DNA of 51,170 nt, taken from the NCBI GenBank assembly GCA_043778555.1, contig JAYWFY010000059.1, forward strand, positions 1 through 51,170. Reading direction: 5' to 3'. The position numbers were made by a program, and so were the translations under genes. Source of the DNA: a bacterium (GTDB taxonomy: Bacteria; Patescibacteriota; JACMRA01). Below the pieces are notes generated by a model. The model had not been told where the DNA came from, searched no databases, and worked only from the letters and a program-made list of their open reading frames with translations. Below are positions 1 through 51,170 of this stretch, piece by piece; positions within the stretch are counted from its first letter, which is position 1; the number at the start of each line of letters is the position of its first letter.

Positions 1-32
1 GAAATTAGTAAAATAATTTCGGTCATAGAAGG

Positions 33-254
33 TTATTTCTTGTAATTATGGAATGCAAAAATGGCATAATTTATAATACCGTATAGAAAACACAGTCCAA
101 AGATAAAATTTAATACTCCACCAATAGCAATCAAATAAAAAGGAAAGTTTTTGATAAAATTGAAAACTACAATATAATAACTTGCAAGTAAAAACGCAAA
201 GGTTGAAATAAAGATTGTATATGCTTTATAGTTTTTTATAAATTTAAGTATCAT
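33..254 (-). CDS. Small 2-TM membrane protein, candidate immunity protein
   Basis: 73-aa ORF with two hydrophobic stretches, directly downstream of the secreted-protein gene at 337-927. Confidence 0.6.
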   Translation of the reverse strand: MILKFIKNYKAYTIFISTFAFLLASYYIVVFNFIKNFPFYLIAIGGVLNFIFGLCFLYGIINYAIFAFHNYKK

Positions 255-336
255 TGTAATATTTTTAAGTTATTTTTTAAGAAAAGTAAAAGACTCAAAT
301 AAATGAGTCTCAATACACAAAATATAAACTAGAGAT

Positions 337-927
337 TTACCAATTAGAAGAACCTTTACCAGGATACCAATTACCTTCCATCGAACCTTGACCTACGCAG
401 GATTGACTTTGCCAATCCCATTGCGAACTAGAATATTTGAAACCGCAGGCATCATTGAGAGCATATGGAACTTCAATTTGTCCAGATTCTCGTGAGAAGG
501 ATCCTTCTCCAGTTATTCCAAATATGCCGCCAGGATATGTAAACTGACCAGTTCCTTGGTCTATTACTCCGCAAGCAAAAGTTCCACTTTCAGGAGAAAG
601 TCTTGAACCATAAGAACTTGCATCGTTGTATTTAGTTTGACAGAACTGATTTATGTCTCCATTATTGATGTTTCCAACGATTACCCATTCTGCTTTAGCG
701 GTTTGAGTAAATAAGAGGCTTAGAATCTGTCCGAAATCTCTAACTACTGTGAGTGCAAACTCCCAAATCTAAAGATTTGACCCCTTAGAATGGGTAAACC
801 TAGCTCGTAGTTCCCCCGCAAGAGGGGGTGGCGACGAAGTCGACGGGGGTTTTTTAAAGTTTACAAAAGAATTAGGACAGGCTCTTAGATATGAGAGAGT
901 AATGAATCCAGCAAGAAAGTTTTTCAA
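337..927 (-). pseudogene. Secreted 4-Cys, Gly/Trp-rich protein interrupted by a MITE in its signal peptide
   Basis: Removing 723-884 plus one TTA restores a 141-aa ORF MKNFLAGFITLSYLSLLFTQTAKA|EWVIVGNINNGDINQFCQ...GKGSSNW* (TTG 927 preceded by AGGT; TAA 337-339). Not in the ORF track. Confidence 0.8.
723..884. mobile_element. 162-bp MITE with IS5-like ends
   Basis: Imperfect terminal inverted repeats (GAATCTGTCCGAAAT vs reverse complement GAGCCTGTCCTAATT), TTA duplication at 720-722 and 885-887, internal GC-rich hairpins at 812-850. Confidence 0.8.
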
Positions 928-1077
928 TTGTTTTACCTGTAAATAAGTGTGTGGTGTTTCAGAAGATAACAAGAATATATAAATATAATCTCAGTAGTCA
1001 ACATCAACATTTAAAATTATAATCTATTTTTTTTGGTATTGTCAAGAGCTTTTAAATCTTTATTTGTAAGCTTTTGT

Positions 1078-1104
1078 AGATCTTGAAACAAGTTTGGGAT
1101 GACA
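1078..1104 (-). repeat. REP-like palindromic repeat (TGTCATCCTGAACTTGTTTCAGGATCT type)
   Basis: Reverse complement reads TGTCATCCCAAACTTGTTTCAAGATCT; similar copies at 35672, 36066 and 48993. Confidence 0.7.
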
Positions 1105-1170
1105 ACCTACTTTGATTATCCTTGGGTTGTTGGCATGACGGGTATAGTTGAAAAATTTGATTAGTTCAGG

Positions 1171-2331
1171 TTAAACTTCCATATTTCTGAGTACAGCCAA
1201 CAAGCGGTCCAAATCCTCGATGTTATTATATGCGTGCAAACTAACTCTAACGCTATCTTTCAATTCTTGTGTGCAATGCTGTCCAATTCTAAGATTAATT
1301 TTATTTTGAGATAGCAAAAACTTTAACTTATCGATACCGTAACTTGGTACAAAACTAACAATTCCTGTATTTTGGATTTTGAGATCATAGCCAGCTCCAG
1401 GCATCAATTCTATAGAGTCAAGTTTGTTAAGTTCCAAAACCAAATATCGAGTCAAACTAGCTATCTCTTGGTGTATATTTTTAATTCCAACACTATTGAT
1501 AAAATCTGTTGCTGAACCCAAGGATAGGATCGAGGCAGTATTTTTGGTTCCAACCTCCAAGCTATATGGAAAATAATTTGTTTCTCCTCCACCAAATTTG
1601 ACTTGCCTGAATTGATTTTTAAATTCGTTGCTAGCAATTAAACCGCCAACTCCTTCAAGTCCAAACATCTTGTGACCTGAAAATAATGCGATATTTACAT
1701 TTAGTTCTTCAAAATTAGTGTTTATGTGACCAGCAGTTTGTGCCATATCTAAAACTGTTATTATATTCTCTGGGATTTGAGCTGTGATTTCTGCTATTGG
1801 ATTAACTAGCCCAAATACATTGTGAGCATGAGTCAAAACTACAAATCTGGTTCTCTCTGTAATATTTGTTAGTAAACTTTTGATATCAATCAAGCCTGTA
1901 AACGGGTCGAGAAGGTATTTTTTGATTTGTATATTTTTACCAACTATTTTTAATTCTTTTGTTAATTCAATCCACGGTAAAATCGTAGCTTTGTGGTCCA
2001 AGTCGCAAATCAAAATTTCGTCCCCATTCATGAGAATATTTTTGGCTAAAGAATTAGTAATAGTATTCATTCCATCTGTAACCCCAAAAGTAAAGGCTAG
2101 ATTGTTTTTTTGAGTTCCAAAAAAATTTGCCACTTTTACCCTTGATTCTTCAATTTGTTCTTCGGTTTCAAAACTCATACCAAAATCACTTCTTCCTGGA
2201 TTTGCAACAGTCTCCAGATATTTAGCAATTGAATCAATGACGCATTTTGGTTTTTGGGAAGTTGCTGCTGAGTCCAAATAAATCAACTCAGGATTGTTTT
2301 GGAAAAATGGGAAATAGCTTCTAATACACAT
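1171..2331 (-). CDS. SufS/CsdA-like cysteine desulfurase (class V PLP enzyme)
   Basis: YLDSAATSQKP, DMAQ, FSGHKMFG (PLP lysine), RIGQHC variant of the group II catalytic RxGHHC motif. Confidence 0.88.
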   Translation of the reverse strand: MCIRSYFPFFQNNPELIYLDSAATSQKPKCVIDSIAKYLETVANPGRSDFGMSFETEEQIEESRVKVANFFGTQKNNLAFTFGVTDGMNTITNSLAKNILMNGDEILICDLDHKATILPWIELTKELKIVGKNIQIKKYLLDPFTGLIDIKSLLTNITERTRFVVLTHAHNVFGLVNPIAEITAQIPENIITVLDMAQTAGHINTNFEELNVNIALFSGHKMFGLEGVGGLIASNEFKNQFRQVKFGGGETNYFPYSLEVGTKNTASILSLGSATDFINSVGIKNIHQEIASLTRYLVLELNKLDSIELMPGAGYDLKIQNTGIVSFVPSYGIDKLKFLLSQNKINLRIGQHCTQELKDSVRVSLHAYNNIEDLDRLLAVLRNMEV

Positions 2332-2333
2332 AA

Positions 2334-3037
2334 TTATCTTAATTTTGCTTCTATAAAAATAGCTTCATGATAGTTAATTTCTTGGTTTAATTCAAATACA
2401 CTAATTTTTGTTGTCGTAAGATTAGAGTTATTAAATAATTGTTCAAGTTTTTTTAAATTAGGATTTAACAATCCTTCCATGTTTGATTCAATCATTTTTC
2501 TTGTAAAATTAGTTACTTTTTTATACCTTAATATCATCAGCAAGAATTTACCATTTGATTCTAACATTTTTGCTACATTGTTTAGTGAGGATATAAAGTC
2601 TGCTTCAGTATTAACACATTCAATTGATTGGATTCCTATTACCATGCTATATTTTTGAGGTAAACTACTTTTTACAAAGTCCAAAATTTCTATTCTATTT
2701 ATTTTTGATACGATGTTTTCAGCTATTTCATGGAAATTTAGCTTGGATGGAATAATGCCATTTTTTTTAAAAATAAAATAGTTTCTTTAAAATTAGCCTC
2801 CAAATACTCTGGACTGAGCTGGTTTATTGTAGCAGATTGAGACTCTATAAAAACTTTATTGCAATCAACAAAATCCACGGTACCAACTTTGTCTATATAT
2901 CCAAGAGACCAATAATGACCAACAGCCCCACAACCAAGATCTAAAACAATGTCTCCGTGTACTTTGGAAATTAATTCTGTAAAGACTAGCTTTCTGATGT
3001 CATTGACTGGGTTAAATATAAAATCAAAATTGTCCAT
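2334..3037 (-). pseudogene. Class I SAM-dependent methyltransferase (NNMT/PNMT/TEMT-like), frameshifted at an A8 run
   Basis: VLDLGCG motif I in the 5' part. One extra A at 2761-2768 joins ...LFLKK to NGIIPSKLNFHEIAENIVSKINRIEILDFVK..., giving a 234-aa ORF that abuts both neighbours. Confidence 0.75.
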
Positions 3038-4364
3038 AACTTTTAATTGTTTTAATAAGTTCAAATTCTTTTTCTTTCCAGGCTTTAATCCCACCGAGTA
3101 ATGAAAATGTAGTATAACCTTGATTTTCTAAAAATGCACAAAATTTACCACTGATTTTACCAACACTACACACGATTACTATTTCTTTGTTCAATGGCAG
3201 AGTATTACCTTGTTCGATAATTGTACCAAAAAGCTCATCAAGTATATTGATAGAATCCTTTATATGCCCTATCGAATAAGCAAAATTACCCCTTATATCT
3301 ATAATAATTGGAGGATTTTGACTGTTAATCTTGAGTAGAAGCTGATCAGGCTCAATTGTTTTCGATATTGCTATTTGATCAGGTGTGATATTGTTGACTG
3401 TTAATCTTGATTGGGTTGATTTTTCAAAAATATCAGGGCAGTATTTTTTGACATAATTCATATATGGTTCTGCCCTATCACAAGCTATAAAAACTACTTT
3501 TTGTTTTTCTTTAAAAGTTTGTGAATTATCAATTTTTTGGAGATAATCGATCATACAAGCATAATTTAATCCACTAGTCGGACCAGCTAGAATTCCACAC
3601 TTCTGATTAATTATTTGCATTCCATAAATAGCTTTCTCGATACTGCCGCTGATAATATCAGTGTAAAACTTTTTATCAAAAAAACCAGTTTCCCAGAGTT
3701 CATTGATATTTCTACCTCCAGGTATCCAGCTTGCTGCTTCTGATATCACTCCAATTGTCTTGACTGGAATATTCATTTGTTTCATATAGCTAGCAGCACC
3801 AAAAGTCGAACCACAAGTACCCAACACACCAAAAAAGTAATCTAAAGTACCCAAATCATTAATTACCTCTTCACCAGTTTTTTGGTGAGCTTTCCAGTTG
3901 TTCTCATTAAAATACTGATCAGTGTATGTCCATTTTGTTGGCTCAGAAATAGCTAAGTTACTCGTTATGGTCAGAGGATTACTTAGATCGTTTGGGTCTG
4001 GACAATCAGATAGCCCTGGTAATTCTTCGATTTGAGCACCCAAAAACTGTAGCATCATCCTTACTTCTTGGACTTTCATCCTATTAGTAATGGTTTTAAA
4101 TTCAAGGTTGTTAATTTTTGCCAAAATAGCTAGTGCCTTGGCTGTGTTACCGCTTGATGACTCAAGTATTGTTTTATTTAATTTTTTAGTTTCCAATAGT
4201 TCAGGTTCTAATATATTTAAAGCAACTCTATCTTTGAGAGAGCCAAAAGGATTATAGTATTCTAGCTTGGCGTAGATTTCAAAGTCATTAAGTTTATGGA
4301 CGCTTTGATCTATTTTTAAAAGCGGGGTGTTGCCTATTAATTCTGTGATATTGTTATAAATCAT
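3024..4364 (-). CDS. Cysteine synthase-like (CysK/CBS fold) PLP enzyme fused to a C-terminal rhodanese
   Basis: IGNTPL, KLEYYNPFGSLKDR, ESSSGNT, GTCGS; C-terminal IIDIR...GHI...CSVGKIS...LLGGIKAW; ATG 4364 overlaps the upstream stop. Confidence 0.9.
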   Translation of the reverse strand: MIYNNITELIGNTPLLKIDQSVHKLNDFEIYAKLEYYNPFGSLKDRVALNILEPELLETKKLNKTILESSSGNTAKALAILAKINNLEFKTITNRMKVQEVRMMLQFLGAQIEELPGLSDCPDPNDLSNPLTITSNLAISEPTKWTYTDQYFNENNWKAHQKTGEEVINDLGTLDYFFGVLGTCGSTFGAASYMKQMNIPVKTIGVISEAASWIPGGRNINELWETGFFDKKFYTDIISGSIEKAIYGMQIINQKCGILAGPTSGLNYACMIDYLQKIDNSQTFKEKQKVVFIACDRAEPYMNYVKKYCPDIFEKSTQSRLTVNNITPDQIAISKTIEPDQLLLKINSQNPPIIIDIRGNFAYSIGHIKDSINILDELFGTIIEQGNTLPLNKEIVIVCSVGKISGKFCAFLENQGYTTFSLLGGIKAWKEKEFELIKTIKSYGQF

Positions 4365-5814
4365 GTGATTGTTGAGTAATATATGGGTTGTAATTTTCTG
4401 GGTTAGTAATTCGCCATAAGTTATTATTTTTATAAGCAACTAGTTGTTTGGACAGTGGGTGCATCATCGGGGAAGCGTCTTCAAAGCCTGCCAAGTAAGG
4501 AGCTGTATTAGTAAAAACTATAACGTCTCCAGTCTCTGGTAATTGATTAAAATAGTGAATCCTGGGGCTCAAAAAATCATCCTCTTGACAGATATTACCC
4601 ACCAAAAATGCTTTATAGTCAGTATTAACAGCTAGTTTATTCTTTTTTATCAAAATGGTGTTGCTATTATACTCTGACATTTTTACTAATGATAAATTAT
4701 ATGAATTGGCATCCATGACTATGAGATTTTGTCCACAACCAGATGATTTGGTTTCTATTACTTCACAGAGACTTATCCCACATTGTTGCAAGAGACTATG
4801 ACCAGGCTCAAACATTATTTCAAATATATTTTCAGCAAGTACACTTGCAATACTATTTCCATTTTGGTAAAATTCACCGAGAAACATATTTTTCAGATCC
4901 TCGCTTAATGTCGAGTTGTAAAACTTACTGAGGGCAGTTTCTTTGTTTTTGATTCTACCCAAACTATTCAATTCTAACCCATACTTACTATTTCCCCAAA
5001 CATAACTGCTATCAGTATTATTTAATATATCTTCTTCAATTTTAACGATAAAATCTGACCATTGACTATAATCAACAATAGTTTTAGTCCTCTGAGTGCC
5101 ACCAAAGTTAATAATGCTTGGAGACAGGTTATACTGGTAAGCTAATTCCAGTTTTTGTATGATAGTATTCAAGAAATCGATTTTAGTTTCAATATCATAT
5201 CCATACTGGTGAAAGTGCAAGCCCTGAAAGTTAATTTGACTATTTAATTCAGCAAACCTAACATACATACATTCAAGATTATCAATACAAACTCCAAACT
5301 TTGATTTTTTGATATTGATTTTTTTGGAAATAGTATTTAGAGAATTAATTCTAAGTAAAATGTTTGTTTTATGGCTCAAATTTAAATATTTACGAATTTC
5401 TAAAACTCTATTTAGTTCACTTTCAGAATCCAAGCTAATCAAGCAATTATGCAAAAGTAAAAGTTGTAAAAATTCGTTATTTTTGGGACCAGTAGCTTCT
5501 ATTTGATCTCCTACAAACCCACAACTCAAGGCAGAGATCAATTCAGCTTTGGAAGATACATCTATATTGATACCTAGTTTTAAGGCTTCTTTTATAAATG
5601 CTTGATTTTTAGTAGCTTTGTGTGCAAGGAATATTTTACCTTTAAAATTATTTTGATCAAAGCAATCTTTGAATATATTTACATTTTTGTATAAATTTTG
5701 TGGAAAACCTATGTGAATTGGTCTTTTGAATTGATTAACAAGCGAGAATATCAAGTCTTCTTCTTTCAAAAAGTCAACTATTTCTTTGTCTATTATTGGA
5801 GTGATGCTAACCAT
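4354..5814 (-). CDS. Y4yA-like type III PLP decarboxylase (diaminopimelate/ornithine decarboxylase family)
   Basis: FLAHKA (PLP lysine), DVSS..EL, SKFG, GLHFH, INFGG, FEPG, GNICQEDD, NTAPY. Confidence 0.85.
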   Translation of the reverse strand: MVSITPIIDKEIVDFLKEEDLIFSLVNQFKRPIHIGFPQNLYKNVNIFKDCFDQNNFKGKIFLAHKATKNQAFIKEALKLGINIDVSSKAELISALSCGFVGDQIEATGPKNNEFLQLLLLHNCLISLDSESELNRVLEIRKYLNLSHKTNILLRINSLNTISKKINIKKSKFGVCIDNLECMYVRFAELNSQINFQGLHFHQYGYDIETKIDFLNTIIQKLELAYQYNLSPSIINFGGTQRTKTIVDYSQWSDFIVKIEEDILNNTDSSYVWGNSKYGLELNSLGRIKNKETALSKFYNSTLSEDLKNMFLGEFYQNGNSIASVLAENIFEIMFEPGHSLLQQCGISLCEVIETKSSGCGQNLIVMDANSYNLSLVKMSEYNSNTILIKKNKLAVNTDYKAFLVGNICQEDDFLSPRIHYFNQLPETGDVIVFTNTAPYLAGFEDASPMMHPLSKQLVAYKNNNLWRITNPENYNPYITQQSHDL

Positions 5815-6739
5815 AAAAACTATCGTATTTAAATTCTGGATTGATTTGAGATTCTAATTTTTGGTCATAATAATCGTTGTACCATGACTGACAATTAAGA
5901 TTATGTACTTTGATCAAATTTTGCCAATATACATCCAAATCACGATTAATTTTTTGGCATTCAATTTCTACATTTTTAAAAACTTCTTCACACTCCAAAA
6001 TGTAGTCATCGAAAGAATCGTAGTCACCCTGTTCAAACTTTTTAATATTTTTTGATTTTGGTATTTCACCTAAAATGTAGCTCGAGTCAATATTTTTGCT
6101 GATAAAATCTTCGTCGCCTGCTTCATACTTATTAATAATACATTTAGTATTCAAATTGTTAATTTCGGAAAAAACTAAAAAATCTTTAAAAACTTGGATA
6201 CTTTTTTCGGTAGGTTCGACTACAAAAATATTGAGATCATGGGCAAAGATTAATGAGGTGCCGAGGTTATCTATCCCAGCAGTAGAATCAGTAATGACCC
6301 AATCACTTTTCCTATCGATAAGGTGGTGAAAGACAGACTCTAGACATTTCAACTTGCCATGGTAGCATGCTGTACCCAAATCGCTTTGCTGATAGGTTCC
6401 AACCGTAAGTAACGAGATGTTGTCATGAGATAAGCAATACTTTTCTATAAATGGATCAGATTTATTGGTATAAATAAATTGTGAATCAAAGTTTGGAGGT
6501 GTAGTTCCTATAAATTTGGTTTCAACTTTTCGCTTTCCTTTGATATAATTTGAGATTTCTGGGAATAAATTTCCTATTTTTTTGGTTTCCCCTTTGAGCT
6601 GCAAGGCATTTTGCAAATGAACATTGAGGTCTGCATCAATTGCTAACACATGCTGATTGTTTTGACTTAAATATTTTGTAAAAGCTGCAGTAACAGTTGT
6701 TTTTCCACTTCCACCTTTACCTAAAAATGACACTCGCAT
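5807..6739 (-). CDS. CooC/MinD-like P-loop ATPase
   Basis: GKGGSGKTT deviant Walker A, AIDAD, GTACYH (CxH in place of the CooC CxC), DSTAG, VVEPT. Confidence 0.85.
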   Translation of the reverse strand: MRVSFLGKGGSGKTTVTAAFTKYLSQNNQHVLAIDADLNVHLQNALQLKGETKKIGNLFPEISNYIKGKRKVETKFIGTTPPNFDSQFIYTNKSDPFIEKYCLSHDNISLLTVGTYQQSDLGTACYHGKLKCLESVFHHLIDRKSDWVITDSTAGIDNLGTSLIFAHDLNIFVVEPTEKSIQVFKDFLVFSEINNLNTKCIINKYEAGDEDFISKNIDSSYILGEIPKSKNIKKFEQGDYDSFDDYILECEEVFKNVEIECQKINRDLDVYWQNLIKVHNLNCQSWYNDYYDQKLESQINPEFKYDSFYG

Positions 6740-6779
6740 AATAATATATTTTATGATTTTAATTGTAATATTGTAGATT

Positions 6780-7445
6780 TTATTTTTCTTCCTTCTTGTT
6801 TGTTAATTTTACTTGTAATAAAGTGGTCACTAGTTTTCCACTTTCGTCTATATATGGATACATTATTGTATCACCAAAGTATACTTGCTGCTCAGAGAAA
6901 AGGTCAATATTTGATTGATTGAGATTAAAAGGATCTGTTGCGTCTGGTAATTTATCTTGATAACAATTTGGTCCAAAAACTAACTTTCGCTTTGGAAGAT
7001 TGGACGATTTTGTAGCTGATAAGTAATCGCTGCTATTAGTTTCGATATATTTAGTAATATTTGGGTCTAGATCAATAATACAAAAGTACTTAGCAGGATC
7101 AAAATAATTTTGGGTTCCTTCCCAAAAAAATGTATCAAACAGTGCAGCGTTTTGAGGGTGAACCCTATATGATTCAGATTTAAGAAGCATATCTTGGCTA
7201 ACTTTCCAAGTTTTTATTTCCTTTTGAAGTTTTAAAAAGCTCTCATGATTTGTGATAAATACCTTTGGAGATTTTTCTGGTCTAGTACATTGTTCAATTT
7301 TTTTGGAATAATTGTTTAATTCCTTGCTGGTAACAATCTCCCTAAATAAACCAATCCTTTTAAAGGCCATAATTTTATCTTCAATCTCATCAACATAGGG
7401 ATTATTAGTAGTTTGTTTTTCTCTTTCTAAAAGTAGTTTTATCAT
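6780..7445 (-). CDS. Hypothetical protein
   Basis: Open frame within the operon; ATG 7445 lies 4 nt after the GTPase stop. Confidence 0.7.
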   Translation of the reverse strand: MIKLLLEREKQTTNNPYVDEIEDKIMAFKRIGLFREIVTSKELNNYSKKIEQCTRPEKSPKVFITNHESFLKLQKEIKTWKVSQDMLLKSESYRVHPQNAALFDTFFWEGTQNYFDPAKYFCIIDLDPNITKYIETNSSDYLSATKSSNLPKRKLVFGPNCYQDKLPDATDPFNLNQSNIDLFSEQQVYFGDTIMYPYIDESGKLVTTLLQVKLTNKKEEK

Positions 7446-7449
7446 AATT

Positions 7450-8685
7450 TTATTGTTTTTGTTCAATTTTAAATGAAGTTGCATTAGTATATTCAAAACT
7501 AGCCATATCTTGTTCAGATTCAAGACATTTATTTAATTCGGTAGTAATTTTTTGTTCGTCAATTCCCATTCCAATGAATACGATCTCTTGTCGCCTGTCA
7601 CCATATTCACCCTCAAATAGTGATTCAATTTTGTTTATTTCCTCAAAATCTCCAGGCCAATATTCATTATCTGCACAAATCCACCAAGTCCCAATAGAAT
7701 TGCCTAATATGATACTAACTCCAGCTTGTGAGTATTCAAAAACCCTATCCATATCGTCACTTATCCAATACATTCCTTTGGCACGGATTACACCAGCTAA
7801 TTTGCTTGAAGTCAACAATCTTTCTAGCTTCTCTGGATTGAATGGACGCCTTGCTCGATATACAAAATTAGAAATGCCATATTCTTCTTTTTCAGATTTG
7901 TGCTTGTTGCTTAGTTCTTCATTCCAAGCTTCGGTTTTTTGGGATGCATCCATGTCAAATAGCCTAGTATTGAGAATTTTGTCCAATTCAATATTAGAAT
8001 TGTTAGTTACATAGATTTTGGCTGTTCCGTTGAGGCTTTTGATAAGGGTTTTAATCTTGGCTATTGTTTGAGCATCTATCAAGTCAATTTTATTAAGTAA
8101 GATCACATCGGCAAATTCAATTTGGTCTATGATTAGATTCGACAAGCTTCGATCATCTTCTTCGCCCAAGGATTGTTTTAATTCAAGTAAGGTTTTGCCT
8201 TCGTTCATAATCGACAAGAAATTACTTGCATCAACGACTGTAACCATGGTATCTAATTCTGCTACATCTCCAAGGCTTTTGCCATCTTCTCCAACAAAAG
8301 TGAATGTTTGGGCGACGGGTAGAGGTTCACTAATTCCACTAGATTCTATTACTAGATAATCATATTTGCCTGATTTGGCTAGTTTTTCGACCTCTATGAG
8401 TAAATCTTCTCGGAGTGTGCAACAAATGCAGCCATTGCTGATTTCTACCATTTTGGCTTCTTGTTTGCGGACTTCACCGCCGTTCATTCTGATTAATTCA
8501 GCGTCTATGTTAACCTCTGCCATGTCATTGACTATTACCGCTACTTTTTTGCCTTCTGAATTATTGAGAATATGATTGAGCAGTGTGGTTTTGCCTGAAC
8601 CTAGGAAACCAGAGATAACTGTAACTGGCAATTTTTTGAAATCTTTTGTGAGACTTTTTGACTTTTTAGAAACAGACTTTGACAT
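7450..8685 (-). CDS. COG0523/CobW-family zinc metallochaperone GTPase (ZigA/YciC-like)
   Basis: [13 protein letters not shown] metal motif, ESSG, NKID, CobW_C-like RAKG...[11 protein letters not shown]. Confidence 0.95.
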
Positions 8686-8692
8686 ATATTTT

Positions 8693-8721
8693 AGTATTGC
8701 AACTTAGTTGCATTTTGTCAA
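8693..8721 (-). promoter_or_regulatory. Sigma70 promoter with a Zur-like palindromic operator in its spacer
   Basis: TTGACA (8721-8716)-17-AATACT (8698-8693); perfect palindrome TGCAAC-tta-GTTGCA at 8698-8712. Confidence 0.75.
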
Positions 8722-8863
8722 CTTTCGAACTAATGTTTAAGCCTAAAACAAATTAAAAATTGAATAAAATCAAAGTTTGACAGGCAATTTTATTTTATAC
8801 ACAATAACATGTAAGCAGTGATCACATCTCAAATACCATTTTTAACAATTTTACATTTATTTT

Positions 8864-9952
8864 ATGTCACAAACGTTCACAAAAGTGTTATCCAAAATGC
8901 TCACAGCTGTTTTTGTTTTCTCAATCATCGTAGCTAGCTTACCAGCTACTGCCGCAGAATCAAAAAACTCAATCGACGATTTAAAGAAAATTCAAAATAA
9001 TATACGAGACAAAGATCCCCAAAAAATCCAGTCTGAAAAACTAACAAAGAAAAGTAAAGATGTCCAAGTCTCTAATCAAAAAAATTTAGATATCGAGATA
9101 GATTCAGATAATAAACAAATTCGTGTAAATAATAAATCGAAAGGTAATACAACAATTGGTATTCCAGGTAGTAATTTATTAACTGATGTCCAAACTGTCG
9201 ATAATCAAGTCATATTTTCAAATAAAAATGCAAAGTTTGATGTTGTAGCCGAAGCCATTGGTGGAGGTGTTCGCCAAGTAATTAATATTAAAGATTCATC
9301 AGCTCCTACAGAATACGATTTTCCAATATTCTTAGCTGAAGGTGAGAAATTAATTCTAAATGAAGATGGAAATGCAATTATTACAAAACCCAAAACAGAA
9401 CAGTAAAAAAATATTGAAAAAAAATCTCCAAATGATTTAAAACTGAACGACTATTCTATAAAATTTGTCATTGGGAAGCCTTGGGCAAAAGATGCTAACG
9501 CCAAAGATCTCAAAACTTATTATTCTGTCAAAGGTTCAAGTCTAAGACAAACAATCGAAACTAATGGTGCAGTGTTTCCAATCATAGCAGATCCACTATT
9601 CTGTGGTACTCAAATTTCCTCTACAAATTGGTTCCAAAACCCTGATTCAAGTCATTGGACATTAAGTGTATATCCTAGTCCATGTGGATTTTATGCGGCA
9701 AATTTGTCATGGTATGCAAGATATGGAGATGCTTGGCAAGATGTATCTTCTGCTACAGGTACATATGGTTGGTGTAGCTATTGGAGTAATGATCAATACG
9801 CTTCAATGTTTTACCAATTTGTTTGTCATTATAATGTTCTTGGATCTTTAAAAGCTGTAATACCTGGAAGTACACAGTATGCATGGAATCTTGATGAATG
9901 GAGACCAAATGTAGGCTGGGCGTCAACAGTTTTAAGTAAGTGTAATCCATAA
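8864..9952 (+). pseudogene. Secreted protein with C-terminal DUF2599-like domain, split by one in-frame TAA
   Basis: Signal peptide; SAPTEYDF, then PWAKDAN...FPIIADP continues in frame past TAA 9404-9406; C-terminal QFVCH...WNLDEWRP...CNP. Confidence 0.8.
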
Positions 9953-10317
9953 TGAATAAAAATTTATTTAGGTATTTAGGTGTTTTTTTAATATGGGTAA
10001 TCCCAGCTCTATCATATTTTAATTATCCAAATACTATTTACTTTGCTTTGCTTTCAATACCAATTTTTATATTTAGTTTAGTTTGGATAATAATTAAACT
10101 TGCAAAAGATGACTATTTTGATAGAAATATAATTAAATATATTCTTTTATTCTCAATCTCAATTCTAGGCGTAATCTGCGGATTTGTAATTGAGGCAAAT
10201 AACCTAGAAGCAAATAAACAGTTTATAAACTTTACATTTGTGGACTTTATATTTCCAATTTCAATTATCAGTTCAGCTAGCATTCCAGCTACATATCTGA
10301 TATTCTCAAAAAAATAA
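9952..10317 (+). CDS. 4-TM membrane protein, candidate immunity protein
   Basis: 121 aa, hydrophobic, TAATG overlap with the upstream gene. Confidence 0.7.
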   Translation: MNKNLFRYLGVFLIWVIPALSYFNYPNTIYFALLSIPIFIFSLVWIIIKLAKDDYFDRNIIKYILLFSISILGVICGFVIEANNLEANKQFINFTFVDFIFPISIISSASIPATYLIFSKK

Positions 10318-10322
10318 TTTTT

Positions 10323-10344
10323 TCCTCCGCTTTGGAGGGTTTTT
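10323..10344 (+). terminator. Intrinsic terminator
   Basis: CCTCC-gcttt-GGAGG followed by a T run. Confidence 0.65.
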
Positions 10345-10376
10345 ATTGGCTTAGATTTTATCATTTCAATTTACCC

Positions 10377-10657
10377 TTGACAACAGCCCTATAACATGTT
10401 ATCATTAGATAGAATCGATTATATATCGAGAAGTCCAGTCCTGTATCAATAGAATTAAGTTCAATGTTGGTGCCAGAACTGCAACATTATTTTTTTGTTG
10501 ATACGCACATTCCCCTTTGATTATTAAGACAATCACAATAGGTAATAGAGATCAAAACCAAATCGTGATGCCCGTACTTCTAGGCATTTTTTTGTTGATA
10601 CAATAGACCGATTCCGCATACATTTTTTACAAACAACAATTATTTATTATTTACATT
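10377..10657 (+). promoter_or_regulatory. Promoter and ~245-nt structured 5' leader of the DEAD-box helicase
   Basis: TTGACA-17-TATCAT at 10377-10405; hairpins at 10463-10488 and 10568-10587, each followed by ATTTTTTTGTTGATAC. Confidence 0.55.
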
Positions 10658-12226
10658 ATGGGAGACCGACGTACACAATCACAACAATCATTTGATTCAT
10701 TTATCATAAACACAGGAGGAGCATCATCAAGTTCTTCACGCTCTGGAGGTCGCTCATTTGGCAGCAGTTCACGAGGTGGTAGCTCTTATTCATCAGGTCG
10801 CAGCGACGATAGAGGTGGAGACCGAGGTGGTCGAAGCTTTGGCGGTGACAGAGGTGGGCGTTCATATGGTGGAGACCGAGGTGGAAGATCTTTTGGTGGC
10901 GGTGGTCGCGGTGGCAATCGAAGAGGTGGTCGTGGTCAAGATATCAACGAATCGTTGTATGTTCGCAAAGCTAGTGATGTCACTATCAAAGAATATGAAT
11001 CCAAGCACACATTTAACGACTTTGAAATTCATCCAGCTCTCAAAGAACGTATTGAGCGAAGGGGCTACAAAATCCCTACGGCTATTCAAGATCAGGCTAT
11101 TCCATTGGTACTTCAGGGCAAAGATATAATCGGGTTAGCCAACACTGGTACAGGTAAAACTGCAGCATTTTTGATACCAGTTATAGACAAAATCCTCAAA
11201 TCTCGTAAGAATGAAAGTGGCCTGCCAGAGCGAGAGTTGATCAAACCTGGAGCAGCTGGATCTACAATTGCAATAGCTAACAGTAAATTTGCAAAGATCG
11301 AAGGCGACCGACCTACAAGATTAGGACGAGATGGTACCAAGCGGTGGGAGAGACCAGATAGAGGCGATCGACCAGAGTTCAAGTACTTTATCGAAAATGA
11401 ACCAAAATGCCTTGTCGTGGTACCAACTCGTGAGCTTGCGACCCAAATCGAAGACGAATTGATGGCATTTGCTCCAGATCTCCGCATCTTCTCAGCAGTT
11501 TGTGTCGGTGGTACGAATATGCAACGCCAAATCTCTCGTTTGAATAAAATTTGCCAGATCGTTATCGGTACTCCAGGACGACTTTTAGATCTCATCGACC
11601 GTGGTCACCTTGACCTTAGCAAGTTTGATTCTATTGTTCTTGACGAAGTAGATCGTATGATGGATATGGGCTTTATTGACGATGTGTCCAATTTGGTAGG
11701 AATGCTCCCAGGTCACAAACATTCTATGTTTTTCTCCGCTACAATGGAGCCAAGACTCAAACCAATCTGTGAAAAACTACTCAAAGATCCAGTTACTATC
11801 TCAGTAATCCAAGGTAAAACTAGTGACTATGTAGATCAAGATGTAGTTCGAGTTGCAAGAGGTGAAAACAAATTTGAAAAGCTAGTAGAAATCCTTAACG
11901 GCGATACCGTAGACAAAGTCTTGATTTTTTGCCAAAGAAAAATGGATGTAGATGACCTAGAACATCAACTTGACAGGGCTGGCTTCTCCGTAGAATCTCT
12001 ACATGGTGATAAAAAACAGCGTACTCGTGACATTGCCATCAAGCGGTTCAAACAAGGTGAAGTCAAAATCCTAATCGCGACAGATGTTGCAGCTCGAGGG
12101 CTAGACATTCCAAAGGTTACTCACGTCATCAATTACGACAAACCAGATAACTATGACGACTATACTCATCGTATCGGACGTGCTGGACGTGCAGGCAACA
12201 AAGGCTGGGCTTTGACATTTATCTAG
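10658..12226 (+). CDS. DEAD-box RNA helicase with N-terminal RGG-rich tail
   Basis: Q motif, GTGKT, PTRELA, TPGR, DEVD, SAT, ARGLD, HRIGRAGR. Confidence 0.97.
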   Translation: MGDRRTQSQQSFDSFIINTGGASSSSSRSGGRSFGSSSRGGSSYSSGRSDDRGGDRGGRSFGGDRGGRSYGGDRGGRSFGGGGRGGNRRGGRGQDINESLYVRKASDVTIKEYESKHTFNDFEIHPALKERIERRGYKIPTAIQDQAIPLVLQGKDIIGLANTGTGKTAAFLIPVIDKILKSRKNESGLPERELIKPGAAGSTIAIANSKFAKIEGDRPTRLGRDGTKRWERPDRGDRPEFKYFIENEPKCLVVVPTRELATQIEDELMAFAPDLRIFSAVCVGGTNMQRQISRLNKICQIVIGTPGRLLDLIDRGHLDLSKFDSIVLDEVDRMMDMGFIDDVSNLVGMLPGHKHSMFFSATMEPRLKPICEKLLKDPVTISVIQGKTSDYVDQDVVRVARGENKFEKLVEILNGDTVDKVLIFCQRKMDVDDLEHQLDRAGFSVESLHGDKKQRTRDIAIKRFKQGEVKILIATDVAARGLDIPKVTHVINYDKPDNYDDYTHRIGRAGRAGNKGWALTFI

Positions 12227-12377
12227 AATTAAAACTATGGAATTAAGTGTGGGTGCTGATAAGTATGTATCTAAAATAGAAGACTTGAGATATAAGTTTA
12301 AAAAATTTATTCATCAGAATAATGACCTTTCGCAACCCCTACGCCAGACTTATTTCCTAAAAATCTAAAACTTAACC

Positions 12378-12482
12378 ATGGCGACAACATCCTTTGTAAT
12401 CCAGAAAAAAATCAAAATGGTTCGGGTTCATAATTTAGTAGGAAACGAAAGACTTGCCAAGATTATTGATATATTGCTTTAA
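12378..12482 (+). pseudogene. Remnant resembling the dihydropteroate synthase (FolP) C-terminus
   Basis: MATTSFVIQKKIKMVRVHNLVGNERLAKIIDILL*, with a FolP-type VRVH motif at the C-terminal end. Confidence 0.5.
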
Positions 12483-12491
12483 TAAAATAAA

Positions 12492-12587
12492 ATGAAAACA
12501 ATTAAATTTATAGATTTTCGTGCTGGAATAGGAGCTGATCGCTTTGGCCTTACTAATACTGGCATAAAACGTGTTGGCTTTAATTAA
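12492..12587 (+). pseudogene. Remnant of a DNA cytosine-5 methyltransferase N-terminus
   Basis: MKTIKFIDFRAGIGADRFGLTNTGIKRVGFN*, matching motif I (FIDxFAGIGG.R.G). Confidence 0.6.
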
Positions 12588-12643
12588 ACGAAAAAGATGT
12601 AATGGAAATTACTAAATAAACTTTAAAAATTAATTAAAACAAT

Positions 12644-14008
12644 ATGATAAACCTTACCAATATCAAAATCCTCATTGTCGGTTCTGGAGCTAGAGAAAAT
12701 GCCATCGTCAAATCACTCTACAAATCTATTCACAAACCAGATATATACTGTTTTGGTTCTACTCTCAACCCTGATATTATCAATAAAAGTGTAGAATATA
12801 CAACTGGCAAATTGACTGACCACAGTGCGGTGCTCCAATTTGCTTTGGAGAGTAATATTCAGTTAGCTTTAGTTTGCAGCGACGAACCACTTGCCGCTGG
12901 GATTACTGACACTTTATTGACTAATGGTATTTTGTGTTCTAGTCCTACCAAAGCTCAAGCCCAGCTAGAATGGTCAAAGACTTTTACGAGGGATTTACTT
13001 GCTAAATATAACATAATTGGATCGCCTATCTACAAGGCGTTTGACAAAAACAATTACAGTCAGGTTAGAGATTTTATTGGTTCACTTAATACTCAGTTTG
13101 TAATCAAAGCTGACGGACTGTGTGGCGGTAAAGGTGTCAAAGTGCAAGGTGATCATTTTGAGACTACCGAAGAAGGTTTAGAATTTTGTAAGGAAATCGT
13201 TGAGGTTGGGGGAAGCTTTCTGATAGAAGAAAAATTGGTCGGGCAGGAATTCAGTTTCTTTACGATTTCAGATGGCGAACATTTGTCTAATATGGATCCA
13301 ATTATTCAAGATCATAAACGTGCATATACCGGTGATCGTGGTCCAAATACTGGAGGCATGGGGACTTATTCCGATGCAAATTTTCTTTTACCTTTTTTGA
13401 ATTCAGAGGACAAAATGCAGGCTAGCAATATTACCAAACAGGTTGCAGCTGCTTTAAAACAAGAAATTGGGATTGGTTTTACGGGGATATTTTACGGAGG
13501 TTTTATGAAAACTAAGAATGGCGTAAAGTTGATTGAATACAACGCCCGTTTTGGTGATCCCGAGGTGATGAATTTACTCACTCTCTTGGATACAGATTTT
13601 GTGGAAATCAATTATGCTATGGCAACAAGTACTTTGAACACAATTGATCTAAAATTTAAAAATCTGGCTACAGTTTGCAAATATCTAGTTCCGTTAGGTT
13701 ATCCAGAAAATTCTGTCAAAGGTGAAAATATAGACATTATTGAGTTGCACGGAGATTGGGAAGATATTTATTTTGGGTCAATAGATGCAACAAATATTAA
13801 CAACTTACTCACGCTCAAGGGTTCTCGTGCAATTGCTATTTGCTGCAGTGGTCAAAATATTTCACAAGCCGAAGAAAAAGTGGAAACAATTATAGAGAAA
13901 ATCATTGGACCCTTATTTCACAGACCTGACATTGGCAAAACGGAATATATTCAAACTAAAATTGACATGATGAAAAAAGTTTTGACTCAAAATACTAATG
14001 CAAATTGA
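12644..14008 (+). CDS. purD: Phosphoribosylamine--glycine ligase
   Basis: GSGARE, LEWSK, KADGLCGGKGV, QDHKR, GPNTGGMG, EYNARFGDPE. Confidence 0.97.
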   Translation: MINLTNIKILIVGSGARENAIVKSLYKSIHKPDIYCFGSTLNPDIINKSVEYTTGKLTDHSAVLQFALESNIQLALVCSDEPLAAGITDTLLTNGILCSSPTKAQAQLEWSKTFTRDLLAKYNIIGSPIYKAFDKNNYSQVRDFIGSLNTQFVIKADGLCGGKGVKVQGDHFETTEEGLEFCKEIVEVGGSFLIEEKLVGQEFSFFTISDGEHLSNMDPIIQDHKRAYTGDRGPNTGGMGTYSDANFLLPFLNSEDKMQASNITKQVAAALKQEIGIGFTGIFYGGFMKTKNGVKLIEYNARFGDPEVMNLLTLLDTDFVEINYAMATSTLNTIDLKFKNLATVCKYLVPLGYPENSVKGENIDIIELHGDWEDIYFGSIDATNINNLLTLKGSRAIAICCSGQNISQAEEKVETIIEKIIGPLFHRPDIGKTEYIQTKIDMMKKVLTQNTNAN

Positions 14009-14609
14009 TCAAAAACTTTGGGCTTTCCAATACTTGAGATTTGCCTTGGGTTGAATACAAAACCTGGGTAGCAACAGCAATATTATTGACATTAAGATTT
14101 TTTAATTGACCGTAGACAGTGTAGGTAATTTTCTCTTTTGGGCTGACGTCCGATAACTTAAAGCTACTATTTTGTGCTTGTGATTTGCTTGAATTTTCAT
14201 CGCTACTGGATGCCAACCATACTATATTGTCAAAACTACTTTGAAATTGAAAACTCGGGCTGACTATTGTCTCATTGGTTGTGTTTTGCAATTCTAATTT
14301 GAGATATATATTTTGAGATTCTACACTTTGTTTTCTAATCTTGATATCCAAATTATTTATTGGGGTGGTGTAGCTTTGAGCGTTTGCTTGATTATTATTG
14401 GTGCTGACAAATGACACAACAAATCCGCTAGTAAGTATCGTATAAATGCCTAATACTGAAATGATTATTCTTGTTTTTTTATTTTTGAGAAGGGTGTTTG
14501 AAGTCGACTTGAACGAGTATTTGGCTTTACGCCAGTTTTTGGCAAAGTTACTTTGGTCTTCATGATAGTTTGGAACTGTACGAATTTGAGTCAGGTATTT
14601 ATGAGTCAT
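13995..14609 (-). CDS. Hypothetical single-TM protein with extracellular beta-rich domain
   Basis: 204-aa ORF with one TM segment. Confidence 0.7.
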   Translation of the reverse strand: MTHKYLTQIRTVPNYHEDQSNFAKNWRKAKYSFKSTSNTLLKNKKTRIIISVLGIYTILTSGFVVSFVSTNNNQANAQSYTTPINNLDIKIRKQSVESQNIYLKLELQNTTNETIVSPSFQFQSSFDNIVWLASSSDENSSKSQAQNSSFKLSDVSPKEKITYTVYGQLKNLNVNNIAVATQVLYSTQGKSQVLESPKFLINLH

Positions 14610-14726
14610 TTGGTGTTTGTGTTGATTGTATTTGGTATCACTACATTATAATTTAGTTTTGTTATTTATGCAAATACATCTTTGATAGCTTGCTCAAAAA
14701 TAAAAAAATGCCCATTATATAATCAT

Positions 14727-15245
14727 ATGTCTATATTAAAAATTATTACTTATCCCAATGTTATTTTGGATTCTCAGGCTCTTCCGGTCAAGTTTCCATT
14801 GTCACCAGATGACAAGACTTTGATCTCCGATATGTGGGAAACAGTAGACAGTAAAGGTGTAGGTTTGGCAGCGCCACAGGTGAGTGTTAGTAAGAAAATC
14901 TGCATAATCTGTCTTGATTCAGAAATGATACCAAAAAACCAGAAAATTAAAAACAATTTTGTGATGATCAATCCAGAGATTACCTTTTCGTCACAAGTCA
15001 ACTCCAACATTATAGAAGGATGTCTAAGTTTTCCTGAGCAATATTACAAAATTAATCGCCCAAGTAATATCATAGTAAAGTTTCAAAATGAAAAAGGTAA
15101 ATGGGAATTTGTCAAAGCTGGTGGTTGGCTCTCAAGGGTTATTCAGCACGAAGTGGATCACCTCAACGGCAAACTTTTTATTAATATAGGTGGTCAAAAA
15201 ATAGAAACTAACGATATTAAAAACCGCAAAGAGATAGTTGATTAG
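14727..15245 (+). CDS. def: Peptide deformylase
   Basis: GVGLAAPQ, EGCLS, QHEVDHLNG; start moved to ATG 14727. Confidence 0.97.
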   Translation: MSILKIITYPNVILDSQALPVKFPLSPDDKTLISDMWETVDSKGVGLAAPQVSVSKKICIICLDSEMIPKNQKIKNNFVMINPEITFSSQVNSNIIEGCLSFPEQYYKINRPSNIIVKFQNEKGKWEFVKAGGWLSRVIQHEVDHLNGKLFINIGGQKIETNDIKNRKEIVD

Positions 15246-15378
15246 CTCTTAGACATTCTAGATTTTGCGATTATATTAGGATTTATTTCAAAATCTAATC
15301 ATTGCCTAAATCTGTAATAAAGTCAAGAATGTATTGATATTTGACAAATTTACCCTATATTGTAATGATTATTACTAT

Positions 15379-16008
15379 ATGATTTCAATTTCCAGCCTCG
15401 TTTCAGAAAAAATCTCTATGAGCCCACTTATTGCAAATATGCTGAGTAAAAACTTACTCAACAGCAATCAATATGCAAGAGAAATTCATACTGAGATAGA
15501 GCAAAAATTAGGTAAAGCTGTCACTCTTAATTCTATTGTTGTAGCTATCAGTCGTTGCAAGCCTAGCTTTAATACTCGGATCAAAGTCGCTGTAAAAAAA
15601 ATCTCAGTGTCATATCCTGTCTTTTGGAATTATTTCAAATTCAAGTCTAATCATGAGCTTATAGACTTTTTGGGAGAGCAATCAGTCCATAAAGATGATT
15701 TGTTTTCTTTCAAAAACAACAAACTAATTATCATTAACAAAAAGCAAAGTAATAATGGTCAAGCAAATAACGACAAAAATATTCTAAACCAAAAAAAGAT
15801 TAATTTTTGCGAAATAAAGGTGGAGTGTAGAGAAAACCAAGTCAATCAATCTGGTATTTTTTATACAGTCTCTAGCTGCCTCTACTGGGCAAATATCTCA
15901 ATTATTGATATTAATATTATCCGCGACAAGCTATATATTTATGTTGAAAATAATAATGTCAGCAATATTCTAGATATACTTAGAGAGCATTTGCTGGAGA
16001 GTGATTAA
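15379..16008 (+). CDS. Putative regulator with N-terminal helical domain and C-terminal ACT-like domain
   Basis: N-terminal 'N...YAREI...IVVAISR' and C-terminal 'SGIFY..LYWANISIIDI' pattern. Confidence 0.55.
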   Translation: MISISSLVSEKISMSPLIANMLSKNLLNSNQYAREIHTEIEQKLGKAVTLNSIVVAISRCKPSFNTRIKVAVKKISVSYPVFWNYFKFKSNHELIDFLGEQSVHKDDLFSFKNNKLIIINKKQSNNGQANNDKNILNQKKINFCEIKVECRENQVNQSGIFYTVSSCLYWANISIIDINIIRDKLYIYVENNNVSNILDILREHLLESD

Positions 16009-16074
16009 GGTTATAAGTTGTTTCCTCATTGGCTATTTGACCAAAAGTCAAAAATCTAGCTATACTAAGTTGTT

Positions 16075-16884
16075 ATGACTAAGTATTTGTGCAGTATAAT
16101 TAATTTTGAATTTGCTATTTTTGACAATGTAATAGACAGCTTTGTTGGTCAAAAAGTACTAATAAGCTATCTAGATCTTGAGATAACTGGACAAGTTCAA
16201 AGTTGCAGCATTGCTAATACCAAAGTAGCCCTTTTTGGTGATGCCTCTGGCTTTGGAGTTAAAGATACCGTTGGAGTTTTTTTTGATAGCTTTGTGGAGA
16301 TGCCACTTTCTCCATCCATTCTTGGTAGGCAGCTCAATTTTTTTGGTAGCCCAATAGACGATCTACCTCCTATAGTGCCAATATTGAAGCTAGATAATTT
16401 TTATGTAGAAACTAAGGCAGGGTTGAATAAAAATGCAGAGATAGTAGGGCAAAATGACTGGTTAATCAAGTCTAATAGCTTTGAGATTCAAAAAGGACAA
16501 ATAAAAACTTTAGAGTCTTTGGATCAAATTTTGGATTTGTTGGAGATAGATAACTTAGTTCTAATTTTTGTAGAAATAGATTATCAGTCCAAGATCTTTA
16601 ATAATATTCAATATAGATTAAAACAAAATCAACTCGATCAAGTAACGGTATTTTTGAAGTCTCAATCTTATCAGGATATAGATCGTTGCGTGCCTTCAGT
16701 TTCTCAAGTATCAAAATATCTAGCCAATCACCTTGGCTTTGATGTATTAATAATAGCTTCAAACGAAAAGTTAATGAGTCAATTGCCTCAGTTGAATTCT
16801 AAGAATTTTTACTTTGCAGATCAACTGGATCAGCTCGTTGGGTTTGGAGTCCAAAGCAGCGTTAGTCTAATAAAGCTACAATGA
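16075..16884 (+). CDS. Short, degenerate homolog of V/A-type ATP synthase subunit B
   Basis: GQV...LFGDASG...MPLSPSILGRQLNFFGSPIDDLPPI resembles the subunit B N-terminal region; only 269 aa. Confidence 0.6.
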   Translation: MTKYLCSIINFEFAIFDNVIDSFVGQKVLISYLDLEITGQVQSCSIANTKVALFGDASGFGVKDTVGVFFDSFVEMPLSPSILGRQLNFFGSPIDDLPPIVPILKLDNFYVETKAGLNKNAEIVGQNDWLIKSNSFEIQKGQIKTLESLDQILDLLEIDNLVLIFVEIDYQSKIFNNIQYRLKQNQLDQVTVFLKSQSYQDIDRCVPSVSQVSKYLANHLGFDVLIIASNEKLMSQLPQLNSKNFYFADQLDQLVGFGVQSSVSLIKLQ

Positions 16885-18329
16885 GTCAAAAATCTCCAAA
16901 ATCAAGTACGTTTCCTTGGGTTTACCGTTACTTTCAATTTGGCTTGATGGTTACCATTACTATTGTAGTTCCGTTAATTATATTGTCATGGTACCTAATT
17001 TTTAATTTTGTAGGACTATATAGCAATTTCAAACTAGTTTTTTGGTTGATTACTGTGTATATCAGTTTTGGTTTTGTAGTCAGTTTTATTCAATATTTTA
17101 GTATTTTTAGTTTTCAATTATACTCTTTGCAAATCAGAAATTTTTTTATGTTACCGAGTAACAAACGGCTTTTTTACAAAATTATTTTGCCACCAAATGC
17201 CCAGTATGACACTAGGATTCTTGGTAGATTTTTTAAAGATTTGTACCATAGCTTTATTATTAATAATATGTCATGGTCAAATACACTTAGGACTGGAAAA
17301 TATCATCAATCCATTTGCTTTGACTACATTGTAGAAAATGGTGAGACGCAGTGCTATGTTTCTTTTCCATTCAAAAAACACACTATCGTCATAGAAATAT
17401 TCAAAAAATACTTTCCTCAAGTCTCTTTACAATCTGTCAAAGATCCTTTTTATGATTTGCCAAATCAATGGGAAGAAGATAATACTAGTCAATATAATCA
17501 AATGGCAGGCTGCGTAATCTCTCATAGTATGTCAGAGTTTTTTGGTTCTACAACAGCCGATTTTAACATTGGACACAAGCGCAATATTTCAGATTTTTTG
17601 ATTTATTTGGGTAGTGCATTACCGCTCAACAAGTTTGTTTTGCAATATGTTTTTACTTTTGATTCGCTGATAGACAAATCCTATTATGACAAAAAATATG
17701 ACCAACTCACAAAGAATTTGGTTAATCAATATTCTCCATCCAATTTAAAAAAAGGAGCTGATTCTGAGGCATTTGCAACCCTTCTTCCCCAATATCAGAT
17801 CCAAAGACTCAATGATATTAATTCTAGACTGGCGTTAGAAGAAGAAAATCTTGCCAGAGCTGGTATCAAAATTGTAAGTTTTTGCAGTGATCAAGACTAT
17901 GCCAAAACAGAACGCGCTTTAGATAAGGCAATCCGAGCTTATTTTCAAGAAAATTCTTCATATAGTACAGATAATAAATTAGAAAAAGTCTATCTCACAG
18001 CTACAAATCAAACATATTTTAACCATCACAAGGTTCACAAAGATCTTGATGAAACAGCAAAATTTGCTTTTGATCGATTGGTATTTTTACCTACTACTCT
18101 TGAGCCCTATTTTGCCAATTTGTATAACACATTTTTTTATCCAAACGAAAATCGCTGGCGGCGTAAAAACCTATATATTAGCTTTAGGCGTAGGCTAGGG
18201 TACAAACCATGGTCGGATAGTTTTTGTCTATTAGAATTTGACACCATTGACCGCTATTTTCAAATACCAATAGTAAAATCAAGAAATGGAGTACACGATA
18301 CTTTACTAAAAGTTGATTGTAAGTTATAA
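16881..18329 (+). CDS. Membrane-anchored hypothetical protein resembling CPR coupling-protein-associated domains
   Basis: Two N-terminal TMs; FDYIVENGETQCYV...YFPQV...DPFYDLP pattern; ATGA overlap with the upstream gene. Confidence 0.6.
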   Translation: MSQKSPKSSTFPWVYRYFQFGLMVTITIVVPLIILSWYLIFNFVGLYSNFKLVFWLITVYISFGFVVSFIQYFSIFSFQLYSLQIRNFFMLPSNKRLFYKIILPPNAQYDTRILGRFFKDLYHSFIINNMSWSNTLRTGKYHQSICFDYIVENGETQCYVSFPFKKHTIVIEIFKKYFPQVSLQSVKDPFYDLPNQWEEDNTSQYNQMAGCVISHSMSEFFGSTTADFNIGHKRNISDFLIYLGSALPLNKFVLQYVFTFDSLIDKSYYDKKYDQLTKNLVNQYSPSNLKKGADSEAFATLLPQYQIQRLNDINSRLALEEENLARAGIKIVSFCSDQDYAKTERALDKAIRAYFQENSSYSTDNKLEKVYLTATNQTYFNHHKVHKDLDETAKFAFDRLVFLPTTLEPYFANLYNTFFYPNENRWRRKNLYISFRRRLGYKPWSDSFCLLEFDTIDRYFQIPIVKSRNGVHDTLLKVDCKL

Positions 18330-18340
18330 TTATATTTGTT

Positions 18341-18784
18341 ATGACAAAAAAATTTGAAATTATTGAAAGTCAAGCTATTAGCACTTCAGAGATTAATTTA
18401 TTGATTGAAGATGTAATGTCAAAATTAGGAATTAGACATTTGGCAAAACTTGATAGATGTAGTGATGTTTGTAGGTCTTTAAGTTTAGAGTTAGAATCAA
18501 GGGGGGGGGTAACACTAAATATAGTTTCAAAAAAATTTGACGATTTTAGCGATATCGTTACTAATTCTCCAATAATGTTTCATCATTTTTTAGTATTGGA
18601 AATTCAAGGACAATCATTCTTAGTTGATCCAACATTCGGGCAGTTTAAAGGTTGTCCAGATATATTTGTTTGTGACATTACAGGTAAGGAAAAAGACAAT
18701 TGTGTAAAACAACTTATAAGGTATAATTTACCAAACAAAATATTTCATTTTTATATAAACGAAATTGTAAAAGAGAAATACTGA
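18341..18784 (+). CDS. Hypothetical protein, possible transglutaminase/papain-like fold
   Basis: RCSDVC...HHFLVL...LVDPTFGQF gives a Cys-His-Asp order. Confidence 0.55.
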   Translation: MTKKFEIIESQAISTSEINLLIEDVMSKLGIRHLAKLDRCSDVCRSLSLELESRGGVTLNIVSKKFDDFSDIVTNSPIMFHHFLVLEIQGQSFLVDPTFGQFKGCPDIFVCDITGKEKDNCVKQLIRYNLPNKIFHFYINEIVKEKY

Positions 18785-18799
18785 AATCTATATGTAAAT

Positions 18800-19852
18800 T
18801 TAACCTCCAATTTTGAATTCTACTACGTCGCCGTCTTGCATTATATATTCTTTGCCTTCCATTCGCATTTTGCCTACTTCTAAGCAGGCTTTACGACCTT
18901 TGAGACTTATAAAGTCGCTATAATTGATAACCTCCGCCTTGATGAATTTTTTTTCAAAATCTGTATGTATCACACCTGCACATTGTGGAGCTTTCATTCC
19001 CTTTGTAAACGTCCATGCACGGGCTTCTACCTCACCACAAGTCAAATATGACGCCAGATTGAGCTTATCAAAACAATGCCTGATGAGCTTGTCCAGCCCC
19101 GTCTCACTATCATAGCCATACTCCAATCTTTCCTCTGTTGTCATACCAGTAAGCTCAGATTCAGATTTGATGTCTAGCTCAAAATCACAAGGGTAGTCTA
19201 TATTTGTACTATCTATGGAAGTGTTGCCAAGTTTTACTATTTGCTTGTCTGTCAATAGATTGAGGGATTTTCTCCAACGCGTATATTCTACTTCTTTGGC
19301 TAATTGTTGGTCTATGTCGTTAATGTTTGACTTTTTACCGTTAATTCTATTTGTAAGCTCATTAAGAGCTTTGACTTTGGTCTCGTATAAACTATCTTTT
19401 TGTTTATTTTTGGAAAGTGTGATGAGTTGCTTATCTATGATGTTTTGATCGTAAATACCTAGCTCCATAAGCAATATTTCTTCGTCCTCTAGAGGGTTTA
19501 CTCGGTTTTCTGTGTGAATAATGTCATCGTTGACGAATCTACGAATGATTAGTAGTATTAAATTTACTTCACGGATGTGAGCCAAAAACTGGTTACCCAG
19601 GCCAGCGCCTGTAGAGGCACCTTTGATAAGTCCAGCAATGTCTTTAAATTCAATGTTGGCATAAACTTTTTTTTGGGCATTGACCAATTCTGCAAGCTTA
19701 TTGACACGGTTATCAGGTACATTTACTATGCCATCATGAGGATCGATTGTGCAAAATGGGAAGTTTTCTGCTGGTACAGATCTCTGTGTGAGTAAGTTAA
19801 ATAGGGTAGATTTACCTGCATTTGGCAAGCCAACAAGTCCGACGGAAAGCAT
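18800..19852 (-). CDS. ychF: Ribosome-binding ATPase YchF
   Basis: GLPNAGKST, NFPFCTIDP, DIAGL, GLGNQFL, TGS C-terminus EGKEYIMQDGDV. Confidence 0.97.
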   Translation of the reverse strand: MLSVGLVGLPNAGKSTLFNLLTQRSVPAENFPFCTIDPHDGIVNVPDNRVNKLAELVNAQKKVYANIEFKDIAGLIKGASTGAGLGNQFLAHIREVNLILLIIRRFVNDDIIHTENRVNPLEDEEILLMELGIYDQNIIDKQLITLSKNKQKDSLYETKVKALNELTNRINGKKSNINDIDQQLAKEVEYTRWRKSLNLLTDKQIVKLGNTSIDSTNIDYPCDFELDIKSESELTGMTTEERLEYGYDSETGLDKLIRHCFDKLNLASYLTCGEVEARAWTFTKGMKAPQCAGVIHTDFEKKFIKAEVINYSDFISLKGRKACLEVGKMRMEGKEYIMQDGDVVEFKIGG

Positions 19853-19888
19853 AGAGATGTGTGTATTTTTACGATTTGGTTAACTTGA

Positions 19889-22006
19889 TTACTTTCTCTC
19901 AGCAATAATCTTTTCTTGAATGTTGCGAGGGACTTCTGCGTAGTTGCCAAATTCCATTGAGGCAGTACCTTGACCTTTGGTGCGTCCACGAAGATCGGAA
20001 ATATATCCAAATAGATTTTCTAGTGGGACAAAAGCTGTAACCACTTTAGATTTTCCTCTAGTGTCTGTGCCTTGGACTTGACCTCGTCGAGAGTTGAGAT
20101 CGCCAATTACATCTCCCATATAAAGCTCTGGTACTACAACTTCCAGCTTCATAATAGGTTCAAGAATGACTGGAGAGGCTTTGTTAATCGCATTTTTCAT
20201 AGCTTCTACACCTGCCATTTTGAAAGATAATTCATCAGAGTCGACATCATGATATGAACCGTCATAGACTTCTACTTCGACATCAAGAATAGGGAAGCCA
20301 GCGATACAACCATTTTGCATTACTTCTTCACAGCCTTTCATAATTGCTGGAATATATTCTTTGGGGATCGAGCCACCAACGGTTTTGTTGATGAATTTAA
20401 AGCCTGTACCACGCTCAAGTGGTCTGATACGAAGCCAACAGTGACCAAATTTTCCACGACCTCCAGATTGTTTGACATATTTACCTTCGGCTTCGACTTC
20501 TTGTCGGATTGCTTCTTTATAGGCGACTTGTGGAGCTCCTACGTTGGTTTCTACATTATACTCTCTTCGCATTCGGTCAACAATAATATCAAGGTGGAGC
20601 TCACCCATACCCGCAAGGATGGTTTGACCAGTTTCTTCGTTGGAGCTTACTCGTAGCGATGGATCTTCGGCTACAAGCTTGGAAAGAGCGATTCCCATTT
20701 TTTCTTGATCATTTTTAGTCTTTGGTTCCACCGCGAGTGAGATTACTGGCTCTGGAAAGTTGATAGATTCTAATAGTACTGGGAAAGCTTTGGTGCATAG
20801 TGAGTCACCAGTTTTGGCTTCTTTCATGCCAATAAAGGCTGCAATTTCTCCAGAATAAACCTCATCAACGTCTTCACGGGAGTTGGAATGGAGTTTGACG
20901 ATACGACCAGCACGTTCAGTTTTGTTGGTACGCGGATTATATATTTCATCTCCTTTTTTGACGATACCTTGATAGACACGGAAAAATGTCAATGTACCAA
21001 ATTGATCTGTAGCAATTTTGAATGCTAAGGCAGCCATAGGCTTGGAATCATCGGCTCGTACCTCGATAGTCTTAGTTTCATCATCTACATCTGTACCTTT
21101 GAGCAGTCCTTTATCTAGTGGGGATGGTAAGTACTCACATACAGCGTCAAGAGCAGCTTGGACACCTTTATTTTTGAGTGCAGTACCGCAGAAGATAGGG
21201 TGTAATTTACACTCAATAGTACCCTTTCGAATAGCTTTTTTGAGTTCTTCTATAGAGATTTCTTCGCCGTTGAGGAATTTGTCCATTAGTTCATCACTCA
21301 TTTCTGCTACTTTTTCCACTAGCATAGCCCGATATTCTTTTGATTGCTCAAGCATGTCAGCAGGGATTTCTTCGATACGGACATCTTTACCCATTTCATC
21401 ATAGTAAACAGTGGCTGTCATCATCAAAAGATCAATACTACCTTTGAAAGTATCTTCGATTCCAATTGGCAATTGCATTACAATACCGTTGTCGGTAAGT
21501 CGATCTTTGATAGATTTGACATCAAAATAAAAGTCGGCACCAGTTCGGTCAAGTTTGTTGATGAAACACATACGAGGTACAGAGTATTTGTCGGCTTGTC
21601 TCCACACAGTTTCAGATTGCGACTCTACACCAGCAACGCCATCAAAGACGGTAATTGCTCCGTCAAGAACGCGAAGAGATCGCTCTACCTCGATTGTAAA
21701 ATCAACGTGTCCTGGAGTATCGATGATATTAAATTGGGTTTTGAGGTCTTTGGTATTTTCCTCATCTTCATAAACCCAAGCTGGAGATTGCCAATAACAT
21801 GTAGTTGCGGCTGCTGTAATTGTGATTCCTCGCTCTTTCTCTTGTGCCATCCAGTCCATAGTAGCTCCACCGTCATGCACTTCTCCGATCTTATAGGATT
21901 TTCCTGTGTAAAGTAAAACACGCTCTGAGAATGTAGTTTTTCCTGCATCAATATGGGCAATAATTCCAAAGTTTCGTACTTTGGCGAGGGGAGTTTGTCG
22001 AGGCAT
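19889..22006 (-). CDS. fusA: Elongation factor G
   Basis: [40 protein letters not shown]. Confidence 0.98.
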
Positions 22007-22343
22007 AATTGGTTAAAATAGAGTTAAATAGTTGATTGATATGTTACTTTTGATATTTCAAACATATTTAATACTAATTGAATAATAGGGTTTTTGTCAA
22101 GAAACTAAAATTATAATGATTTGTAAGTTAGCTGTCTTATTGAGCGAAGTTAAAAAATCCAAAAAAATTACGAGGATTTATGCCAATTAAAATTAATTTG
22201 ATGGGGTTTACAATTTGACAAAGGATAAAAATTAAAGTACGATAAAAAAGTTGGATAAAGTTGTTTCGACTTTCTCGTTTGAAAGTTGGTCAGAAATATT
22301 CGACAATTGACAGGTTGGTTACTTAAAAATATTGGAGTTTCAA

Positions 22344-22457
22344 ATGAAATCTAAATTAATGTTTGTTGTGTTTGTGTTAGTTGGGGTCGTTTTATTTAGT
22401 TTGTTTAAACTGCAAAAAAGTTCAAAGGTTGAAATTAACCAATATTTGAATAAGTAA
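22344..22457 (+). CDS. 37-aa single-TM small protein
   Basis: MKSKLMFVVFVLVGVVLFSLFKLQKSSKVEINQYLNK*; GGAG at 22334; TTGACA-17-TACGAT at 22215-22243; hairpin plus T run at about 22484-22519. Confidence 0.55.
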   Translation: MKSKLMFVVFVLVGVVLFSLFKLQKSSKVEINQYLNK

Positions 22458-22653
22458 TTGACCCTTGTTAATTCAAACCCCTAAAAGACGTACTTACTTA
22501 ATTGTTGTACGGCTTTTTTACTATGGTAGAAATTTGCTAGAAATTTTAAATCTCCCCAAAGCTGGCGCTTTGACCCTCTTTGACAAGAGGGTGATTTGGC
22601 TTTTTATATTTTGATTGACAAGTAGCTTGATCTTTGCAACACTTCTATATATT

Positions 22654-24720
22654 ATGCCTACTAATCTTGAAACCATTAAACACAATATTACTCACGGGAA
22701 CACTCAAAGGTTGAGGAATATATTTGCAGGATTTGGCAACGGTTTAGACGCAAAAGATGTTTGTGATTTGTCTAATATTCACCCGTGGTTTTGTCATAAT
22801 CTTGAGTCATTTTATAATAAGCAAAAGGCTGGTCATTATGAATACTTTAACAATCAAATTAGCAACTATAAAATGGTTGACACTTGTGCAGGTGAGTTTG
22901 AGGCTTATACTCCATTTTTTTATAGTACCAAAAAAGTTGATAGTGATCCAGCTGGTAATGAGGCGACCGATGATTTGTACAATACAGGCAAAGCCAATTT
23001 TGATTATTTGATAGCGAAGGCACAAAAAGACGAGCGATCTTTAGTACTTGACGCTGTGTTATTTAATTGTTATGATAAGGTATTTGTCCAAAAACGTCGC
23101 TCAGATCGTAAATTCTTGCCCAACTGCTGGGGCTTGGTTGGTGGACACTTTATACGAAGTCAAAAAAGATTAAACTTAAGTACTATTTTTGAAGTACTAA
23201 ATGGAATTATTTATGAAGATACAAGCTGGAATCTATCAGAAATCAAATCAGTATTGGAAATTCGTGATTGGGAAAATGACGGTCAAAAAATGCGTACTGT
23301 CGTTTTTGAGACAATAGTCAAGGGTAATTTGGATCATCCAAAGCTAGATATGAACAAAGTCAAAGGCTTCTTATGGATTGACAAAGATGATCTGGAGATT
23401 TTTAGATTCAATCTCAATTATGAAGAAAATCTAATGTACAAGGTTTGTAAAAAAGCACTTGAGCTTCACCATCAACCTCAAAAAGTAATTATTCTTGGTT
23501 CTGGTCCGATTCGCATTGGGCAAGGTGTAGAATTTGACTATCTCACAGTTCATGCTGTTCAAGCTCTCCAAAAACGAGGTATCAAAGCCATTATTATTAA
23601 CAACAATCCTGAGACAGTAAGCACCGATTATAATACTTCCGACAGATTATATTTCGAGCCTTTGACTCCAGAGTTTGTAGCTCGGGTTGTGGAAAATGAA
23701 AAAGAAGGGTTGCTGGGAGTAATAGCTCAATTTGGTGGGCAGACGGCGGTCAATCTCGCTAGACCTCTAGAAGAAATGGGAATTAAAGTCTTGGGCACTA
23801 CAGCGAACGCTATTGACCTTTCTGAAGATCGTGAACTCACTGGAGGATTGATGGTAAAACTCAATTACAAAATGCCAAAATGGGACATAACTTACAAAAA
23901 AAATGAAGTGATAGATAAGTGCAAATCGGTTGGTTTCCCAGTTTTGATAAGACCATCTTTTGTGCTTGGTGGTGAAGGAATGCGAATAGTGTATAGCGAG
24001 ATTGAAGTGGAAACTTATTTACAGGATTATTTTGTAGGGGTAGAAACTTTTGACAAAGCCCTTTTGATAGATAAGTTTCTTGACGATGCCATCGAAGTAG
24101 ATGTGGACTTTATTACTGACGGTAAAAAAACTTATTGCTTTATCATGGAACAGCTCGACAAAGCTGGTGTACATTCTGGTGACAGTGCAAGCGTCTTTCC
24201 TTCACAAAGCCTTAGCCGAGAGATCATGGACAAACTGGTCGAAATGGCGCAAAAAATCGCCAAAGCGTTTCAGGTCATTGGCATTGGTAACTTGCAATGT
24301 GCAATCAAAAATAATGAGATCTACATCATAGAAGTCAATCCTCGAGCTAGTCGTACCGTTCCGTTTATTTCTAAGTGCCTAGGGTTTTCTTTGGCAGAAT
24401 TAGCTACCAACGTAATAATGGGTAGTGAGTTGCCAGAGTTTGACTTTGATTTAGATTATTACAAAAATCCAGTTTATGCCGAAACTCTAAAACAAAAAAT
24501 AGTTCACAAAGAACATCCAGTCGCTCACATTGCTCCAAAGTTTGTTGCTATCAAGTGGCCAGTGTTTTGTACGCATAAACTCATTGGAGTCAAATCTGAC
24601 CTTGGTCCGCTGATGAAATCTACTGGTGAAGCGATGACGGTTGGTAAAACCTTTGCAGAAGCCAAAGCCAAATGGGGCGAAGACAGGAATTTTGACAATG
24701 TAGGAGTTTATGAGGTGTAA
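22654..24720 (+). CDS. carB: C-terminal half of carbamoyl-phosphate synthase large subunit with an inserted Nudix-like domain and no MGS domain
   Basis: YKMVDTCAGEFEA, GSGPIRIGQGVEFDY, NPETVSTD, GVHSGDS, EVNPRASRT, LGPLMKSTGE; insert KVFVQKRRSDRKFLPNCWGLVGGH. Confidence 0.88.
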   Translation: MPTNLETIKHNITHGNTQRLRNIFAGFGNGLDAKDVCDLSNIHPWFCHNLESFYNKQKAGHYEYFNNQISNYKMVDTCAGEFEAYTPFFYSTKKVDSDPAGNEATDDLYNTGKANFDYLIAKAQKDERSLVLDAVLFNCYDKVFVQKRRSDRKFLPNCWGLVGGHFIRSQKRLNLSTIFEVLNGIIYEDTSWNLSEIKSVLEIRDWENDGQKMRTVVFETIVKGNLDHPKLDMNKVKGFLWIDKDDLEIFRFNLNYEENLMYKVCKKALELHHQPQKVIILGSGPIRIGQGVEFDYLTVHAVQALQKRGIKAIIINNNPETVSTDYNTSDRLYFEPLTPEFVARVVENEKEGLLGVIAQFGGQTAVNLARPLEEMGIKVLGTTANAIDLSEDRELTGGLMVKLNYKMPKWDITYKKNEVIDKCKSVGFPVLIRPSFVLGGEGMRIVYSEIEVETYLQDYFVGVETFDKALLIDKFLDDAIEVDVDFITDGKKTYCFIMEQLDKAGVHSGDSASVFPSQSLSREIMDKLVEMAQKIAKAFQVIGIGNLQCAIKNNEIYIIEVNPRASRTVPFISKCLGFSLAELATNVIMGSELPEFDFDLDYYKNPVYAETLKQKIVHKEHPVAHIAPKFVAIKWPVFCTHKLIGVKSDLGPLMKSTGEAMTVGKTFAEAKAKWGEDRNFDNVGVYEV

Positions 24721-24774
24721 ACAAGCTTAAAAAACTTTTGTACTGATTTTTTTGTAGATTAAAGAAGCACAGAA

Positions 24775-24818
24775 TTCATTTCTATTGCTAGAGGTACGTG
24801 GGTATTCCCAATTTGTAC
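24775..24818 (-). ncRNA. Candidate small structured RNA, copy 1 (orphan)
   Basis: Promoter TTGACA (24852-24847)-17-TACAGT (24829-24824); TACAAAT-TGGG-aata-CCCA-cGTA then TCTA-gcaa-TAGA; covaries with the copy at 27070-27114. Confidence 0.55.
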
Positions 24819-24857
24819 TATACACTGTAACAAACAACCAAAACCCTGTCAAATAAT

Positions 24858-24959
24858 ATGCTAGAATCAATCACAATCAAAAACTTTAAAGCGATACAAA
24901 GCGAAAAAGGTCTGACACTATCAGGATTAAAATATCATTATACAACTAAACCTTTTTAA
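24858..24959 (+). pseudogene. N-terminal stub of an AAA/OLD-like ABC ATPase
   Basis: MLESITIKNFKAIQSEKGLTLSGL..., which stops before Walker A. Confidence 0.5.
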
Positions 24960-25034
24960 ATAAATCAAATGCTTGACTAAAAAACCTATCGCTGTGATAA
25001 TGATAAGATATAATAAAACCTAATTTTAGTCGAA

Positions 25035-25791
25035 ATGCCAACTGAAGAAATATCATTTAAAGATAGAATTATAAATAGTATATTTTTTAGTTTCGTGAGA
25101 CTAGATTCAAAATGGAAATACCTTAAACCTTTTCAAGATAAAGTAAATGGTAAGTGGGGGATATAGACTTTTATATTTACATTCAACAGTAATACACCCA
25201 AAATTTGAATTTACCGATTATTTTACGTGTCTTGGATGTGATAAAACTCAGAGTGTTATTTACTATGATATTGATATAGATCAAAATCTTAAGCATCAAA
25301 CAAAAGCATTTAAACCAAAATTTGAATTTTTTAGTAATTATTCTGGTATTGCGTACGCTCGAGTAAAATTTGGAAATAAGGTAGGATACATAAAACAGGA
25401 TGGAACTTACCTTATCGAGCCTAAATTTGAAGAGGGAAATAATTTCGATTATGATTTTGCAGCTGTAAAATTAAATAATAAATGGAGTTTTGTTAAACCT
25501 AACGGATCATATCTATTCGCATTAAAATTTGATGACGCAATGAATTTTAGTCTGGAAGGATATACCGAAGGTTTTGCACCAGTAAAACTAAATGAAAAAT
25601 GGGGGTATTTAAAAATTGATGGAACATACCTTATCGAGCCAAAATTTAAAAGAGCTTATCATTTTAAACGCAATGGATATGGTGCAGTTTTATACAATGG
25701 TGAAGAAAAAAGTGTAGATTCAAGAGGGAAAATACTTGATATAGATTATTATAATGAACCTGATATAGATTATGGTAATTATATATTATAG
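25035..25791 (+). pseudogene. WG (KWG) repeat protein, frameshifted at a G5 run
   Basis: Repeats KVGYI..DG.YLIEPKF and KWGYL; the ATG 25035 frame ends VNGKWGI* and joins the main frame if one G at 25156-25160 is removed. Confidence 0.7.
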
Positions 25792-25831
25792 TCTTGATAA
25801 TTACTTTTTTAAAATTTCAAATTAAATTTAT

Positions 25832-26659
25832 ATGAGTATCCAACCCCAACCCAACAGATATATTCAGTTAGCTAAATTTCAGAAAATTGAAAATTTTAGA
25901 CTTGATACAATTTTAAAAGGAAATATTTATATGTCTTCTATTTTAAAAGGCTTTAATGACCCATATGAGTTTAGTATGGATTTTTCATTTGCAGACACTG
26001 CTGATGCTGGTGAATTAGTTAGTGCGTTTATAAACAGAATAAAAATTCCAGAAAGCAATGGTAATAGGTTCTCTGAAGTAATTTCTCGTTATATAAGATC
26101 TAAAGCTAGAATAAGTTGTTTTTGTTTTATAGGTGAAATCGAAACGAAAGGCAAAGGTTATTCAAAACCAAGTGAAGGCTATGAAATATCAAAAGTTTTT
26201 CTAGATCATAAGCACTGGAGTCAGTATGGTGATAATCATAAAGGTATGTGTATTTTGTATAATATTCCTACTAATAATGAAATAATAACAAAATTGCATA
26301 AAGTAAAATATGTTGATACTATTCCAAAATTAGAAAAAGAAGATTTTTTCTTTGATGAGGGTAAAATAAATATTGAAAAAACAATTGAAAATATAGGTGA
26401 CAAAATGATGTCTAATAAATCAAAATGTTGGATATCTGAAGGTGAATGTAGATTTTATCACAGCGAAAACAGCCAAGACTTAAATATGACAGGTTTTAAA
26501 AATTGTATTCAAGCAATTATCTTTGGATTAGAGTGTGATGTTGAATCCGAAACGATAAAGCTTTTCATAAAAGAACTAAAATCAAAAGATGAAAGTATCC
26601 AATTTATAAAACTAGTTAAAAATAGTAAATCGTTTGAGCCTGAACTAAGAGAATTATAA
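25832..26659 (+). CDS. DUF2971-family protein
   Basis: FNDPYE, ISCF, WSQYGDNHKGMC, K..CW..E.E.R. Confidence 0.8.
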   Translation: MSIQPQPNRYIQLAKFQKIENFRLDTILKGNIYMSSILKGFNDPYEFSMDFSFADTADAGELVSAFINRIKIPESNGNRFSEVISRYIRSKARISCFCFIGEIETKGKGYSKPSEGYEISKVFLDHKHWSQYGDNHKGMCILYNIPTNNEIITKLHKVKYVDTIPKLEKEDFFFDEGKINIEKTIENIGDKMMSNKSKCWISEGECRFYHSENSQDLNMTGFKNCIQAIIFGLECDVESETIKLFIKELKSKDESIQFIKLVKNSKSFEPELREL

Positions 26660-26671
26660 AACCCTATCTAT

Positions 26672-27073
26672 ATGAACGTACAAAAAACTAAAGATTATAT
26701 AAAATGGCATAGCCTTAAGACAAAAATAAACACTAGATCGAAGCTTGCAACATACAAAAAACGAGATGTATTTTGGTGCCATCTTGGTGAAAATATTGGT
26801 AATGAAGAGGATGGTAAAGGTCAAGACTTTTTGCGACCAGTTGTAGTTCTAAAAGTTTATAACAATGAATTTTGCCTTATTGCTCCTTTATCTTCCAAAG
26901 TCAAAACGAATAAATATTATGTTAATTTTATGTTTAACAAAAAACCACAATCTGCATTGATAAGTCAAATTAAATCTATTGATGTTCGTCGTTTTCACTA
27001 CAAAATGGGAACTCTTAGTCAGCAGGATTACACGCTGATTCTAACGGAATTTATAAAATCTCTCCAAAATTAA
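26672..27073 (+). CDS. PemK/MazF-family endoribonuclease toxin with no adjacent protein antitoxin
   Basis: RDVFWCHLGENIGNEEDGKG...RPVVVL...APLSS...SQIKSIDVRRF. Confidence 0.9.
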   Translation: MNVQKTKDYIKWHSLKTKINTRSKLATYKKRDVFWCHLGENIGNEEDGKGQDFLRPVVVLKVYNNEFCLIAPLSSKVKTNKYYVNFMFNKKPQSALISQIKSIDVRRFHYKMGTLSQQDYTLILTEFIKSLQN

Positions 27074-27114
27074 TCACCCCTTGCGGGGTTACATGTGGCT
27101 AGTGCCAATTTGTA
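27070..27114 (-). ncRNA. Candidate small structured RNA, copy 2, convergent with the PemK/MazF gene
   Basis: Promoter TTGACA (27148-27143)-17-TAAAAT (27125-27120); TACAAAT-TGGC-acta-GCCA-caTGTA then ACCCC-gcaa-GGGGT. Confidence 0.6.
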
Positions 27115-27170
27115 AACTAATTTTACCAAACTCAATCAATCCTGTCAAATTCTAATTTTAACCCATCCAT

Positions 27171-29207
27171 ATGAACGTACAAAAAACTCCTATTTATCAA
27201 TTCCTCGAAGGTGCCGGCAAATCCTTTGTGATTCCTGTGTATCAGCGTGACTACGCATGGACTATCGCCAACTGCCAAAAACTCTGGGACGATATTGTCT
27301 TTATGAAGGCTAATAGCAAACAAAGCCATTTTCTTGGTACTATCGTGACTATTGCCAATGATTTTCAAGAATATCTGGTGATCGATGGTCAGCAGCGGTT
27401 GACTTCTACCTCGCTTCTTCTTTTGGCTCTTCACAATTTTCTTAATTCTAAGAAGAATAAAACCCCGATTGAATCATCTTTGGCAGAACAGGTGTTAGAT
27501 TTTTTGATCAACAAGTATTCTCAAGATCAAAGTAAAAGAATAAGGCTCAAACCCAACAAAGGTGACAAGGATTTTTATGAGCAGCTTTACGACGGCAATG
27601 TCAACAATCTCGTCGATAGTAATATCAATTCCAATTACAACTATTTTTATAAGCAGATTGAGAAAAATATCTTGACACCTGTGGAGCTGTTTCAATTGTT
27701 TCAGCGACTAGAGATTGTGTTGATCTCGCTTGATCGAGGCGTAGATGATCCTCAGTTGATATTTGAAAGCCTCAACAGTACAGGAGTTGATCTCAATGAC
27801 GGCGATTTGATCCGCAACTATATCTTGATGGATTTACCGCCACAACAGCAGGAAAATCTGTACGCCAGCTACTGGATCAAGATCGAAAACTGTGTCAATG
27901 ACGTGGCCGAGTTTGTGAGAGTGTTTTTGATGCACCGCAACCAAGAAAATGTCCGCAAAACCAATCGAGAAATCTATAGCGAATTTCGGCTATACTGCGA
28001 AAGTAAATTTGCCAAAAACCCTGAGAAAACCTTGTCTGAAATGCTGGAGTTTGCTCAGATATACAGCTACTTTATATGTACGTCCAAGTTTCCAGATGCC
28101 AAGATTGGAGTTGCCCTCCATCGTATCTTTAAGCTCGAGGCTACGATTTGTTATCCATATATGCTAGATTTATTTTACGATTACAAAAAAGGTTTGGTCG
28201 GAGCTAATGTTGTTTTAAAGGCTTTGACGCTGATAGAATCCTACATTTTCCGTAAGGTAATTGCCGATGGCTCTACTCAAGGACTCAACAAATTCTTTTT
28301 GACACTATCCAAAGATCTCAAGAAAGACAAAAATTGGCAGAGCAAATACATGGATATTTTTTGTTCAATATTAATCAACCGTTCTTTCACACAAAAGTTC
28401 CCAACCGATGAGGAGTTTGTATTAGCCTTACAAGAAAAAGAAGTCTACAAATACCAGTCCAAAAATCGCAATTTACTTCTACATTCTCTTGAAAATCACA
28501 ATTCAGCATACAAGATTGATAGTGACGATTTGACCATTGAACACATTATGCCGCAGTCTTTGACAGCTGAGTGGAAAGCCAAATTGGGTACGAATTGGGC
28601 AGAGATTCACCGCAAATACCTACATACACTGGGCAATCTCTCACTGACTGCCAAGAATGCCGAGCTTGCCAATAGCGACTTTGCAACCAAACAAAAAATA
28701 GACTTTCAATCTTCAAAGCTGAAACTCAACTTTGATCTCGGCGGTAAGAACTGGAACGAAAAGACAATTGTTATGAGAGCAAGTAACCTAGCCCATGAAG
28801 CTATCCAAATCTGGCCTTATCCAATCAGTAAAATCGTAGTCAAAGTCAAAGAAAATGAGATTTATAATCTAGAAACCGAGTTTAATCCTACCAACAAAAA
28901 GCCTATCAAGTTTTACTTTGGGTTAGAATCTATGAATGTCAAAGCTTGGAAAGATCTGTTATCTATTTTGTGTAGCTACTTTTATATCCAATCGCCAACA
29001 GAGTTTAAAGCCTTGATCAATAGTCCAAAATTCTTCAAATATTTTTCGTTTGAAGGCAACAATAGGACACTAAAATCTCCGATCAAGTTTGCCACTGGAT
29101 ACTATGTTGAAAGTAATAAAAGTGCCTCAGATATTCTAGCAATACTATCCAAAATGTGTGACTTTTTGAAGTTTGATAAAACAAAAATACAGGTACAGGT
29201 AGAGTAA
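27171..29207 (+). CDS. GmrSD-like type IV restriction endonuclease (DUF262 + DUF1524 HNH) with C-terminal extension
   Basis: IPVYQRDYAW, VIDGQQRLT, IFESLNSTG, TIEHIMPQ, HTLGNL. Confidence 0.92.
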   Translation: MNVQKTPIYQFLEGAGKSFVIPVYQRDYAWTIANCQKLWDDIVFMKANSKQSHFLGTIVTIANDFQEYLVIDGQQRLTSTSLLLLALHNFLNSKKNKTPIESSLAEQVLDFLINKYSQDQSKRIRLKPNKGDKDFYEQLYDGNVNNLVDSNINSNYNYFYKQIEKNILTPVELFQLFQRLEIVLISLDRGVDDPQLIFESLNSTGVDLNDGDLIRNYILMDLPPQQQENLYASYWIKIENCVNDVAEFVRVFLMHRNQENVRKTNREIYSEFRLYCESKFAKNPEKTLSEMLEFAQIYSYFICTSKFPDAKIGVALHRIFKLEATICYPYMLDLFYDYKKGLVGANVVLKALTLIESYIFRKVIADGSTQGLNKFFLTLSKDLKKDKNWQSKYMDIFCSILINRSFTQKFPTDEEFVLALQEKEVYKYQSKNRNLLLHSLENHNSAYKIDSDDLTIEHIMPQSLTAEWKAKLGTNWAEIHRKYLHTLGNLSLTAKNAELANSDFATKQKIDFQSSKLKLNFDLGGKNWNEKTIVMRASNLAHEAIQIWPYPISKIVVKVKENEIYNLETEFNPTNKKPIKFYFGLESMNVKAWKDLLSILCSYFYIQSPTEFKALINSPKFFKYFSFEGNNRTLKSPIKFATGYYVESNKSASDILAILSKMCDFLKFDKTKIQVQVE

Positions 29208-29270
29208 ACAATACTTTTAATATGTCTATTTGAAGATTTTTAAAGGGCTGCTAATTGATCTGCTAATTAA

Positions 29271-29522
29271 TTAATCAATTTTTGTGAAGCGAGTTACTTT
29301 TTTATCATTCCAAATGATTTCATCTCTCCAAGTCTTGAGCAATCTACTAAAATATGGAAAGTCTGGATCAGAGTAATTGGCTTTATAAATAACATTAAGT
29401 TCATCTGGGTCTGCATGTTCAGCTATAAGTACGATTTCATACAAATCACCTTTGTAGTGCTGATAGAGTTCGCCTGCAATTGGAAGGTACTCTGGAATTA
29501 TTATTTTATCACCTCGTGCCAT
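29271..29522 (-). CDS. DUF1653 family protein
   Basis: YQHYKGDLY...A.H...VIYKA...RF. Confidence 0.85.
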   Translation of the reverse strand: MARGDKIIIPEYLPIAGELYQHYKGDLYEIVLIAEHADPDELNVIYKANYSDPDFPYFSRLLKTWRDEIIWNDKKVTRFTKID

Positions 29523-29524
29523 AT

Positions 29525-30439
29525 TTATACTATAAAATTTTGTAATAGCGTGCTTATATCAAAAGCCTTGACTTCATTTGCCAATGTTTCTACCTTACCT
29601 TTTCTACTAGATTGTAAAGATAAAAAATTTGGTCGGTTGGATTTGTAAATTAAACCCACAGCAATTTTTTCTTCCATATCTTGTACGACTCTGCGGGCTT
29701 GCCAGATGTCAGTATTGTCATATTCAGTCATACTTTTAACGTCTATTAGTTTATTCCAGTACCATTCCTGTGGTGTTGCTTTGTTGAATGTTGGGCACTG
29801 TTGCAATACCTCTATAAAGGCAAAACCATCATGATGTAGAGCTTGTTGGATCAGATCAGTCAAGTGATCTACATTGGATGCAAAGCCTCGAGCCACAAAA
29901 GTCGGGTCAAGAGTAAGCACAAAGTCGCAAACATTGAGCGGTGACAGCTCTGTCAATCCTGGAGTGCCAGCTATTTTTTGTCCTGGTTTTGTAGTGGAGC
30001 TAGCTTGTCCGATAGTCAGTCCATAGATACTATTGTTGTGTAGAATAAAGACCTGTGGATAGTTGGAGCGGACAGAATGGACTAGGTGATTAATACCTTC
30101 GGAAAGGGTAGAACCATCACCGCCCTGAGCAATGATTTTGAGGTGGGTATTTGCAAGGGCGCAACCAGCAGACAAGGGCAAAACTCTACCGTGAAGACCA
30201 TGAATAGTATTGGCGTTAAATTTGTCACTTTCGTTGCCATTACAACCTACATCATAGCACATCATCACGTTATAAGGCTCATAACTTTCTAGTGCAAGTG
30301 CTCGTTTGATCGCAGCTATAATGCCATAATTACCGCAACTACTGCACCAAGTATGTTTATTTTTACCTTCAAATTTGAGGTAATCGTCAGCTTTGGACAG
30401 AAGATTATCCAGTTTTGATACTTGATTTTGATTAGTCAT
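29525..30439 (-). CDS. 2-oxoacid:ferredoxin oxidoreductase beta subunit (TPP-binding)
   Basis: TWCSSCGNYG, HGLHGR, GGDG, NNSIYGLT.GQAS, EVLQQCPTFN; start moved to ATG 30439. Confidence 0.92.
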   Translation of the reverse strand: MTNQNQVSKLDNLLSKADDYLKFEGKNKHTWCSSCGNYGIIAAIKRALALESYEPYNVMMCYDVGCNGNESDKFNANTIHGLHGRVLPLSAGCALANTHLKIIAQGGDGSTLSEGINHLVHSVRSNYPQVFILHNNSIYGLTIGQASSTTKPGQKIAGTPGLTELSPLNVCDFVLTLDPTFVARGFASNVDHLTDLIQQALHHDGFAFIEVLQQCPTFNKATPQEWYWNKLIDVKSMTEYDNTDIWQARRVVQDMEEKIAVGLIYKSNRPNFLSLQSSRKGKVETLANEVKAFDISTLLQNFIV

Positions 30440-30558
30440 GATACTGTTAATAATTGGTTGCATCCAAGATTTTGTCAATTGTATAGTTTTTTCAATATAT
30501 TTTGAGGATAAAAATCCACCTTGACTAATTTTGTCAAAGAGTTCAATATTAATACATT

Positions 30559-31458
30559 ATGTTTAAACGCAACCTTGTCGAAGGTCTCAAAAATATCACT
30601 CGATCTATCTGGATTTCTATTACTGCGGTTATTGTACTTACGGTATCGCTTGCTTCTGTAGCCTTGATTATAACTATGTCAGTTACCCTTGGTTATGCTG
30701 TTCGCAACATTGATAGATTAGTTTCTTTCCCAGCTTTCTTCAAAGAAAATGTAGTAGAAGAACAGATTAACAGTACTATATTGCCAAAGATTAAGTCCAA
30801 TCCCAATATCAAAAGTGTGGAGTATTTTGACAAAGAAAAAGCCAAACAAGCCGTCAATACTGGTGCCGTCAATGTTGTGTCTACTAGTCTAGGAGGCGAC
30901 GAAAATTATGCTTGGAGATATTTACTTATCACCCCAAACAAGTCCGAAAATTACACTGAACTAGTTAGTTTTGTTAAAGATGGAGACTATAAAGATGCCT
31001 TTGTAGAAGTTCCAGCTGATACCGTCGCTATTACCAAGCTTACCAAGTTTTATGAATGGGTCAATGTGGCTAGTGTAGTAACAATTATCATTTTTTCAAT
31101 AGTGGCAATATTAGTGATGTCCAATATTTTAAGAATGACGATTTATAACAACAAAGAAGAAATTGAAATTATGAGACTAGTGGGAGCAACTAACGCCTAT
31201 ATTCAAGGTCCTTTTATTACTCAAGGAGTACTTTATAATCTGGTTTCGGCGATATTAGTGATCATATTGTTTGTGAGTGGGATTAGCTTTGCAGCTCCTA
31301 CTCTGCGTTCATATTTAGGAGTCAGTAGTCTTACTAACGGTAGCGGTGGAGATCTCATTCCGCAGATATTCTTATCGTTAGGTTTGACTATGTTCTTGGC
31401 AATTGCGATGGGCGCTGTGACCGTTTATTTTTCAATTCAACGATACCTCAAATCCTAA
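30559..31458 (+). CDS. ftsX: Cell division permease-like protein FtsX
   Basis: 4-TM layout, EIEIMRLVGAT..YIQGPF. Confidence 0.9.
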   Translation: MFKRNLVEGLKNITRSIWISITAVIVLTVSLASVALIITMSVTLGYAVRNIDRLVSFPAFFKENVVEEQINSTILPKIKSNPNIKSVEYFDKEKAKQAVNTGAVNVVSTSLGGDENYAWRYLLITPNKSENYTELVSFVKDGDYKDAFVEVPADTVAITKLTKFYEWVNVASVVTIIIFSIVAILVMSNILRMTIYNNKEEIEIMRLVGATNAYIQGPFITQGVLYNLVSAILVIILFVSGISFAAPTLRSYLGVSSLTNGSGGDLIPQIFLSLGLTMFLAIAMGAVTVYFSIQRYLKS

Positions 31459-31473
31459 ATTGGTTCAGTCACT

Positions 31474-32970
31474 ATGACAATTTTATTCTTTAGCCTTGGG
31501 ATTATTGTATTGCTAACCCTAATATTGACGGTTTGCTTCTGGTCAAAAATTTGCTTTGAGCTATTATCTAGAATTTGCACTTGCCTAGTTTTGTCTCTTC
31601 CCTTTGAATACTTTCCTCGGGCGGAGCTAGTAGGCGCAAGCTGGAGAATTTCTCAGTTGGTGGTGATCATGGCCTTTTGGGTGATTATTATTTTGTTACT
31701 CAAAAAGGATCGTCAATTACTTAGTCACAGAATTCATTTTGCATCATACTATCCGTTAATTTTTTTTATTTTAAGCTCGCCTTCTTGGTTTTTTATTCAG
31801 GATTTTCAAAGGTTTATTGTCCACCTAGTCGGAACTATTTTTGTTTTTGGAGCTTTTGTGTTGCTTTCTAATTTTGCAACTGATATCTGGAAAAGTTTAA
31901 AACGACTAGTTATAGTACTTTTTGGCTGTAGCCTCTTTGGTTTATATCAATTTTTTGGAGATATTGTTGGTATCTCACCTTTCTTTACACTGCTGCGAGA
32001 GCATTACACCAAAGTAGTTTTTGGAGTGCCAAGGATACAGGGAACAGCAGTAGAACCGCTATATTTTGCAGGAATGTTGATGGTAGCTATTTTTGTCCTA
32101 ATTTTTTGGATATGTGAAAGTTTGGAGTTTCAAAAAAAATTACAGCCTAGTTCAATTAATTTAGAAACAAGTAATTTGCTGTATTATAGTACATCAGTTT
32201 TGCCAAATTTATCGCAACAACTAAGATCAAATAGTAATTTTATGGAAATTATCTTTACAAAGCTTGCTGTCCATAAAGTCAAATCTCTTTCTATAATATT
32301 GTTAATAATTTTCACAGTATTTTTGTTGACTATTTCCAAGGGAACTTTCGGAGTACTTACTATTTTGATTTTACCCCTATTTGTTACAATTTTTTTAGTA
32401 TTCAATTTTTTTAGACAATATATTTATACTAATCTGTTTCAAGGTATTTTAGTTATGTTATTATTAGGGATAATTTTCTTTAATTTTGCCAATCCAATTG
32501 CGTTGCTTGGTGAAATTGGTACCAACTTTGTAGAAACTCTATCAGGAACTTCTGCTTCAGCTATGGAGCGTTCAATGTTTTCCAACCAAGCCATAACTGG
32601 CATTAAACAAAATCCTATTTTTGGTATTGGAATGGGGCAATATGGTAGCTATGTTGGTAATAATTTGGGCGTTCTTAACGATGACGGTAAAGCTATAGTC
32701 AACAATGTTTATCTTGAAATTTGGCTTGAAGAAGGTATTTTGGTATTATTCTTTTTTGTATTTTTGTTACTTCAGCCCATTGTTATTTTGTTAAAATTCT
32801 TGGCGACACAGTGGTCACTTTTGCGGGCTGAAACCTTTGCAGCTCTTTCTTTTGTCTTTATTTTGGTCGGATACTATTTGCAGTGGACTTTGTTTTCTCC
32901 TATTTTTATTATGCCTATCTTCATTATACTTGGACTTGCCTACAATTTGATTTCAAATTATCATAATTAA
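31474..32970 (+). CDS. O-antigen ligase (Wzy_C)-like membrane protein
   Basis: Multi-TM; RIQGTAVEP, LTISKG, PIFGIGMG, NNVYLEIWLEEG. Confidence 0.8.
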   Translation: MTILFFSLGIIVLLTLILTVCFWSKICFELLSRICTCLVLSLPFEYFPRAELVGASWRISQLVVIMAFWVIIILLLKKDRQLLSHRIHFASYYPLIFFILSSPSWFFIQDFQRFIVHLVGTIFVFGAFVLLSNFATDIWKSLKRLVIVLFGCSLFGLYQFFGDIVGISPFFTLLREHYTKVVFGVPRIQGTAVEPLYFAGMLMVAIFVLIFWICESLEFQKKLQPSSINLETSNLLYYSTSVLPNLSQQLRSNSNFMEIIFTKLAVHKVKSLSIILLIIFTVFLLTISKGTFGVLTILILPLFVTIFLVFNFFRQYIYTNLFQGILVMLLLGIIFFNFANPIALLGEIGTNFVETLSGTSASAMERSMFSNQAITGIKQNPIFGIGMGQYGSYVGNNLGVLNDDGKAIVNNVYLEIWLEEGILVLFFFVFLLLQPIVILLKFLATQWSLLRAETFAALSFVFILVGYYLQWTLFSPIFIMPIFIILGLAYNLISNYHN

Positions 32971-32971
32971 T

Positions 32972-33397
32972 ATGTCCAAAAAACTAGTATATATAATGCT
33001 GTCAGGTGGAGTAGATTCCTCAGTTGCAGCCGCCAAACTCCTTGAGCAAGGACATGATTGCGTTGGAGTATTTATGAAATGCTGGTCAATGCAGCAAATT
33101 GAACGAATGCATTTGTCAACCGATCTATATGATTGTAGCTGGGAAGATGACGTTCAGGATGCAGAGCTAGTGGCAAAAAAACTTGATATGCCTTTTGAAG
33201 TTTGGGATTTTCAAGATGAATATTACAACAAAGTAGTGCGATATATGATAGACGAATACAAAGCAGGTCGCACTCCCAATCCTGATGTAATGTGTAATGG
33301 TAATATCAAATTTGGCATATTTTATGAGAAAGCTATTGAGCGTGGTGCAGACTTTGTAGCAACAGGACACTACGCTAGGATTGTTGACTTGGTTTAG
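32972..33397 (+). CDS. mnmA: N-terminal domain only of tRNA 2-thiouridylase MnmA (split or truncated)
   Basis: SGGVDS, TPNPDVMCN, ATGHYAR then stop; no DQSYFL continuation visible downstream. Confidence 0.8.
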   Translation: MSKKLVYIMLSGGVDSSVAAAKLLEQGHDCVGVFMKCWSMQQIERMHLSTDLYDCSWEDDVQDAELVAKKLDMPFEVWDFQDEYYNKVVRYMIDEYKAGRTPNPDVMCNGNIKFGIFYEKAIERGADFVATGHYARIVDLV

Positions 33398-33560
33398 CTA
33401 TAGGTAAATTTTAAGGTTATTTGGAGAATTGACTAACCCTCAAAAACTTTACATAATTGGATTACGTTTTAATATTTTACTGCTCAAGATTGATTAAACT
33501 CTTGCCTGATTTGTTATCAGTTTGGCTATACAATCAATATAGTACTTTGTGTTCAAAAAA

Positions 33561-33588
33561 CATAATCATAATATTACTTATACGAAGT
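33561..33588 (-). repeat. dif-like site
   Basis: ACTTCGTATAA-gtaata-TTATGATTATG; the same 11-mer occurs at 34653, 44369 and 46672. Confidence 0.45.
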
Positions 33589-33615
33589 CAATAAATTTAT
33601 TTTAAAAATATAAAA

Positions 33616-34524
33616 ATGATAAAAAAAAATAACAAAAATCCACAATTCAATATTCCTCCATCCAAAATCCTAGCGTTAGTTTTAGCTATATTTCTAATAA
33701 TTAGCATTCCATTTGGGGTTGTACAGTTTTTTCTTCATACGGATAGTCAGACTGACATTTCACGCTCTCTAGAGGAGGATAAGCAAAGACAACTCAAATT
33801 TGAGTTTCAAAAAAATATGCTGACTACCAAAATTGAAGCAGAGAACAATCAGCTTGGATTTACGTCAACTTTTGACAATTATAAAATTAACAAAAGCCCA
33901 GACTCAAAGTGGCAAATAAACTGGCAAACCAACTTTGGCGATCTTAATTTTGAACTTAACTCACAAGATGCGCCAATAAATGTAGAAAACTTTGTTAGAC
34001 TAAATACTCGCAGTGCTTACAAAAATACTGTCATTCATAGAATAGTCAAGCAAGATAATGTCAATATTATTCAAGGTGGTGATTTTGACAAATTGGATGG
34101 AACAGGTGGACAGTCAGCGTACTATCTTAGTGAACAATTGGATAATTTGATTCCAGATGAAAACTGGCAAACCAAACCAGATATTGAATTAGAAAGTGGT
34201 ATAACTAAAGGTGGTTTAGTTCCAAATACTCAATACTACAAAAACTTTAATAGTCAAACAGGAGAAATAGAATATCCCAAAGGGTTAGTACTTATAGCCA
34301 AAAAGAAATATCCAGATTCTGCCAGCTCACAATTTTTCATCACGCTAGATAAAACAATTTTGCCTGCACAATATACAGTTATAGGTAAAGTAACGGATGA
34401 AACAATTAATACACTCGATAAAACTAATCGAGAGGTAGGCGTAGAGTATGACTCCAAAAATCCAAGTGATGGTTTTCCAAATAAAGAGATCAAAATTTTG
34501 AATACAGGAGTCAAAAAAGTGTAG
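33616..34524 (+). CDS. Membrane-anchored cyclophilin-type peptidyl-prolyl isomerase
   Basis: TM then AP.NVENF, HRIV...IIQGGD...GTGG, SASSQFFI, YTVIGKV. Confidence 0.9.
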   Translation: MIKKNNKNPQFNIPPSKILALVLAIFLIISIPFGVVQFFLHTDSQTDISRSLEEDKQRQLKFEFQKNMLTTKIEAENNQLGFTSTFDNYKINKSPDSKWQINWQTNFGDLNFELNSQDAPINVENFVRLNTRSAYKNTVIHRIVKQDNVNIIQGGDFDKLDGTGGQSAYYLSEQLDNLIPDENWQTKPDIELESGITKGGLVPNTQYYKNFNSQTGEIEYPKGLVLIAKKKYPDSASSQFFITLDKTILPAQYTVIGKVTDETINTLDKTNREVGVEYDSKNPSDGFPNKEIKILNTGVKKV

Positions 34525-34635
34525 GGAAGTTACGTTTATTTTGAAATCTAAGCTTGTAGTAAAATTTACCTTTCTAAAAAAGTTTGGTGTTAAGCTGATC
34601 GTCATAATCCTGAACTTGTTTTTGCAGCGACCTTT

Positions 34636-34666
34636 AAATTGAAAGATATTGCTTATACGAAGTCAA
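34636..34666 (-). repeat. dif-like site, second arm degenerate
   Basis: TTG-ACTTCGTATAA-gcaata-TCTTTCAATTT. Confidence 0.35.
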
Positions 34667-34678
34667 TGAAAATATAAT

Positions 34679-35599
34679 TTATAAATATAGTTGACTAAAA
34701 ATTGCAAAATGATCAGAAGGTTCTTTATGAGTAAAACGAATTGTTCTAGTTTTATAGCTCGAAATGGGTTTGGTTGAAAGTATAAAATCATTTTTAGTTT
34801 TCCATTTCAAAAAAGTGTAGGGGATTTTGGTTGTCAAGTCAATAAAATTAGGTTGAATAAAGTTTTTGAAATTATCAGAATTATTTGTAAAGCATAAGTC
34901 ACCAACCAAAAATATTTGTTTCGTAGAATTTTTAGATACTAACAAGATTTGCTGTATTTGAGAATCATACACTTTTAGTGTGTCCATAGTAGACTTACGA
35001 TGTGGCGAAGTCAAATGTGTATTAATAATAAGATAATCTTCAAACTCTACCACCAAAAAACCTTTTTCCAGTTGCCTTTCTGCCAATTGTGGACTAAAAA
35101 TCTTACCTTGCTTTTCAAACTTGATAAAATTAACACAAAGTGGTTTCTTTTTGGAATAAATAGCCAAACCACCTTTGACTATTCGCTGGCCGCTACTCTC
35201 TGCAATAGATTTATAATACCGAGGTAAATTCAATATTCCTGCTTGACTTTGAAAAACTACTTCCTGTAGGCATACTATGTCTGGTTGTAATGTCTCAATT
35301 TTTTCAGCAATTCTCATGTGATCCGTCTTGGGCTGTGTCCAGCAAATGTTGTGAGTATAAATACTAAGGTTATTTTTGGTATTAATTTCAATTAACTTTT
35401 TACCAATAGCTTGAAGAATGGGATTACTAATCAGTTTTTTGGCATTATTAATCAAGTTTATCTTCGGGTGTGGATTTTTCTTGATTAAAGATTTTTTGGT
35501 AGTTTGCTTCCTAATATTTTTGCCGACCAACTTTGTGGCTGTAGAAATGGCAGCTATAGAATTAGTTATTTTTTGTGCAAGGCTAGTTTTCTCTGGCAT
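34679..35599 (-). CDS. Endonuclease/exonuclease/phosphatase (EEP) family protein
   Basis: THNI, DIVCLQEV, NTHL, GDL, SDH; start ATG 35599 lies 7 nt after a TTGACA-17-TACACT promoter. Confidence 0.85.
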   Translation of the reverse strand: MPEKTSLAQKITNSIAAISTATKLVGKNIRKQTTKKSLIKKNPHPKINLINNAKKLISNPILQAIGKKLIEINTKNNLSIYTHNICWTQPKTDHMRIAEKIETLQPDIVCLQEVVFQSQAGILNLPRYYKSIAESSGQRIVKGGLAIYSKKKPLCVNFIKFEKQGKIFSPQLAERQLEKGFLVVEFEDYLIINTHLTSPHRKSTMDTLKVYDSQIQQILLVSKNSTKQIFLVGDLCFTNNSDNFKNFIQPNFIDLTTKIPYTFLKWKTKNDFILSTKPISSYKTRTIRFTHKEPSDHFAIFSQLYL

Positions 35600-35671
35600 T
35601 ATGACAAGTGTATTCATTTCCGATCAAAATGTCAATACAGGTAATCAAACTGATAATACACAAAGGAGGGC

Positions 35672-35698
35672 TGTCATCTTGAACTTGTTTCAGGATCT
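35672..35698 (+). repeat. REP-like palindromic repeat
   Basis: TGTCATCTTGAACTTGTTTCAGGATCT. Confidence 0.8.
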
Positions 35699-35736
35699 AA
35701 AAAGATTGTATGCGAATTGCAAGGTTTAATTAAAAT

Positions 35737-36063
35737 ATGAAACAAGAAATCTACAAATATCAATTCAAATTTATCAACTTTGAGAAAGCTTTTTTGCTGC
35801 TCTGTGAGCGTGTAGAAATCCTAAGAAAAGATCCAGACAATGAAATGTTCCAAGCTGCAATTATTCAGACTTTTGAATTTACATTTGAACTGAGCTGGAA
35901 ACTGATCAAGGCTTTTTTGGAATACAAGGGTGTAGATTGTCAGCCGTATCCTCGAGACATTATCAAAGCCGCCTTTCAAAATGGGTTAATTAAAAATAAC
36001 ATTCTACTCAAGTCAGAAATTGACACGTATGCACAAGATTTTTGGTCTAAGGTAAGAATTTAA
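35737..36063 (+). pseudogene. Truncated HI0074-type HEPN protein, likely fused to an MNT tail
   Basis: IIQTFEFTFELSWKLIK...PRDIIKAAFQNGLI, then no RxxxxH motif. Confidence 0.7.
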
Positions 36064-36065
36064 CC

Positions 36066-36092
36066 TGTCGTCCTGAACTTGTTTCAGAATCT
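36066..36092 (+). repeat. REP-like palindromic repeat
   Basis: TGTCGTCCTGAACTTGTTTCAGAATCT. Confidence 0.8.
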
Positions 36093-36179
36093 AAAAATTA
36101 AATACAAAGTCAAGCTATTTGACAAATCTAGTTGTTACAAGCTTTAATTAGTATACTTACAAATCCAAAATTTATTTTT

Positions 36180-36794
36180 ATGTTAACACTAATGCCACTT
36201 CCATATCCTACAGATGCTCTATCTCCTATTATTAATTCTCAGACTGTCGAGATCCATCACGACAAACATCACGCTACATATCTCAATAACCTCAACACAA
36301 TCTTGGCAGAATTCCCCGGCCAAATTGATTGGGATGTAGAAAAAATCTTACTTAATCTAAACATTTTTCCAGAATCCAAGCGTCAAGCTCTGATCAACAA
36401 CGCTGGTCAAGTCTATAACCATGATCTATACTGGAACTCGATGCAGGGTGGTGAGCAAAAGTTTGAATTGTCTCCAGAACTCGGTAAAGCTATAGATAAG
36501 TTTGAATCCTACGAAAATTTTAAAGAACTATGGAAGCAGGCTGGCTTGACACAATTTGGTTCTGGCTGGGTATGGCTTGTTACAGATGATAAAGGTGAAT
36601 TATTTATAGAAAAAACTAGCAACGCAGATTCACCATTTATCCATGGCAAAAAACCTCTTATGACTATGGATGTCTGGGAGCATGCTTACTATCTAGATTA
36701 CCAAAATAAAAGAGCCGACTATATCGACGGCTGGTTCACTCTTGTCAACTGGTCTAAAGTTAGCCAGAGGTATTCCGACCTTACTAGCAACTAA
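36180..36794 (+). CDS. Fe/Mn superoxide dismutase
   Basis: HHDKHH, NHDLYW, FGSGWVW, DVWEHAYY; start ATG 36180. Confidence 0.96.
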   Translation: MLTLMPLPYPTDALSPIINSQTVEIHHDKHHATYLNNLNTILAEFPGQIDWDVEKILLNLNIFPESKRQALINNAGQVYNHDLYWNSMQGGEQKFELSPELGKAIDKFESYENFKELWKQAGLTQFGSGWVWLVTDDKGELFIEKTSNADSPFIHGKKPLMTMDVWEHAYYLDYQNKRADYIDGWFTLVNWSKVSQRYSDLTSN

Positions 36795-36851
36795 ATTATT
36801 TTAGTTTGAGTTTGTATTAACCTTCTACAATTGTATCTCATTTTTATTAAT

Positions 36852-37406
36852 ATGCAAATCTTCTTTATTCTCATATATTTTTTGGCAATATTTCGATTAG
36901 ATTTGTACTACGCTAATCGTTATTTTTGGAATAATAATTGTAAATGGGAGCGAGTAGGGACTAGCTTAATGCAGCCTTTAATGGAGTTATTTGGTAATTC
37001 AATGACTGCACATTTTTGGCATTTTGAAAATTTTAAGCTAGATCGCAACTCTTTTGATCATAATAAATATGTTCTACAGCTCAACTCATCACAAAATACC
37101 TTTCGTAGGTTTGGCAAGCTTCCAATTTTATCATTTTTATCTTCGGCATATGTAGATATTAATCCGTTTCAAACTTGTGCTATTATAAAGCCCAAAAATT
37201 ATAAAGGAAAGTGGAAAATAGTATTTGCTCGAGATTGGGACAATAATATTTTTAGCATAGAAAAATGCAGCCATTTGGGATCAGTCAAAGTCATCGTTGA
37301 CGGAAGTGGAGGTATAATGGCTCAAAATCAAAATAATGAATTAATAGAACTGGAACTAGTTCAATATTGTAAAGCTTGGCAAAGTACCGACATACTTTTT
37401 GTATAA
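36852..37406 (+). CDS. Hypothetical protein
   Basis: Open frame with hydrophobic N-terminus. Confidence 0.6.
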   Translation: MQIFFILIYFLAIFRLDLYYANRYFWNNNCKWERVGTSLMQPLMELFGNSMTAHFWHFENFKLDRNSFDHNKYVLQLNSSQNTFRRFGKLPILSFLSSAYVDINPFQTCAIIKPKNYKGKWKIVFARDWDNNIFSIEKCSHLGSVKVIVDGSGGIMAQNQNNELIELELVQYCKAWQSTDILFV

Positions 37407-37495
37407 ATTGTGTTGTTTTTATAAAATTATTTGACAAGATTAACAGATAGCATATAAAATGATTCAACTCACCAAGCCTTAACTTTCCAGTCTGT

Positions 37496-38728
37496 ATGTC
37501 ACAATTCAAAACCACTCTTCCAATTTTAGTTATTTTTTCTACATTTCTTCTTACACCGAGTGTAGTAGCAACTAGTCCAAATTTAATCAATAATTTATCA
37601 TTTGAAGAAGGTTCGATAGCTTGGATGCAAAACAAAACGGGAAATAATATTGCTAATTTTAACATTGTTGATGATGATGCTCAAGATGGAATCAAAAGTG
37701 GCAAAGTAGAAATAACCAATTATACTAGCGGAAATGCATATTGGTCATTCACTCCAACAAATATATTACCAAACATCCAGTACGAAACTGGTTTTTTTTA
37801 TAAGTCAAATTTGAGCTCTTATGTCATAATGGATATTTTAAATACAAAAAATATTCACGAATATAGGCGTCTTGGCAATACTTTACCTTCTACAAATACT
37901 TGGGCAGCTTTTTACTATAGATTTGACTCACCCGCTGACATCAAAAATATAAATTTTTATATACCTGTTAACGATGTAGGATATATTCAAACTGATAATT
38001 ATTATATAGTAAAAAGTGATATTCAACCTCAAGATCCCGACAACAAATTTATTCGACCTTTGGTAAGTATTGATTTTGATGATGGGTGGAAATCCTCATA
38101 TAAAAATGGCTTTCCAATACTCGACAGATTTGGCTTTAAAGCTACAGCAGGGATTATAACTGATACTGTCGAAAGTGAGGATCCATATAATATTAAGAAC
38201 TATATGAACAAAACTGAAATACTAAGCCTCAAAAACCAAGGACACAAAATAGCATCCCATACAAAAACACATCCATTCTTAACTACCTTATCGTCAGAAC
38301 AAGTCTTTGATGAAGTGCAGGGTTCCAAGCAATATCTTGAAGATATAACAGAGCAAGAGATCAACTATTTTATCACTCCTTATTGTGAGTTTAATCAAGT
38401 TATAACTGACGTAGTAAAGCAATATTACAACCTAGGAATGAGAAACTGTAACGACACATATAATGCCAAATATACATTTAATAGGTTTAATATCAACTCT
38501 TTTCCAGTATTTAATACGACAACAAACTCTGAAATAAAAGTTGTGCTAGATAAGGCTAAGGCAAATAATGAATGGTTGGTGTTTATGTATCACAAAGTAG
38601 ATAATAGTAATAATCAGTATTCCGTTACCAAATCAAAGCTAATGCAACAAATGCAATTAATTAAAGACAGTAGTATAGTTGTAAAACCTTCACAAGACGC
38701 TTTGTTGGAATTATTGCCTCAAATATAA
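37496..38728 (+). CDS. Secreted polysaccharide deacetylase (NodB/CE4) with N-terminal CBM-like domain
   Basis: Signal peptide, NLINNLSFE, FDDGW, SHTKTHP, PY, MYH. Confidence 0.88.
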   Translation: MSQFKTTLPILVIFSTFLLTPSVVATSPNLINNLSFEEGSIAWMQNKTGNNIANFNIVDDDAQDGIKSGKVEITNYTSGNAYWSFTPTNILPNIQYETGFFYKSNLSSYVIMDILNTKNIHEYRRLGNTLPSTNTWAAFYYRFDSPADIKNINFYIPVNDVGYIQTDNYYIVKSDIQPQDPDNKFIRPLVSIDFDDGWKSSYKNGFPILDRFGFKATAGIITDTVESEDPYNIKNYMNKTEILSLKNQGHKIASHTKTHPFLTTLSSEQVFDEVQGSKQYLEDITEQEINYFITPYCEFNQVITDVVKQYYNLGMRNCNDTYNAKYTFNRFNINSFPVFNTTTNSEIKVVLDKAKANNEWLVFMYHKVDNSNNQYSVTKSKLMQQMQLIKDSSIVVKPSQDALLELLPQI

Positions 38729-38760
38729 CTCATTCCCCCAAGTAATTTAATATTTGTAGA

Positions 38761-40056
38761 TTACTTCTTCAAGATTTGTTCAATCCCCCATCCAAAAAGG
38801 CTATATTTTGACGATTTCTTGTCATAGTTCACAATTTTAATTTTACGAGGCTTTTGGGCTATTGCCTGGTTGTCAATCATTTTGTTTTGTAAATCTTCTA
38901 TATTGTACATATTATAAAGCCGAATAGAGGGAAGTGGGCTAATAAAAAAAATATTTGCATTAAATGCTTTAGAGATAAGAAAAATAGCTTCACGAGTATC
39001 ATAATATAGAGAGTTTTGATCTTGAATATACATAGAATTACCTTCGTCGATCAAGATTATGTCAGTCAAATTAGAAAATGGTAAAAATAAGCCGGAGCGA
39101 GTAGCACAAATAATTTGAAGCTTAAAGTTTGAAAAAGTTGAGTTTATGTCAAGTGATTTCGAGGTTTCGAGGTTTTTAGTTTTATTGCCCAATTTTGTAT
39201 TCAACATTGACCAAACACATTCTTTGGGTTTTTTGGTTGCTTCGCTAGCATAATATAGTAATTCTATTATTTTTGAAAGTTCTTTATCTTTATTGATTTC
39301 TAATTGGATATATTTGTGTATTTTGTTCAAATATTTCTTCTCTGGAAAAATTATCAATAATTGTTTATTTATACTTTGGTTAAGGGGTTTAAAGCTATTT
39401 TTATTTTCACCTATTAGACTTCTTATAATATACATTATACGCACTTTAATATCAAATTCTATCAAAAATTCTACTTTTGGAGTAATTAATTGATCACTTT
39501 TAAAAATCTCATTTTTTTCAGATTGCTTGAAAAATTTGTCTTGAATTAAGGGCTTATTTTGAGCTTTTTGAATAATATATGATGAAGTATTCATTTTTGT
39601 GTTTAAATTAGTTATTTTATTAATATCTAACTCCTCAAGAGATTTTGCGAGATTTTTCAATTCCAACCATTGTTTCTGGGTCAAAAGTCCAAAAGGCACA
39701 ATAAGTGCATCCCAAGTATCGTTAAGTGAGTTGAATGTGTTATCTGTAAAAATTTTTAAAAATTGAATTTGATGATGTGAAAGTTTAATCGGTAAAATTT
39801 TATTTATTTCTTTGATTTCAAATTTTTTATTTTTTTCATTAGTTATATCGCTTGTCGAATTAACTGATTGAGACTTTTCAAATTCAAATTTGAGTTCTTC
39901 TTCCAAATTTTTACTTAATATCAGTCCAAAATCAATATTATTTCTAATATTTATCTCAACAATGTCCCCTACACTTGCCTTTATTTGGCTTGAATATAGT
40001 AATATAGAGAGATTTTGACCCATATTTTTGGTAGGTAAAACGTTATAAAAATACAT
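38761..40056 (-). CDS. priA: Degenerate PriA-like protein, N-terminal part only
   Basis: VGDIVEI, TRSGLFLPF..L..IILIDEGN..Y.QDQ...YDTRE; no Walker A, zinc finger or second helicase lobe. Confidence 0.65.
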   Translation of the reverse strand: MYFYNVLPTKNMGQNLSILLYSSQIKASVGDIVEINIRNNIDFGLILSKNLEEELKFEFEKSQSVNSTSDITNEKNKKFEIKEINKILPIKLSHHQIQFLKIFTDNTFNSLNDTWDALIVPFGLLTQKQWLELKNLAKSLEELDINKITNLNTKMNTSSYIIQKAQNKPLIQDKFFKQSEKNEIFKSDQLITPKVEFLIEFDIKVRIMYIIRSLIGENKNSFKPLNQSINKQLLIIFPEKKYLNKIHKYIQLEINKDKELSKIIELLYYASEATKKPKECVWSMLNTKLGNKTKNLETSKSLDINSTFSNFKLQIICATRSGLFLPFSNLTDIILIDEGNSMYIQDQNSLYYDTREAIFLISKAFNANIFFISPLPSIRLYNMYNIEDLQNKMIDNQAIAQKPRKIKIVNYDKKSSKYSLFGWGIEQILKK

Positions 40057-40227
40057 ATTAAAAATTGTAACACTCATATCAATATACTGTCAAAATAATG
40101 TTGGATTCATTAGAGTTTTATATTTTCGAGACATTTTATTTGAAGCAAAACTTGTTGTTGACAAATTCGAGATTATTGTTATATAATGAGAACGCTACAA
40201 AGCAAAATACAATAATATATATATTTT

Positions 40228-41826
40228 ATGTCTATCCAAAACTGGAAATTTAAAACGACTGAAAACGGCAACTTTTTTTGGGAAGCTTTAACGGAGTCAA
40301 GTGAAATACAAGGTCGTTCCTCTCAAAATTTTAAAAGTCAAAACGGAGCAAAATACAACGCTGATCTCCTTGGTCGAAGTGGAAGTTTTTCTCAAAAACT
40401 AGTATGGGAGTTTTCTCAAGATAAAGAAAGTAATTGGCTATGGAAAGCTGACAACACAGTAAATAAAGAGAATGTAGCAGCTGCCCACGAACCATTCAAA
40501 TCCAAAATTGAAGCCGCCCAAAACGCTATGTTATTTGGTTATAAAGGTGAATTGACATCGTTGGTAAATCCAATGACTACGGGTGCCAGTGGAAATAAAA
40601 AAAAAATTCTAGATCCTAATCAAAGTGCAAATAATATTAATTCACAAAAAAATCAAAAAGAAAAAGAAAATTTGGTTCAACCGATAATTGCTCAATCCCA
40701 ACATGTCAAAATCAAAGAGTATATAGAAGACTCAGGTAATGAAAGAATTATTATTAATAATAAGAACGAAGAAGATTATATCTCAGCATGGTGGAAATGG
40801 CTCCTTTTAGCCCTAATTATTTTGGGACTATTGTACTGGCTAATACCTATGTTGACTAAAAAAACTGACACTCTACAAAACTCTAATATATCAATATCTT
40901 CTGTTTTAGCAAGTCAATCTGTTACAAGACTAACTAGCATTCAAGATGTTTTACAAAGCTCTGACTTTACAATGCTGTCTGGAGCTATCAAATCTTCCAA
41001 TCTTGTAGATACAATTAATAAATCTACTCCTTTAACTCTTCTTGCTCCTACAAATTCAGCATTCCAATCTGTATCAGCGGAAACATTATCCAACCTTCAA
41101 AAGCCAGAAAATATAGGTGAATTACAAAATCTTCTCAAAAATCATTTGTTCGGTGGAAACATTAACCTTGGTGATCTCAAAGATGGTTCTACAATCAAAA
41201 GTTTGGCTAATATAGAGTTGCCTGTCAAAATTGATAATAACAAATTGTTTATTGACGGAGTAGAAATAGACAAAACAGCCAAAAATAATTCTAATGGTTT
41301 TAATGTATATGCTGTGCCTAATATTCTCCCTATTCCAGTTTCCCCAAATATATCAAGTGCATCATCAAATATAATTGACGCTAATAGTAATAAAATAGAT
41401 GATTACAAAGCAGAGAATAGCCTTGATATATTATCAAAAAATGGTAATTACAAAATTTTACTTACAGCTATTAACTCCACAAACCTCAAAGATATCCTAG
41501 AAAGTAACGGTCCTATTACTATCTTTGCTCCAAACGATGAGGCAATGAAATCTATACAAACTGACGATCTTTTCAAGTTAGAAAATAAAACAAAATTACA
41601 ATCATTTATAAAAAATCATATAGCGTTGGGTAAATATACTTTTGATGACTTCAAATTGAACAAAATAATTACAAATCTTAACGATCAAAAAGTTATTCTT
41701 AGGATCAGCGAAGATGGAATAGGCAAAGTAGAAGGTTTTAAAAATACATCTTCAGCACCAATTCCTGATATTATTACTAATAATGGTATTATTCACACTC
41801 TTACAGATACTCCACTGTTGATCTAA
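40228..41826 (+). CDS. Membrane protein: tandem YegP/DUF1508-like repeats, TM, two fasciclin (FAS1) domains
   Basis: TLLAPTNSAF, TIFAPNDEA, NNGIIH; TM WWKWLLLALIILGLLYW. Confidence 0.85.
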   Translation: MSIQNWKFKTTENGNFFWEALTESSEIQGRSSQNFKSQNGAKYNADLLGRSGSFSQKLVWEFSQDKESNWLWKADNTVNKENVAAAHEPFKSKIEAAQNAMLFGYKGELTSLVNPMTTGASGNKKKILDPNQSANNINSQKNQKEKENLVQPIIAQSQHVKIKEYIEDSGNERIIINNKNEEDYISAWWKWLLLALIILGLLYWLIPMLTKKTDTLQNSNISISSVLASQSVTRLTSIQDVLQSSDFTMLSGAIKSSNLVDTINKSTPLTLLAPTNSAFQSVSAETLSNLQKPENIGELQNLLKNHLFGGNINLGDLKDGSTIKSLANIELPVKIDNNKLFIDGVEIDKTAKNNSNGFNVYAVPNILPIPVSPNISSASSNIIDANSNKIDDYKAENSLDILSKNGNYKILLTAINSTNLKDILESNGPITIFAPNDEAMKSIQTDDLFKLENKTKLQSFIKNHIALGKYTFDDFKLNKIITNLNDQKVILRISEDGIGKVEGFKNTSSAPIPDIITNNGIIHTLTDTPLLI

Positions 41827-41861
41827 TTAATATAAATCAAAAATTAAGATTACAAGAATGT

Positions 41862-41884
41862 ATCCTCCTAATCAGGGAGGTTTT
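41862..41884. terminator. Hairpin terminator between convergent genes
   Basis: CTCC...GGAG stem followed by T residues. Confidence 0.5.
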
Positions 41885-41935
41885 CTATTAGCTTAGATCC
41901 TTGAGGTAACAAGCATATATTTAGTTTTAATGATT

Positions 41936-43243
41936 TTACTCTTTTACCAAAACTGTTTGTAATCTAGAAGTTTGGAGATTGAACGATATGCCTTTGAGTT
42001 TTACAGTCACTTTACGTGGGCTTGACTCATACTGGATTTCTTGGTTATTCTCATTATTTTTTGCCTTAAGATAGGTAAGCTCAATTGTTTCATTGGCTTG
42101 TTTATTCAAAATCCTTCTACGTAGCGGTGATGGATTACTAGCCTTGGAGATTAGCTTTTCACCATTAACTTCTAAGATTATATCACCATATTTGAATCCA
42201 GCTTCCTCAGCACTTGAGCCAGGGCTAACAACTTTGGATGTAGGGATAATAGCATCAAAACTTCCGATAAATTCTCCATAGTCTACAGGAATCCAGGTAT
42301 TTTGCAGCTTTTTGGCAGGATCAATTTCTTGTGTGATGACACCTAGTCGAGGACGGATAATCTGGTTATTTTTGAGATAGCTATTGAGCGAAGCTAGAAT
42401 TGTTGCAGAGGGTATAGCCAAGCCTACTCCTTGAGCGTCCACAGTACCCAAAGTATTCATTCCAATTAGTTGACCAGAAGAATTGAACAGCGGTCCGCCA
42501 CTATTACCTTTATTGATAGCTGCGTCAGTTTGAATAAGCCCGTTGACTTGAAAATCACTATTAGTGCATTCATCTTTGAGCCCACCAGATTCAAAAGATC
42601 TATCCAACCCAGAAATGATACCTTTGGTCACACTGTTTTGTAAAGTACCCAATGCATTGCCAATTGCAACAACATCTTCTCCTAGTTCCAAATTATTGCT
42701 ATCTCCAAAACTGACTATCTTAACGTTATTAATTGGGTTTTTAATCTTCAAAATTGCAATATCGTCTACAGGGTCAATACTCTTGAGCTCTAAATCATAC
42801 ACTCGCTGATCGTTATCTATTCCTACAGTTTGAAAGATTGTATTATTGGATCCACATAGCAATGAGATTACATGTTTATTAGTCACTACTAAGCCATCGC
42901 TACTTACAATATAGCCTGTGCCTGCAGTTGCTTTACCATCATTTTTACCAATTACATTAATTGATAACACAGAAGGCAAATTTTGGGTAACTATATCTAC
43001 TGTCGATTTGGAATTGGCGCGAGGAATAAAACTAGTATTGGAGACTATAGGTTTTGGGGTTAGTGTATTTTGCTGTAAAAATGGAGCTACTGGCAAAAAG
43101 TTATTTAGGCTATTGAGCAGTGAAGAATTGGGGAAAATCTTGATATAAGAAAAAATGCCTAGGCTAGTCATACTTAGTATTATTATAAATACAAATATAA
43201 ACTGAGTTATTGATGTCAAATTATTTGACCTTGGGTTATTCAT
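41936..43243 (-). CDS. htrA: HtrA/DegP-like serine protease with PDZ domain
   Basis: TNKHV, DIAILKI, IQTDAAINKGNSGGPL, PDZ with GDIILEVNG. Confidence 0.93.
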   Translation of the reverse strand: MNNPRSNNLTSITQFIFVFIIILSMTSLGIFSYIKIFPNSSLLNSLNNFLPVAPFLQQNTLTPKPIVSNTSFIPRANSKSTVDIVTQNLPSVLSINVIGKNDGKATAGTGYIVSSDGLVVTNKHVISLLCGSNNTIFQTVGIDNDQRVYDLELKSIDPVDDIAILKIKNPINNVKIVSFGDSNNLELGEDVVAIGNALGTLQNSVTKGIISGLDRSFESGGLKDECTNSDFQVNGLIQTDAAINKGNSGGPLFNSSGQLIGMNTLGTVDAQGVGLAIPSATILASLNSYLKNNQIIRPRLGVITQEIDPAKKLQNTWIPVDYGEFIGSFDAIIPTSKVVSPGSSAEEAGFKYGDIILEVNGEKLISKASNPSPLRRRILNKQANETIELTYLKAKNNENNQEIQYESSPRKVTVKLKGISFNLQTSRLQTVLVKE

Positions 43244-43254
43244 ATATGAGAATA

Positions 43255-43587
43255 TTAGAGTTTGAAAATTGGAGCTAAAATTGAAAAAATAATTGCGACA
43301 TATAGTATTATTAAAAAGAATAGATTAATCAAAAAGAAAAGATGATTATATTTAATATTATAGCTTTGGGCTAATATTGATAAACCAAAATTTACAAATA
43401 TAAACGCCGATACCGTTCCAAAGGTTTTGTTAAGGTCAAAACTTACTTTTGAGTATTGCAGTGGTTCTATATTATTTTGACCAATATTTTGTACATTGAT
43501 AAAAAAAACAAACATTCCTGCAAGACAATAAAAAATTACCAGTGGCAAATACGGCAATGTAATTAGCTTTCTAATTATACTTTTCAT
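43255..43587 (-). CDS. Hypothetical 3-TM membrane protein
   Basis: 110-aa hydrophobic ORF within the ndk-htrA run. Confidence 0.65.
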   Translation of the reverse strand: MKSIIRKLITLPYLPLVIFYCLAGMFVFFINVQNIGQNNIEPLQYSKVSFDLNKTFGTVSAFIFVNFGLSILAQSYNIKYNHLFFLINLFFLIILYVAIIFSILAPIFKL

Positions 43588-43617
43588 AATTGATTTTTAT
43601 TATTGATTTTATGAATC

Positions 43618-44244
43618 TTAGTAATACCGCGAGTACATAATATCTTCATTACCAAGTTTATAGCTATTACAAATGTCAGACTTTTCAAACCAAATGCTAA
43701 TCTCTTTTTGCGCTTCCTGCACGGTTTCACTAGCATGTATAATATTATGGAGTGAACGACCTTCGATGTTGGCTACCGTAGGAGAGTCTAGAGAAAAATC
43801 ACCTCGTATAGATCCCAACTCTGCATTATTGGGAAGTGTAGAACCTATTAATTTTCTTATCATAGCCACAGCAGCAATTCCCTGCACCACTAGACAAATC
43901 ACTGGTCCAGCTGTCATATATTTGAGTAGAGTCTTAGTGACATCTTTACCAATTATATTTTTGTCATCTGTTCCTAATATATCAATTGGATTGAGACCAG
44001 CGGACTCAAAAGCTGATAGACCCTTCTCCCCTAGCCTAGCTACCCATGCTTCATCGCTCATTGGATAATGTTTAGTCAGTTGGCTCTCAGTGGCATTGGT
44101 CATTTTAATAGCTATAATTTTGAGACCTAATCTATCGATTCTTTTCAAGATTTCCCCTGTCAATCCACGCATCACACCGTCAGGTTTGATCATTATAAAA
44201 GTTTGTTCAGATTTTATTTTTTGAGAGTGGTTTATATTTGACAT
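43618..44244 (-). CDS. ndk: Nucleoside diphosphate kinase with internal insertion
   Basis: EQTFIMIKPDG, GSIRGDF, NIIHAS. Confidence 0.93.
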   Translation of the reverse strand: MSNINHSQKIKSEQTFIMIKPDGVMRGLTGEILKRIDRLGLKIIAIKMTNATESQLTKHYPMSDEAWVARLGEKGLSAFESAGLNPIDILGTDDKNIIGKDVTKTLLKYMTAGPVICLVVQGIAAVAMIRKLIGSTLPNNAELGSIRGDFSLDSPTVANIEGRSLHNIIHASETVQEAQKEISIWFEKSDICNSYKLGNEDIMYSRYY

Positions 44245-44368
44245 TTGAGCTTTAAAGATAAAAGTTTTAGTATATTTAGTAGATTGGACAGTCTAAAAGT
44301 ACTTTAAAATCAACTCTATTGTCAAGTATTAAATATTTATGTTAGAAAATTTAAACAAAACATATTTG

Positions 44369-44396
44369 ACTTCGTATAAGTAGTATTATAAAATAT
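44369..44396 (+). repeat. dif-like site, overlapping a TTGACT-17-TAAAAT promoter match
   Basis: ACTTCGTATAA-gtagta-TTATAAAATAT. Confidence 0.45.
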
Positions 44397-44448
44397 TGCG
44401 GACTTATGGTTGACAAAAAGTTTAATTCTATGATATTGTTGAGCAATT

Positions 44449-45588
44449 ATGAATAAATTTTTAAAATATTGTATACTGGCACCAGCTATTTTAAGCGTAG
44501 AATCATGTACAGTTCAAAATACACAAAAGCTAAAAAGAGTAGAGAGTCATCAAAGATTTGAGCTTAGAAATCTGCGTAATGGCACAGTGGGCAGGCTAAC
44601 AAGTGGATACACATTCACTCCAAATGAAAATTCAGATCCAGAATTAGGTTACAAAAAGGGTGTGCCTATGCCTGCTGAAAACGATCATGATGGAATTGGT
44701 ATTTATTTAAATTTGCAAGAAGAGACTCAGAGTTATAAATGTACAGGACAAATAATGGTAAATACAGCTAACCATACGATGGCACCAGAGATGGTACAAA
44801 CACCAAAAGAGGAAATAGTTCCTGGCCCTTTTTCAATGAACAATGGGGTAAAAAGTAACCCGTTTATAGGAATATTACCTTCTGGTAGTGACCATAAAAA
44901 TAGACTAGGCGATACTGTTGATAATATTAGCAAAATTAGTCTAATTACGTACACAAATAGTGGTGACGATAGTGGGTTCTATTACACAGAAGATTTGCCC
45001 CAAACTTGCTTAGATATGTTTATTACTACAAGACCACCAATAATAAATGGAACGGTTGTAAAACTGTCTACACTTAAAAATTATGAATTTGTAGATAGAC
45101 GGGAAGGATATGAAACAATTACAAATTTTATTGATGGAAGCACTTTAAAAGAAACAAGAGATCAGTACAGTCTAAATTCTTTTAGCGTTGAAGGTATCGC
45201 GATTGACAAAGATGCAAGAACTGTTAAGAAAATGACAAATAATACTATAACCGACCTTTCAAATGGTGAATATTTGCCTGATAGCGCTATCCCTGTAATT
45301 TATAAAGTCCTAAAGTCCAGCGGAAAAATATTTACACCCACATCTCAAGGAACTTCTGGATCTCCTATCACAGCTGACGGTAATTTTGTAGGATCTCACA
45401 TTGCTTCAAACGGAGACTCTTCAAAGAAAACATTAATTAGTCTGAAAAATCAATGTAATCAAAATGCGTTTGGACAATCTAGTTTATGCAAATCTATTAC
45501 TAGAATTAATCCAGAAACTTACCATTTGGGATATTTCTCCCCAATAGCTCAAGCTTTAAAAAATCAAAAACTTAGACTTAAAGAATAA
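44449..45588 (+). CDS. Putative lipoprotein with divergent trypsin-like serine protease motifs
   Basis: VESC lipobox-like site, CTG...TANH, QGTSGSPI...FVG. Confidence 0.55.
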   Translation: MNKFLKYCILAPAILSVESCTVQNTQKLKRVESHQRFELRNLRNGTVGRLTSGYTFTPNENSDPELGYKKGVPMPAENDHDGIGIYLNLQEETQSYKCTGQIMVNTANHTMAPEMVQTPKEEIVPGPFSMNNGVKSNPFIGILPSGSDHKNRLGDTVDNISKISLITYTNSGDDSGFYYTEDLPQTCLDMFITTRPPIINGTVVKLSTLKNYEFVDRREGYETITNFIDGSTLKETRDQYSLNSFSVEGIAIDKDARTVKKMTNNTITDLSNGEYLPDSAIPVIYKVLKSSGKIFTPTSQGTSGSPITADGNFVGSHIASNGDSSKKTLISLKNQCNQNAFGQSSLCKSITRINPETYHLGYFSPIAQALKNQKLRLKE

Positions 45589-46617
45589 CTAATTCAAATC
45601 TTTCTTCACATATTTCCTTTTTGCAACCTTGAGCTGGTCTGGAATGGTAAAATCCATGTCGTTCTTTTTGAAAACCTTAGAATGGATCTCTTTGATCTGC
45701 CAGTCTGTGATATGAGTATAAATCTGAGTAGTCGCAATATTAGAATGCCCCAAAAGTACCTGGACTGAACGCAAATCTCCTCCTTCAAACAAAATCTTGG
45801 TGGCAAAACTATGACGAAGTGTATGTGGTGTAATGTGTTTGTAAATTCCTATAGCATTAGCGTAGCGTTGAATCATCATCTGCACCATCCGCTGGCTCAG
45901 AGGTTTTTGTTTAGCGATGTTTTTGGGTGCATTTTTGGAGAAGGAAAGAAATAGCCATGGGTTGACATCTTCACCCCGCAGATCCAAATATTCCTTTATA
46001 CAATCTCGGGCAACTGGAGCAAGAAAACCTGTACGGATCTTGCCACCCTTCCCGTCTATCATCAATTGCCCATCTGGGTGGTTACACTCAGCTTTTTTGA
46101 GCTTAAGAACCTCAGACAACCGTAATCCCGAGCCAAACATACACATAATCAGGGCTACATTTCGTTTTTTTTGTACATCTTTGATCTTATTGCTATCTTG
46201 AAGAATACACATGATGAGTTTTTTGATTTCGTCGTCGGTCAAATATTCCACTCTCCGCATACGAGCCTTGGGCAATTCTAGCTTGTCTGGTGAAAGTACT
46301 AGCTCACCTTGTTTGATCATGAACTTGAGAAAGGAACGAAGAACCACAATCTGATAACCTTGAGCTTTGAGCGACAATTCGCCGTGACGAGCAGATTCAC
46401 GTTTATTTAGAAACTGGCGATAGCCGTTGACCACATTCATATCAATCTGATTGGTAAAAGTGACATTTTTGGTTTCTAAATAAGTAGCAAAACGCTCTAA
46501 TGTGTTGCGATAGTTACGAACCGTGTTTGGTGAATATTGCTTGGTAAGCTCACAGTAAAGAAGATAATCTTCAAGATCTCGGACAAATGACATAGGGGTT
46601 TTAATTTTTATTGCCAC
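45589..46617 (-). CDS. XerC/XerD-family tyrosine recombinase
   Basis: SGLRLSE, GKGGK.R, PHTLRHSFAT, LLGHSNIATTQIYTH. Confidence 0.95.
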   Translation of the reverse strand: MAIKIKTPMSFVRDLEDYLLYCELTKQYSPNTVRNYRNTLERFATYLETKNVTFTNQIDMNVVNGYRQFLNKRESARHGELSLKAQGYQIVVLRSFLKFMIKQGELVLSPDKLELPKARMRRVEYLTDDEIKKLIMCILQDSNKIKDVQKKRNVALIMCMFGSGLRLSEVLKLKKAECNHPDGQLMIDGKGGKIRTGFLAPVARDCIKEYLDLRGEDVNPWLFLSFSKNAPKNIAKQKPLSQRMVQMMIQRYANAIGIYKHITPHTLRHSFATKILFEGGDLRSVQVLLGHSNIATTQIYTHITDWQIKEIHSKVFKKNDMDFTIPDQLKVAKRKYVKKDLN

Positions 46618-46668
46618 TTATTAAGGGGCTGTCACGAAGTGACTGGGGTTAATATATATAAACAATAA

Positions 46669-46699
46669 TTGACTTCGTATAAAATTGTCAAGATTTAAT
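46669..46699 (+). repeat. dif-like half site upstream of the recombinase
   Basis: TTGACTTCGTATAA at 46669-46682. Confidence 0.35.
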
Positions 46700-46738
46700 C
46701 GTATTTTATATCAAAAATATTGCCGTAAAACTGTTGAT

Positions 46739-47056
46739 CTAATAAACTGAACCCTTGTCGCTGTGCCCTCCGAGATCAAATACTTCTATGATTTCAATTG
46801 CCTTCGTAGTTTTGTCAAAATCCCAAATGATTCGTAGATCACCAGTTACACTACTAGAATACTTTTCATCAAATCTTTTTGAATTAACTTTATGAGTTTT
46901 TAGGCTTGCATAATGTGGATTTATAGCCAAAATTTCAAACACTCTATCAAGTTTTACTTCTAGTGGCTTATTATTCTTAGTTATCTTACCAATCTTTTTA
47001 AGAAAGTATTTATTAAATCTTAGCTCGAAGTTTGGCTCATTGTTAGACATTTTCAA
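46739..47056 (-). CDS. RelE/YafQ-like mRNA interferase toxin
   Basis: NPHYASLKTHKV, SVTGDLRIIW, LGGH....VY. Confidence 0.8.
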   Translation of the reverse strand: MKMSNNEPNFELRFNKYFLKKIGKITKNNKPLEVKLDRVFEILAINPHYASLKTHKVNSKRFDEKYSSSVTGDLRIIWDFDKTTKAIEIIEVFDLGGHSDKGSVY

Positions 47057-47351
47057 AATAGTTATTATTTGCTAAAAACTCTGAGAACTTTTGCCCTTTT
47101 GGAATTTTTATCGTCGGACTTTTGTCAGCAATAGACAGTGCAAGACTTTCTTCTTCTTCGTCGCTCAGCTGCCTTATTGGCAACATTTGGTTGTGAAAGC
47201 TTATGATAGCAAGCTTGACTATCTCGGCATTGGACATCCCAGAATAATATCGACTAAGGGAATTAATCCGTTCTTCTAGTAAATTGTTCTGAGAATAATC
47301 AATAATTACACGTTTGGTTTTAGTGTTGTTGGTAATAGCTTTGGTAGACAT
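47043..47351 (-). CDS. Putative cognate antitoxin
   Basis: 102-aa gene overlapping the toxin start, with an acidic C-terminal patch LSDEEEESL. Confidence 0.65.
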   Translation of the reverse strand: MSTKAITNNTKTKRVIIDYSQNNLLEERINSLSRYYSGMSNAEIVKLAIISFHNQMLPIRQLSDEEEESLALSIADKSPTIKIPKGQKFSEFLANNNYFENV

Positions 47352-47452
47352 AATTTTAATAGTTTATACAGTTAATATACTAATATTGTACAAACTATAC
47401 TTAGTATTGTCAAATCTTTACAAAATCGTCAATTGCAAGCTACACTTACGCT

Positions 47453-47866
47453 ATGGACTTTTTACAATTATTTATCTGGATTATCATTATTGCTGCAGGC
47501 TCAGGATTGTATATTTTACTCCGACCCGCTATACTTAAAGAATCTAAACCTGACTGGAAAAGCAAAGCTGTAATCAAGCTTGCCGACCTACAAACCAATA
47601 AAACTCTGGACGACAAATACCGCATATTAGAACTAGACAAAATCATGGAGTTTATATTGCAGTCCAAGTTTGATAGTACAAAATCTTTTGGGGAGATATT
47701 AAAAGAAAATGAGAAAAAATTTGACCCTACTCCGCGTCATCAGATTTGGGTGGCTCACAAACTCAGAAACAAAATCGTGCATGACATGAACTACGAAGGT
47801 GGCAAAAACGAGTTTGCAATCCAGATCAAGAAATATACCAAGAATATCAAAGAGCTTTTGAAGTAA
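47453..47866 (+). CDS. Membrane-anchored hypothetical protein with HEPN-like RxxxxH motif
   Basis: N-terminal TM; AHKLRNKIVHD. Confidence 0.7.
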   Translation: MDFLQLFIWIIIIAAGSGLYILLRPAILKESKPDWKSKAVIKLADLQTNKTLDDKYRILELDKIMEFILQSKFDSTKSFGEILKENEKKFDPTPRHQIWVAHKLRNKIVHDMNYEGGKNEFAIQIKKYTKNIKELLK

Positions 47867-47942
47867 GAAACTAATTCTCCACCCCCATTTTCTAAACACT
47901 CCCATATACTTCTTTCCCAAACAATTTGCAAATATTGAAGTT

Positions 47943-48849
47943 ATGAGGTACGATGACAAAATGCTCTTAGAATCATTACAACTCACTCATCAACTTAGTC
48001 AAAATTTAAACCCTGAAAATTTGCGCCCCAAAATCAGTGGCACTGAACAAGTACAAACAATTGCAAGAGTAGAAAAACGAACAACGCCAACTTTTCTTGG
48101 GCAAAAAAGACAAAACATTATAGAAAACTTACAATTAGACAATCTTATATTAAAACCATATCCAAAAATTGAGTCTACCCCTATTGACTTAAAAAACGAT
48201 AAATTTAGAATGCAGGCTATACTACTTGTATCAAAAAAATCACTGTGTAGCGGAACAATTTTTACAAATAAATCAGGAGAGTCATGGTTTTTAACAGCTG
48301 GTCACTGTATTGACCCAGAGACAAAGTTATTGATGCAAAACAATATTCAATTTTTAAATCCCGTTGAAATATATGGAAACGATCAAATGACAGATGCGAG
48401 CACTGCAATTCCTATGGCTGCTGTAATAAAATATATGAAAGAGTACACACTTAAAAGTTTAAAAAGTATAACGCCAAAACCAGTACAAAAAATAATGGAT
48501 TCATATAACAATTCAACGAGCTGTGTTACTGGCAGCCTTTTTGAGTCATATAATATAAACGGTATGACTATGAAAGAAAATCCCAATTACCTTGAAAATG
48601 GTTTTCAAACGGGAGTACAATCACTTGTTGGTCAACCTGGAAAATCTGGATCAATAGTTTTTATAGCTGGGCATCAAAACAATAAGCAGTGAAGTATCTT
48701 CAATGACAGCCAGTGAGCAAATCAATATTCTTAAATTTCCAAGGACGTTGATTAACAAAGTTAGCTTTACACTCGACGGCATTCATTATACAATATCCAC
48801 AAATCCAGATAAAACTAAAACTGATAACGTGATTACCTCCAAAAACTAA
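47943..48849 (+). pseudogene. Trypsin-like serine protease, frameshifted near 48660-48670
   Basis: CSGT...LTAGHC, GKSGS; another frame continues GIKTISSEV...TSKN* to 48849. Confidence 0.55.
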
Positions 48850-48992
48850 CAAACCTACATCCAGTGTCTCATCAAAGTTTTGACAGAGGAAATTTGGAGT
48901 TTATTCACTATATATAGAATTTGGAGTTTATAAATAATAATCATATTACCATTCTATTTACAGTATCAAGTACTAATAATAATCACTTTTTA

Positions 48993-49019
48993 AGATCCTG
49001 AAACAAGTTCAATGTGACA
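48993..49019 (-). repeat. REP-like palindromic repeat
   Basis: Reverse complement reads TGTCACATTGAACTTGTTTCAGGATCT. Confidence 0.75.
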
Positions 49020-49092
49020 ACTTGTATATTGCCAAAAAATATAAACTAGCTCAAGATTATTAGATATATAAAATATCTTAATCCAACGATCA

Positions 49093-50403
49093 ATGACTCT
49101 AACCAATCCCAATATTACGACTTTTACACAAAACCTTTTGCACAAATTCTTGGTAATGTTATTTACCACTGTTTGTGTATTGAGTACAGCTGCATCTTGT
49201 AGCCTCAATCCTTTTGGTAATCAAGCCACATTTACAACTTTAGGAATGTTGAGGCAAAGTTCTGATTCGCAAGGCTTCCAAAAAATTAATTCAATTGCTT
49301 TAATTAACGGCAAAAGTGATGTTGAAGGACTTAGCGGGCTCTCTGTAATCAAAGTCAAACAGCAAAATGCAGACACTATTTTTATCCAAACACTTGAAAA
49401 AGGTATTTTCAAAACTACTGACGGCGGGCAAAACTGGAGTCGGATTTATATTTTTCCTGTCCAATATACTGAGAATAAAGAGGGGCTAAAAATCTTGGAA
49501 GCTCAGCTCAAGCGCAATGAGGAAGTGGTCGTCAATGATTTTTGGGTAAGCCCTCAAGACATTAATGTTTTTTATATTGCTGCCAAAGAAGGTACTCAAG
49601 GTAAGATATTCAAGACTACTGACGGCGGGCAAACAGTCCGTGAGGTGTATCTAGAAGTCAATAACGAAGGCTCATCTGTAGATTATGTAGTTATCGACCC
49701 ACGCAACGAAGACCATGTCTACGCCCTGCTCAACGCCAATACTTTGATTCACACCCTTGACGCTGGTGCTACTTGGCAAAAACTCAACAACTACAATAGT
49801 GAAAGTGACAAGATTACCCAAATTGGACTTTTGGCAGACAATCGATCTATTTTTATATTGTACCAAAAAGCTGGGATTTCCAGCTCTACAGACGGCATCA
49901 AATGGAGCAAACTCATAATTAACAAATTCACACCTCCAGAACCTCGCAATCCCAACGAGACACTAAGAGAAACGGCTACCAATGCACTTTCCAACCTACA
50001 AGACAAAGTTGCCCCCGAAATCTCCAATCCCTTCGCCCTTTATACCAAGTTTATACCAATCGGTAACCCAAATACAGCTCGCAAGCCAGCTATTATACTT
50101 GCCGATAAGCAAATTTGGATTACAAGTGATTTTGGTAAAGCTCAGTTTGTGCAGCTCACCAGTCTTCCAGTACAAGATACCAAGCTCAATATTCAAGATG
50201 TACAAGTTGATACTACCTCAGCCCTACCCAAAATCTACGTGGCAATTGGTAGCAAAATCTTAGTCAGTGAGAATAATGGCAAATCTTGGTCAAATCTTCC
50301 TATTGGGGTAGAAGGAATCGGACCAATTTCCAATATAACATTGAATCCACTAGATCCTCAGACTATCTATTTGTCACTTTACAATCCTGGAGCAAAGAAG
50401 TAG
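49093..50403 (+). CDS. BNR/Asp-box beta-propeller lipoprotein (Ycf48/VPS10-like)
   Basis: TAASC lipobox; TTDGGQNW, TTDGGQT, TLDAGATW, SENNGKSW. Confidence 0.85.
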   Translation: MTLTNPNITTFTQNLLHKFLVMLFTTVCVLSTAASCSLNPFGNQATFTTLGMLRQSSDSQGFQKINSIALINGKSDVEGLSGLSVIKVKQQNADTIFIQTLEKGIFKTTDGGQNWSRIYIFPVQYTENKEGLKILEAQLKRNEEVVVNDFWVSPQDINVFYIAAKEGTQGKIFKTTDGGQTVREVYLEVNNEGSSVDYVVIDPRNEDHVYALLNANTLIHTLDAGATWQKLNNYNSESDKITQIGLLADNRSIFILYQKAGISSSTDGIKWSKLIINKFTPPEPRNPNETLRETATNALSNLQDKVAPEISNPFALYTKFIPIGNPNTARKPAIILADKQIWITSDFGKAQFVQLTSLPVQDTKLNIQDVQVDTTSALPKIYVAIGSKILVSENNGKSWSNLPIGVEGIGPISNITLNPLDPQTIYLSLYNPGAKK

Positions 50404-50792
50404 GTATATTTTCCACTAATAACCCAATCATAATTTGGCAAACTGTCATCTTGAAATTGTTGGAATAACGACTATGGTATAATGATTTCCTCTTTTTTGG
50501 AGGTTTTTTTAATACAAATTTAGCATTTTTCTTGACAGGCATTTTTTTTTACACACACTAGCGGATAAGAATAATTACCCTCTATAAGTCTTTTTTGACA
50601 GTCAATTTCTCAATCATTTCTGATCAGACTATTTTGCATTTGCAAAGTTAATTACAACTATATACTAGCTCGGCTCTGGTGATTTACAATCGTAATCAAT
50701 TAACTACAATAGTCTAGAACATACTTAATCAAAGTTTTTTGTAAAGTTTCTGTATTCCCAATTTTTTTCTATTTCCAAGTAACATATTCATT

Positions 50793-51098
50793 ATGACACC
50801 AAGTAAATTTTCTGCCAAAAGTATGATTCGCTCTACAGCAGGCACAATCTCAAAAGTATTAAACTTTGTTTCACATCCAAAAATCGTTATTGCTACAGCT
50901 CTAGTCGCATGTAATATTGCAAGTTTTGGTTTGTTCAATGTATCTCAAGTATTTGCACAAAAAAGTCAAGTACCGCTAGAAGCGATGTTGATGCTAGAAT
51001 TTCCAGCAGATACTAGTCTGAAAAGCGTAATTCAAAATATAAAAAAAGAACTGCCTAGTGGTAATCTTAACGAAATAAACAACCACCAACTGAAGTAG
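50793..51098 (+). pseudogene. Secreted hypothetical protein, apparently truncated by the element at about 51077
   Basis: Signal-like N-terminus (…SQVFA); the stop codon falls inside the GC-rich hairpin. Confidence 0.5.
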
Positions 51099-51170
51099 GT
51101 GGATTCATGCAACGCAGGGTTGCAGGTTGCCCACTGAAGGTGGGCTAGGCGTGGTCCAACCTTGGATTAG
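51077..51170. mobile_element. End of an IS200/IS605-family element, running off the window
   Basis: Abrupt GC rise; AACAACCACCAACTGAAGTAGGTGG subterminal hairpin plus three more hairpins. Confidence 0.6.

Follow-up and report, generated by a model that had tools for sequence, protein, structure and literature searches.

A putatively Zur-controlled operon with a recurrent core of CooC-like, Y4yA-like, CysK-rhodanese and cysteine desulfurase genes: a candidate zinc ligand pathway

The window (the whole stretch of DNA analyzed, 51,170 nucleotides) carries seven minus-strand genes, G1 to G7 in order of transcription, between positions 1171 and 8685, with a single promoter ahead of all of them; this agrees with the seven-gene operon described in a sequence-only reading of this DNA, whose three gene overlaps (5807-5814, 4354-4364 and 3024-3037) match the sequence exactly. 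Contrary to that reading, the methyltransferase gene consists of two frames and not of one open frame. The promoter (8693..8721, minus strand) combines a -35 box TTGACA (8721-8716), a 17-nt spacer and an extended -10 box, TG-AATACT, ending at 8693. The spacer carries TGCAACTTAGTTGCA; the operator palindrome TGCAAC-N3-GTTGCA (8698..8712), read here as a Zur box, lies inside this spacer, so that a bound repressor would block RNA polymerase. Since the start codon of G1 follows only 7 nt past the end of the -10 box, the operon mRNA is probably leaderless; the zur gene of this genome has a promoter of the same architecture, as does the G1 orthologue in a relative (G001). Family-model searches of the operon genes yielded no NIS synthetase, NRPS or transporter, as previously noted.

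The exact palindrome occurs once in the 964-kb genome, against 0.03 copies expected by chance, and one-mismatch versions occur twice, against 1.3 expected, for a total of three sites at no more than one mismatch. One of the one-mismatch copies is located 12 nt ahead of the sole Fur-family gene in the genome, the first gene of an operon whose next members encode a znuA-like binding protein and an ABC-type ATPase. The box is conserved in five relatives: upstream of zur in G001, G002 and G003, of znuA-znuC in G006 and G012, of a zur-ZIP transporter pair in G002, and of orthologues of G1, the COG0523 gene, in G001, G002 and G012. The proposed Zur operator is thus common to the window operon and to zur-znuA of the same genome, and in the five relatives the zur, znuA, zur-ZIP and COG0523 promoters carry it as well. 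Judged from this sequence pattern, the palindrome is a real operator that behaves as the site of the genome's single Fur-family repressor; we read this protein as Zur, with the zinc assignment derived from genomic context and not from its family model. Its best family-model match is a Bacillus-type Fur (47.8 bits) with no Zur call, which speaks against Zur, and the associated binding protein scores near-equally on the zinc AztC (158.6) and manganese MntC (149.1) models, which likewise counts against the zinc reading. The regulator could instead sense manganese, iron or peroxide, with the operon responding accordingly; Fur and PerR models are its best family matches, the regulator adjoining a related gene cassette in Saccharibacteria is best matched by PerR, and a symmetric box with two mismatches precedes a GAPDH-like gene. 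A non-zinc signal nevertheless appears distinctly unlikely, given the CxCC motif of G1 and its likeness to ZigA, and given that a ZIP zinc transporter gene comes next after the boxed zur of G002, that the Fur-family gene adjoining a Micavibrio cassette matches the Zur model best (101.9 bits), and that another cassette (L057) is flanked by ABC-3 permeases and a COG0523 gene.

G1 (7450..8685, minus strand) encodes a ZigA-like COG0523 GTPase with cobW and CobW_C domains and the motif GCICC. It shares its domain build, the CxCC signature and the first place behind a Zur-type box with ZigA and other Zur-regulated COG0523 GTPases; its score on the ZigA model NF038288 (530.7 bits) remains below the 600-bit equivalog cut-off and, by contrast with ZigA, G1 is coupled to a biosynthetic cassette.

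This cassette has a conserved, hitherto unstudied enzyme core that recurs in many distant microbes and comprises G3 (CooC-like ATPase), G4 (Y4yA-like fold-III PLP enzyme), G5 (CysK-rhodanese fusion) and G7 (cysteine desulfurase). Two outcomes named in the sequence-only reading as refuting it, a gene set without co-occurrence elsewhere and a palindrome missing ahead of other zinc genes, did not come about; a gene-neighborhood search found 99 loci with G4 relatives in reference genome contigs, with labels from many phyla. Among 81 clustered loci (80 of these 99 plus the window), 78 contain a G5 relative, 66 an Aminotran_5 gene, 65 a CooC-like gene, 44 a Fur-family gene and 6 a COG0523 gene. The full order from G1-G2-G3 through G7, including the box, is preserved over two contigs in G012, and G3-G7 synteny in G002, G006 and G012. 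A literature search found no description of this pathway.

G3 (5807..6739, minus strand) is a CooC/MinD-class ATPase (CbiA/MinD-type) with the deviant Walker A motif GKGGSGKT; the label "CooC-like" holds, as CooC1 (3kje, E 5.5e-12, residues 1-230) is the solved structure that matches it best. At what we take to be the position of the CooC metal motif Cys-x-Cys, G3 has Cys125-x-His127, with both residues conserved in 87 of 87 copies; it differs further by a C-terminal extension of ~70 amino acids in the alignment, and by an operon without a CO dehydrogenase gene, the enzyme into which CooC helps to insert nickel. The kinship with a nickel-insertion ATPase, the invariant Cys-x-His, the placement of G3 immediately ahead of G4 in most loci, with both genes on one strand (median offset -1062), and the presence of G1 as a second NTPase chaperone within the operon would suit a maturation system, in which the ATPase and a desulfurase-rhodanese relay assemble a metal-sulfur site or metal-bound cofactor in a client enzyme, which might be G4 or G5 itself, and no free ligand is made. 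We regard such a system as decidedly improbable: G4 has no additional conserved Cys/His cluster beyond the usual catalytic residues in 21 sequences, some cassettes, such as that of Streptomyces sp. BHT-5-2 (L122), are without G3 within the DNA covered, and PLP enzymes with the G4 and G5 folds are not known to require inserted metals.

G4 (4354..5814, minus strand) has the Orn/DAP/Arg decarboxylase fold of fold-III PLP enzymes and is presumably a decarboxylase; it shares 27% identity with the protein annotated as Y4yA in NGR234 (E 4e-34), which upholds its earlier label, and K66, H202, G238-G239, E336, C409 and D413 do not vary among 21 sequences. No open paper that characterizes any Y4yA enzyme was found in the literature. 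In clusters of metallophore type, Y4yA-family genes adjoin CysK-like genes on pNGR234a of NGR234, with opine dehydrogenase, IucA/IucC and MFS genes, and on the M. avium plasmid pMAH135, with ornithine cyclodeaminase and MATE genes; on a Sulfitobacter plasmid, the neighbors are sbnA and a FAD protein gene. As in the window, a beta-substituting PALP enzyme is paired with a Y4yA-type fold-III PLP enzyme, which is 23-27% identical to G4 over 90-100% of the G4 length; these clusters differ, however, by their extra genes, transporters included, and according to their annotation they have no rhodanese domain, desulfurase or CooC-like ATPase. SbnA/SbnB and, by their presumed gene content, the EDDS genes are related L-Dap modules; the window contains neither an SbnB-like gene nor one for an FAD oxidase. 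EDDS itself is a zinc-repressed chelator with Zur-controlled production (PMC9252823).

G5 (3024..4364, minus strand) combines a CysK-like PALP domain and a rhodanese domain, both matched, in the manner of aspergillomarasmine A (AMA) synthase. Its start was placed at the ATG corresponding to M26 of a 471-aa ORF, where 78 of 80 homologues begin; K69 and the family-specific C146 are conserved in 80 of 80 sequences, and the rhodanese C424 in 77. The predicted structure (pLDDT 90.1) matches AMA synthase across both domains (8h4q, Z 35.7 over 427 residues; 8h4h, Z 35.5 over 423), the sole solved structure with this two-domain build among the matches listed, where 48 others reach at most residues 1 to ~324, covering the PALP domain only. 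In AMA synthase (8H4H, 8H4Q) and Fda4 of Fusarium poae, a rhodanese-like domain likewise comes after the CysK-like PALP domain, and the PLP lysine and the loop motifs PxPND and PGxR of AMA synthase are found in G5; yet identity is just 22-23%, and AMA synthase has no Cys where G5 has its invariant Cys146. AMA synthase and Fda4 couple O-phosphoserine to an amino acid (PMC12751119), and the fungal product AMA is described as a Zn2+ metallophore (PMC8829947). For the fungal AMA/Fda4 pathways, the cited papers report no desulfurase or Y4yA-like partner, whereas both accompany G5; that these two characterized PALP-rhodanese enzymes form C-N bonds and need no desulfurase (PMC12751119) counts against the ligand pathway proposed below. 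The closest analogy shifts from staphyloferrin B, as initially suggested, to AMA synthase together with the recurring CysK-like/Y4yA-type pair.

G7 (1171..2331, minus strand), an Aminotran_5 protein with the motif RIGQHC, is the second SufS-like cysteine desulfurase of the genome, the housekeeping SufS and SufB/D being located elsewhere. Of 70 desulfurase partners across the cassettes, 35 belong to the SufS type and the others are IscS-type or divergent; 64 of the 70 retain the Cys in the catalytic column. The presumed desulfurase activity and the conserved rhodanese cysteine are compatible with a role in primary sulfur metabolism, as a protein-persulfide-dependent route to cysteine or to a cysteine-derived amine such as cysteamine: G7 would load the rhodanese domain, the PALP domain would form a C-S bond in CysM/CysO style, G4 would decarboxylate, and failure of a zinc-dependent step elsewhere would switch the set on. 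In M. tuberculosis, the CysO thiocarboxylate is the protein-bound sulfur donor for CysM, an O-phosphoserine enzyme that is among the close structural matches of G5 (Z 32.8). G5, likewise a PALP enzyme, could draw sulfur from a protein carrier, although a fused rhodanese persulfide would replace the ThiS-like thiocarboxylate and the likeness is one of analogy only. G5 is also the sole PALP enzyme found in the genome and scores near-equally on the cysKM (148.6) and SbnA (144.2) models, but it misses every cysteine synthase cut-off by ~200 bits. Primary sulfur metabolism is an unlikely function for several further reasons: a route that draws its sulfur from cysteine and ends in cysteine would be futile; the cassette is sporadic, with G4 found in just 3 of 25 further genomes from the host family; oxidases, hydroxylases and methyltransferases join it in other lineages, more in the manner of accessory than of core metabolism; and the full-length structural match of G5 is a C-N forming enzyme.

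G6 (2334..3037, minus strand), a class-I SAM methyltransferase with only weak family matches, does not run in a single frame: a -1 shift at an A8 run (2761-2768, A_AAA_AAA) splits it into open frames at 2738-3094 and 2334-2684. Contigs of three sequencing runs agree at the A8 run, with no indel, and the orthologues in three relatives are in a single frame; the frameshift may indicate that the pathway is altered or decaying in the host strain, a point against ligand synthesis there. With this gene frameshifted, the methylated S- or Se-containing amine that the sequence-only reading had proposed as product remains hypothetical, while the zinc-linked operator, the co-occurrence of the genes and the enzyme labels in the same interpretation have held up.

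A Zur-repressed pathway to an undescribed zinc ligand with nitrogen and sulfur donors is the interpretation to which we assign roughly even chances. While zinc is sufficient, the sole Fur-family repressor, acting as Zur, would occupy the spacer palindrome and keep RNA polymerase out; under zinc scarcity, the GTPase G1, the lineage-specific G2 and the four-enzyme core would be made, and the core would build a small ligand out of activated serine. G5 would generate PLP-aminoacrylate, most likely from O-phosphoserine, and add to it a nucleophile, either an amino-acid amine, persulfide sulfur, or both; G7 would pass sulfur from cysteine to the rhodanese cysteine of G5; G4 would strip the alpha-carboxylate, so that a 2-aminoethyl unit is left; G6 would methylate the product where its gene is intact; and G3, with its invariant Cys-x-His, would handle the metal together with G1. 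The layout of the operon, the shared operator, the conserved cassette with its link to Fur-family genes, the catalytic residues and the structural resemblances are shown by the analysis; the substrates, the order of steps, the product, and its secretion or intracellular action are points that we infer. As a caveat, the operon includes no ligand exporter, importer or binding protein, and neither CysE nor SerC turned up in the 75.7%-complete genome; the sporadic occurrence of G4 in the host family, and the futility of returning cysteine sulfur to a serine skeleton if the product were cysteine, also count against a ligand.

G2 (6780..7445, minus strand) is a 221-aa protein whose fold was not recognised. 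Its longest ORF begins at TTG 7523, and the ATG start gives 6780-7445; the family-model search assigned no family, and the predicted structures, which had been suggested as a check on this protein, are of low confidence. Two homologues were found among 5.8 billion protein clusters, and a profile search retrieved 11 representatives among 1.84 billion; the G012 orthologue, with 37% identity, is likewise placed between G1 and G3. By this distribution of homologues, G2 is restricted to the lineage of the host.

The region 1171-8721 holds seven genes, all on the minus strand: a ZigA-like protein with cobW and CobW_C domains (G1, 7450-8685), a protein without family match (G2, 6780-7445), a MinD/CooC-class ATPase (G3, 5807-6739), a Y4yA-like protein with the Orn/DAP/Arg decarboxylase fold (G4, 4354-5814), a protein that combines a CysK-like PALP domain with a rhodanese domain (G5, 3024-4364), a class-I methyltransferase with a broken frame (G6, 2334-3037), and a SufS-like protein with the motif RIGQHC (G7, 1171-2331). 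The overlaps at 5807-5814, 4354-4364 and 3024-3037 that the sequence-only reading had reported are exact, and the remaining intergenic gaps measure 4, 40 and 2 nt; its statement that the operon lacks NIS (IucA/IucC) synthetases and NRPS modules also holds, since no such domain occurs in G1-G7. Outside the operon, the window contains ordinary chromosomal genes, for example those for EF-G, purD, def, ychF, sodA, htrA, ndk and xerC. We file the operon under Zur-controlled, PLP-based metallophore synthesis, which is already known in kind.

The minus-strand promoter of G1 consists of TTGACA (8721-8716), a 17-nt spacer, and TG-AATACT, whose last position is 8693; with the start codon at 8685, so near the end of the -10 element, a leaderless operon mRNA is suggested. 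Between TTGACA and AATACT, the spacer is taken up by the palindrome TGCAACTTAGTTGCA (8698-8712). Within the 964-kb genome assembly (75.7% complete), the exact palindrome was seen once (0.03 expected), and one-mismatch versions twice (1.3 expected). One of the latter (C37:18354-18368) lies 12 nt ahead of the genome's only Fur-family gene (C37:18381-18752), in a promoter where -35, box and extended -10 are arranged as in the G1 promoter; after this gene come a cluster-9 (znuA-like) binding protein, which scores 158.6 bits as AztC and 149.1 bits as MntC, and an ABC ATPase. The other (C45:46767) falls in a phage-like region, inside a long ORF, and was discarded as a chance match in view of the number expected. 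The box is conserved in five relatives of the family, where it is found upstream of zur (genomes G001, G002 and G003), of znuA-znuC (G006 and G012), of a zur-ZIP transporter pair (G002), and of G1 orthologues (G001, G002 and G012), in G001 at 13 nt before the start and within an identical promoter. The palindrome had been taken for a Zur box in the sequence-only reading; it precedes regulator, znuA-type and zur-ZIP genes here or in relatives, and its sites form the phylogenetic footprint of one predicted regulon that comprises the regulator's own gene, genes for zinc uptake, and the operon headed by the COG0523 gene.

The regulator itself scores best against the Fur model (47.8 bits; Zur model 19.8 bits), and carries two CxxC motifs and the sequence HQHYH; we read it as Zur by genomic context, the family models assigning no metal. 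That the metal is assigned from context alone counts against a zinc-ligand pathway. An operon that answers to a signal other than zinc would agree with the better Fur score and would have to accommodate the boxed zur-ZIP pair of G002; we consider it very unlikely. A scan had also flagged the palindrome as a plus-strand terminator (hairpin and T-run); this was rejected on two grounds, namely that plus-strand genes do not end at this place and that the box is found again at zur and znuA promoters.

On contig C17 of the genome to which the window belongs, a symmetric two-mismatch box, TACAACTAAGTTGTA (11123-11137), occupies an intergenic position ~110 nt upstream of a GAPDH-like gene; it may be a further regulon member or, as 24 two-mismatch sites are expected, a chance occurrence. 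The box in G012 (contig C17 of that genome; locus L119, 2223-2237) has the G1 operon on one side and a divergent gene for pantoate-beta-alanine ligase on the other, so that panC may share this control region. In contigs of all three sequencing runs, window position 6723 is joined to 8695 through 39 other letters, which places the operator/promoter piece at the beginning of a G3-like gene (junction depth 34-62, shorter side 24); in another strain or organism of these samples, the box seems to precede G3 immediately, with G1 and G2 absent. Near cassettes of other phyla, an inverted repeat was found in one of five intergenic stretches, namely in Micavibrio aeruginosavorus (locus L077, 7688-7746). 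This 29-nt inverted repeat has at its centre ATAACA-T-TGTTAT, which we take to resemble proteobacterial Zur boxes, and is located a short way before the first gene of the cassette, which is of IscS type.

The G1 protein has the domains (PF02492, 1.4e-57; PF07683, 2.1e-18) and the CxCC motif (GCICC) of the ZigA/COG0523 proteins, but its score against the NCBIfam ZigA equivalog model (530.7 bits) is below the 600-bit cut-off. G2 has two homologues among 5.8 billion protein clusters, and a profile search of 1.84 billion proteins yielded 11 representatives, none of them named; genome G002 encodes a shortened form, and the protein evolves fast. Its Atlas model (pLDDT 0.34) gave no feature match of at least 0.9, and an AlphaFold2 model from a five-sequence alignment (pLDDT 49.4) was too poor for a fold search.

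The best solved relative of G3 is CooC1 (3kje; E 5.5e-12 over residues 1-230), and its deviant Walker A motif, GKGGSGKT, is of the MinD class. In place of the Cys-x-Cys metal motif of CooC, G3 has Cys125-Tyr-His127, kept in 87 of 87 copies; this invariant Cys-x-His and the conserved C-terminal extension fit a metal-binding, dimerising ATPase. A search of G1-G7 for a CO dehydrogenase gene found none. The likeness to CooC could be accommodated by an operon for the maturation of a metal centre or cofactor, which we see as a distinctly improbable function.

Among 21 sequences of G4, residues K66, H202, G238-G239, E336-G338, C409 and D413 are invariant. The protein shows the signature of fold-III decarboxylases, with a PLP lysine, an HxxG histidine, a GGG phosphate loop, EPG, and catalytic Cys and Asp. 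It is related to Y4yA of NGR234 (27.4% identity over 90%, E 4e-34) and falls short of the LysA model TIGR01048 (100.6 bits; cut-off 297.9), LysA structures matching at E 7e-11 or weaker; an NCBIfam scan of G4 returned no Y4yA model, and the library may hold none. Beyond the family, G4 and its relatives form a distinct group of 53 protein clusters, after which similarity falls abruptly, LysA-like proteins beginning at E 3e-8; all 33 plasmid records that match G4 cover at least 80% of its length. An annotated Y4yA gene adjoins a CysK-like gene on pNGR234a (with a ParB-N protein, opine dehydrogenase, IucA/IucC and MFS), on a Mycobacterium avium plasmid (with ornithine cyclodeaminase and MATE), and on a Sulfitobacter plasmid (sbnA, with a FAD protein); judging from these annotated neighbours, the pair of PALP protein and Y4yA is a recurring building module of metallophore-type clusters.

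The predicted model of G5 (pLDDT 90.1) matches aspergillomarasmine A (AMA) synthase over both domains (8h4q, Z 35.7, 427 aligned; 8h4h, Z 35.5), while the other 48 structures listed (CBS, CysM, SbnA and others, Z 31.6-33.1) match at most residues 1 to ~324. Pfam domains and structure match concur that G5 shares with AMA synthase a PALP domain followed by a C-terminal rhodanese-like domain. According to published accounts, AMA synthase couples O-phosphoserine with aspartate, and Fda4, another PLP enzyme with a rhodanese-like domain, couples O-phosphoserine with alanine (PMC12751119; bioRxiv 2025.10.30.685158; PMC8319579); AMA has been termed a natural Zn2+ metallophore (PMC8829947). G5 keeps K69, SSGN and the phosphate loop, and has a family-specific Cys146 in 80 of 80 copies and a rhodanese Cys424 in 77 of 80. 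It differs from the cysteine synthases CysK/CysM and from SbnA in missing their NCBIfam cut-offs of 344-414 bits (cysKM 148.6, SbnA family 144.2, cysM 136.5). L-Dap modules (SbnA+SbnB, or PALP and FAD oxidase) include an oxidoreductase that cleaves the pseudodipeptide; in contrast, no SbnB-type or FAD oxidoreductase is present in the window operon.

The G7 protein carries SGHK (with the PLP lysine) and RIGQHC (RxGxHC, with the catalytic Cys), and its score against TIGR01979 (259.6 bits; cut-off 475.1) indicates that it is not an equivalog; a separate housekeeping SufS is encoded with SufB/D elsewhere in the genome. Among cassettes, 35 of 70 desulfurase copies belong to the SufS type, the remainder being IscS-type (as in Micavibrio) or divergent, and the catalytic Cys column is kept in 64 of 70. 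The conserved feature is thus desulfurase activity and not one enzyme lineage, which argues that sulfur mobilisation belongs to the predicted pathway. A persulfide-dependent route to cysteine or cysteamine would likewise draw on a desulfurase and a rhodanese domain, and would have to be reconciled with the missed cysteine synthase cut-offs of G5; we judge it unlikely.

G6, originally described as one open gene, did not prove to be one: a -1 frame change falls on the A8 run at 2761-2768, a perfect A_AAA_AAA -1 slippery site exactly at the frame break, and the orthologues in three relatives have a single frame. Contigs of three sequencing runs (one study), two of which may be the source of the window DNA, have no indel anywhere in the operon, and in the third run one contig is identical to the window over 2666-3303; the frame change is therefore present in the DNA itself. 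G6 is either decaying or read through slippage, and the A8 run may mark the lesion of a pseudogene or else a place where slippage occurs in translation or transcription.

Orthologues of G4 (46-48% identity) occur in 3 of 25 other genomes of the family, all with G3-G4-G5-G6-G7 in synteny; among 35 more distant genomes sampled from the phylum, 4 gave matches, all of them weak. The G012 operon is divided between contig C17 (box-G1-G2-G3) and contig C16 (G3 to G7), on which basis the whole operon with its box is shared across genera. Another family of the phylum includes a genome (G050:C23:103301-104506; L009, L014) with two separate pieces of a G4-like gene, one 39% identical over residues 8-123 and the other 33% identical over 397-467; a single TAA stop interrupts the latter match, and the gene looks like a decayed copy. 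A scan for G4 relatives with one genome per species found 99 loci, of which 80 were kept; by record labels as given, they belong to Obscuribacterales, Melainabacteria or other Cyanobacteriota (39), Micavibrio (9, including a complete M. aeruginosavorus genome), other Alphaproteobacteria (5), Bacillota-type lineages (4), other proteobacterial labels (3), Pseudobdellovibrionaceae, Actinomycetes, Chloroflexota and Saccharibacteria (2 each), Spechtbacteria and Woesearchaeota (1 each), and unnamed or doubtful labels (10).

Neighbours were clustered in ~9 kb around G4 in 81 loci (these 80 and the window), many of them cut by contig ends. The gene set, whose recurrence the sequence-only reading had left to be looked for, does co-occur elsewhere: G5 is present in 78 of 81 loci, an Aminotran_5 gene in 66, and a CooC-like gene in 65; the 87 copies of the CooC-like gene are all on the G4 strand, with a median position directly upstream of G4. 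A Fur-family gene is found near the cassette in 44 of 81 loci; it abuts G3 in Spechtbacteria and Saccharibacteria, and the one next to the Micavibrio cassette is best matched by Zur (101.9 bits). COG0523 genes occur in 6 of 81 loci, and ABC-3 permeases in L057. Lineage-specific additions include an amine oxidase (28 of 81 loci), two unknown proteins (27 and 26), an Asp/Arg-hydroxylase-like protein (25), methyltransferases (22 and 17), and an MFS/BT1 transporter (10); a Streptomyces replicon (L122) has the order FMN dehydrogenase-G4-G5-G7-methyltransferase.

As a whole, the operon may encode a Zur-repressed pathway to a small zinc ligand with N and S donors, a proposal in which every chemical step is inferred and which we regard as evenly balanced. 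G5 would form aminoacrylate and then add an amine and/or persulfide sulfur, the latter supplied by G7 to the rhodanese cysteine of G5; G4 would decarboxylate to yield a 2-aminoethyl unit, G6 would methylate the product where its gene is intact, and G3 and G1 would handle the metal. Against this pathway stand the lack of a transporter in the operon, the lack of an evident acceptor for the proposed sulfur, the broken G6 gene, and the patchy occurrence of the cassette within the family; moreover, characterised PALP-rhodanese enzymes need no sulfur. A further point against it is that neither CysE nor SerC, candidate sources of activated serine, was found in the genome (75.7% complete).

A bolder view concerns the quartet of CooC-class ATPase (invariant Cys-x-His), Y4yA-like PLP enzyme, AMA-synthase-like PALP-rhodanese (family-specific active cysteine), and cysteine desulfurase of interchangeable type. 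It might constitute a categorically new metal-handling system, in which a sulfur-bearing ligand would be made and then loaded with metal at the expense of ATP, to give a zinc shuttle or metallocofactor and not a classical secreted chelator, used above all by predatory, episymbiotic and small-genome microbes per record labels (Micavibrio, Obscuribacterales, Saccharibacteria, this lineage); we hold this to be conceivable yet doubtful. A literature search found no paper on the cassette or on a characterised Y4yA enzyme. Responses to zinc starvation have been mapped in detail, but the number of known zinc-scavenging molecules is small, and to our knowledge none comes from small genomes of the candidate-phyla type. 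Here, a compact enzyme set without NRPS is tied to Fur/Zur-type control across many lineages; the zinc chelator aspergillomarasmine A, which has been studied as a metallo-beta-lactamase inhibitor, is the product of the nearest structural relative of one member. Culturable carriers of the cassette exist in Micavibrio aeruginosavorus HCB189 and Streptomyces sp. BHT-5-2. The product, once found, would define a new route for the biosynthesis of metal ligands, explain the roles of Y4yA-type enzymes and of CooC-like ATPases beyond CO dehydrogenase, and show by what means metabolically minimal organisms compete for zinc. The shared operator also supplies a first regulon for a bacterial family of which little is known, together with a leaderless type of promoter.

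Over the whole window, a tRNA search found none, and Rfam gave nothing at gathering score, nor in 1-1200 at E up to 1. On the minus strand at 700-1045, a perfect TTGACA-18-TATAAT promoter match (1045-1016, 12/12) is followed downstream by a G+C-rich, structured-looking stretch without long ORF (~780-870), and the 700-1045 stretch may represent an uncatalogued small RNA. Finally, the match of the ORF at 32972-33394 to the MnmA model (345 positions) is confined to the initial ~125; this MnmA-like gene is truncated, split or misassembled.

Follow-up and report, generated by a model that had tools for sequence, protein, structure and literature searches.

A probable toxin-less relic of a small RNA gene family associated with solitary PemK/MazF-fold toxins

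MazF and PemK are textbook toxins of the type II systems of toxin and antitoxin (TA systems), in which the toxin is neutralised by a protein. The fold of ToxN is related to that of Kid/MazF. In Bacillus subtilis, txpA/RatA and bsrG/SR4 are 3'-overlapping type I systems with convergent toxin and RNA genes, whose toxins are small hydrophobic peptides and whose RNAs, about 100-200 nt long, overlap extensively with the toxin genes. The original report of another system, cjrA/cjpT, is said to be that of Shen et al. 2016 (Mol Microbiol 101:909). In PMC10470494 and PMC7826846, cjrA/cjpT, from the Campylobacter jejuni plasmid pVir, is cited as a type I TA system with an antisense sRNA as antitoxin. 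According to PMC3401426, PMC5086642 and PMC8860590, the type III systems (ToxIN, CptIN and TenpIN) combine an endoribonuclease-type toxin with a small structured RNA, the presumed inhibitor, and are, like the system described here, linked to defence islands and mobile DNA.

The element addressed here, copy A, has no toxin and is partly decayed, and it very probably belongs to a conserved family whose small RNA genes are about 50 nt long. An intact member, copy B, abuts a PemK gene in the same window, the window being the whole stretch of 51,170 nucleotides that was analysed. Both copies were compared with a covariance model, R1, whose seed consists of 19 elements located beside PemK homologues in relatives, copy A being excluded from it.

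Copy A and its intact counterpart

Copy A lies on the minus strand, downstream from a carB-like gene, in the following setting:

22615-24720 (+): carB-like gene (carbamoyl-phosphate synthase large-chain domains), left flank
24721-24762 (+): 13-codon stub TSLKNFCTDFFVD followed by a stop, beginning right after the carB stop codon
24765-24852 (-): copy A element proper, with sigma-70-like promoter, leader and hairpin 1
24847-24852 (-): -35 box TTGACA (promoter scan, 10/12 matches, 17-nt spacer)
24824-24829 (-): -10 box TACAGT, with a TG extension just upstream (promoter scan)
24808-24817 (-): 10-mer TACAAATTGG
24810-24816 (-): 5' leader ACAAAUU, predicted start A24816
24799-24810 (-): hairpin 1, UGGG-AAUA-CCCA, intact (R1 alignment, RNAfold, family covariation)
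24781-24792, within 24779-24795 (-): hairpin 2 remnant, UCUA-GCAA-UAGA still paired
24858-24959 (+): 33-codon ORF starting 5 nt past the -35 box, truncated N-terminus of a protein of about 500-580 aa

The promoter, leader, first stem and UCUA-GCAA-UAGA hairpin announced by the original prediction are all found on the minus strand. The element is present within the span first proposed (24721-24855), but its true extent is 24765-24852, positions 24721-24762 corresponding to the ORF stub. The RNA would start at A24816, as judged from the constant gap of 6-7 nt that separates the start from the -10 box across the family. Indeed, TACAGT is followed after 7 nt by ACAAAU, as in the R1 family, and the leader, hairpin 1 and the C on its 3' side all align with R1, hairpin 1 being also formed by RNAfold. 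The second stem was likewise predicted to be kept. Its 4-bp core with the GCAA loop still pairs, but it is degraded: two of the seven family pairs, the outer ones, are C-A mismatches in the R1 alignment, four contiguous A/U-rich pairs are left, and no U-tract follows. The hairpin 2 of the family is absent from the RNAfold prediction for copy A, which retains no terminator hairpin with U-rich tail of the kind found in the family. It has no convergent PemK/MazF-fold gene either: as the original prediction had it, no toxin gene was found before copy A, and the 13-codon stub alone lies between carB and the element. Copy B does face such a gene:

26663-26689 (+): 27-nt direct repeat, left copy, covering the ribosome-binding region and the first 6 toxin codons (MNVQKT)
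26672-27073 (+): PemK/MazF-fold toxin gene, partner of copy B (PF02452, E 4.9e-12)
27066-27148 (-): copy B, intact sRNA gene abutting the PemK gene
27143-27148 and 27120-27125 (-): -35 box TTGACA and -10 box TAAAAT of copy B, 17-nt spacer (promoter scan, 11/12 matches)
27105-27114 (-): TACAAATTGG in copy B
27096-27113 (-): leader and hairpin 1 of copy B (stem UGGC/GCCA)
27076-27089 (-): terminator hairpin CCCC-GCAA-GGGG of copy B, followed by a U-rich tail
27162-27188 (+): 27-nt direct repeat, right copy, at the start of the GmrSD gene
27171-29207 (+): GmrSD-type (DUF262/DUF1524) restriction-like gene, directly 3' of the cassette

Hairpin 2 of copy B and its tail are the sole terminator-like site returned by a terminator scan of positions 24000-28000, and the U-rich tail overlaps the PemK stop codon. 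The toxin (133 aa) yields a structure model (pLDDT 86.7) whose top structural matches are MazF structures. The MazF Arg-Pro motif and the next Ser/Thr position line up in the toxin alignment, and both alignment and model point to an additional N-terminal helix bearing an invariant Trp and an invariant Lys. The 27-nt direct repeats (93% identity; repeat search, family D5) flank the PemK-sRNA cassette on both sides. A contig from a related strain joins 26660 to 27170, exactly 26661-27169 being absent from it. Judging from these sequences, the toxin and the RNA appear to move together as a cassette of about 0.5 kb. No tRNA gene was found near the islet.

An RNA family beside solitary PemK/MazF-fold genes

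The 10-mer TACAAATTGG is by itself non-significant (11 matches with at most one mismatch versus 8.2 expected). In the genome of 964,122 bases there are exactly two occurrences of the composite pattern TTGACAGG-N20-32-ACAAATTGG and none of its reversed control. R1 gives 34.2 bits to copy A (E 4.9e-6) and 48.9 bits to copy B, the best of the other matches in the window reaching 14.6 bits (20 further matches at E<=10). Copy A is thus almost certainly homologous to the PemK-linked RNA family.

The original prediction of a second copy of the same RNA, with differences that preserve pairing, proves real, and the structure is backed by family-wide covariation in both stems. In the R1 seed, 93.3% of the cells are paired versus 70.2% in shuffles, and double changes affect 10 of the 11 pairs. 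The covariation score of 0.70, versus 0.28, is reached by none of 500 shuffles, slid controls having a maximum of 0.22. Among 43 matches located beside toxin homologues in many lineages, 96.8% of pairs are kept (98.8% in hairpin 1), in an alignment that is fitted to the model and therefore leans towards structure. The conserved and covarying part consists of the leader and hairpin 1, the terminator hairpin being variable in sequence. With Rfam 15, nothing in the window reached the gathering score of any family, and nothing matched the element of 16 loci at E<=1; the phrase 'pemK RNA motif' does not appear in the main text of PMC5737381 and was not found in a literature search.

Across the family, the element displays its own predicted sigma-70-type promoter, then 6-7 nt, then A(C/U)AAAU, at the first A of which transcription probably starts, in a single-stranded leader, a hairpin 1 of 4-5 bp with a loop of 4-5 nt and a conserved C on its 3' side, and a predicted terminator hairpin of variable sequence. 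The U-tail of the latter runs over the stop codon of a PemK/MazF-fold toxin gene that is solitary and convergent with the element. The strand assignment is supported by the promoter and the U-tail; the count of G-U versus A-C pairs (5 versus 2) concerns too few cases to add to it. A convergent promoter and two hairpins can be recognised by eye right after the toxin stop in 28 of 30 related PemK loci, the exceptions being one locus (L018) without the element and one truncated where its contig stops. In the source genome, each of the three PemK genes carries the RNA. No MazE/PemI-like gene lies next to these three genes, the MazE-like matches being located on other contigs. More largely, no protein antitoxin was found beside the toxins, and the ORFs upstream of the relatives' toxins are mutually unrelated.

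A generic repeat or MITE end was the outcome that the original prediction attached to genome-wide matches unlinked to PemK. The search returned instead 33 matches at >=45 bits, 27 of which are convergent with a PemK match no more than 250 nt away. The remaining 6, and 25 of the 60 R1 matches in total, do not adjoin a PemK match, and each of four such matches that were inspected follows an unrelated gene; these copies suggest that the element can persist, and perhaps function, without a toxin. R1 matches are present in 16 of the 17 family genomes with the toxin versus 2 of the 9 without it. Arrays and tandem copies of the element occur in relatives, and downstream genes often begin only a few bases from the -35 box, as at 24858 (copy A), at 27171 (copy B) and in several relatives.

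The association extends to distant toxins. Whereas a single-protein query retrieved no close toxin relative from public genome contigs, distant toxin loci were found there using a narrower toxin alignment as query, and a scan of metagenome contigs gave one distant locus. For 67 toxin loci from diverse labelled lineages, all 43 R1 matches are on the strand opposite the toxin, 35 of them starting no farther than about 80 nt from the point where the toxin match ends. This toxin branch comprises at least 1467 protein clusters matching at E<=1e-5, many from small-genome uncultured bacteria. In viral contigs, the element pattern gave 2 matches, which were considered as phage-borne decoy copies and rejected: both lie inside a coding-looking stretch, without promoter or toxin, and are probably due to chance.

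Decay and history at position A

The stub was proposed to be the tail of a deleted toxin, which its resemblance to toxin C-termini makes plausible. In a comparison with 27 of these C-termini, 0.8% of 3000 control 13-mers attain its best local score and 3.4% attain its mean score, and it shares LK..FCT.F with a toxin from the same genus. It is therefore a probable remnant of a PemK toxin C-terminus, in which 13 residues show a modest similarity (p about 0.01-0.03). On the other side of the element, the first 24-25 residues of the 33-codon ORF share 72-80% identity with the N-terminal ends of long ORFs from 4 relatives. The long protein truncated there may be an ATPase, as a guess; a Pfam search with the 33-aa fragment gave nothing even at E<=10.

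In 4 relatives, the carB orthologues are followed by different, unrelated DNA, and their contigs contain no R1 match. The proposal that copy A marks the left edge of a defence islet is consistent with this variation. The synteny comparison thus bore out other DNA after carB, but in none of the relatives does a PemK gene lie between carB and the element. The proposed origin as an orphan antitoxin left after toxin loss receives a similarly mixed answer: broken toxins beside kept sRNAs recur in relatives, where retained RNAs lie beside at least 5 broken genes and 3 remnants of toxin C-termini, but no relative carries PemK between carB and the element. Only one case of an intact toxin without a visible RNA was observed. 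Contigs of other strains from the same study contain joints (27122->24828 and 27113->24828) that connect a copy-B-like RNA body to the copy A flank, which suggests recombination between copies as an alternative history to simple deletion.

Taken together, these data make it likely that copy A is a relic left after toxin loss, and the combined reading, in which it is the relic of a whole cassette of a toxin and an RNA antitoxin, is retained with somewhat less assurance. At position A, the toxin gene would have been lost down to its 13-codon tail, while the RNA gene would have kept its promoter, leader and hairpin 1 and lost its terminator. A toxin decaying first and its antidote later would be the order expected for a TA pair.

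Role of the RNA and comparison with known systems

The genomic association makes it fairly probable that the RNA is the antitoxin of the convergent PemK toxin. Should this be the case, the leader and hairpin 1 may bind the toxin protein directly, in a type III-like way and possibly as a pseudo-substrate, a mode to which we give a slight preference over pure antisense action on the 3' end of the toxin mRNA. Protein binding is favoured because the sequence of the leader and hairpin 1 is conserved between distant lineages, which would not be required of a cis-antisense RNA; the two top-scoring toxin-less copies, which are intact, also count in its favour. Furthermore, the RNA displays no excess of complementarity to the toxin translation start over shuffles (17 modules, mean z +0.24).

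Among the other explanations, the best surviving one, which we nevertheless hold to be rather unlikely, is an antitoxin acting purely as a cis-antisense RNA, as in type I systems. The RNA would pair with the 3' untranslated part of a read-through toxin or operon mRNA and lead to double-strand cleavage and decay, copy A being a functionless fossil. Apart from the overlap of the RNA tail with the stop codon, complementarity between the RNA and the toxin mRNA is full only if this mRNA reads through. Read in the toxin sense, the hairpin lacks a T-run after it, and the promoter scan gave no plus-strand site between PemK and GmrSD; the toxin mRNA probably extends through the complement of the RNA, and antisense action is therefore quite possible. 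The convergent geometry, with the RNA tail over the toxin stop codon, fits this scheme, since read-through transcripts would carry a perfect target of about 50 nt, and so does the decay of copy A; PMC10470494 and PMC7826846 cite CjrA of pVir as a type I antitoxin of the antisense kind. However, the leader and hairpin 1, which cis-antisense pairing does not need, are conserved across distant lineages while the remaining spacer varies, high-scoring intact copies exist without any toxin gene, no added complementarity is seen at the toxin translation start, and the toxin is a MazF-fold protein of 133 aa rather than a small membrane peptide.

The element could also be no antitoxin at all but a terminator working in both directions, combined with an antisense promoter, which would insulate or tune its neighbours, such as the defence gene that begins directly past its -35 box, the link with PemK reflecting only a shared cassette history. 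The frequent start of downstream genes a few bases past the -35 box (24858, 27171 and several relatives), the copies located after unrelated genes, and a hairpin 2 that is a generic terminator of variable sequence would agree with such a role. It is nonetheless improbable: covariation and conservation reside in the leader and hairpin 1, not in the terminator, one and the same toxin family accompanies the element from lineage to lineage whereas the genes downstream vary, and the toxins have no other antitoxin candidate. Still more doubtful is a role of the hairpins at the DNA level, as an attC-like or hairpin-end-like site for recombination or insertion of cassettes, copy A then being an empty site. 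The clean presence/absence polymorphism of the PemK-sRNA unit, the contigs of other strains that join a copy-B-like body to the copy A flank inside the promoter, and the arrays and tandem copies of relatives could be explained in this way, but the 27-nt direct repeats that delimit the cassette at position B are located outside the hairpins, no integrase or transposase was seen beside the modules inspected, and a canonical promoter at fixed spacing together with a U-tail indicate a transcribed RNA. Lastly, a chance likeness of the two copies in AT-rich intergenic DNA has a negligible probability: the 10-mer TACAAATTGG alone is no commoner than expected, but the two occurrences of the composite pattern, against none for the control, and a score about 20 bits above the window background with a model built without copy A rule it out.

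The antitoxin role being the preferred reading, a more speculative extension of it, which we put forward as a possibility, is an undescribed TA class in which a MazF-fold endoribonuclease would be checked by a single convergent RNA of about 50 nt whose conserved ACAAAUU leader and hairpin would bind the toxin directly as a decoy substrate. This module would travel as a promoter-less cassette of about 0.5 kb, becoming fused in frame with the initial codons of defence genes, and toxin-less copies would be kept temporarily as cross-protecting 'anti-addiction' RNAs rather than as debris.

A large branch of MazF/PemK toxins without protein partner thus carries a conserved structured small RNA instead. 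Should this RNA be an antitoxin, many of the MazF genes that look 'solitary' in metagenomes would have been misinterpreted. To our knowledge, few regulatory RNAs are known in small-genome uncultured bacteria, so this one, if an antitoxin, would be a widespread new one. The pair would constitute a compact RNA-protein switch, easily tested in E. coli. Copy A and other orphan copies provide natural material on a possible cross-protection by RNA antitoxins and on the order of module decay, and the clean presence or absence of the cassette between strains offers a rare view of the insertion of a module into defence operons.

Among the known systems, cjrA/cjpT is possibly a related case. Plasmid pVir encodes, at positions 30630-31034, a PemK/MazF-family protein homologous to that of the window (40% identity, 73% of the query being covered), which, like it, is annotated without a neighbouring antitoxin and is followed, as seen by eye, by a convergent promoter, hairpins and a terminator abutting the stop codon, as in the R1 family. 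However, the RNA region of pVir, about 95 nt, is longer, the ACAAAUU-hairpin 1 core is missing from it, and the generic names of the pVir annotation do not identify the PemK homologue as cjpT. R1 gave no significant match on Campylobacterota homologues, the best at the pVir locus (12.8 bits) lying elsewhere in the locus. The toxin homologue of a Nitratiruptor plasmid is followed by a small ORF, ribbon-helix-helix-like by eye, which suggests that some relatives may use a protein antitoxin.

In type III systems, the antitoxin is a tandem repeat array upstream of the toxin, whereas here it would be a single unit with its own promoter, downstream and convergent; indeed, no tandem array was found in 24000-29500 beyond three trivial 2-copy AT-rich runs. 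Unlike type III toxins, the window toxin belongs to PF02452 proper, and the structures that it matches best are those of MazF. The type I systems txpA/RatA and bsrG/SR4 are alike in their convergent 3' overlap, but they differ from the window cassette, in which the RNA is about 50 nt long, the coding overlap concerns only its tail, and the toxin, instead of being a small hydrophobic peptide, is predicted to be a soluble MazF-fold protein of 133 aa. With type II MazEF/PemIK, finally, the window toxin agrees in domain and fold; these systems possess an adjacent co-transcribed MazE/PemI, whereas the window toxin is solitary and carries an extra N-terminal helix with its invariant Trp and Lys.

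The RNA family and its link to PemK genes

Two RNA-like elements that share the same plan are found on the minus strand of the window, one of them beside a PemK gene:
24765-24852, minus strand: copy A, with TTGACA, a 17-nt spacer, TACAGT, 7 nt, ACAAAUU, a UGGG-AAUA-CCCA hairpin, C, and UCUA-GCAA-UAGA
27066-27148, minus strand: copy B, with TTGACA, 17 nt, TAAAAT, 6 nt, ACAAAUU, UGGC-ACUA-GCCA, C, a CCCC-GCAA-GGGG hairpin and a U-rich tail

The second copy noticed in the original prediction is borne out by this shared plan and by R1, a covariance model (4-bp hairpin 1 and 7-bp hairpin 2) whose seed aligns 19 clean PemK-adjacent examples from relatives, copy A being excluded. Run unfiltered on the entire window, R1 gives copy B 48.9 bits (E 4.5e-10), copy A 34.2 bits (E 4.9e-6) and the next-best match 14.6 bits (E 1.2). 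As a model built without copy A scores it so far above the next match, copy A is a true homologue of the family and no look-alike. The 10-mer initially quoted is by itself no rarer than chance (11 matches with at most one mismatch versus 8.2 expected), but the 964-kb genome has the composite promoter and leader pattern at copies A and B only, and no match to the reversed control pattern.

The ORF just upstream of copy B (26672-27073) belongs to the PemK/MazF family (PF02452, E 4.9e-12), and solved MazF structures are the best matches of its structure model (pLDDT 86.7, from an alignment of 23 relatives). Homologues of this toxin (49 matches in total) are found in 17 of the 26 related genomes that we call the family. 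At 28 of 30 toxin loci read by eye, the opposite strand past the stop codon carries a promoter (TTGACA-17-TAnAAT), an A/U-rich leader, a short hairpin and then a terminator hairpin whose tail extends to the toxin stop codon; of the two exceptions, L018 shows nothing comparable and L019 is broken off by the contig end. R1 detects 60 matches in 18 family genomes (E<=0.01). When matches convergent to a PemK match and at most 250 nt from it are counted as linked, linkage concerns 27 of the 33 matches of at least 45 bits, 29 of the 43 of at least 34 bits and 35 of all 60. Hence, the strong matches are mostly PemK-linked and not the unlinked genome-wide copies that had been proposed as the sign of a generic repeat, which the RNA element, on these data, is not. 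The RNA is present in 16 of 17 toxin-bearing versus 2 of 9 toxin-free family genomes; as these genomes are kin, this comparison does not count as a statistical test. Several toxin matches devoid of an R1 match, including the third PemK gene of the window's genome (contig C66), show a divergent RNA copy by eye.

The structure is well supported, since pairing holds in 93.3% of the seed cells versus 70.2% after shuffling, changes affect both sides in 10 of 11 pairs, and the covariation score reaches 0.70 versus 0.28 in shuffled seeds (0 of 500 shuffles reach 0.70; slid controls give at most 0.22). Beyond the family, 67 loci were retrieved with a narrower toxin alignment; their assemblies carry the labels of many Patescibacteria groups and, in some cases, of Rickettsiales or Alphaproteobacteria. 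R1 has 43 matches in these loci (E<=1), all 43 on the strand opposite the toxin, and 35 begin no more than about 80 nt from where the toxin match ends. In the R1 rows at toxin loci, the leader ACAAAU, hairpin 1 and the C that follows it are conserved, with paired substitutions in hairpin 1 (GGCA/GCC, GGGA/CCC, CCCA/GGG, CGAC/GUCG), and hairpin 2 is free to differ in sequence and length. Because only 6 of 151 genomes sampled evenly across the phylum have R1 matches (E<=1e-4), 4 of these 6 being from the window's own family, the element would be patchy or else R1 would be too family-specific.

Various arrangements also occur: a 1.3-kb stretch with two toxin-RNA units and additional RNA copies (G025:C1:1114953-1116278; loci L023, L055 and L082), one toxin preceded by two RNA copies (G024:C7:15986-16630) and a tandem pair of toxin-RNA units with near-identical promoters (L013).

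Copy A and its flanks

Copy A retains a good promoter, the leader and an intact hairpin 1. In hairpin 2, 2 of 7 pairs are now C-A mismatches and the U-tract is gone; because of these losses, termination is unlikely and the predicted transcript would continue antisense into carB. No toxin gene is found at copy A, where only a 13-codon open stretch follows carB. Two features flank it:
24718-24720, plus strand: carB stop codon, directly followed by the 13-codon open stretch
24858-24959, plus strand: 33-codon ORF that begins 5 nt past the -35 box of copy A

Relative to the RNA, the end of the 13-codon stretch has the position that the end of a toxin gene usually takes. The stretch was compared with the C-terminal 22 residues of 27 toxins of the family, 3000 stop-preceding 13-mers of the window's genome serving as controls. 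Its best local score (29) is reached by 0.8% of the controls and its mean score by 3.4%; with a same-genus toxin, it scores 25 and shares LK..FCT.F. This resemblance is suggestive of a remnant of a toxin C-terminus, as originally proposed, and is not proof. The first 24-25 residues of the 33-codon ORF are 72-80% identical to the N-termini of whole ORFs of 500-580 aa in four relatives, so that this ORF too is a truncated gene. With a truncated ORF on one side and toxin loss on the other, the copy A RNA gene would survive between two deletions. Short stubs like this one recur elsewhere in the family, as open frames of 46 aa (G012), 35 aa (G017) and 55 aa (G007). The carB-like ORF (22615-24720) is unusual in its make-up, which consists, in this order, of a short oligomerisation-domain match, about 200 residues without Pfam match and one pre-ATP-grasp/ATP-grasp unit; relatives have a second unit, 33-38% identical, just upstream.

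Copy A was initially viewed as an orphan antitoxin RNA marking the edge of a defence islet. This largely holds as to the kind of element, a toxin-linked RNA at that edge, but its antitoxin function is unproven, and copy A resembles a relic in decay more than a functioning gene.

Toxin-RNA cassettes and toxin-less copies

A 27-nt direct repeat (26663-26689 and 27162-27188, 25/27 identical) gives the toxin and GmrSD genes a common ribosome-binding region and a common start of six codons (MNVQKT). On a related-strain contig from a sister sample, whose DUF2971 gene is about 87% identical, 26660 is joined to 27170 with nine other letters between; because of this junction, the strain lacks exactly the toxin and RNA (cassette 26661-27169). 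In addition, the N-terminus of P0068, an 85% identical toxin, differs as far as the residue at the end of the repeat. Together, the shared repeat, the exact absence and this switch suggest an in-frame fusion of the cassette to the initial GmrSD codons, which were thereby duplicated. As a promoter scan found no plus-strand promoter-like site between toxin and GmrSD, the cassette would be transcribed from the operon.

Strain junctions, which rest on DNA contigs visible in part only, also concern copy A. Two contigs from sister samples (runs X3 and X2) join a copy-B-like RNA body to the -35 flank of copy A, going back 2295: one (depth 20) from 27122 to 24828, the other (depth 3.5), with ten other letters at the joint, from 27113 to 24828. 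A further contig has a 34-nt core (24783-24816) in common with copy A, and its U-tail is a proper one. Strains thus seem to differ in the occupant of position A, which may have been shaped by recombination between RNA copies. The islet also includes a WG-repeat protein gene with internal 117/219-nt DNA repeats (25147-25791 and 25832-26659 being the WG-repeat and DUF2971 ORFs); the DUF2971 protein matches the PADLOC candidate defence family PDC-S31 (E 4e-26), and the GmrSD gene matches the PADLOC Orf5/HEC-06 models.

Copy A is no isolated case. A second toxin-less copy of the same genome (contig C65:1881-1938, locus L034; 55.5 bits) has an intact terminator, followed by a toxin tail of about 20 codons and two small ORFs resembling, by eye, a Phd/YefM-YoeB pair. 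Retained RNAs of relatives adjoin at least five toxin genes disrupted by stop codons or frameshifts, and also further C-terminal remnants; an intact toxin without visible RNA was seen only once. Such a sequence, in which the toxin is lost before the RNA, is what a protective role of the RNA against the toxin would predict. Two of the three top R1 matches overall (64.9 and 62.7 bits) lack a toxin and are preceded by unrelated genes, which encode DUF1828/DUF1829 and Schlafen AlbA_2 proteins.

Mode of action and comparison with known systems

The toxins have no visible protein antitoxin: ORFs upstream of them show no kinship among themselves, the window toxin is flanked by a DUF2971 protein and a GmrSD-type gene, and none of the four MazE-like matches of the genome is on the contigs of its three PemK genes. 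The RNA family with its structure, position and toxin link, the missing protein partner, the decay pattern and the cassette indel are all observed. We infer that the RNA is made, starting at the A of ACAAAU, and that it neutralises the toxin. In a type III-like mechanism, the leader and hairpin 1 would bind the toxin protein directly. This is favoured by their sequence conservation across distant lineages, for which a cis-encoded antisense RNA has no need, by the existence of intact toxin-less copies and by the lack of excess complementarity to the toxin translation start (17 modules, mean z +0.24). The RNA may instead have a type I-like antisense action, which is favoured by the convergent geometry and by toxin or operon mRNA that probably reads through the complement of the RNA. 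Several MazF enzymes cut ACA-containing sites, which makes ACAAAUU attractive as a candidate decoy substrate under direct binding. No ToxI-like tandem repeat array is present.

The element has no match in Rfam 15, and a full-text search of the main texts of openly accessible papers gave no account of such an RNA linked to PemK. Toxin homologues are carried by Campylobacter jejuni pVir, CJIE4 prophages, and Helicobacter and Nitratiruptor plasmids. By eye, four such homologues also have a promoter, hairpins and a terminator adjoining the stop codon on the opposite strand, and the Nitratiruptor one follows the leader, hairpin 1, AC, hairpin 2 plan of the R1 family; R1 scores none of the four loci. 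On the Nitratiruptor plasmid (L158), a 62-aa ORF (1173-1361) lies downstream of the PemK homologue and its convergent RNA-like element; as this ORF resembles, by eye, a ribbon-helix-helix protein, a protein partner may exist as well in some relatives. Passages of two articles (PMC10470494, PMC7826846), with reference to Shen et al. 2016, name CjrA, an antisense sRNA, as the RNA antitoxin in a type I system of pVir. If CjpT, the toxin of this system, is the PemK homologue of pVir, an antitoxin role has an experimental precedent in the PemK/MazF protein family. The novelty would then be an RNA core that is distinct and widely conserved among uncultured bacteria with small genomes, the cassette behaviour and the orphan copies. 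The RNA family around copy A is a more interesting result than copy A itself.

Follow-up and report, generated by a model that had tools for sequence, protein, structure and literature searches.

A GmrSD start region heads a MazF-type toxin gene beside a putative antitoxin RNA: a probable scar of recombination in a Patescibacteriota genome

Why should two neighbouring genes for unrelated proteins open with the same letters? In the stretch of DNA analysed here (the window; 51,170 nt, contig JAYWFY010000059.1 of the Patescibacteriota assembly GCA_043778555.1), a WG-repeat gene is followed by a DUF2971 gene, a PemK/MazF-like ORF and a GmrSD gene, and the products of the last two both begin MNVQKT, as an earlier note on this DNA had observed. 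PADLOC ties DUF2971 and GmrSD to candidate defence proteins, and the DUF2971 gene ends 12 nt before the toxin gene. The note had read the doubled start as the boundary of a toxin–RNA cassette that inserted at the GmrSD start as one unit and could leave again cleanly. We asked what kind of event the repeat records, and the features concerned are collected in Table 1.

Table 1. Positions in the window of the features discussed in the text
Feature	Position	Strand	Remarks
DUF2971 gene	25832..26659	+	Candidate defence protein, PDC-S31-like by PADLOC; neighbour on the upstream side; mosaic alleles among strains
Left repeat copy	26663..26689	+	Start context of GmrSD type with the MNVQKT codons, now at the head of the toxin gene; 20-mer exact at 26670-26689
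PemK/MazF-fold endoribonuclease toxin (predicted)	26672..27073	+	133 aa; extra N-terminal helix, residues 4-20
Putative fusion point	26682..26689	+	K5-T6 codons, found in both proteins: Q-KT-P at the GmrSD start, K-KT-KDY in the native toxin
Putative small RNA	27066..27113	-	About 48 nt, predicted ends; two hairpins
RNA hairpin 2	27089-27076	-	Terminator-like, A/U tail over the toxin stop codon
RNA hairpin 1	27107-27096	-	4-bp tetraloop hairpin
Sigma-70-type RNA promoter	27120..27148	-	TTGACA-17-TAAAAT, extended -10 TG; conserved in relatives
Right repeat copy	27162..27188	+	Working GmrSD start; exact 20-mer 27169-27188
GmrSD-family (DUF262/DUF1524-type) nuclease gene	27171..29207	+	Intact, 678 aa

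The exact 20-bp direct repeat that the earlier note had described was borne out by match searches of the window and the genome. Its two copies are spaced 499 bp apart; no further match was found in the window with up to three mismatches allowed (chance mean 0.02), none of 100 shuffled windows held two matches to the 20-mer, and the whole genome (964 kb in 66 contigs) contains these two copies only. A longer form of the repeat measures 27 nt and is 93% identical, with 2 mismatches. Close exact repeats are rare in this genome but not unique, 17 of at least 20 nt being found within 2 kb of each other. A partial third copy at 26749 (14 nt, 93%) was taken as a chance match in A-rich sequence. The likeness of the ACCC-AT context upstream of the two starts, also claimed in the note, holds. 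Since CCC at −12 to −4 is present in just 15 of 730 ORFs, generic start-codon bias can be ruled out as the source of this similarity; judging by that count, the C-rich context before both ATGs is inherited rather than generic. Shine–Dalgarno sites are nearly absent from the genome (9 of 730 starts).

The earlier note had asked which family natively carries the MNVQKT N-terminus. Among the homologues listed, the 8 closest GmrSD clusters (85–100% identity) share the start MNVQKTPIY without exception, and the pattern M[NQK][VI][QNK] opens 88 of 120 listed GmrSD homologues. Toxin loci were compiled from 230 full-length matches with flanks, from which 57 near-duplicates were dropped to give 173 dereplicated loci; 25 weak matches (L240-L264) and matches that lacked flanks or contained stops, including L046 with its 16-nt repeat, were left out. 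An M[NQ]VQ start occurs in just one of these 173 loci, namely that of the window. The two other members of the toxin's 90% cluster start MSAINMPIIKKSKDY and MSTINMPIIKKTKDY, and its nearest relative starts MSTINMPIIK-KT-KDY. The two families thus do not carry MNVQKT independently: on these comparisons, the start is native to GmrSD and borrowed by the toxin, and the rarity of the upstream CCC, together with this ownership, identifies the left copy as a GmrSD start region. The point of joining is suggested by a protein of the same 90% cluster (P0007), which differs from the window's toxin at all of residues 1-4, is identical from K5-T6 and shows 14 differences over the next 129 residues. Because identity begins at K5-T6, the alignment indicates that MNVQ has replaced the ten residues with which the toxin originally began, the join lying within the K-T codons common to both proteins. 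At the nucleotide level this would correspond to a microhomology of about 8 nt at the K5-T6 codons, as deduced from the proteins.

The protein that follows this start has a Pfam PemK match and a MazF fold (E 5e-8, TM 0.65); the predicted structure (pLDDT 86.7) consists of that fold with an added N-terminal helix. R55-P56 is invariant, as are W12 and K16 in the extra helix. We found no promoter of the toxin's own in the region scanned and no MazE partner gene adjacent to it. Among 85 family and phylum toxin loci, the near upstream ORF was large in 38, small in 29 and missing in 18; none of the 29 small ORFs had a MazE-type or other antitoxin Pfam match, and 19 of them had no match of any kind. 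A single-protein search of the genome contigs returned no relative, and alignment scans of metagenomes and genomes returned relatives at 22–45% only.

The rest of the 499-bp unit agrees with what the earlier note had said of it, in that it contains the toxin, an RNA and the RNA promoter and nothing else, the RNA being putative. Of 25 promoter-like sites in the scanned region, the one assigned to the RNA ranks first. By a sigma-70 criterion of 10 or more of 12 bases, 25 of 28 family loci and 46 of 57 metagenome loci have a reverse-strand promoter after the toxin, compared with 1 and 2, respectively, that have one on the forward strand. Hairpin 1 is paired in 90% of cases over 35 aligned RNAs, with 37 double-sided changes, a number that relatedness can inflate; none of 500 shuffles reached so high a covariation, and all slid controls were lower. 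A model built from the 35 RNAs recovered 12 of 12 held-out family loci and, at E≤1, 14 of 50 phylum loci, missing the other 36; at E≤0.01, 15 of 62 loci were matched. Of 27 RNA-model matches, 26 lie opposite a toxin 3′ end. No Rfam family matched the window's RNA at E≤5, and searches of 15 related loci at E≤1 and of 20 Bacillota loci at the gathering cut-off gave no match for it either.

The toxin and the RNA also tend to occur together. In 26 family genomes, which are incomplete, include kin that are not independent and served to train the model, we counted both elements in 16, the toxin only in 1, the RNA only in 1 and neither in 8; in genome G009 the toxin is present with no RNA match. We inspected eleven RNA copies that lack an intact toxin immediately upstream, roughly half of the matches of this kind: three retain 3′ fragments of a toxin (one of them cut by a contig end), one is a second RNA beside a module, and seven have no toxin remnant. 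At one locus (L003) the toxin appears to be internally deleted. Retention of the RNA after loss of the toxin, as these copies suggest it, is the order expected of an antitoxin and not of clean excision. From this co-conservation among relatives, toxin and RNA behave as one module, as the earlier note had argued from the repeat; the repeat by itself is weak evidence for it, and the function of the module is putative.

No plus-strand terminator was found after the toxin, so its transcript likely reads through into a 3′ UTR opposite the RNA. If it does, the part of the transcript that follows the toxin stop is a full complement of the RNA, whose overlap with the coding sequence amounts to only a few bases; no other complement longer than 6 nt connects the RNA body with the toxin leader or coding sequence. 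Taken together, the RNA is likely the antitoxin of the toxin, and the arrangement differs from those of the classic types I, II and III. As to how it would act, we are evenly divided over binding to the toxin protein in a type III-like manner; antisense action on the toxin 3′ UTR, as in type I, is a lesser possibility, and some other mode of action seems less probable still.

We then compared the flanks of the 173 toxin loci by aligning the 93 nt before the toxin core with the 250 nt after the stop codon, counting scores of at least 34. Eleven loci reached this score, as against 0.25% of 10,316 cross-locus pairs; the other 162 have no flanking repeat. Five of the 11 are tandem toxins (L040, L065, L192, L194 and L199), leaving 6 of 168 non-tandem loci, those being the window locus, L030, L212, L224, L215 and L100, with repeats of 16 to over 90 nt. 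The repeat at L030 (27–29 nt) takes in the RNA promoter together with the opening codons of a methyltransferase half, and that at L212 (about 98 nt, 3 mismatches) contains the radC promoter and 7 codons and makes no in-frame fusion. The repeats at the other loci are variable in length and often imperfect, resembling two alleles. Ordinary ORFs of the genome score likewise in 6 of 729 cases, so that the toxin loci show a modest excess (P=0.014); among neighbour ORFs, some of them toxins, 13 of 422 do so. A rule that toxins copy the start of the downstream gene was rejected, the pattern being found at 3 of 173 loci (L020, L030 and L212). On this survey, the flanking repeat is a rare and variable by-product with no fixed length or sequence.

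Whether the site exists without the module can be read from contigs of three runs of one study (X1, X2 and X3). In X3, a contig at depth 18.7 joins 26660 to 27170 through nine other letters, and 44 letters after the joint match GmrSD, including bases past the repeat; the filled allele is present beside it at depth 19.2. The empty-site allele that the earlier note had suggested looking for, DUF2971 followed directly by GmrSD, thus exists in a strain of X3, but it is not a revertant. The empty contig differs from the window at 49 of 373 nt in DUF2971 (13%) and therefore cannot be the window's allele after excision, and its upstream spacer is an exact match to neither repeat copy. It is a separate, diverged haplotype of a cousin strain, neither an excised copy nor the direct recipient, and its GmrSD has presumably diverged too. 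A member of the DUF2971 cluster (P0013) with 24 differences in the half that matches the divergent part of the empty contig is probably the product of this haplotype. A further DUF2971 protein, P0014, combines a variant 5′ half with the window's 3′ half; it and P0015 are recombinant alleles, which points to homologous exchange across the island. A minor contig of X2 has a related promoter before GmrSD and other sequence further upstream; the slot thus admits more than one occupant. A DNA search of four other genomes of the genus found no syntenic DUF2971–GmrSD locus, nor was GmrSD found in them with the query used.

We consider it probable that the repeat is a second GmrSD start fused in frame to the MazF-type toxin, likely the scar of a single recombination by which the toxin and its likely antitoxin RNA, of putative function, were gained at a DUF2971–GmrSD site. 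The incoming DNA would have had the order toxin–RNA–promoter–GmrSD. On the right, its GmrSD would pair with the resident GmrSD; on the left, it would be joined through the few identical bases at the K-T codons, by homology-facilitated illegitimate recombination, plausibly following DNA uptake. The resident GmrSD start would then end up heading the toxin, and the donor start would head GmrSD. With one start from the resident and one from the donor, the copies would be identical in their codons and different in the 7–10 bases upstream. A 27-nt duplication followed by two mutations also fits. After such a gain, the toxin would be translated from the defence-operon transcript and restrained by the separately promoted RNA, and ordinary homologous recombination in the flanking DNA may now carry the block from strain to strain. 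The genome encodes ComEC and DprA, and the contigs include the recipient-like empty haplotype and the minor X2 contig with its other upstream part. The short identity at the left junction is the K-T common to the GmrSD start and the native toxin, compared at the protein level only. A donor molecule with the native toxin start ahead of RNA, promoter and GmrSD was not seen in the contigs of the three runs.

Several other histories have to be weighed against a single recombination. It is hardly credible that the assembly created the repeat as a chimera, or that the two start regions came to match by chance or convergence. The assembly may itself derive from two of the three runs (X1 and X2), which leaves some room for a chimera, but single contigs cross the unit in all three, covering 24500-28106 in X1, 24648-27199 in X2 and 26288-27199 in X3, each with 0 differences through the toxin and both repeat copies, and the exact toxin protein is on record in 10 contigs; the misassembly at the repeat that the earlier note had warned of is not present. 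A chance match is opposed by the expectation of 0.02, and convergence by the absence of the MNVQKT start from the toxin's relatives. We also regard as unlikely, though less so, a non-autonomous mobile cassette moved by a transposase or site-specific recombinase in trans, whose target-site duplication or att core at gene starts would be the repeat. Such a cassette would account for the minimal content of the unit, for the position of many modules directly before a host gene start and for the three loci at which the downstream gene's start is duplicated, and GmrSD would be restored exactly if the two copies recombined. The flank survey speaks against it: most loci are repeat-free, and where repeats exist they share neither length nor sequence. 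Specifically, there is no fixed-length duplication common to the copies, as a transposase target site, IS or MITE would leave, and no att core shared among the repeat-flanked loci. The unit contains no transposase or recombinase gene, only the PemK ORF, and its ends carry no terminal inverted repeats among the 25 longest listed of 181 inverted pairs. The only tyrosine recombinase match in the genome is XerC/D-like, 18.5 kb away and below the integron-integrase cut-off, and the exact 19-mer is absent from viral contigs. Of the insertion that the earlier note had proposed, the borrowed start and the existence of an empty allele thus stand, while nothing indicates a dedicated insertion mechanism. 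Clean excision through the repeat is possible on paper; among the listed contig joints of the three runs, in which contigs drop rare variants, no precise 499-bp skip was found.

The strongest competitor is a deletion within one chromosome, to which we assign a minor but real share of the probability. Two GmrSD starts, arising by tandem duplication or as two alleles, would have surrounded the toxin–RNA pair, and a deletion between the K-T codons of the first GmrSD and those of the toxin would have fused them. The end product in sequence is the same, the island is rich in deletion relics, and tandem toxin duplications make up 5 of the 11 repeat-flanked loci. Such relics include an orphan RNA at 24762-24818 and the first approximately 25 codons of an ATPase gene at 24858. 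This course, however, requires an intermediate with two GmrSD genes that has not been observed, the assembled genome having one, and the simple DUF2971–GmrSD haplotype is found in X3 alongside the filled one. It is very unlikely that the filled state is ancestral here and that the empty haplotype arose from it by loss through the repeats. The repeats would permit clean removal, but the toxin's gain of a GmrSD start would be left unexplained, the empty haplotype has another spacer and a DUF2971 3′ half that is 13% diverged, and decay elsewhere deletes the toxin and spares the RNA.

If gain by a single recombination is the right reading, the repeat outlines what travelled, namely the toxin body, the RNA and the RNA promoter. 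It would also illustrate how a promoterless toxin gains expression by seizing its neighbour's start, in a genome nearly devoid of Shine–Dalgarno sites. MazF is the textbook example of a toxin with a protein antitoxin; if a widespread clade of MazF proteins does have as its partner a very small RNA transcribed on its own, RNA-antitoxin systems would gain a new layout. More tentatively, and short of an even bet, we suggest that the Patescibacteria-type and Campylobacterota MazF toxins constitute a large undescribed class under one RNA of about 45 nt with two hairpins and a convergent promoter. In the same tentative spirit, the 0.5-kb module may spread transposase-free by taking over start codons that belong to host defence genes, the present locus recording one such event at a stage when strains with and without the module coexist.

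How does the locus compare with what has been described? The recombination that we favour has precedents: homology-facilitated illegitimate recombination is known from Acinetobacter baylyi, Streptococcus pneumoniae and Pseudomonas stutzeri, and one homologous anchor with a few identical bases at the other end has been described for competent bacteria, as far as the consulted part of the source extends (PMC6382021). Natural, com-dependent transformation has been shown in Saccharibacteria, according to the part of the report consulted (PMC10633639). A proposed one-sided anchor, a few putatively identical bases and the presence of ComEC and DprA are the points of likeness with the process so described, which here is deduced from end products. 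With type II MazEF/PemIK systems (B. subtilis EndoA, 4mdx; S. aureus MazF, 4mzp), the toxin shares the PemK match, the MazF fold and R55-P56; it differs in its extra N-terminal helix, in the conserved RNA gene that follows it and in the lack of an adjacent MazE/PemI gene.

Bacillota harbour an RNA motif that takes its name from pemK and reportedly goes back to Weinberg et al. 2017. Rfam lists this pemK RNA motif, as mentioned in 10.1101/2024.10.12.618037, and what it shares with our RNA is the association with a pemK gene from which it is named. A search of the main text of PMC5737381 gave 0 matches to a description of it. A covariance-model match to the motif was absent from the window and from the 15 related and 20 Bacillota loci; there may nonetheless be conceptual overlap with the motif. 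ToxN has a MazF/Kid-like fold as well, but the 32 listed fold matches of the present toxin are all MazF proteins and none is ToxN. In the literature searched, which included few subscription papers, we found no description of a MazF toxin with a convergent RNA or of a toxin–RNA module in Patescibacteria.

With the type III systems ToxIN, AbiQ, CptIN, TenpIN and AbiF/RCd22, the module has in common an RNase toxin and a short structured non-coding RNA in place of a protein antitoxin. In those systems, going by the consulted parts of two sources, the RNA consists of tandem repeats, is encoded ahead of the toxin on the same strand and shares its transcript (10.1101/2025.04.15.648962, PMC8167048). 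By contrast, the RNA described here is single and unrepeated, and it is located downstream, on the opposite strand, under its own promoter. Convergent type I systems of Gram-positive bacteria, in which an antisense RNA overlaps the toxin at the 3′ end as outlined in the consulted part of PMC8167048, have the same convergent layout; there the toxin is a small membrane peptide, and here it is a predicted RNase of 133 aa. The toxin and its putative RNA are likely a new variant of RNA-controlled toxin–antitoxin systems.

A second RNA of the same type as the one in the toxin-RNA module, with its own promoter, lies directly after carB. This copy stands without a toxin. In sequencing runs X2 and X3, contig joints lead from positions 27113/27122 to position 24828. 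They are a hint that, in other strains, the slot after carB is taken by another allele of the RNA, perhaps with a toxin alongside it. The same region holds a relic of an ATPase gene, an intact relative of which is located immediately upstream of a PemK toxin at the comparison locus L157. Besides the toxin in the window, the genome (G000) encodes two further PemK-like toxins, on contigs C37 and C66.

Putative RNAs, toxins and a gene relic in the window and elsewhere in its genome
Feature	Location	Strand	Remarks
Second RNA with promoter	window 24762-24853	-	directly after carB
ATPase gene relic	window 24858-24959	+	first ~25 codons; start MLESITIKNFKAI
PemK-like toxin	G000 C37:11634-12085		with matching RNA
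PemK-like toxin	G000 C66:2175-2582		reverse promoter present; RNA of different look
Orphan RNA and toxin 3′ remnant	G000 C65:1885-1942

In the genus to which the window belongs, carB appears to be divided into two genes, the second part being the ORF at 22615-24720, which contains an additional segment of ~150 amino acids that has no Pfam match and that we take to be NUDIX-like. Like the toxin of the window, the ORF at 33616-34524, presumably cyclophilin-like, is flanked by a repeat, here an imperfect one (~45 nt), with the highest score among the 730 ORFs of the genome. Across these ORFs, Shine-Dalgarno motifs are nearly absent (9 of 730 starts), and a T occupies position -1 in 484. At three of the toxin loci collected for comparison (L022, L030 and L121), the -35 box of the RNA shares bases with the ATG of the long ORF that follows (the sequence ATGTCAA, read in reverse), which means that some gene starts also function as part of the RNA promoter.

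At locus L024, a toxin-RNA module is located between the two carB parts. A restriction-modification methyltransferase gene is apparently split at the identical point in two genera (L003, 1194-2347; L030, 546-1952), with toxin-RNA modules occupying the gap; that of L003 additionally holds a second putative RNA and a gene that we assume to be DUF3800-like. In an Aliarcobacter record (L212, 1190-2890), modules lie on both sides of radC, and the upstream one duplicates the promoter of this gene together with its first 7 codons.

Follow-up and report, generated by a model that had tools for sequence, protein, structure and literature searches.

A PemK/MazF-family toxin gene and a convergent small RNA gene of about 48 nt probably form one compact toxin-antitoxin module in which the RNA is the antitoxin, a reading that we hold with a probability of about 85%, whatever the mechanism. 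The two genes lie in the window, the stretch of 51,170 nt of Patescibacteria DNA analysed here as a whole. Their pairing recurs across the whole phylum and on Campylobacter and Helicobacter plasmids, which makes the RNA very probably the antidote. We infer this role from the association itself, from an asymmetry between the survival of RNA genes and that of toxin genes, and from a probable precedent on the Campylobacter jejuni plasmid pVir. The first-pass annotation had already proposed an RNA-antitoxin system at this locus; its single-unit downstream RNA proved to be conserved and convergent, with no protein antitoxin beside the toxin, and the antitoxin role is its interpretive part.

A MazF-type toxin with family-specific additions

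The toxin gene (26672-27073, plus strand; 133 aa) was assigned from Pfam, predicted fold and a family profile. Residues 29-129 match Pfam PF02452 PemK_toxin (E = 4.9e-12; 46.5 bits against a cut-off of 23.1), and nothing else in Pfam matches the ORF at E <= 0.01. The gene begins 12 nt after the end of a DUF2971 gene (25832-26659, 275 aa) and ends 97 nt before the start of a GmrSD gene (27171-29207). No plausible small antitoxin-like ORF lies between these two neighbours among the window ORFs and their Pfam matches, so that the initial description of an intact PemK/MazF ORF without a small antitoxin gene holds.

An AlphaFold2 (AF2) model of the toxin (pLDDT 95.3) has as its best Foldseek matches the MazF proteins of Staphylococcus aureus, Bacillus subtilis and Escherichia coli (E 7e-8 to 7e-6; target-normalised TM 0.65-0.81), the top ones among the matches listed all being MazF/PemK-type chains. 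A profile of 58 family members matches B. subtilis MazF/EndoA (4mdx) at E 2e-8, and the predicted structure is that of a MazF/Kid SH3-like barrel. Residues W12, G39, N41, G43, E45, R55, P56 and R107 are invariant in the family alignment. The R55-P56 pair aligns with the RP of 'GGVRPVLV' in B. subtilis MazF and a PL[ST][ST]K segment with its 'AITAQ'; by this alignment, the family retains the positions of Arg25 and Thr48 of B. subtilis MazF, which we take to be the catalytic residues.

Alignment and AF2 model also reveal two departures from MazF: an extra N-terminal helix (residues 9-20) that is family-specific, conserved and basic, in which K16, like W12, is invariant or almost so, and a lengthened loop joining strands 1 and 2. 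Against the NCBIfam MazF equivalog the toxin reaches only 25.9 bits, where the cut-off is 120. Out of 3209 candidates, at least 1652 proteins belong to this branch at E <= 1e-10; their annotations read 'type II PemK/MazF family toxin' or 'mRNA interferase MazF'. Toxins sharing the RNA are only 24-41% identical to each other.

A predicted small RNA gene pointing at the toxin

Past the toxin stop, a minus-strand promoter at 27120-27148 is aimed back at the toxin gene. It consists of a -35 element TTGACA (27148-27143), a 17-nt spacer ending in TG and a -10 element TAAAAT (27125-27120), and with 11 of 12 consensus matches plus the TG it is the best of the 21 promoter-like sites between 25000 and 30000. 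The first-pass annotation had singled out the same near-consensus promoter, the top site in 5 kb. Such sites are no more numerous in all than chance would give (21 observed, 21.8 in shuffled sequence). From the position of the -10 element, the promoter would yield an RNA of about 48 nt (27066-27113, minus strand) whose ends are predicted from sequence, fold, terminator scan and covariance model. It would comprise, all on the minus strand, a 5' leader ACAAAU (27113-27108), a hairpin H1 (UGGC-ACUA-GCCA, 27107-27096), a linker CAUGUA (27095-27090), a hairpin H2 (ACCCC-GCAA-GGGGU, 27089-27076) and a tail, GAUUAAUUUU. The U run, at 27069-27066, lies over the stop codon of the toxin gene (27071-27073) and its final codons. 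The promoter and terminator scan calls H2 as a terminator-like minus-strand site (27089-27076: ACCCC GCAA GGGGT, then GATTAATTTT), and calls none on the plus strand after the toxin stop.

The predicted fold has a minimum free energy of -16.2 kcal/mol (z = -2.14), which 8 of 200 shuffles match, and taken by itself it is only modest evidence for a real RNA. The two hairpins first described, including the GCAA hairpin ending at the toxin stop, survive comparison with homologues, but the outer 'bulged' stem drawn around H1 (UUAC/GUAA) is peculiar to the window copy and lies outside the family consensus. It is the comparative evidence, covariation and recurrence, that makes the RNA more than chance, and not this single fold. 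The covariance models built from homologous loci (below) recognise the window RNA, R2 at 27068-27119 on the minus strand (41.8 bits, E 1.7e-9 in its own genome) and R3 at positions 58-109 of the locus (L171; 44.6 bits).

A second copy of the RNA gene lies at 24773-24852 on the minus strand, recognised by R2 (35.6 bits, E 2.5e-7) and by its sequence. It has a promoter (TTGACA 24852-24847, 17 nt, TACAGT 24829-24824) and an RNA (24822-24773) with H1 intact (UGGGAAUACCCA) and H2 degenerate, but no adjacent toxin gene; a carB-like ORF ends at 24720. Rfam 15 families gave no match at gathering score in the window and, at E <= 5 in eight loci, none that falls on the RNA in its own orientation. Neither a tRNA nor a tmRNA turned up in the window, and the 3' end of 16S rRNA is absent from its own assembly.

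Promoter, hairpins and orientation are conserved across the phylum

Homologous loci numbered 89, drawn from 52 matching genomes among 401 searched in the phylum, and 85 of them hold an intact toxin gene. Because MAFFT and RNAalifold applied to 21 RNAs recovered H1 alone, models were built stepwise, from R1 (two sequences) through R2 to R3, each bootstrapped from the last. R3 detects the RNA in 72 of the 89 loci and beside 69 of the 85 intact toxins, and its full-length matches all lie on the strand opposite the toxin (74 of 74, with 0 on the toxin strand). In alignment A10, pairing holds in 95.7% of the cells, a share that drops to 65.2% after shuffling and to 45-66% when the partners are slid, and compensatory changes occur at 13 of 13 base pairs, a result that alignment A7 reproduces. 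An independent descriptor finds the RNA at 58 of the 85 intact toxins under strict settings and at 70 under relaxed ones, its controls giving 1-2/85, 0/85 and 2-5/164.

The association also emerges when the search starts from the RNA. A scan of the genomes of 185,579 species for the promoter followed by H1 returned 66 matches, against about 23 expected by our own arithmetic, and 34 of the 66 have a convergent ORF matching the PemK profile within 200 nt. In six genomes scanned in full, 22 RNA matches reached E <= 1e-6, and 17 of these directly adjoin a PemK match. Some R2 matches (in G068, G123 and G084:C26) were set aside as plain terminators that by eye have neither promoter nor H1, which makes E-values of about 1e-4 to 1e-7 that R2 and R3 give on whole genomes less than fully reliable.

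The modules detected are uniform in build. A promoter of the same type stands at the same position in homologous loci; among 70 modules its -35 element reads TTGACA in 43 and TTGACT in 16, its spacer is 17 nt in 52, and the seventh base after the -10 element is A in 51. The RNA has a median length of 46 nt and its H2 ends a median of 7 nt from the toxin stop; in 15 of 70 modules the RNA overlaps the toxin ORF. Loops are mostly UUCG or GNRA tetraloops (GCAA or GAAA in H2 of 30/70 modules; UUCG in H1 of 14/70). Unpaired bases are conserved as well, namely the U before H1 and the C after it (50/53 each), the linker G (39/47) and the G after H2 (44/53), and the leader follows the consensus A-Y-A-W-W-U, about half of the leaders yielding an A-rich and not a U-rich sequence after the complement of H1. 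A few loci carry two or three RNA units in tandem, still downstream and convergent. The first-pass annotation had made a conserved promoter and inner hairpin downstream of homologues its test; leader, H1, linker, terminator hairpin and promoter all turned out to be conserved, with covariation and always in convergent orientation.

RNA genes persist beside decayed toxins

No MazE/PemI gene was found upstream of the toxin in any locus examined. The upstream same-strand ORFs are singletons without a relative in the set in 71 of 77 cases, with three pairs making up the remainder, and the downstream genes are varied housekeeping genes, mutually unrelated save for two pairs. In these neighbourhoods, there is no conserved protein antitoxin beside the toxin. 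Orphan RNA genes, among which we count the second copy in the window, adjoin toxin remnants or deletions, so that RNA genes with promoters outlast toxin decay, and only two of the 85 intact toxins (in L014 and L088) lack an RNA recognisable by eye. Searching the genomes of these two (G127 and G316) for an RNA elsewhere with R2, which is weak on some RNA subclasses, returned none among 150 of the 210-283 candidates. The RNA thus survives without the toxin, and the toxin rarely without the RNA; the two RNA-less toxins count against reading the pair as a module.

How the RNA may act

The mechanism that we rank first, tentatively and at somewhat less than even odds, is antisense action at the 3' end of the toxin mRNA. 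The near-consensus promoter would keep the small RNA constitutively made and in excess, with its transcription ending at a terminator next to, or overlapping with, the stop codon of the toxin. As this leaves no room for a separate toxin terminator, the toxin mRNA would have to enter the RNA gene and would end in the exact complement of the small RNA. The unpaired leader of 5-6 nt would start pairing with this 3' end, and the duplex would bring about cleavage or decay of the toxin mRNA, or lower toxin synthesis; after loss of the module, or once the RNA is no longer synthesised, the cell would make the MazF-type RNase and arrest. Pairing in trans with the start or coding region of the toxin mRNA, as in par, was examined and rejected, cognate pairs being no better than non-cognate ones (p 0.61 for the start region and 0.11 for the coding region, n = 44). 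Several features speak against antisense action: RNA-RNA pairing would start poorly from the mostly stable tetraloops of the two hairpins, which make up almost all of the RNA; conservation of unpaired bases across a phylum is not something that cis-antisense action requires; tandem RNA units fit the matching of RNA to toxin amounts better than they fit pairing; and the toxin family has its extra conserved basic helix.

These same features lend weight to a type III-like alternative, a serious contender that we nonetheless consider somewhat doubtful, in which the RNA would neutralise the toxin protein directly. Its leader, pppA-Y-A-W-W-U, would occupy the groove where MazF takes up its substrate and would mimic that substrate or the product; the family-specific N-terminal helix, together with the enlarged strand 1-2 loop, would grip H1 and the conserved bases beside it. 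The toxin may also process multi-unit transcripts. Such binding would account for unpaired bases and hairpin geometry kept across toxins that are so divergent, for hairpin loops that are stable tetraloops, and for the invariance or near-invariance of W12 and K16 in the extra helix and of N41, G43 and E45. It agrees with RNA arrays reaching three units (L069) and with a leader motif kept in promoterless internal units (L008 and L066), as well as with an RNA that in most loci is predicted to start on the A of AYA (the seventh base after the -10 element). Toxins of the ToxN type, which are MazF-like, are also kept in check by RNA, cutting it at AA^AU (PMC7781912). On the other hand, a protein-binding RNA needs no strictly convergent, stop-abutting position, yet this is seen in all loci; the conservation of the leader is partly an ordinary start-site preference (pyrimidine at -1, A at +1); the type III RNAs covered in PMC7781912 are all upstream tandem repeats on the toxin strand; and the only studied system that is possibly homologous is described, in the sources cited below, as antisense and type I. 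If direct binding did apply, which we regard as conceivable but not favoured, the module would represent a new phylum-wide class in which a MazF-family RNase is checked by an independently transcribed two-hairpin RNA of about 46 nt, its 5'-triphosphate A-Y-A-W-W-U mimicking a 3' product or substrate and its H1 docking on the N-terminal helix, a single-unit convergent counterpart of type III.

It is unlikely that the RNA is real but no antitoxin, serving instead as face-to-face terminators or an insulator, as a regulator of another target, or as a substrate or sensor of a toxin controlled otherwise. Association alone gives no direction of effect, two intact toxins do without the RNA, and in loci with an ACAAAU leader the complement of H1 followed by AUUURU could weakly terminate the toxin mRNA; set against this are the conserved independent near-consensus promoter, the persistence of promoter-bearing RNA genes after toxin decay, the A-rich sequence that about half of the leaders place after the complement of H1, the failure to find other antitoxin candidates, and small plasmids that carry toxin and RNA with no antitoxin gene. 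Least probable by far, and in our view hardly credible, is a chance promoter-like site beside an ordinary toxin terminator, with no RNA gene at all. The unenriched number of promoter-like sites around the locus and the fold z-score would suit it, but it is on the minus strand, and not on the plus strand, that the hairpin has a U run after it, the descriptor controls are near zero, and 72 of the 89 loci repeat the promoter, the spacing and the two covarying hairpins, each time on the strand opposite the toxin. Our preferred reading is the RNA as antitoxin, with antisense action ranked somewhat ahead of direct binding.

Relation to known toxin-antitoxin systems

Type III systems (ToxIN, AbiQ/antiQ, CptIN and TenpIN) resemble the module in pairing a MazF-like endoribonuclease toxin with a small structured RNA and no protein antitoxin. 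Further likenesses are the occasional tandem RNA units and the A-rich/U motifs at unit boundaries, ToxN cutting at AA^AU (PMC7781912). In type III the RNA comes as 2.8-5.5 tandem repeats that lie upstream on the toxin strand, are transcribed together with the toxin and are set off from it by a terminator. The RNA described here mostly occurs as one unit under a promoter of its own, downstream and convergent, and is made of two hairpins with no pseudoknot predicted; in the window, a single unit of this kind was found in place of upstream same-strand direct repeats. The toxin, too, is of the PemK/MazF family and not of the ToxN/AbiQ family: for ToxN/AbiQ, CptN and TenpN, Pfam returned PemK alone, PADLOC gave no hit and no ToxN chain was among the Foldseek matches listed.

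Type II MazEF and PemIK (Kid-Kis) share the toxin family and fold with the module, including conserved Arg-Pro and Ser/Thr positions and an LSQIR..D..RL segment aligned to B. subtilis MazF, but differ in that the toxin here has no adjacent MazE/PemI gene and carries the extra N-terminal helix and longer loop between strands 1 and 2.

Among type I systems, txpA/RatA, bsrG/SR4 and the par Fst RNAI/RNAII pair have convergent antitoxin RNAs that overlap the toxin transcript at the 3' end. The small RNA here is likewise convergent, has its own promoter and would overlap the 3' end of the toxin transcript with its 3' part, if the toxin mRNA passes the stop codon. It is however much shorter (median 46 nt), nearly all hairpin, and conserved in sequence and structure across the phylum, and the toxin is a soluble RNase of 125-150 aa (133 aa and a MazF fold in the window) in place of a hydrophobic peptide. 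SymE/SymR illustrates that type I toxins are not confined to membrane peptides (PMC1891008).

The Rfam pemK RNA motif lies upstream of pemK genes in Firmicutes. It resembles the RNA described here in being a structured RNA tied to pemK genes, but gave no covariance-model match to it (window at gathering score; eight loci at E <= 5). The 'pemK RNA motif' is an Rfam family (bioRxiv 10.1101/2024.10.12.618037).

A probable precedent in Campylobacterota

Homologues with what is by eye the same layout occur on plasmids and prophages of Campylobacter, Helicobacter and Nitratiruptor, including small plasmids that carry the toxin and a convergent RNA without an antitoxin gene. When R3 was run on the Campylobacter, Nitratiruptor and CJIE4 loci, nothing matched where the RNA should lie (best E 1.1, elsewhere), and the likeness of these RNAs to the RNA of the phylum is one read by eye. 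On pVir of C. jejuni 81-176, cjrA/cjpT is described as a type I toxin-antitoxin pair with CjrA as an antisense sRNA (Shen et al. 2016, as cited in PMC10470494 and PMC7826846). Only one toxin is annotated on this plasmid. It is a PemK/MazF-family protein, encoded at 30634-31038 of NC_008770.1, that shares 40% identity with the window toxin over 73% of the query, in an alignment that starts at query residue 11, within the N-terminal helix; by eye, an extended -10 promoter in convergent orientation lies past the gene, with a hairpin RNA whose end falls at the stop codon. CjrA may be this RNA module on pVir. The two agree in an RNA antitoxin, described as antisense, that is paired with a protein toxin on pVir, and differ in that the pVir RNA would be about 90 nt long with three hairpins and is not matched by R3. 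A phylum-wide family, its two-hairpin consensus and its covariation were not found described in the literature searched.

The module appears to be the common form of MazF in small-genome Patescibacteria, shared with Campylobacterota plasmids and prophages. MazF and PemK are textbook type II toxins neutralised by a protein, whereas a large branch here has a structured small RNA gene and no protein partner, and its members look solitary because the RNA is wholly absent from current annotation. Should the RNA be the antitoxin, the toxin family alone cannot tell the type of a toxin-antitoxin system, a compact two-part module of 0.5 kb could become a tool, and the link between types I, II and III, with one fold and three neutralisations, becomes directly testable. 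Experiments are feasible because the module also occurs on plasmids of cultivable Campylobacter and Helicobacter. The RNA would be among the few conserved small RNAs known in Patescibacteria.

Module boundaries and genomic setting

In the window, the toxin and RNA form a 499-bp module bracketed by two copies of a 27-nt direct repeat (repeat family D2; plus strand, from a repeat search) that are 93% identical and 499 nt apart. The left copy (26663-26689) holds the start codon and first six codons of the toxin gene and the right copy (27162-27188) those of the GmrSD gene; both ORFs begin with MNVQKT, the first six toxin codons being a copy of the GmrSD start. Flanking repeats were rejected as a general feature of the module: the longest word shared by the flanks has a median of 8, equal to the control, and exceeds the control maximum of 11 in only 6-7 of 88 loci, the two longest flank repeats (L037 and L090) stemming from tandem modules. 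As regards the anti-phage role that the first-pass annotation raised as possible, the window copy of the module lies among defence genes, but most other copies lie among housekeeping genes.

A predicted small RNA convergent with a PemK/MazF gene

The ORF at 26672-27073(+) encodes a 133-aa protein that matches Pfam PemK_toxin (E = 4.9e-12; 46.5 bits, cut-off 23.1). It lies between a DUF2971 gene (25832-26659), which ends 12 nt before it and matches the PADLOC candidate defence family PDC-S31, and a GmrSD-type gene (27171-29207), which starts 97 nt past it and matches Pfam GmrSD_N and GmrSD_C together with PADLOC Orf5, HEC-06 and mREase_IV. The 97-nt spacer holds a minus-strand promoter (-35 TTGACA, 27148-27143; 17 nt ending in TG; -10 TAAAAT, 27125-27120) with 11/12 matches, the top of 21 promoter-like sites in the promoter scan of 25-30 kb. 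The RNA it would drive starts seven bases after the -10 with the leader ACAAAU, followed by a first hairpin, H1 (UGGC-ACUA-GCCA, 27107-27096), the linker CAUGUA and a second hairpin, H2 (ACCCC-GCAA-GGGGU, 27089-27076), which with its tail, GAUUAAUUUU, is called a terminator; the U run of this tail overlaps the toxin stop codon. What the first-pass annotation had described, namely an intact PemK/MazF ORF, a minus-strand promoter past its stop and a predicted RNA ending at that stop, is thus borne out by Pfam, the promoter and terminator scans and folding. Taken alone, the window sequence is little proof of an RNA gene; promoter-like sites occur there at chance level (21 versus 21.8), and the fold is only slightly better than that of shuffled sequences (-16.2 kcal/mol, z = -2.14, 8/200).

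Direct repeats of 27 nt (26663-26689 and 27162-27188, 93% identical) bracket a 499-bp unit of toxin and RNA, which suggests its insertion into the 5' end of the GmrSD gene. Each repeat includes ATG plus five codons (MNVQKT), six codons in all, so the toxin start is itself a duplicate of the GmrSD start. This kind of bracketing is no general property of toxin loci.

Conservation of the RNA across toxin loci

A six-frame search found toxin homologues in 52 of 401 genomes of the phylum, often in several copies (three in the window's own genome). Inspection of the DNA past the stop codon in 31 homologues, and then in about 60 more, revealed a shared opposite-strand layout in nearly all loci: a -35 of the TTGACA type and a TAnnnT -10 separated by 16-18 nt, then an A seven bases past the -10, the leader A-Y-A-W-W-U, a short H1, a linker that is often CGA, an H2 rich in G+C and a U-rich tail adjoining the stop codon. 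Both the promoter and the structure, whose conservation downstream of PemK homologues had been put forward as the check, therefore recur in nearly all loci inspected. Across the 70 modules found by a simple descriptor, the -35 reads TTGACA 43 times and TTGACT 16 times, -35 and -10 are 17 nt apart in 52, the -10 lies 11-12 nt from H1 in 50 and an A stands at +7 after the -10 in 51; the predicted RNA has a median length of 46 nt (range 35-62), and H2 lies a median of 7 nt from the stop (range -53 to +52), with the RNA overlapping the ORF end in 15.

In its strict form the descriptor was satisfied beside 58 of 85 intact toxins, compared with 1/85 on the toxin strand of the same windows, 0/85 in shuffled windows and 2/164 in upstream windows; the relaxed form gave 70/85, 2/85, 0/85 and 5/164, respectively. 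Among the 15 relaxed-descriptor misses, 11 carry variants recognisable by eye (imperfect stems, longer H1 or extra units) and L007 and L070 are atypical; at L014 and L088 neither the relaxed descriptor nor the eye finds such an RNA beside the intact toxin. Multiplication of the RNA was also seen: units are consecutive without a promoter between them at L008 and L066, L069 has three units of about 50 nt, and L039 and L082 each carry two full copies of promoter and RNA.

Because MAFFT failed to align H2, covariance models were bootstrapped stepwise, from two in-register sequences (R1) through 38 matches (R2) to 64 (R3). An unfiltered R3 scan of 89 tight loci (133-181 nt, 16 kb in total) detected the RNA at full length in 72, among them 69 of the 85 loci whose toxin is intact. 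Full-length matches number 74, every one on the strand opposite the toxin, and the remaining rows are three hairpin-only fragments. The covariance model proposed at first pass could thus be built, and the RNA it detects is always convergent when full-length. Standard pairs fill 95.7% of 808 cells of the R3 alignment (shuffled, 65.2%; partner slid by 1-3 columns, 45-66%), and both-sided changes occur at 13/13 pairs (250 cells versus 64 in shuffles); a cleaner 53-row alignment has 97.7% standard pairs versus 69.4%. These figures come from model-fitted alignments, which favour structure, but both the slid controls and the independent descriptor count against an artefact of fitting. Several unpaired bases are also conserved (U before H1, 50/53; C after H1, 50/53; linker G, 39/47; G after H2, 44/53), as is the H2 loop, GNAA.

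Searches that started from the RNA led back to the toxin. A pattern of the promoter and one H1 type only, searched against 185,579 species, each represented by one genome, hit 66 sites in 65 stretches, about 23 being expected by chance by our own arithmetic, and 34 of the 66 have a convergent toxin-profile ORF within 200 nt. The matching records are labelled Saccharibacteria, Doudnabacteria, Woesebacteria, Zambryskibacteria, Taylorbacteria and other Parcubacteria-type MAGs, and some Rickettsiales, Alphaproteobacteria or Bdellovibrionales. These labels identify the phylum as the Patescibacteria/CPR group. Labels disagree with the genome grouping at L163 (Bdellovibrionales), L103, L104, L113, L126 and L133 (Rickettsiales, Rickettsia or Alphaproteobacteria) and L143 (Alphaproteobacteria). 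When R2 was run on six whole genomes, one of them the window's own, it gave 22 matches with E<=1e-6, of which 17 adjoin a PemK match. Of 150 further genomes, ten were hit by R2 at E<=1e-4, and eight of these belong to the 15 PemK-positive ones (taking the set as G001-G150); in the remaining two the hits are, by eye, plain terminators.

The toxin and the lack of a protein partner

The toxin is predicted to be a MazF barrel with an extra N-terminal helix (9-20) and a C-terminal helix (AF2 pLDDT 95.3), and its closest Foldseek matches are MazF, PemK and MoxT chains. In a 58-member family alignment, in which the N-terminus begins at about ...KDF.KW, residues W12, G39, N41, G43, E45, R55, P56 and R107 are invariant; the derived profile matches Bacillus subtilis MazF/EndoA (E = 2e-8), aligning R55-P56 to the RP of GGVRPVLV. 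The family is large and takes in at least 1652 of 3209 candidate proteins at E<=1e-10, with source names MazF or PemK. At seven loci (L016, L022, L023, L028, L030, L049 and L073) the toxin ORF extends into the RNA gene, the resulting C-terminal tails (...LPPSR, ...GESRG, ...GGRG) being the translated complement of H2, linker and H1.

The claim that no small antitoxin gene accompanies the toxin also stands: 71 of 77 nearest upstream same-strand ORFs have no relative in the set, the short ones mostly look spurious, and the downstream genes read as unrelated housekeeping functions (for example, UvrB-like or tRNA synthetase-like).

Possible modes of action

We rank an antisense, type I-like mechanism (probability about 0.45) above direct binding of the toxin. 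Since the RNA gene is always convergent and abuts the stop codon, the 3' end of the toxin mRNA would be complementary to the RNA; the terminator scan called no plus-strand terminator past the toxin stop, and a precedent may exist in CjrA, which PMC10470494 and PMC7826846 mention as an antisense RNA serving as antitoxin in a pVir-borne type I system. The CjrA system may be the pVir locus of the PemK homologue. Type III-like binding of the RNA to the toxin itself is a somewhat doubtful but serious alternative, in keeping with the conserved unpaired bases, the stable and inert tetraloops, the retention of the leader in promoter-less internal units, arrays of up to three units and the basic, conserved added helix of the toxin. 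Antisense pairing and direct binding could also act jointly. Par-like trans pairing of the RNA with the toxin start region was unsupported.

CjrA mentions aside, the full-text literature searched contains no account of a conserved small RNA convergent with a MazF/PemK toxin gene, although the supplements of 10.64898/2026.09.22.753630, PMC3656092 and PMC7826846 lay outside that search and may bear on novelty. PemK and MazF are absent from the main text of the first of these, a 2026 preprint mining non-coding elements.

Homologues beyond the phylum

With tblastn, homologues including the N-terminal extension were found in seven Campylobacter prophage records, one Latilactobacillus phage and 15 plasmids (Campylobacter 7, Helicobacter 6, Nitratiruptor 2). 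On inspection by eye, an extended -10 promoter faces the toxin gene at the Nitratiruptor, pVir, CJIE4 and Helicobacter loci and precedes an RNA of 2-3 hairpins, the last of which adjoins the stop codon; the Nitratiruptor RNA follows the CPR design (AUAAAUC, 6-bp H1, CCA, H2). Because R3 scores none of the Campylobacter, Nitratiruptor and CJIE4 loci at the expected place, this likeness is a reading by eye. On a 5.8-kb H. suis plasmid, where five features are annotated, the toxin ORF overlaps that of the relaxase and the annotation contains no protein antitoxin; on pVir of C. jejuni 81-176 (48 CDS), the PemK/MazF homologue is the sole toxin-antitoxin annotation.

RNAs without toxins

A second copy of the RNA in the window (24773-24822, minus strand; 24773-24852 with its TTGACA/TACAGT promoter) has an intact H1, a degenerate H2 and no toxin; its position is 53 nt past the stop of a carB-like ORF (22615-24720), and it resembles the remains of a decayed module. 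Another orphan RNA (G000:C65:1880-1932) adjoins a remnant, ...NLYK*, resembling the toxin C-terminus. The RNA of L169 stands beside only the final third of a toxin gene, and L167, L095, L096 and L097 have an RNA match and no toxin. L013 (G190:C4), where the homologue has an in-frame TAA mid-barrel beside a 12/12 promoter and intact RNA, is a further decayed toxin with its RNA kept. The converse, an intact toxin without RNA, was seen in only 2/85 cases, which is the pattern that a protective role of the RNA against the toxin would predict.

Two orphan RNAs have neighbours of another kind. Beside the one on C65, positions 2150-3386 carry two gene pairs that resemble, by eye, Phd/YefM-type antitoxins with YoeB/Txe-type toxins, and the region may be a small toxin-antitoxin island. 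The L095 match (G350:C6:110920-110977; 55 bits), among the best-scoring and without a promoter by eye, stands immediately behind a same-strand gene pair resembling DUF433 and PIN-like DUF5615.
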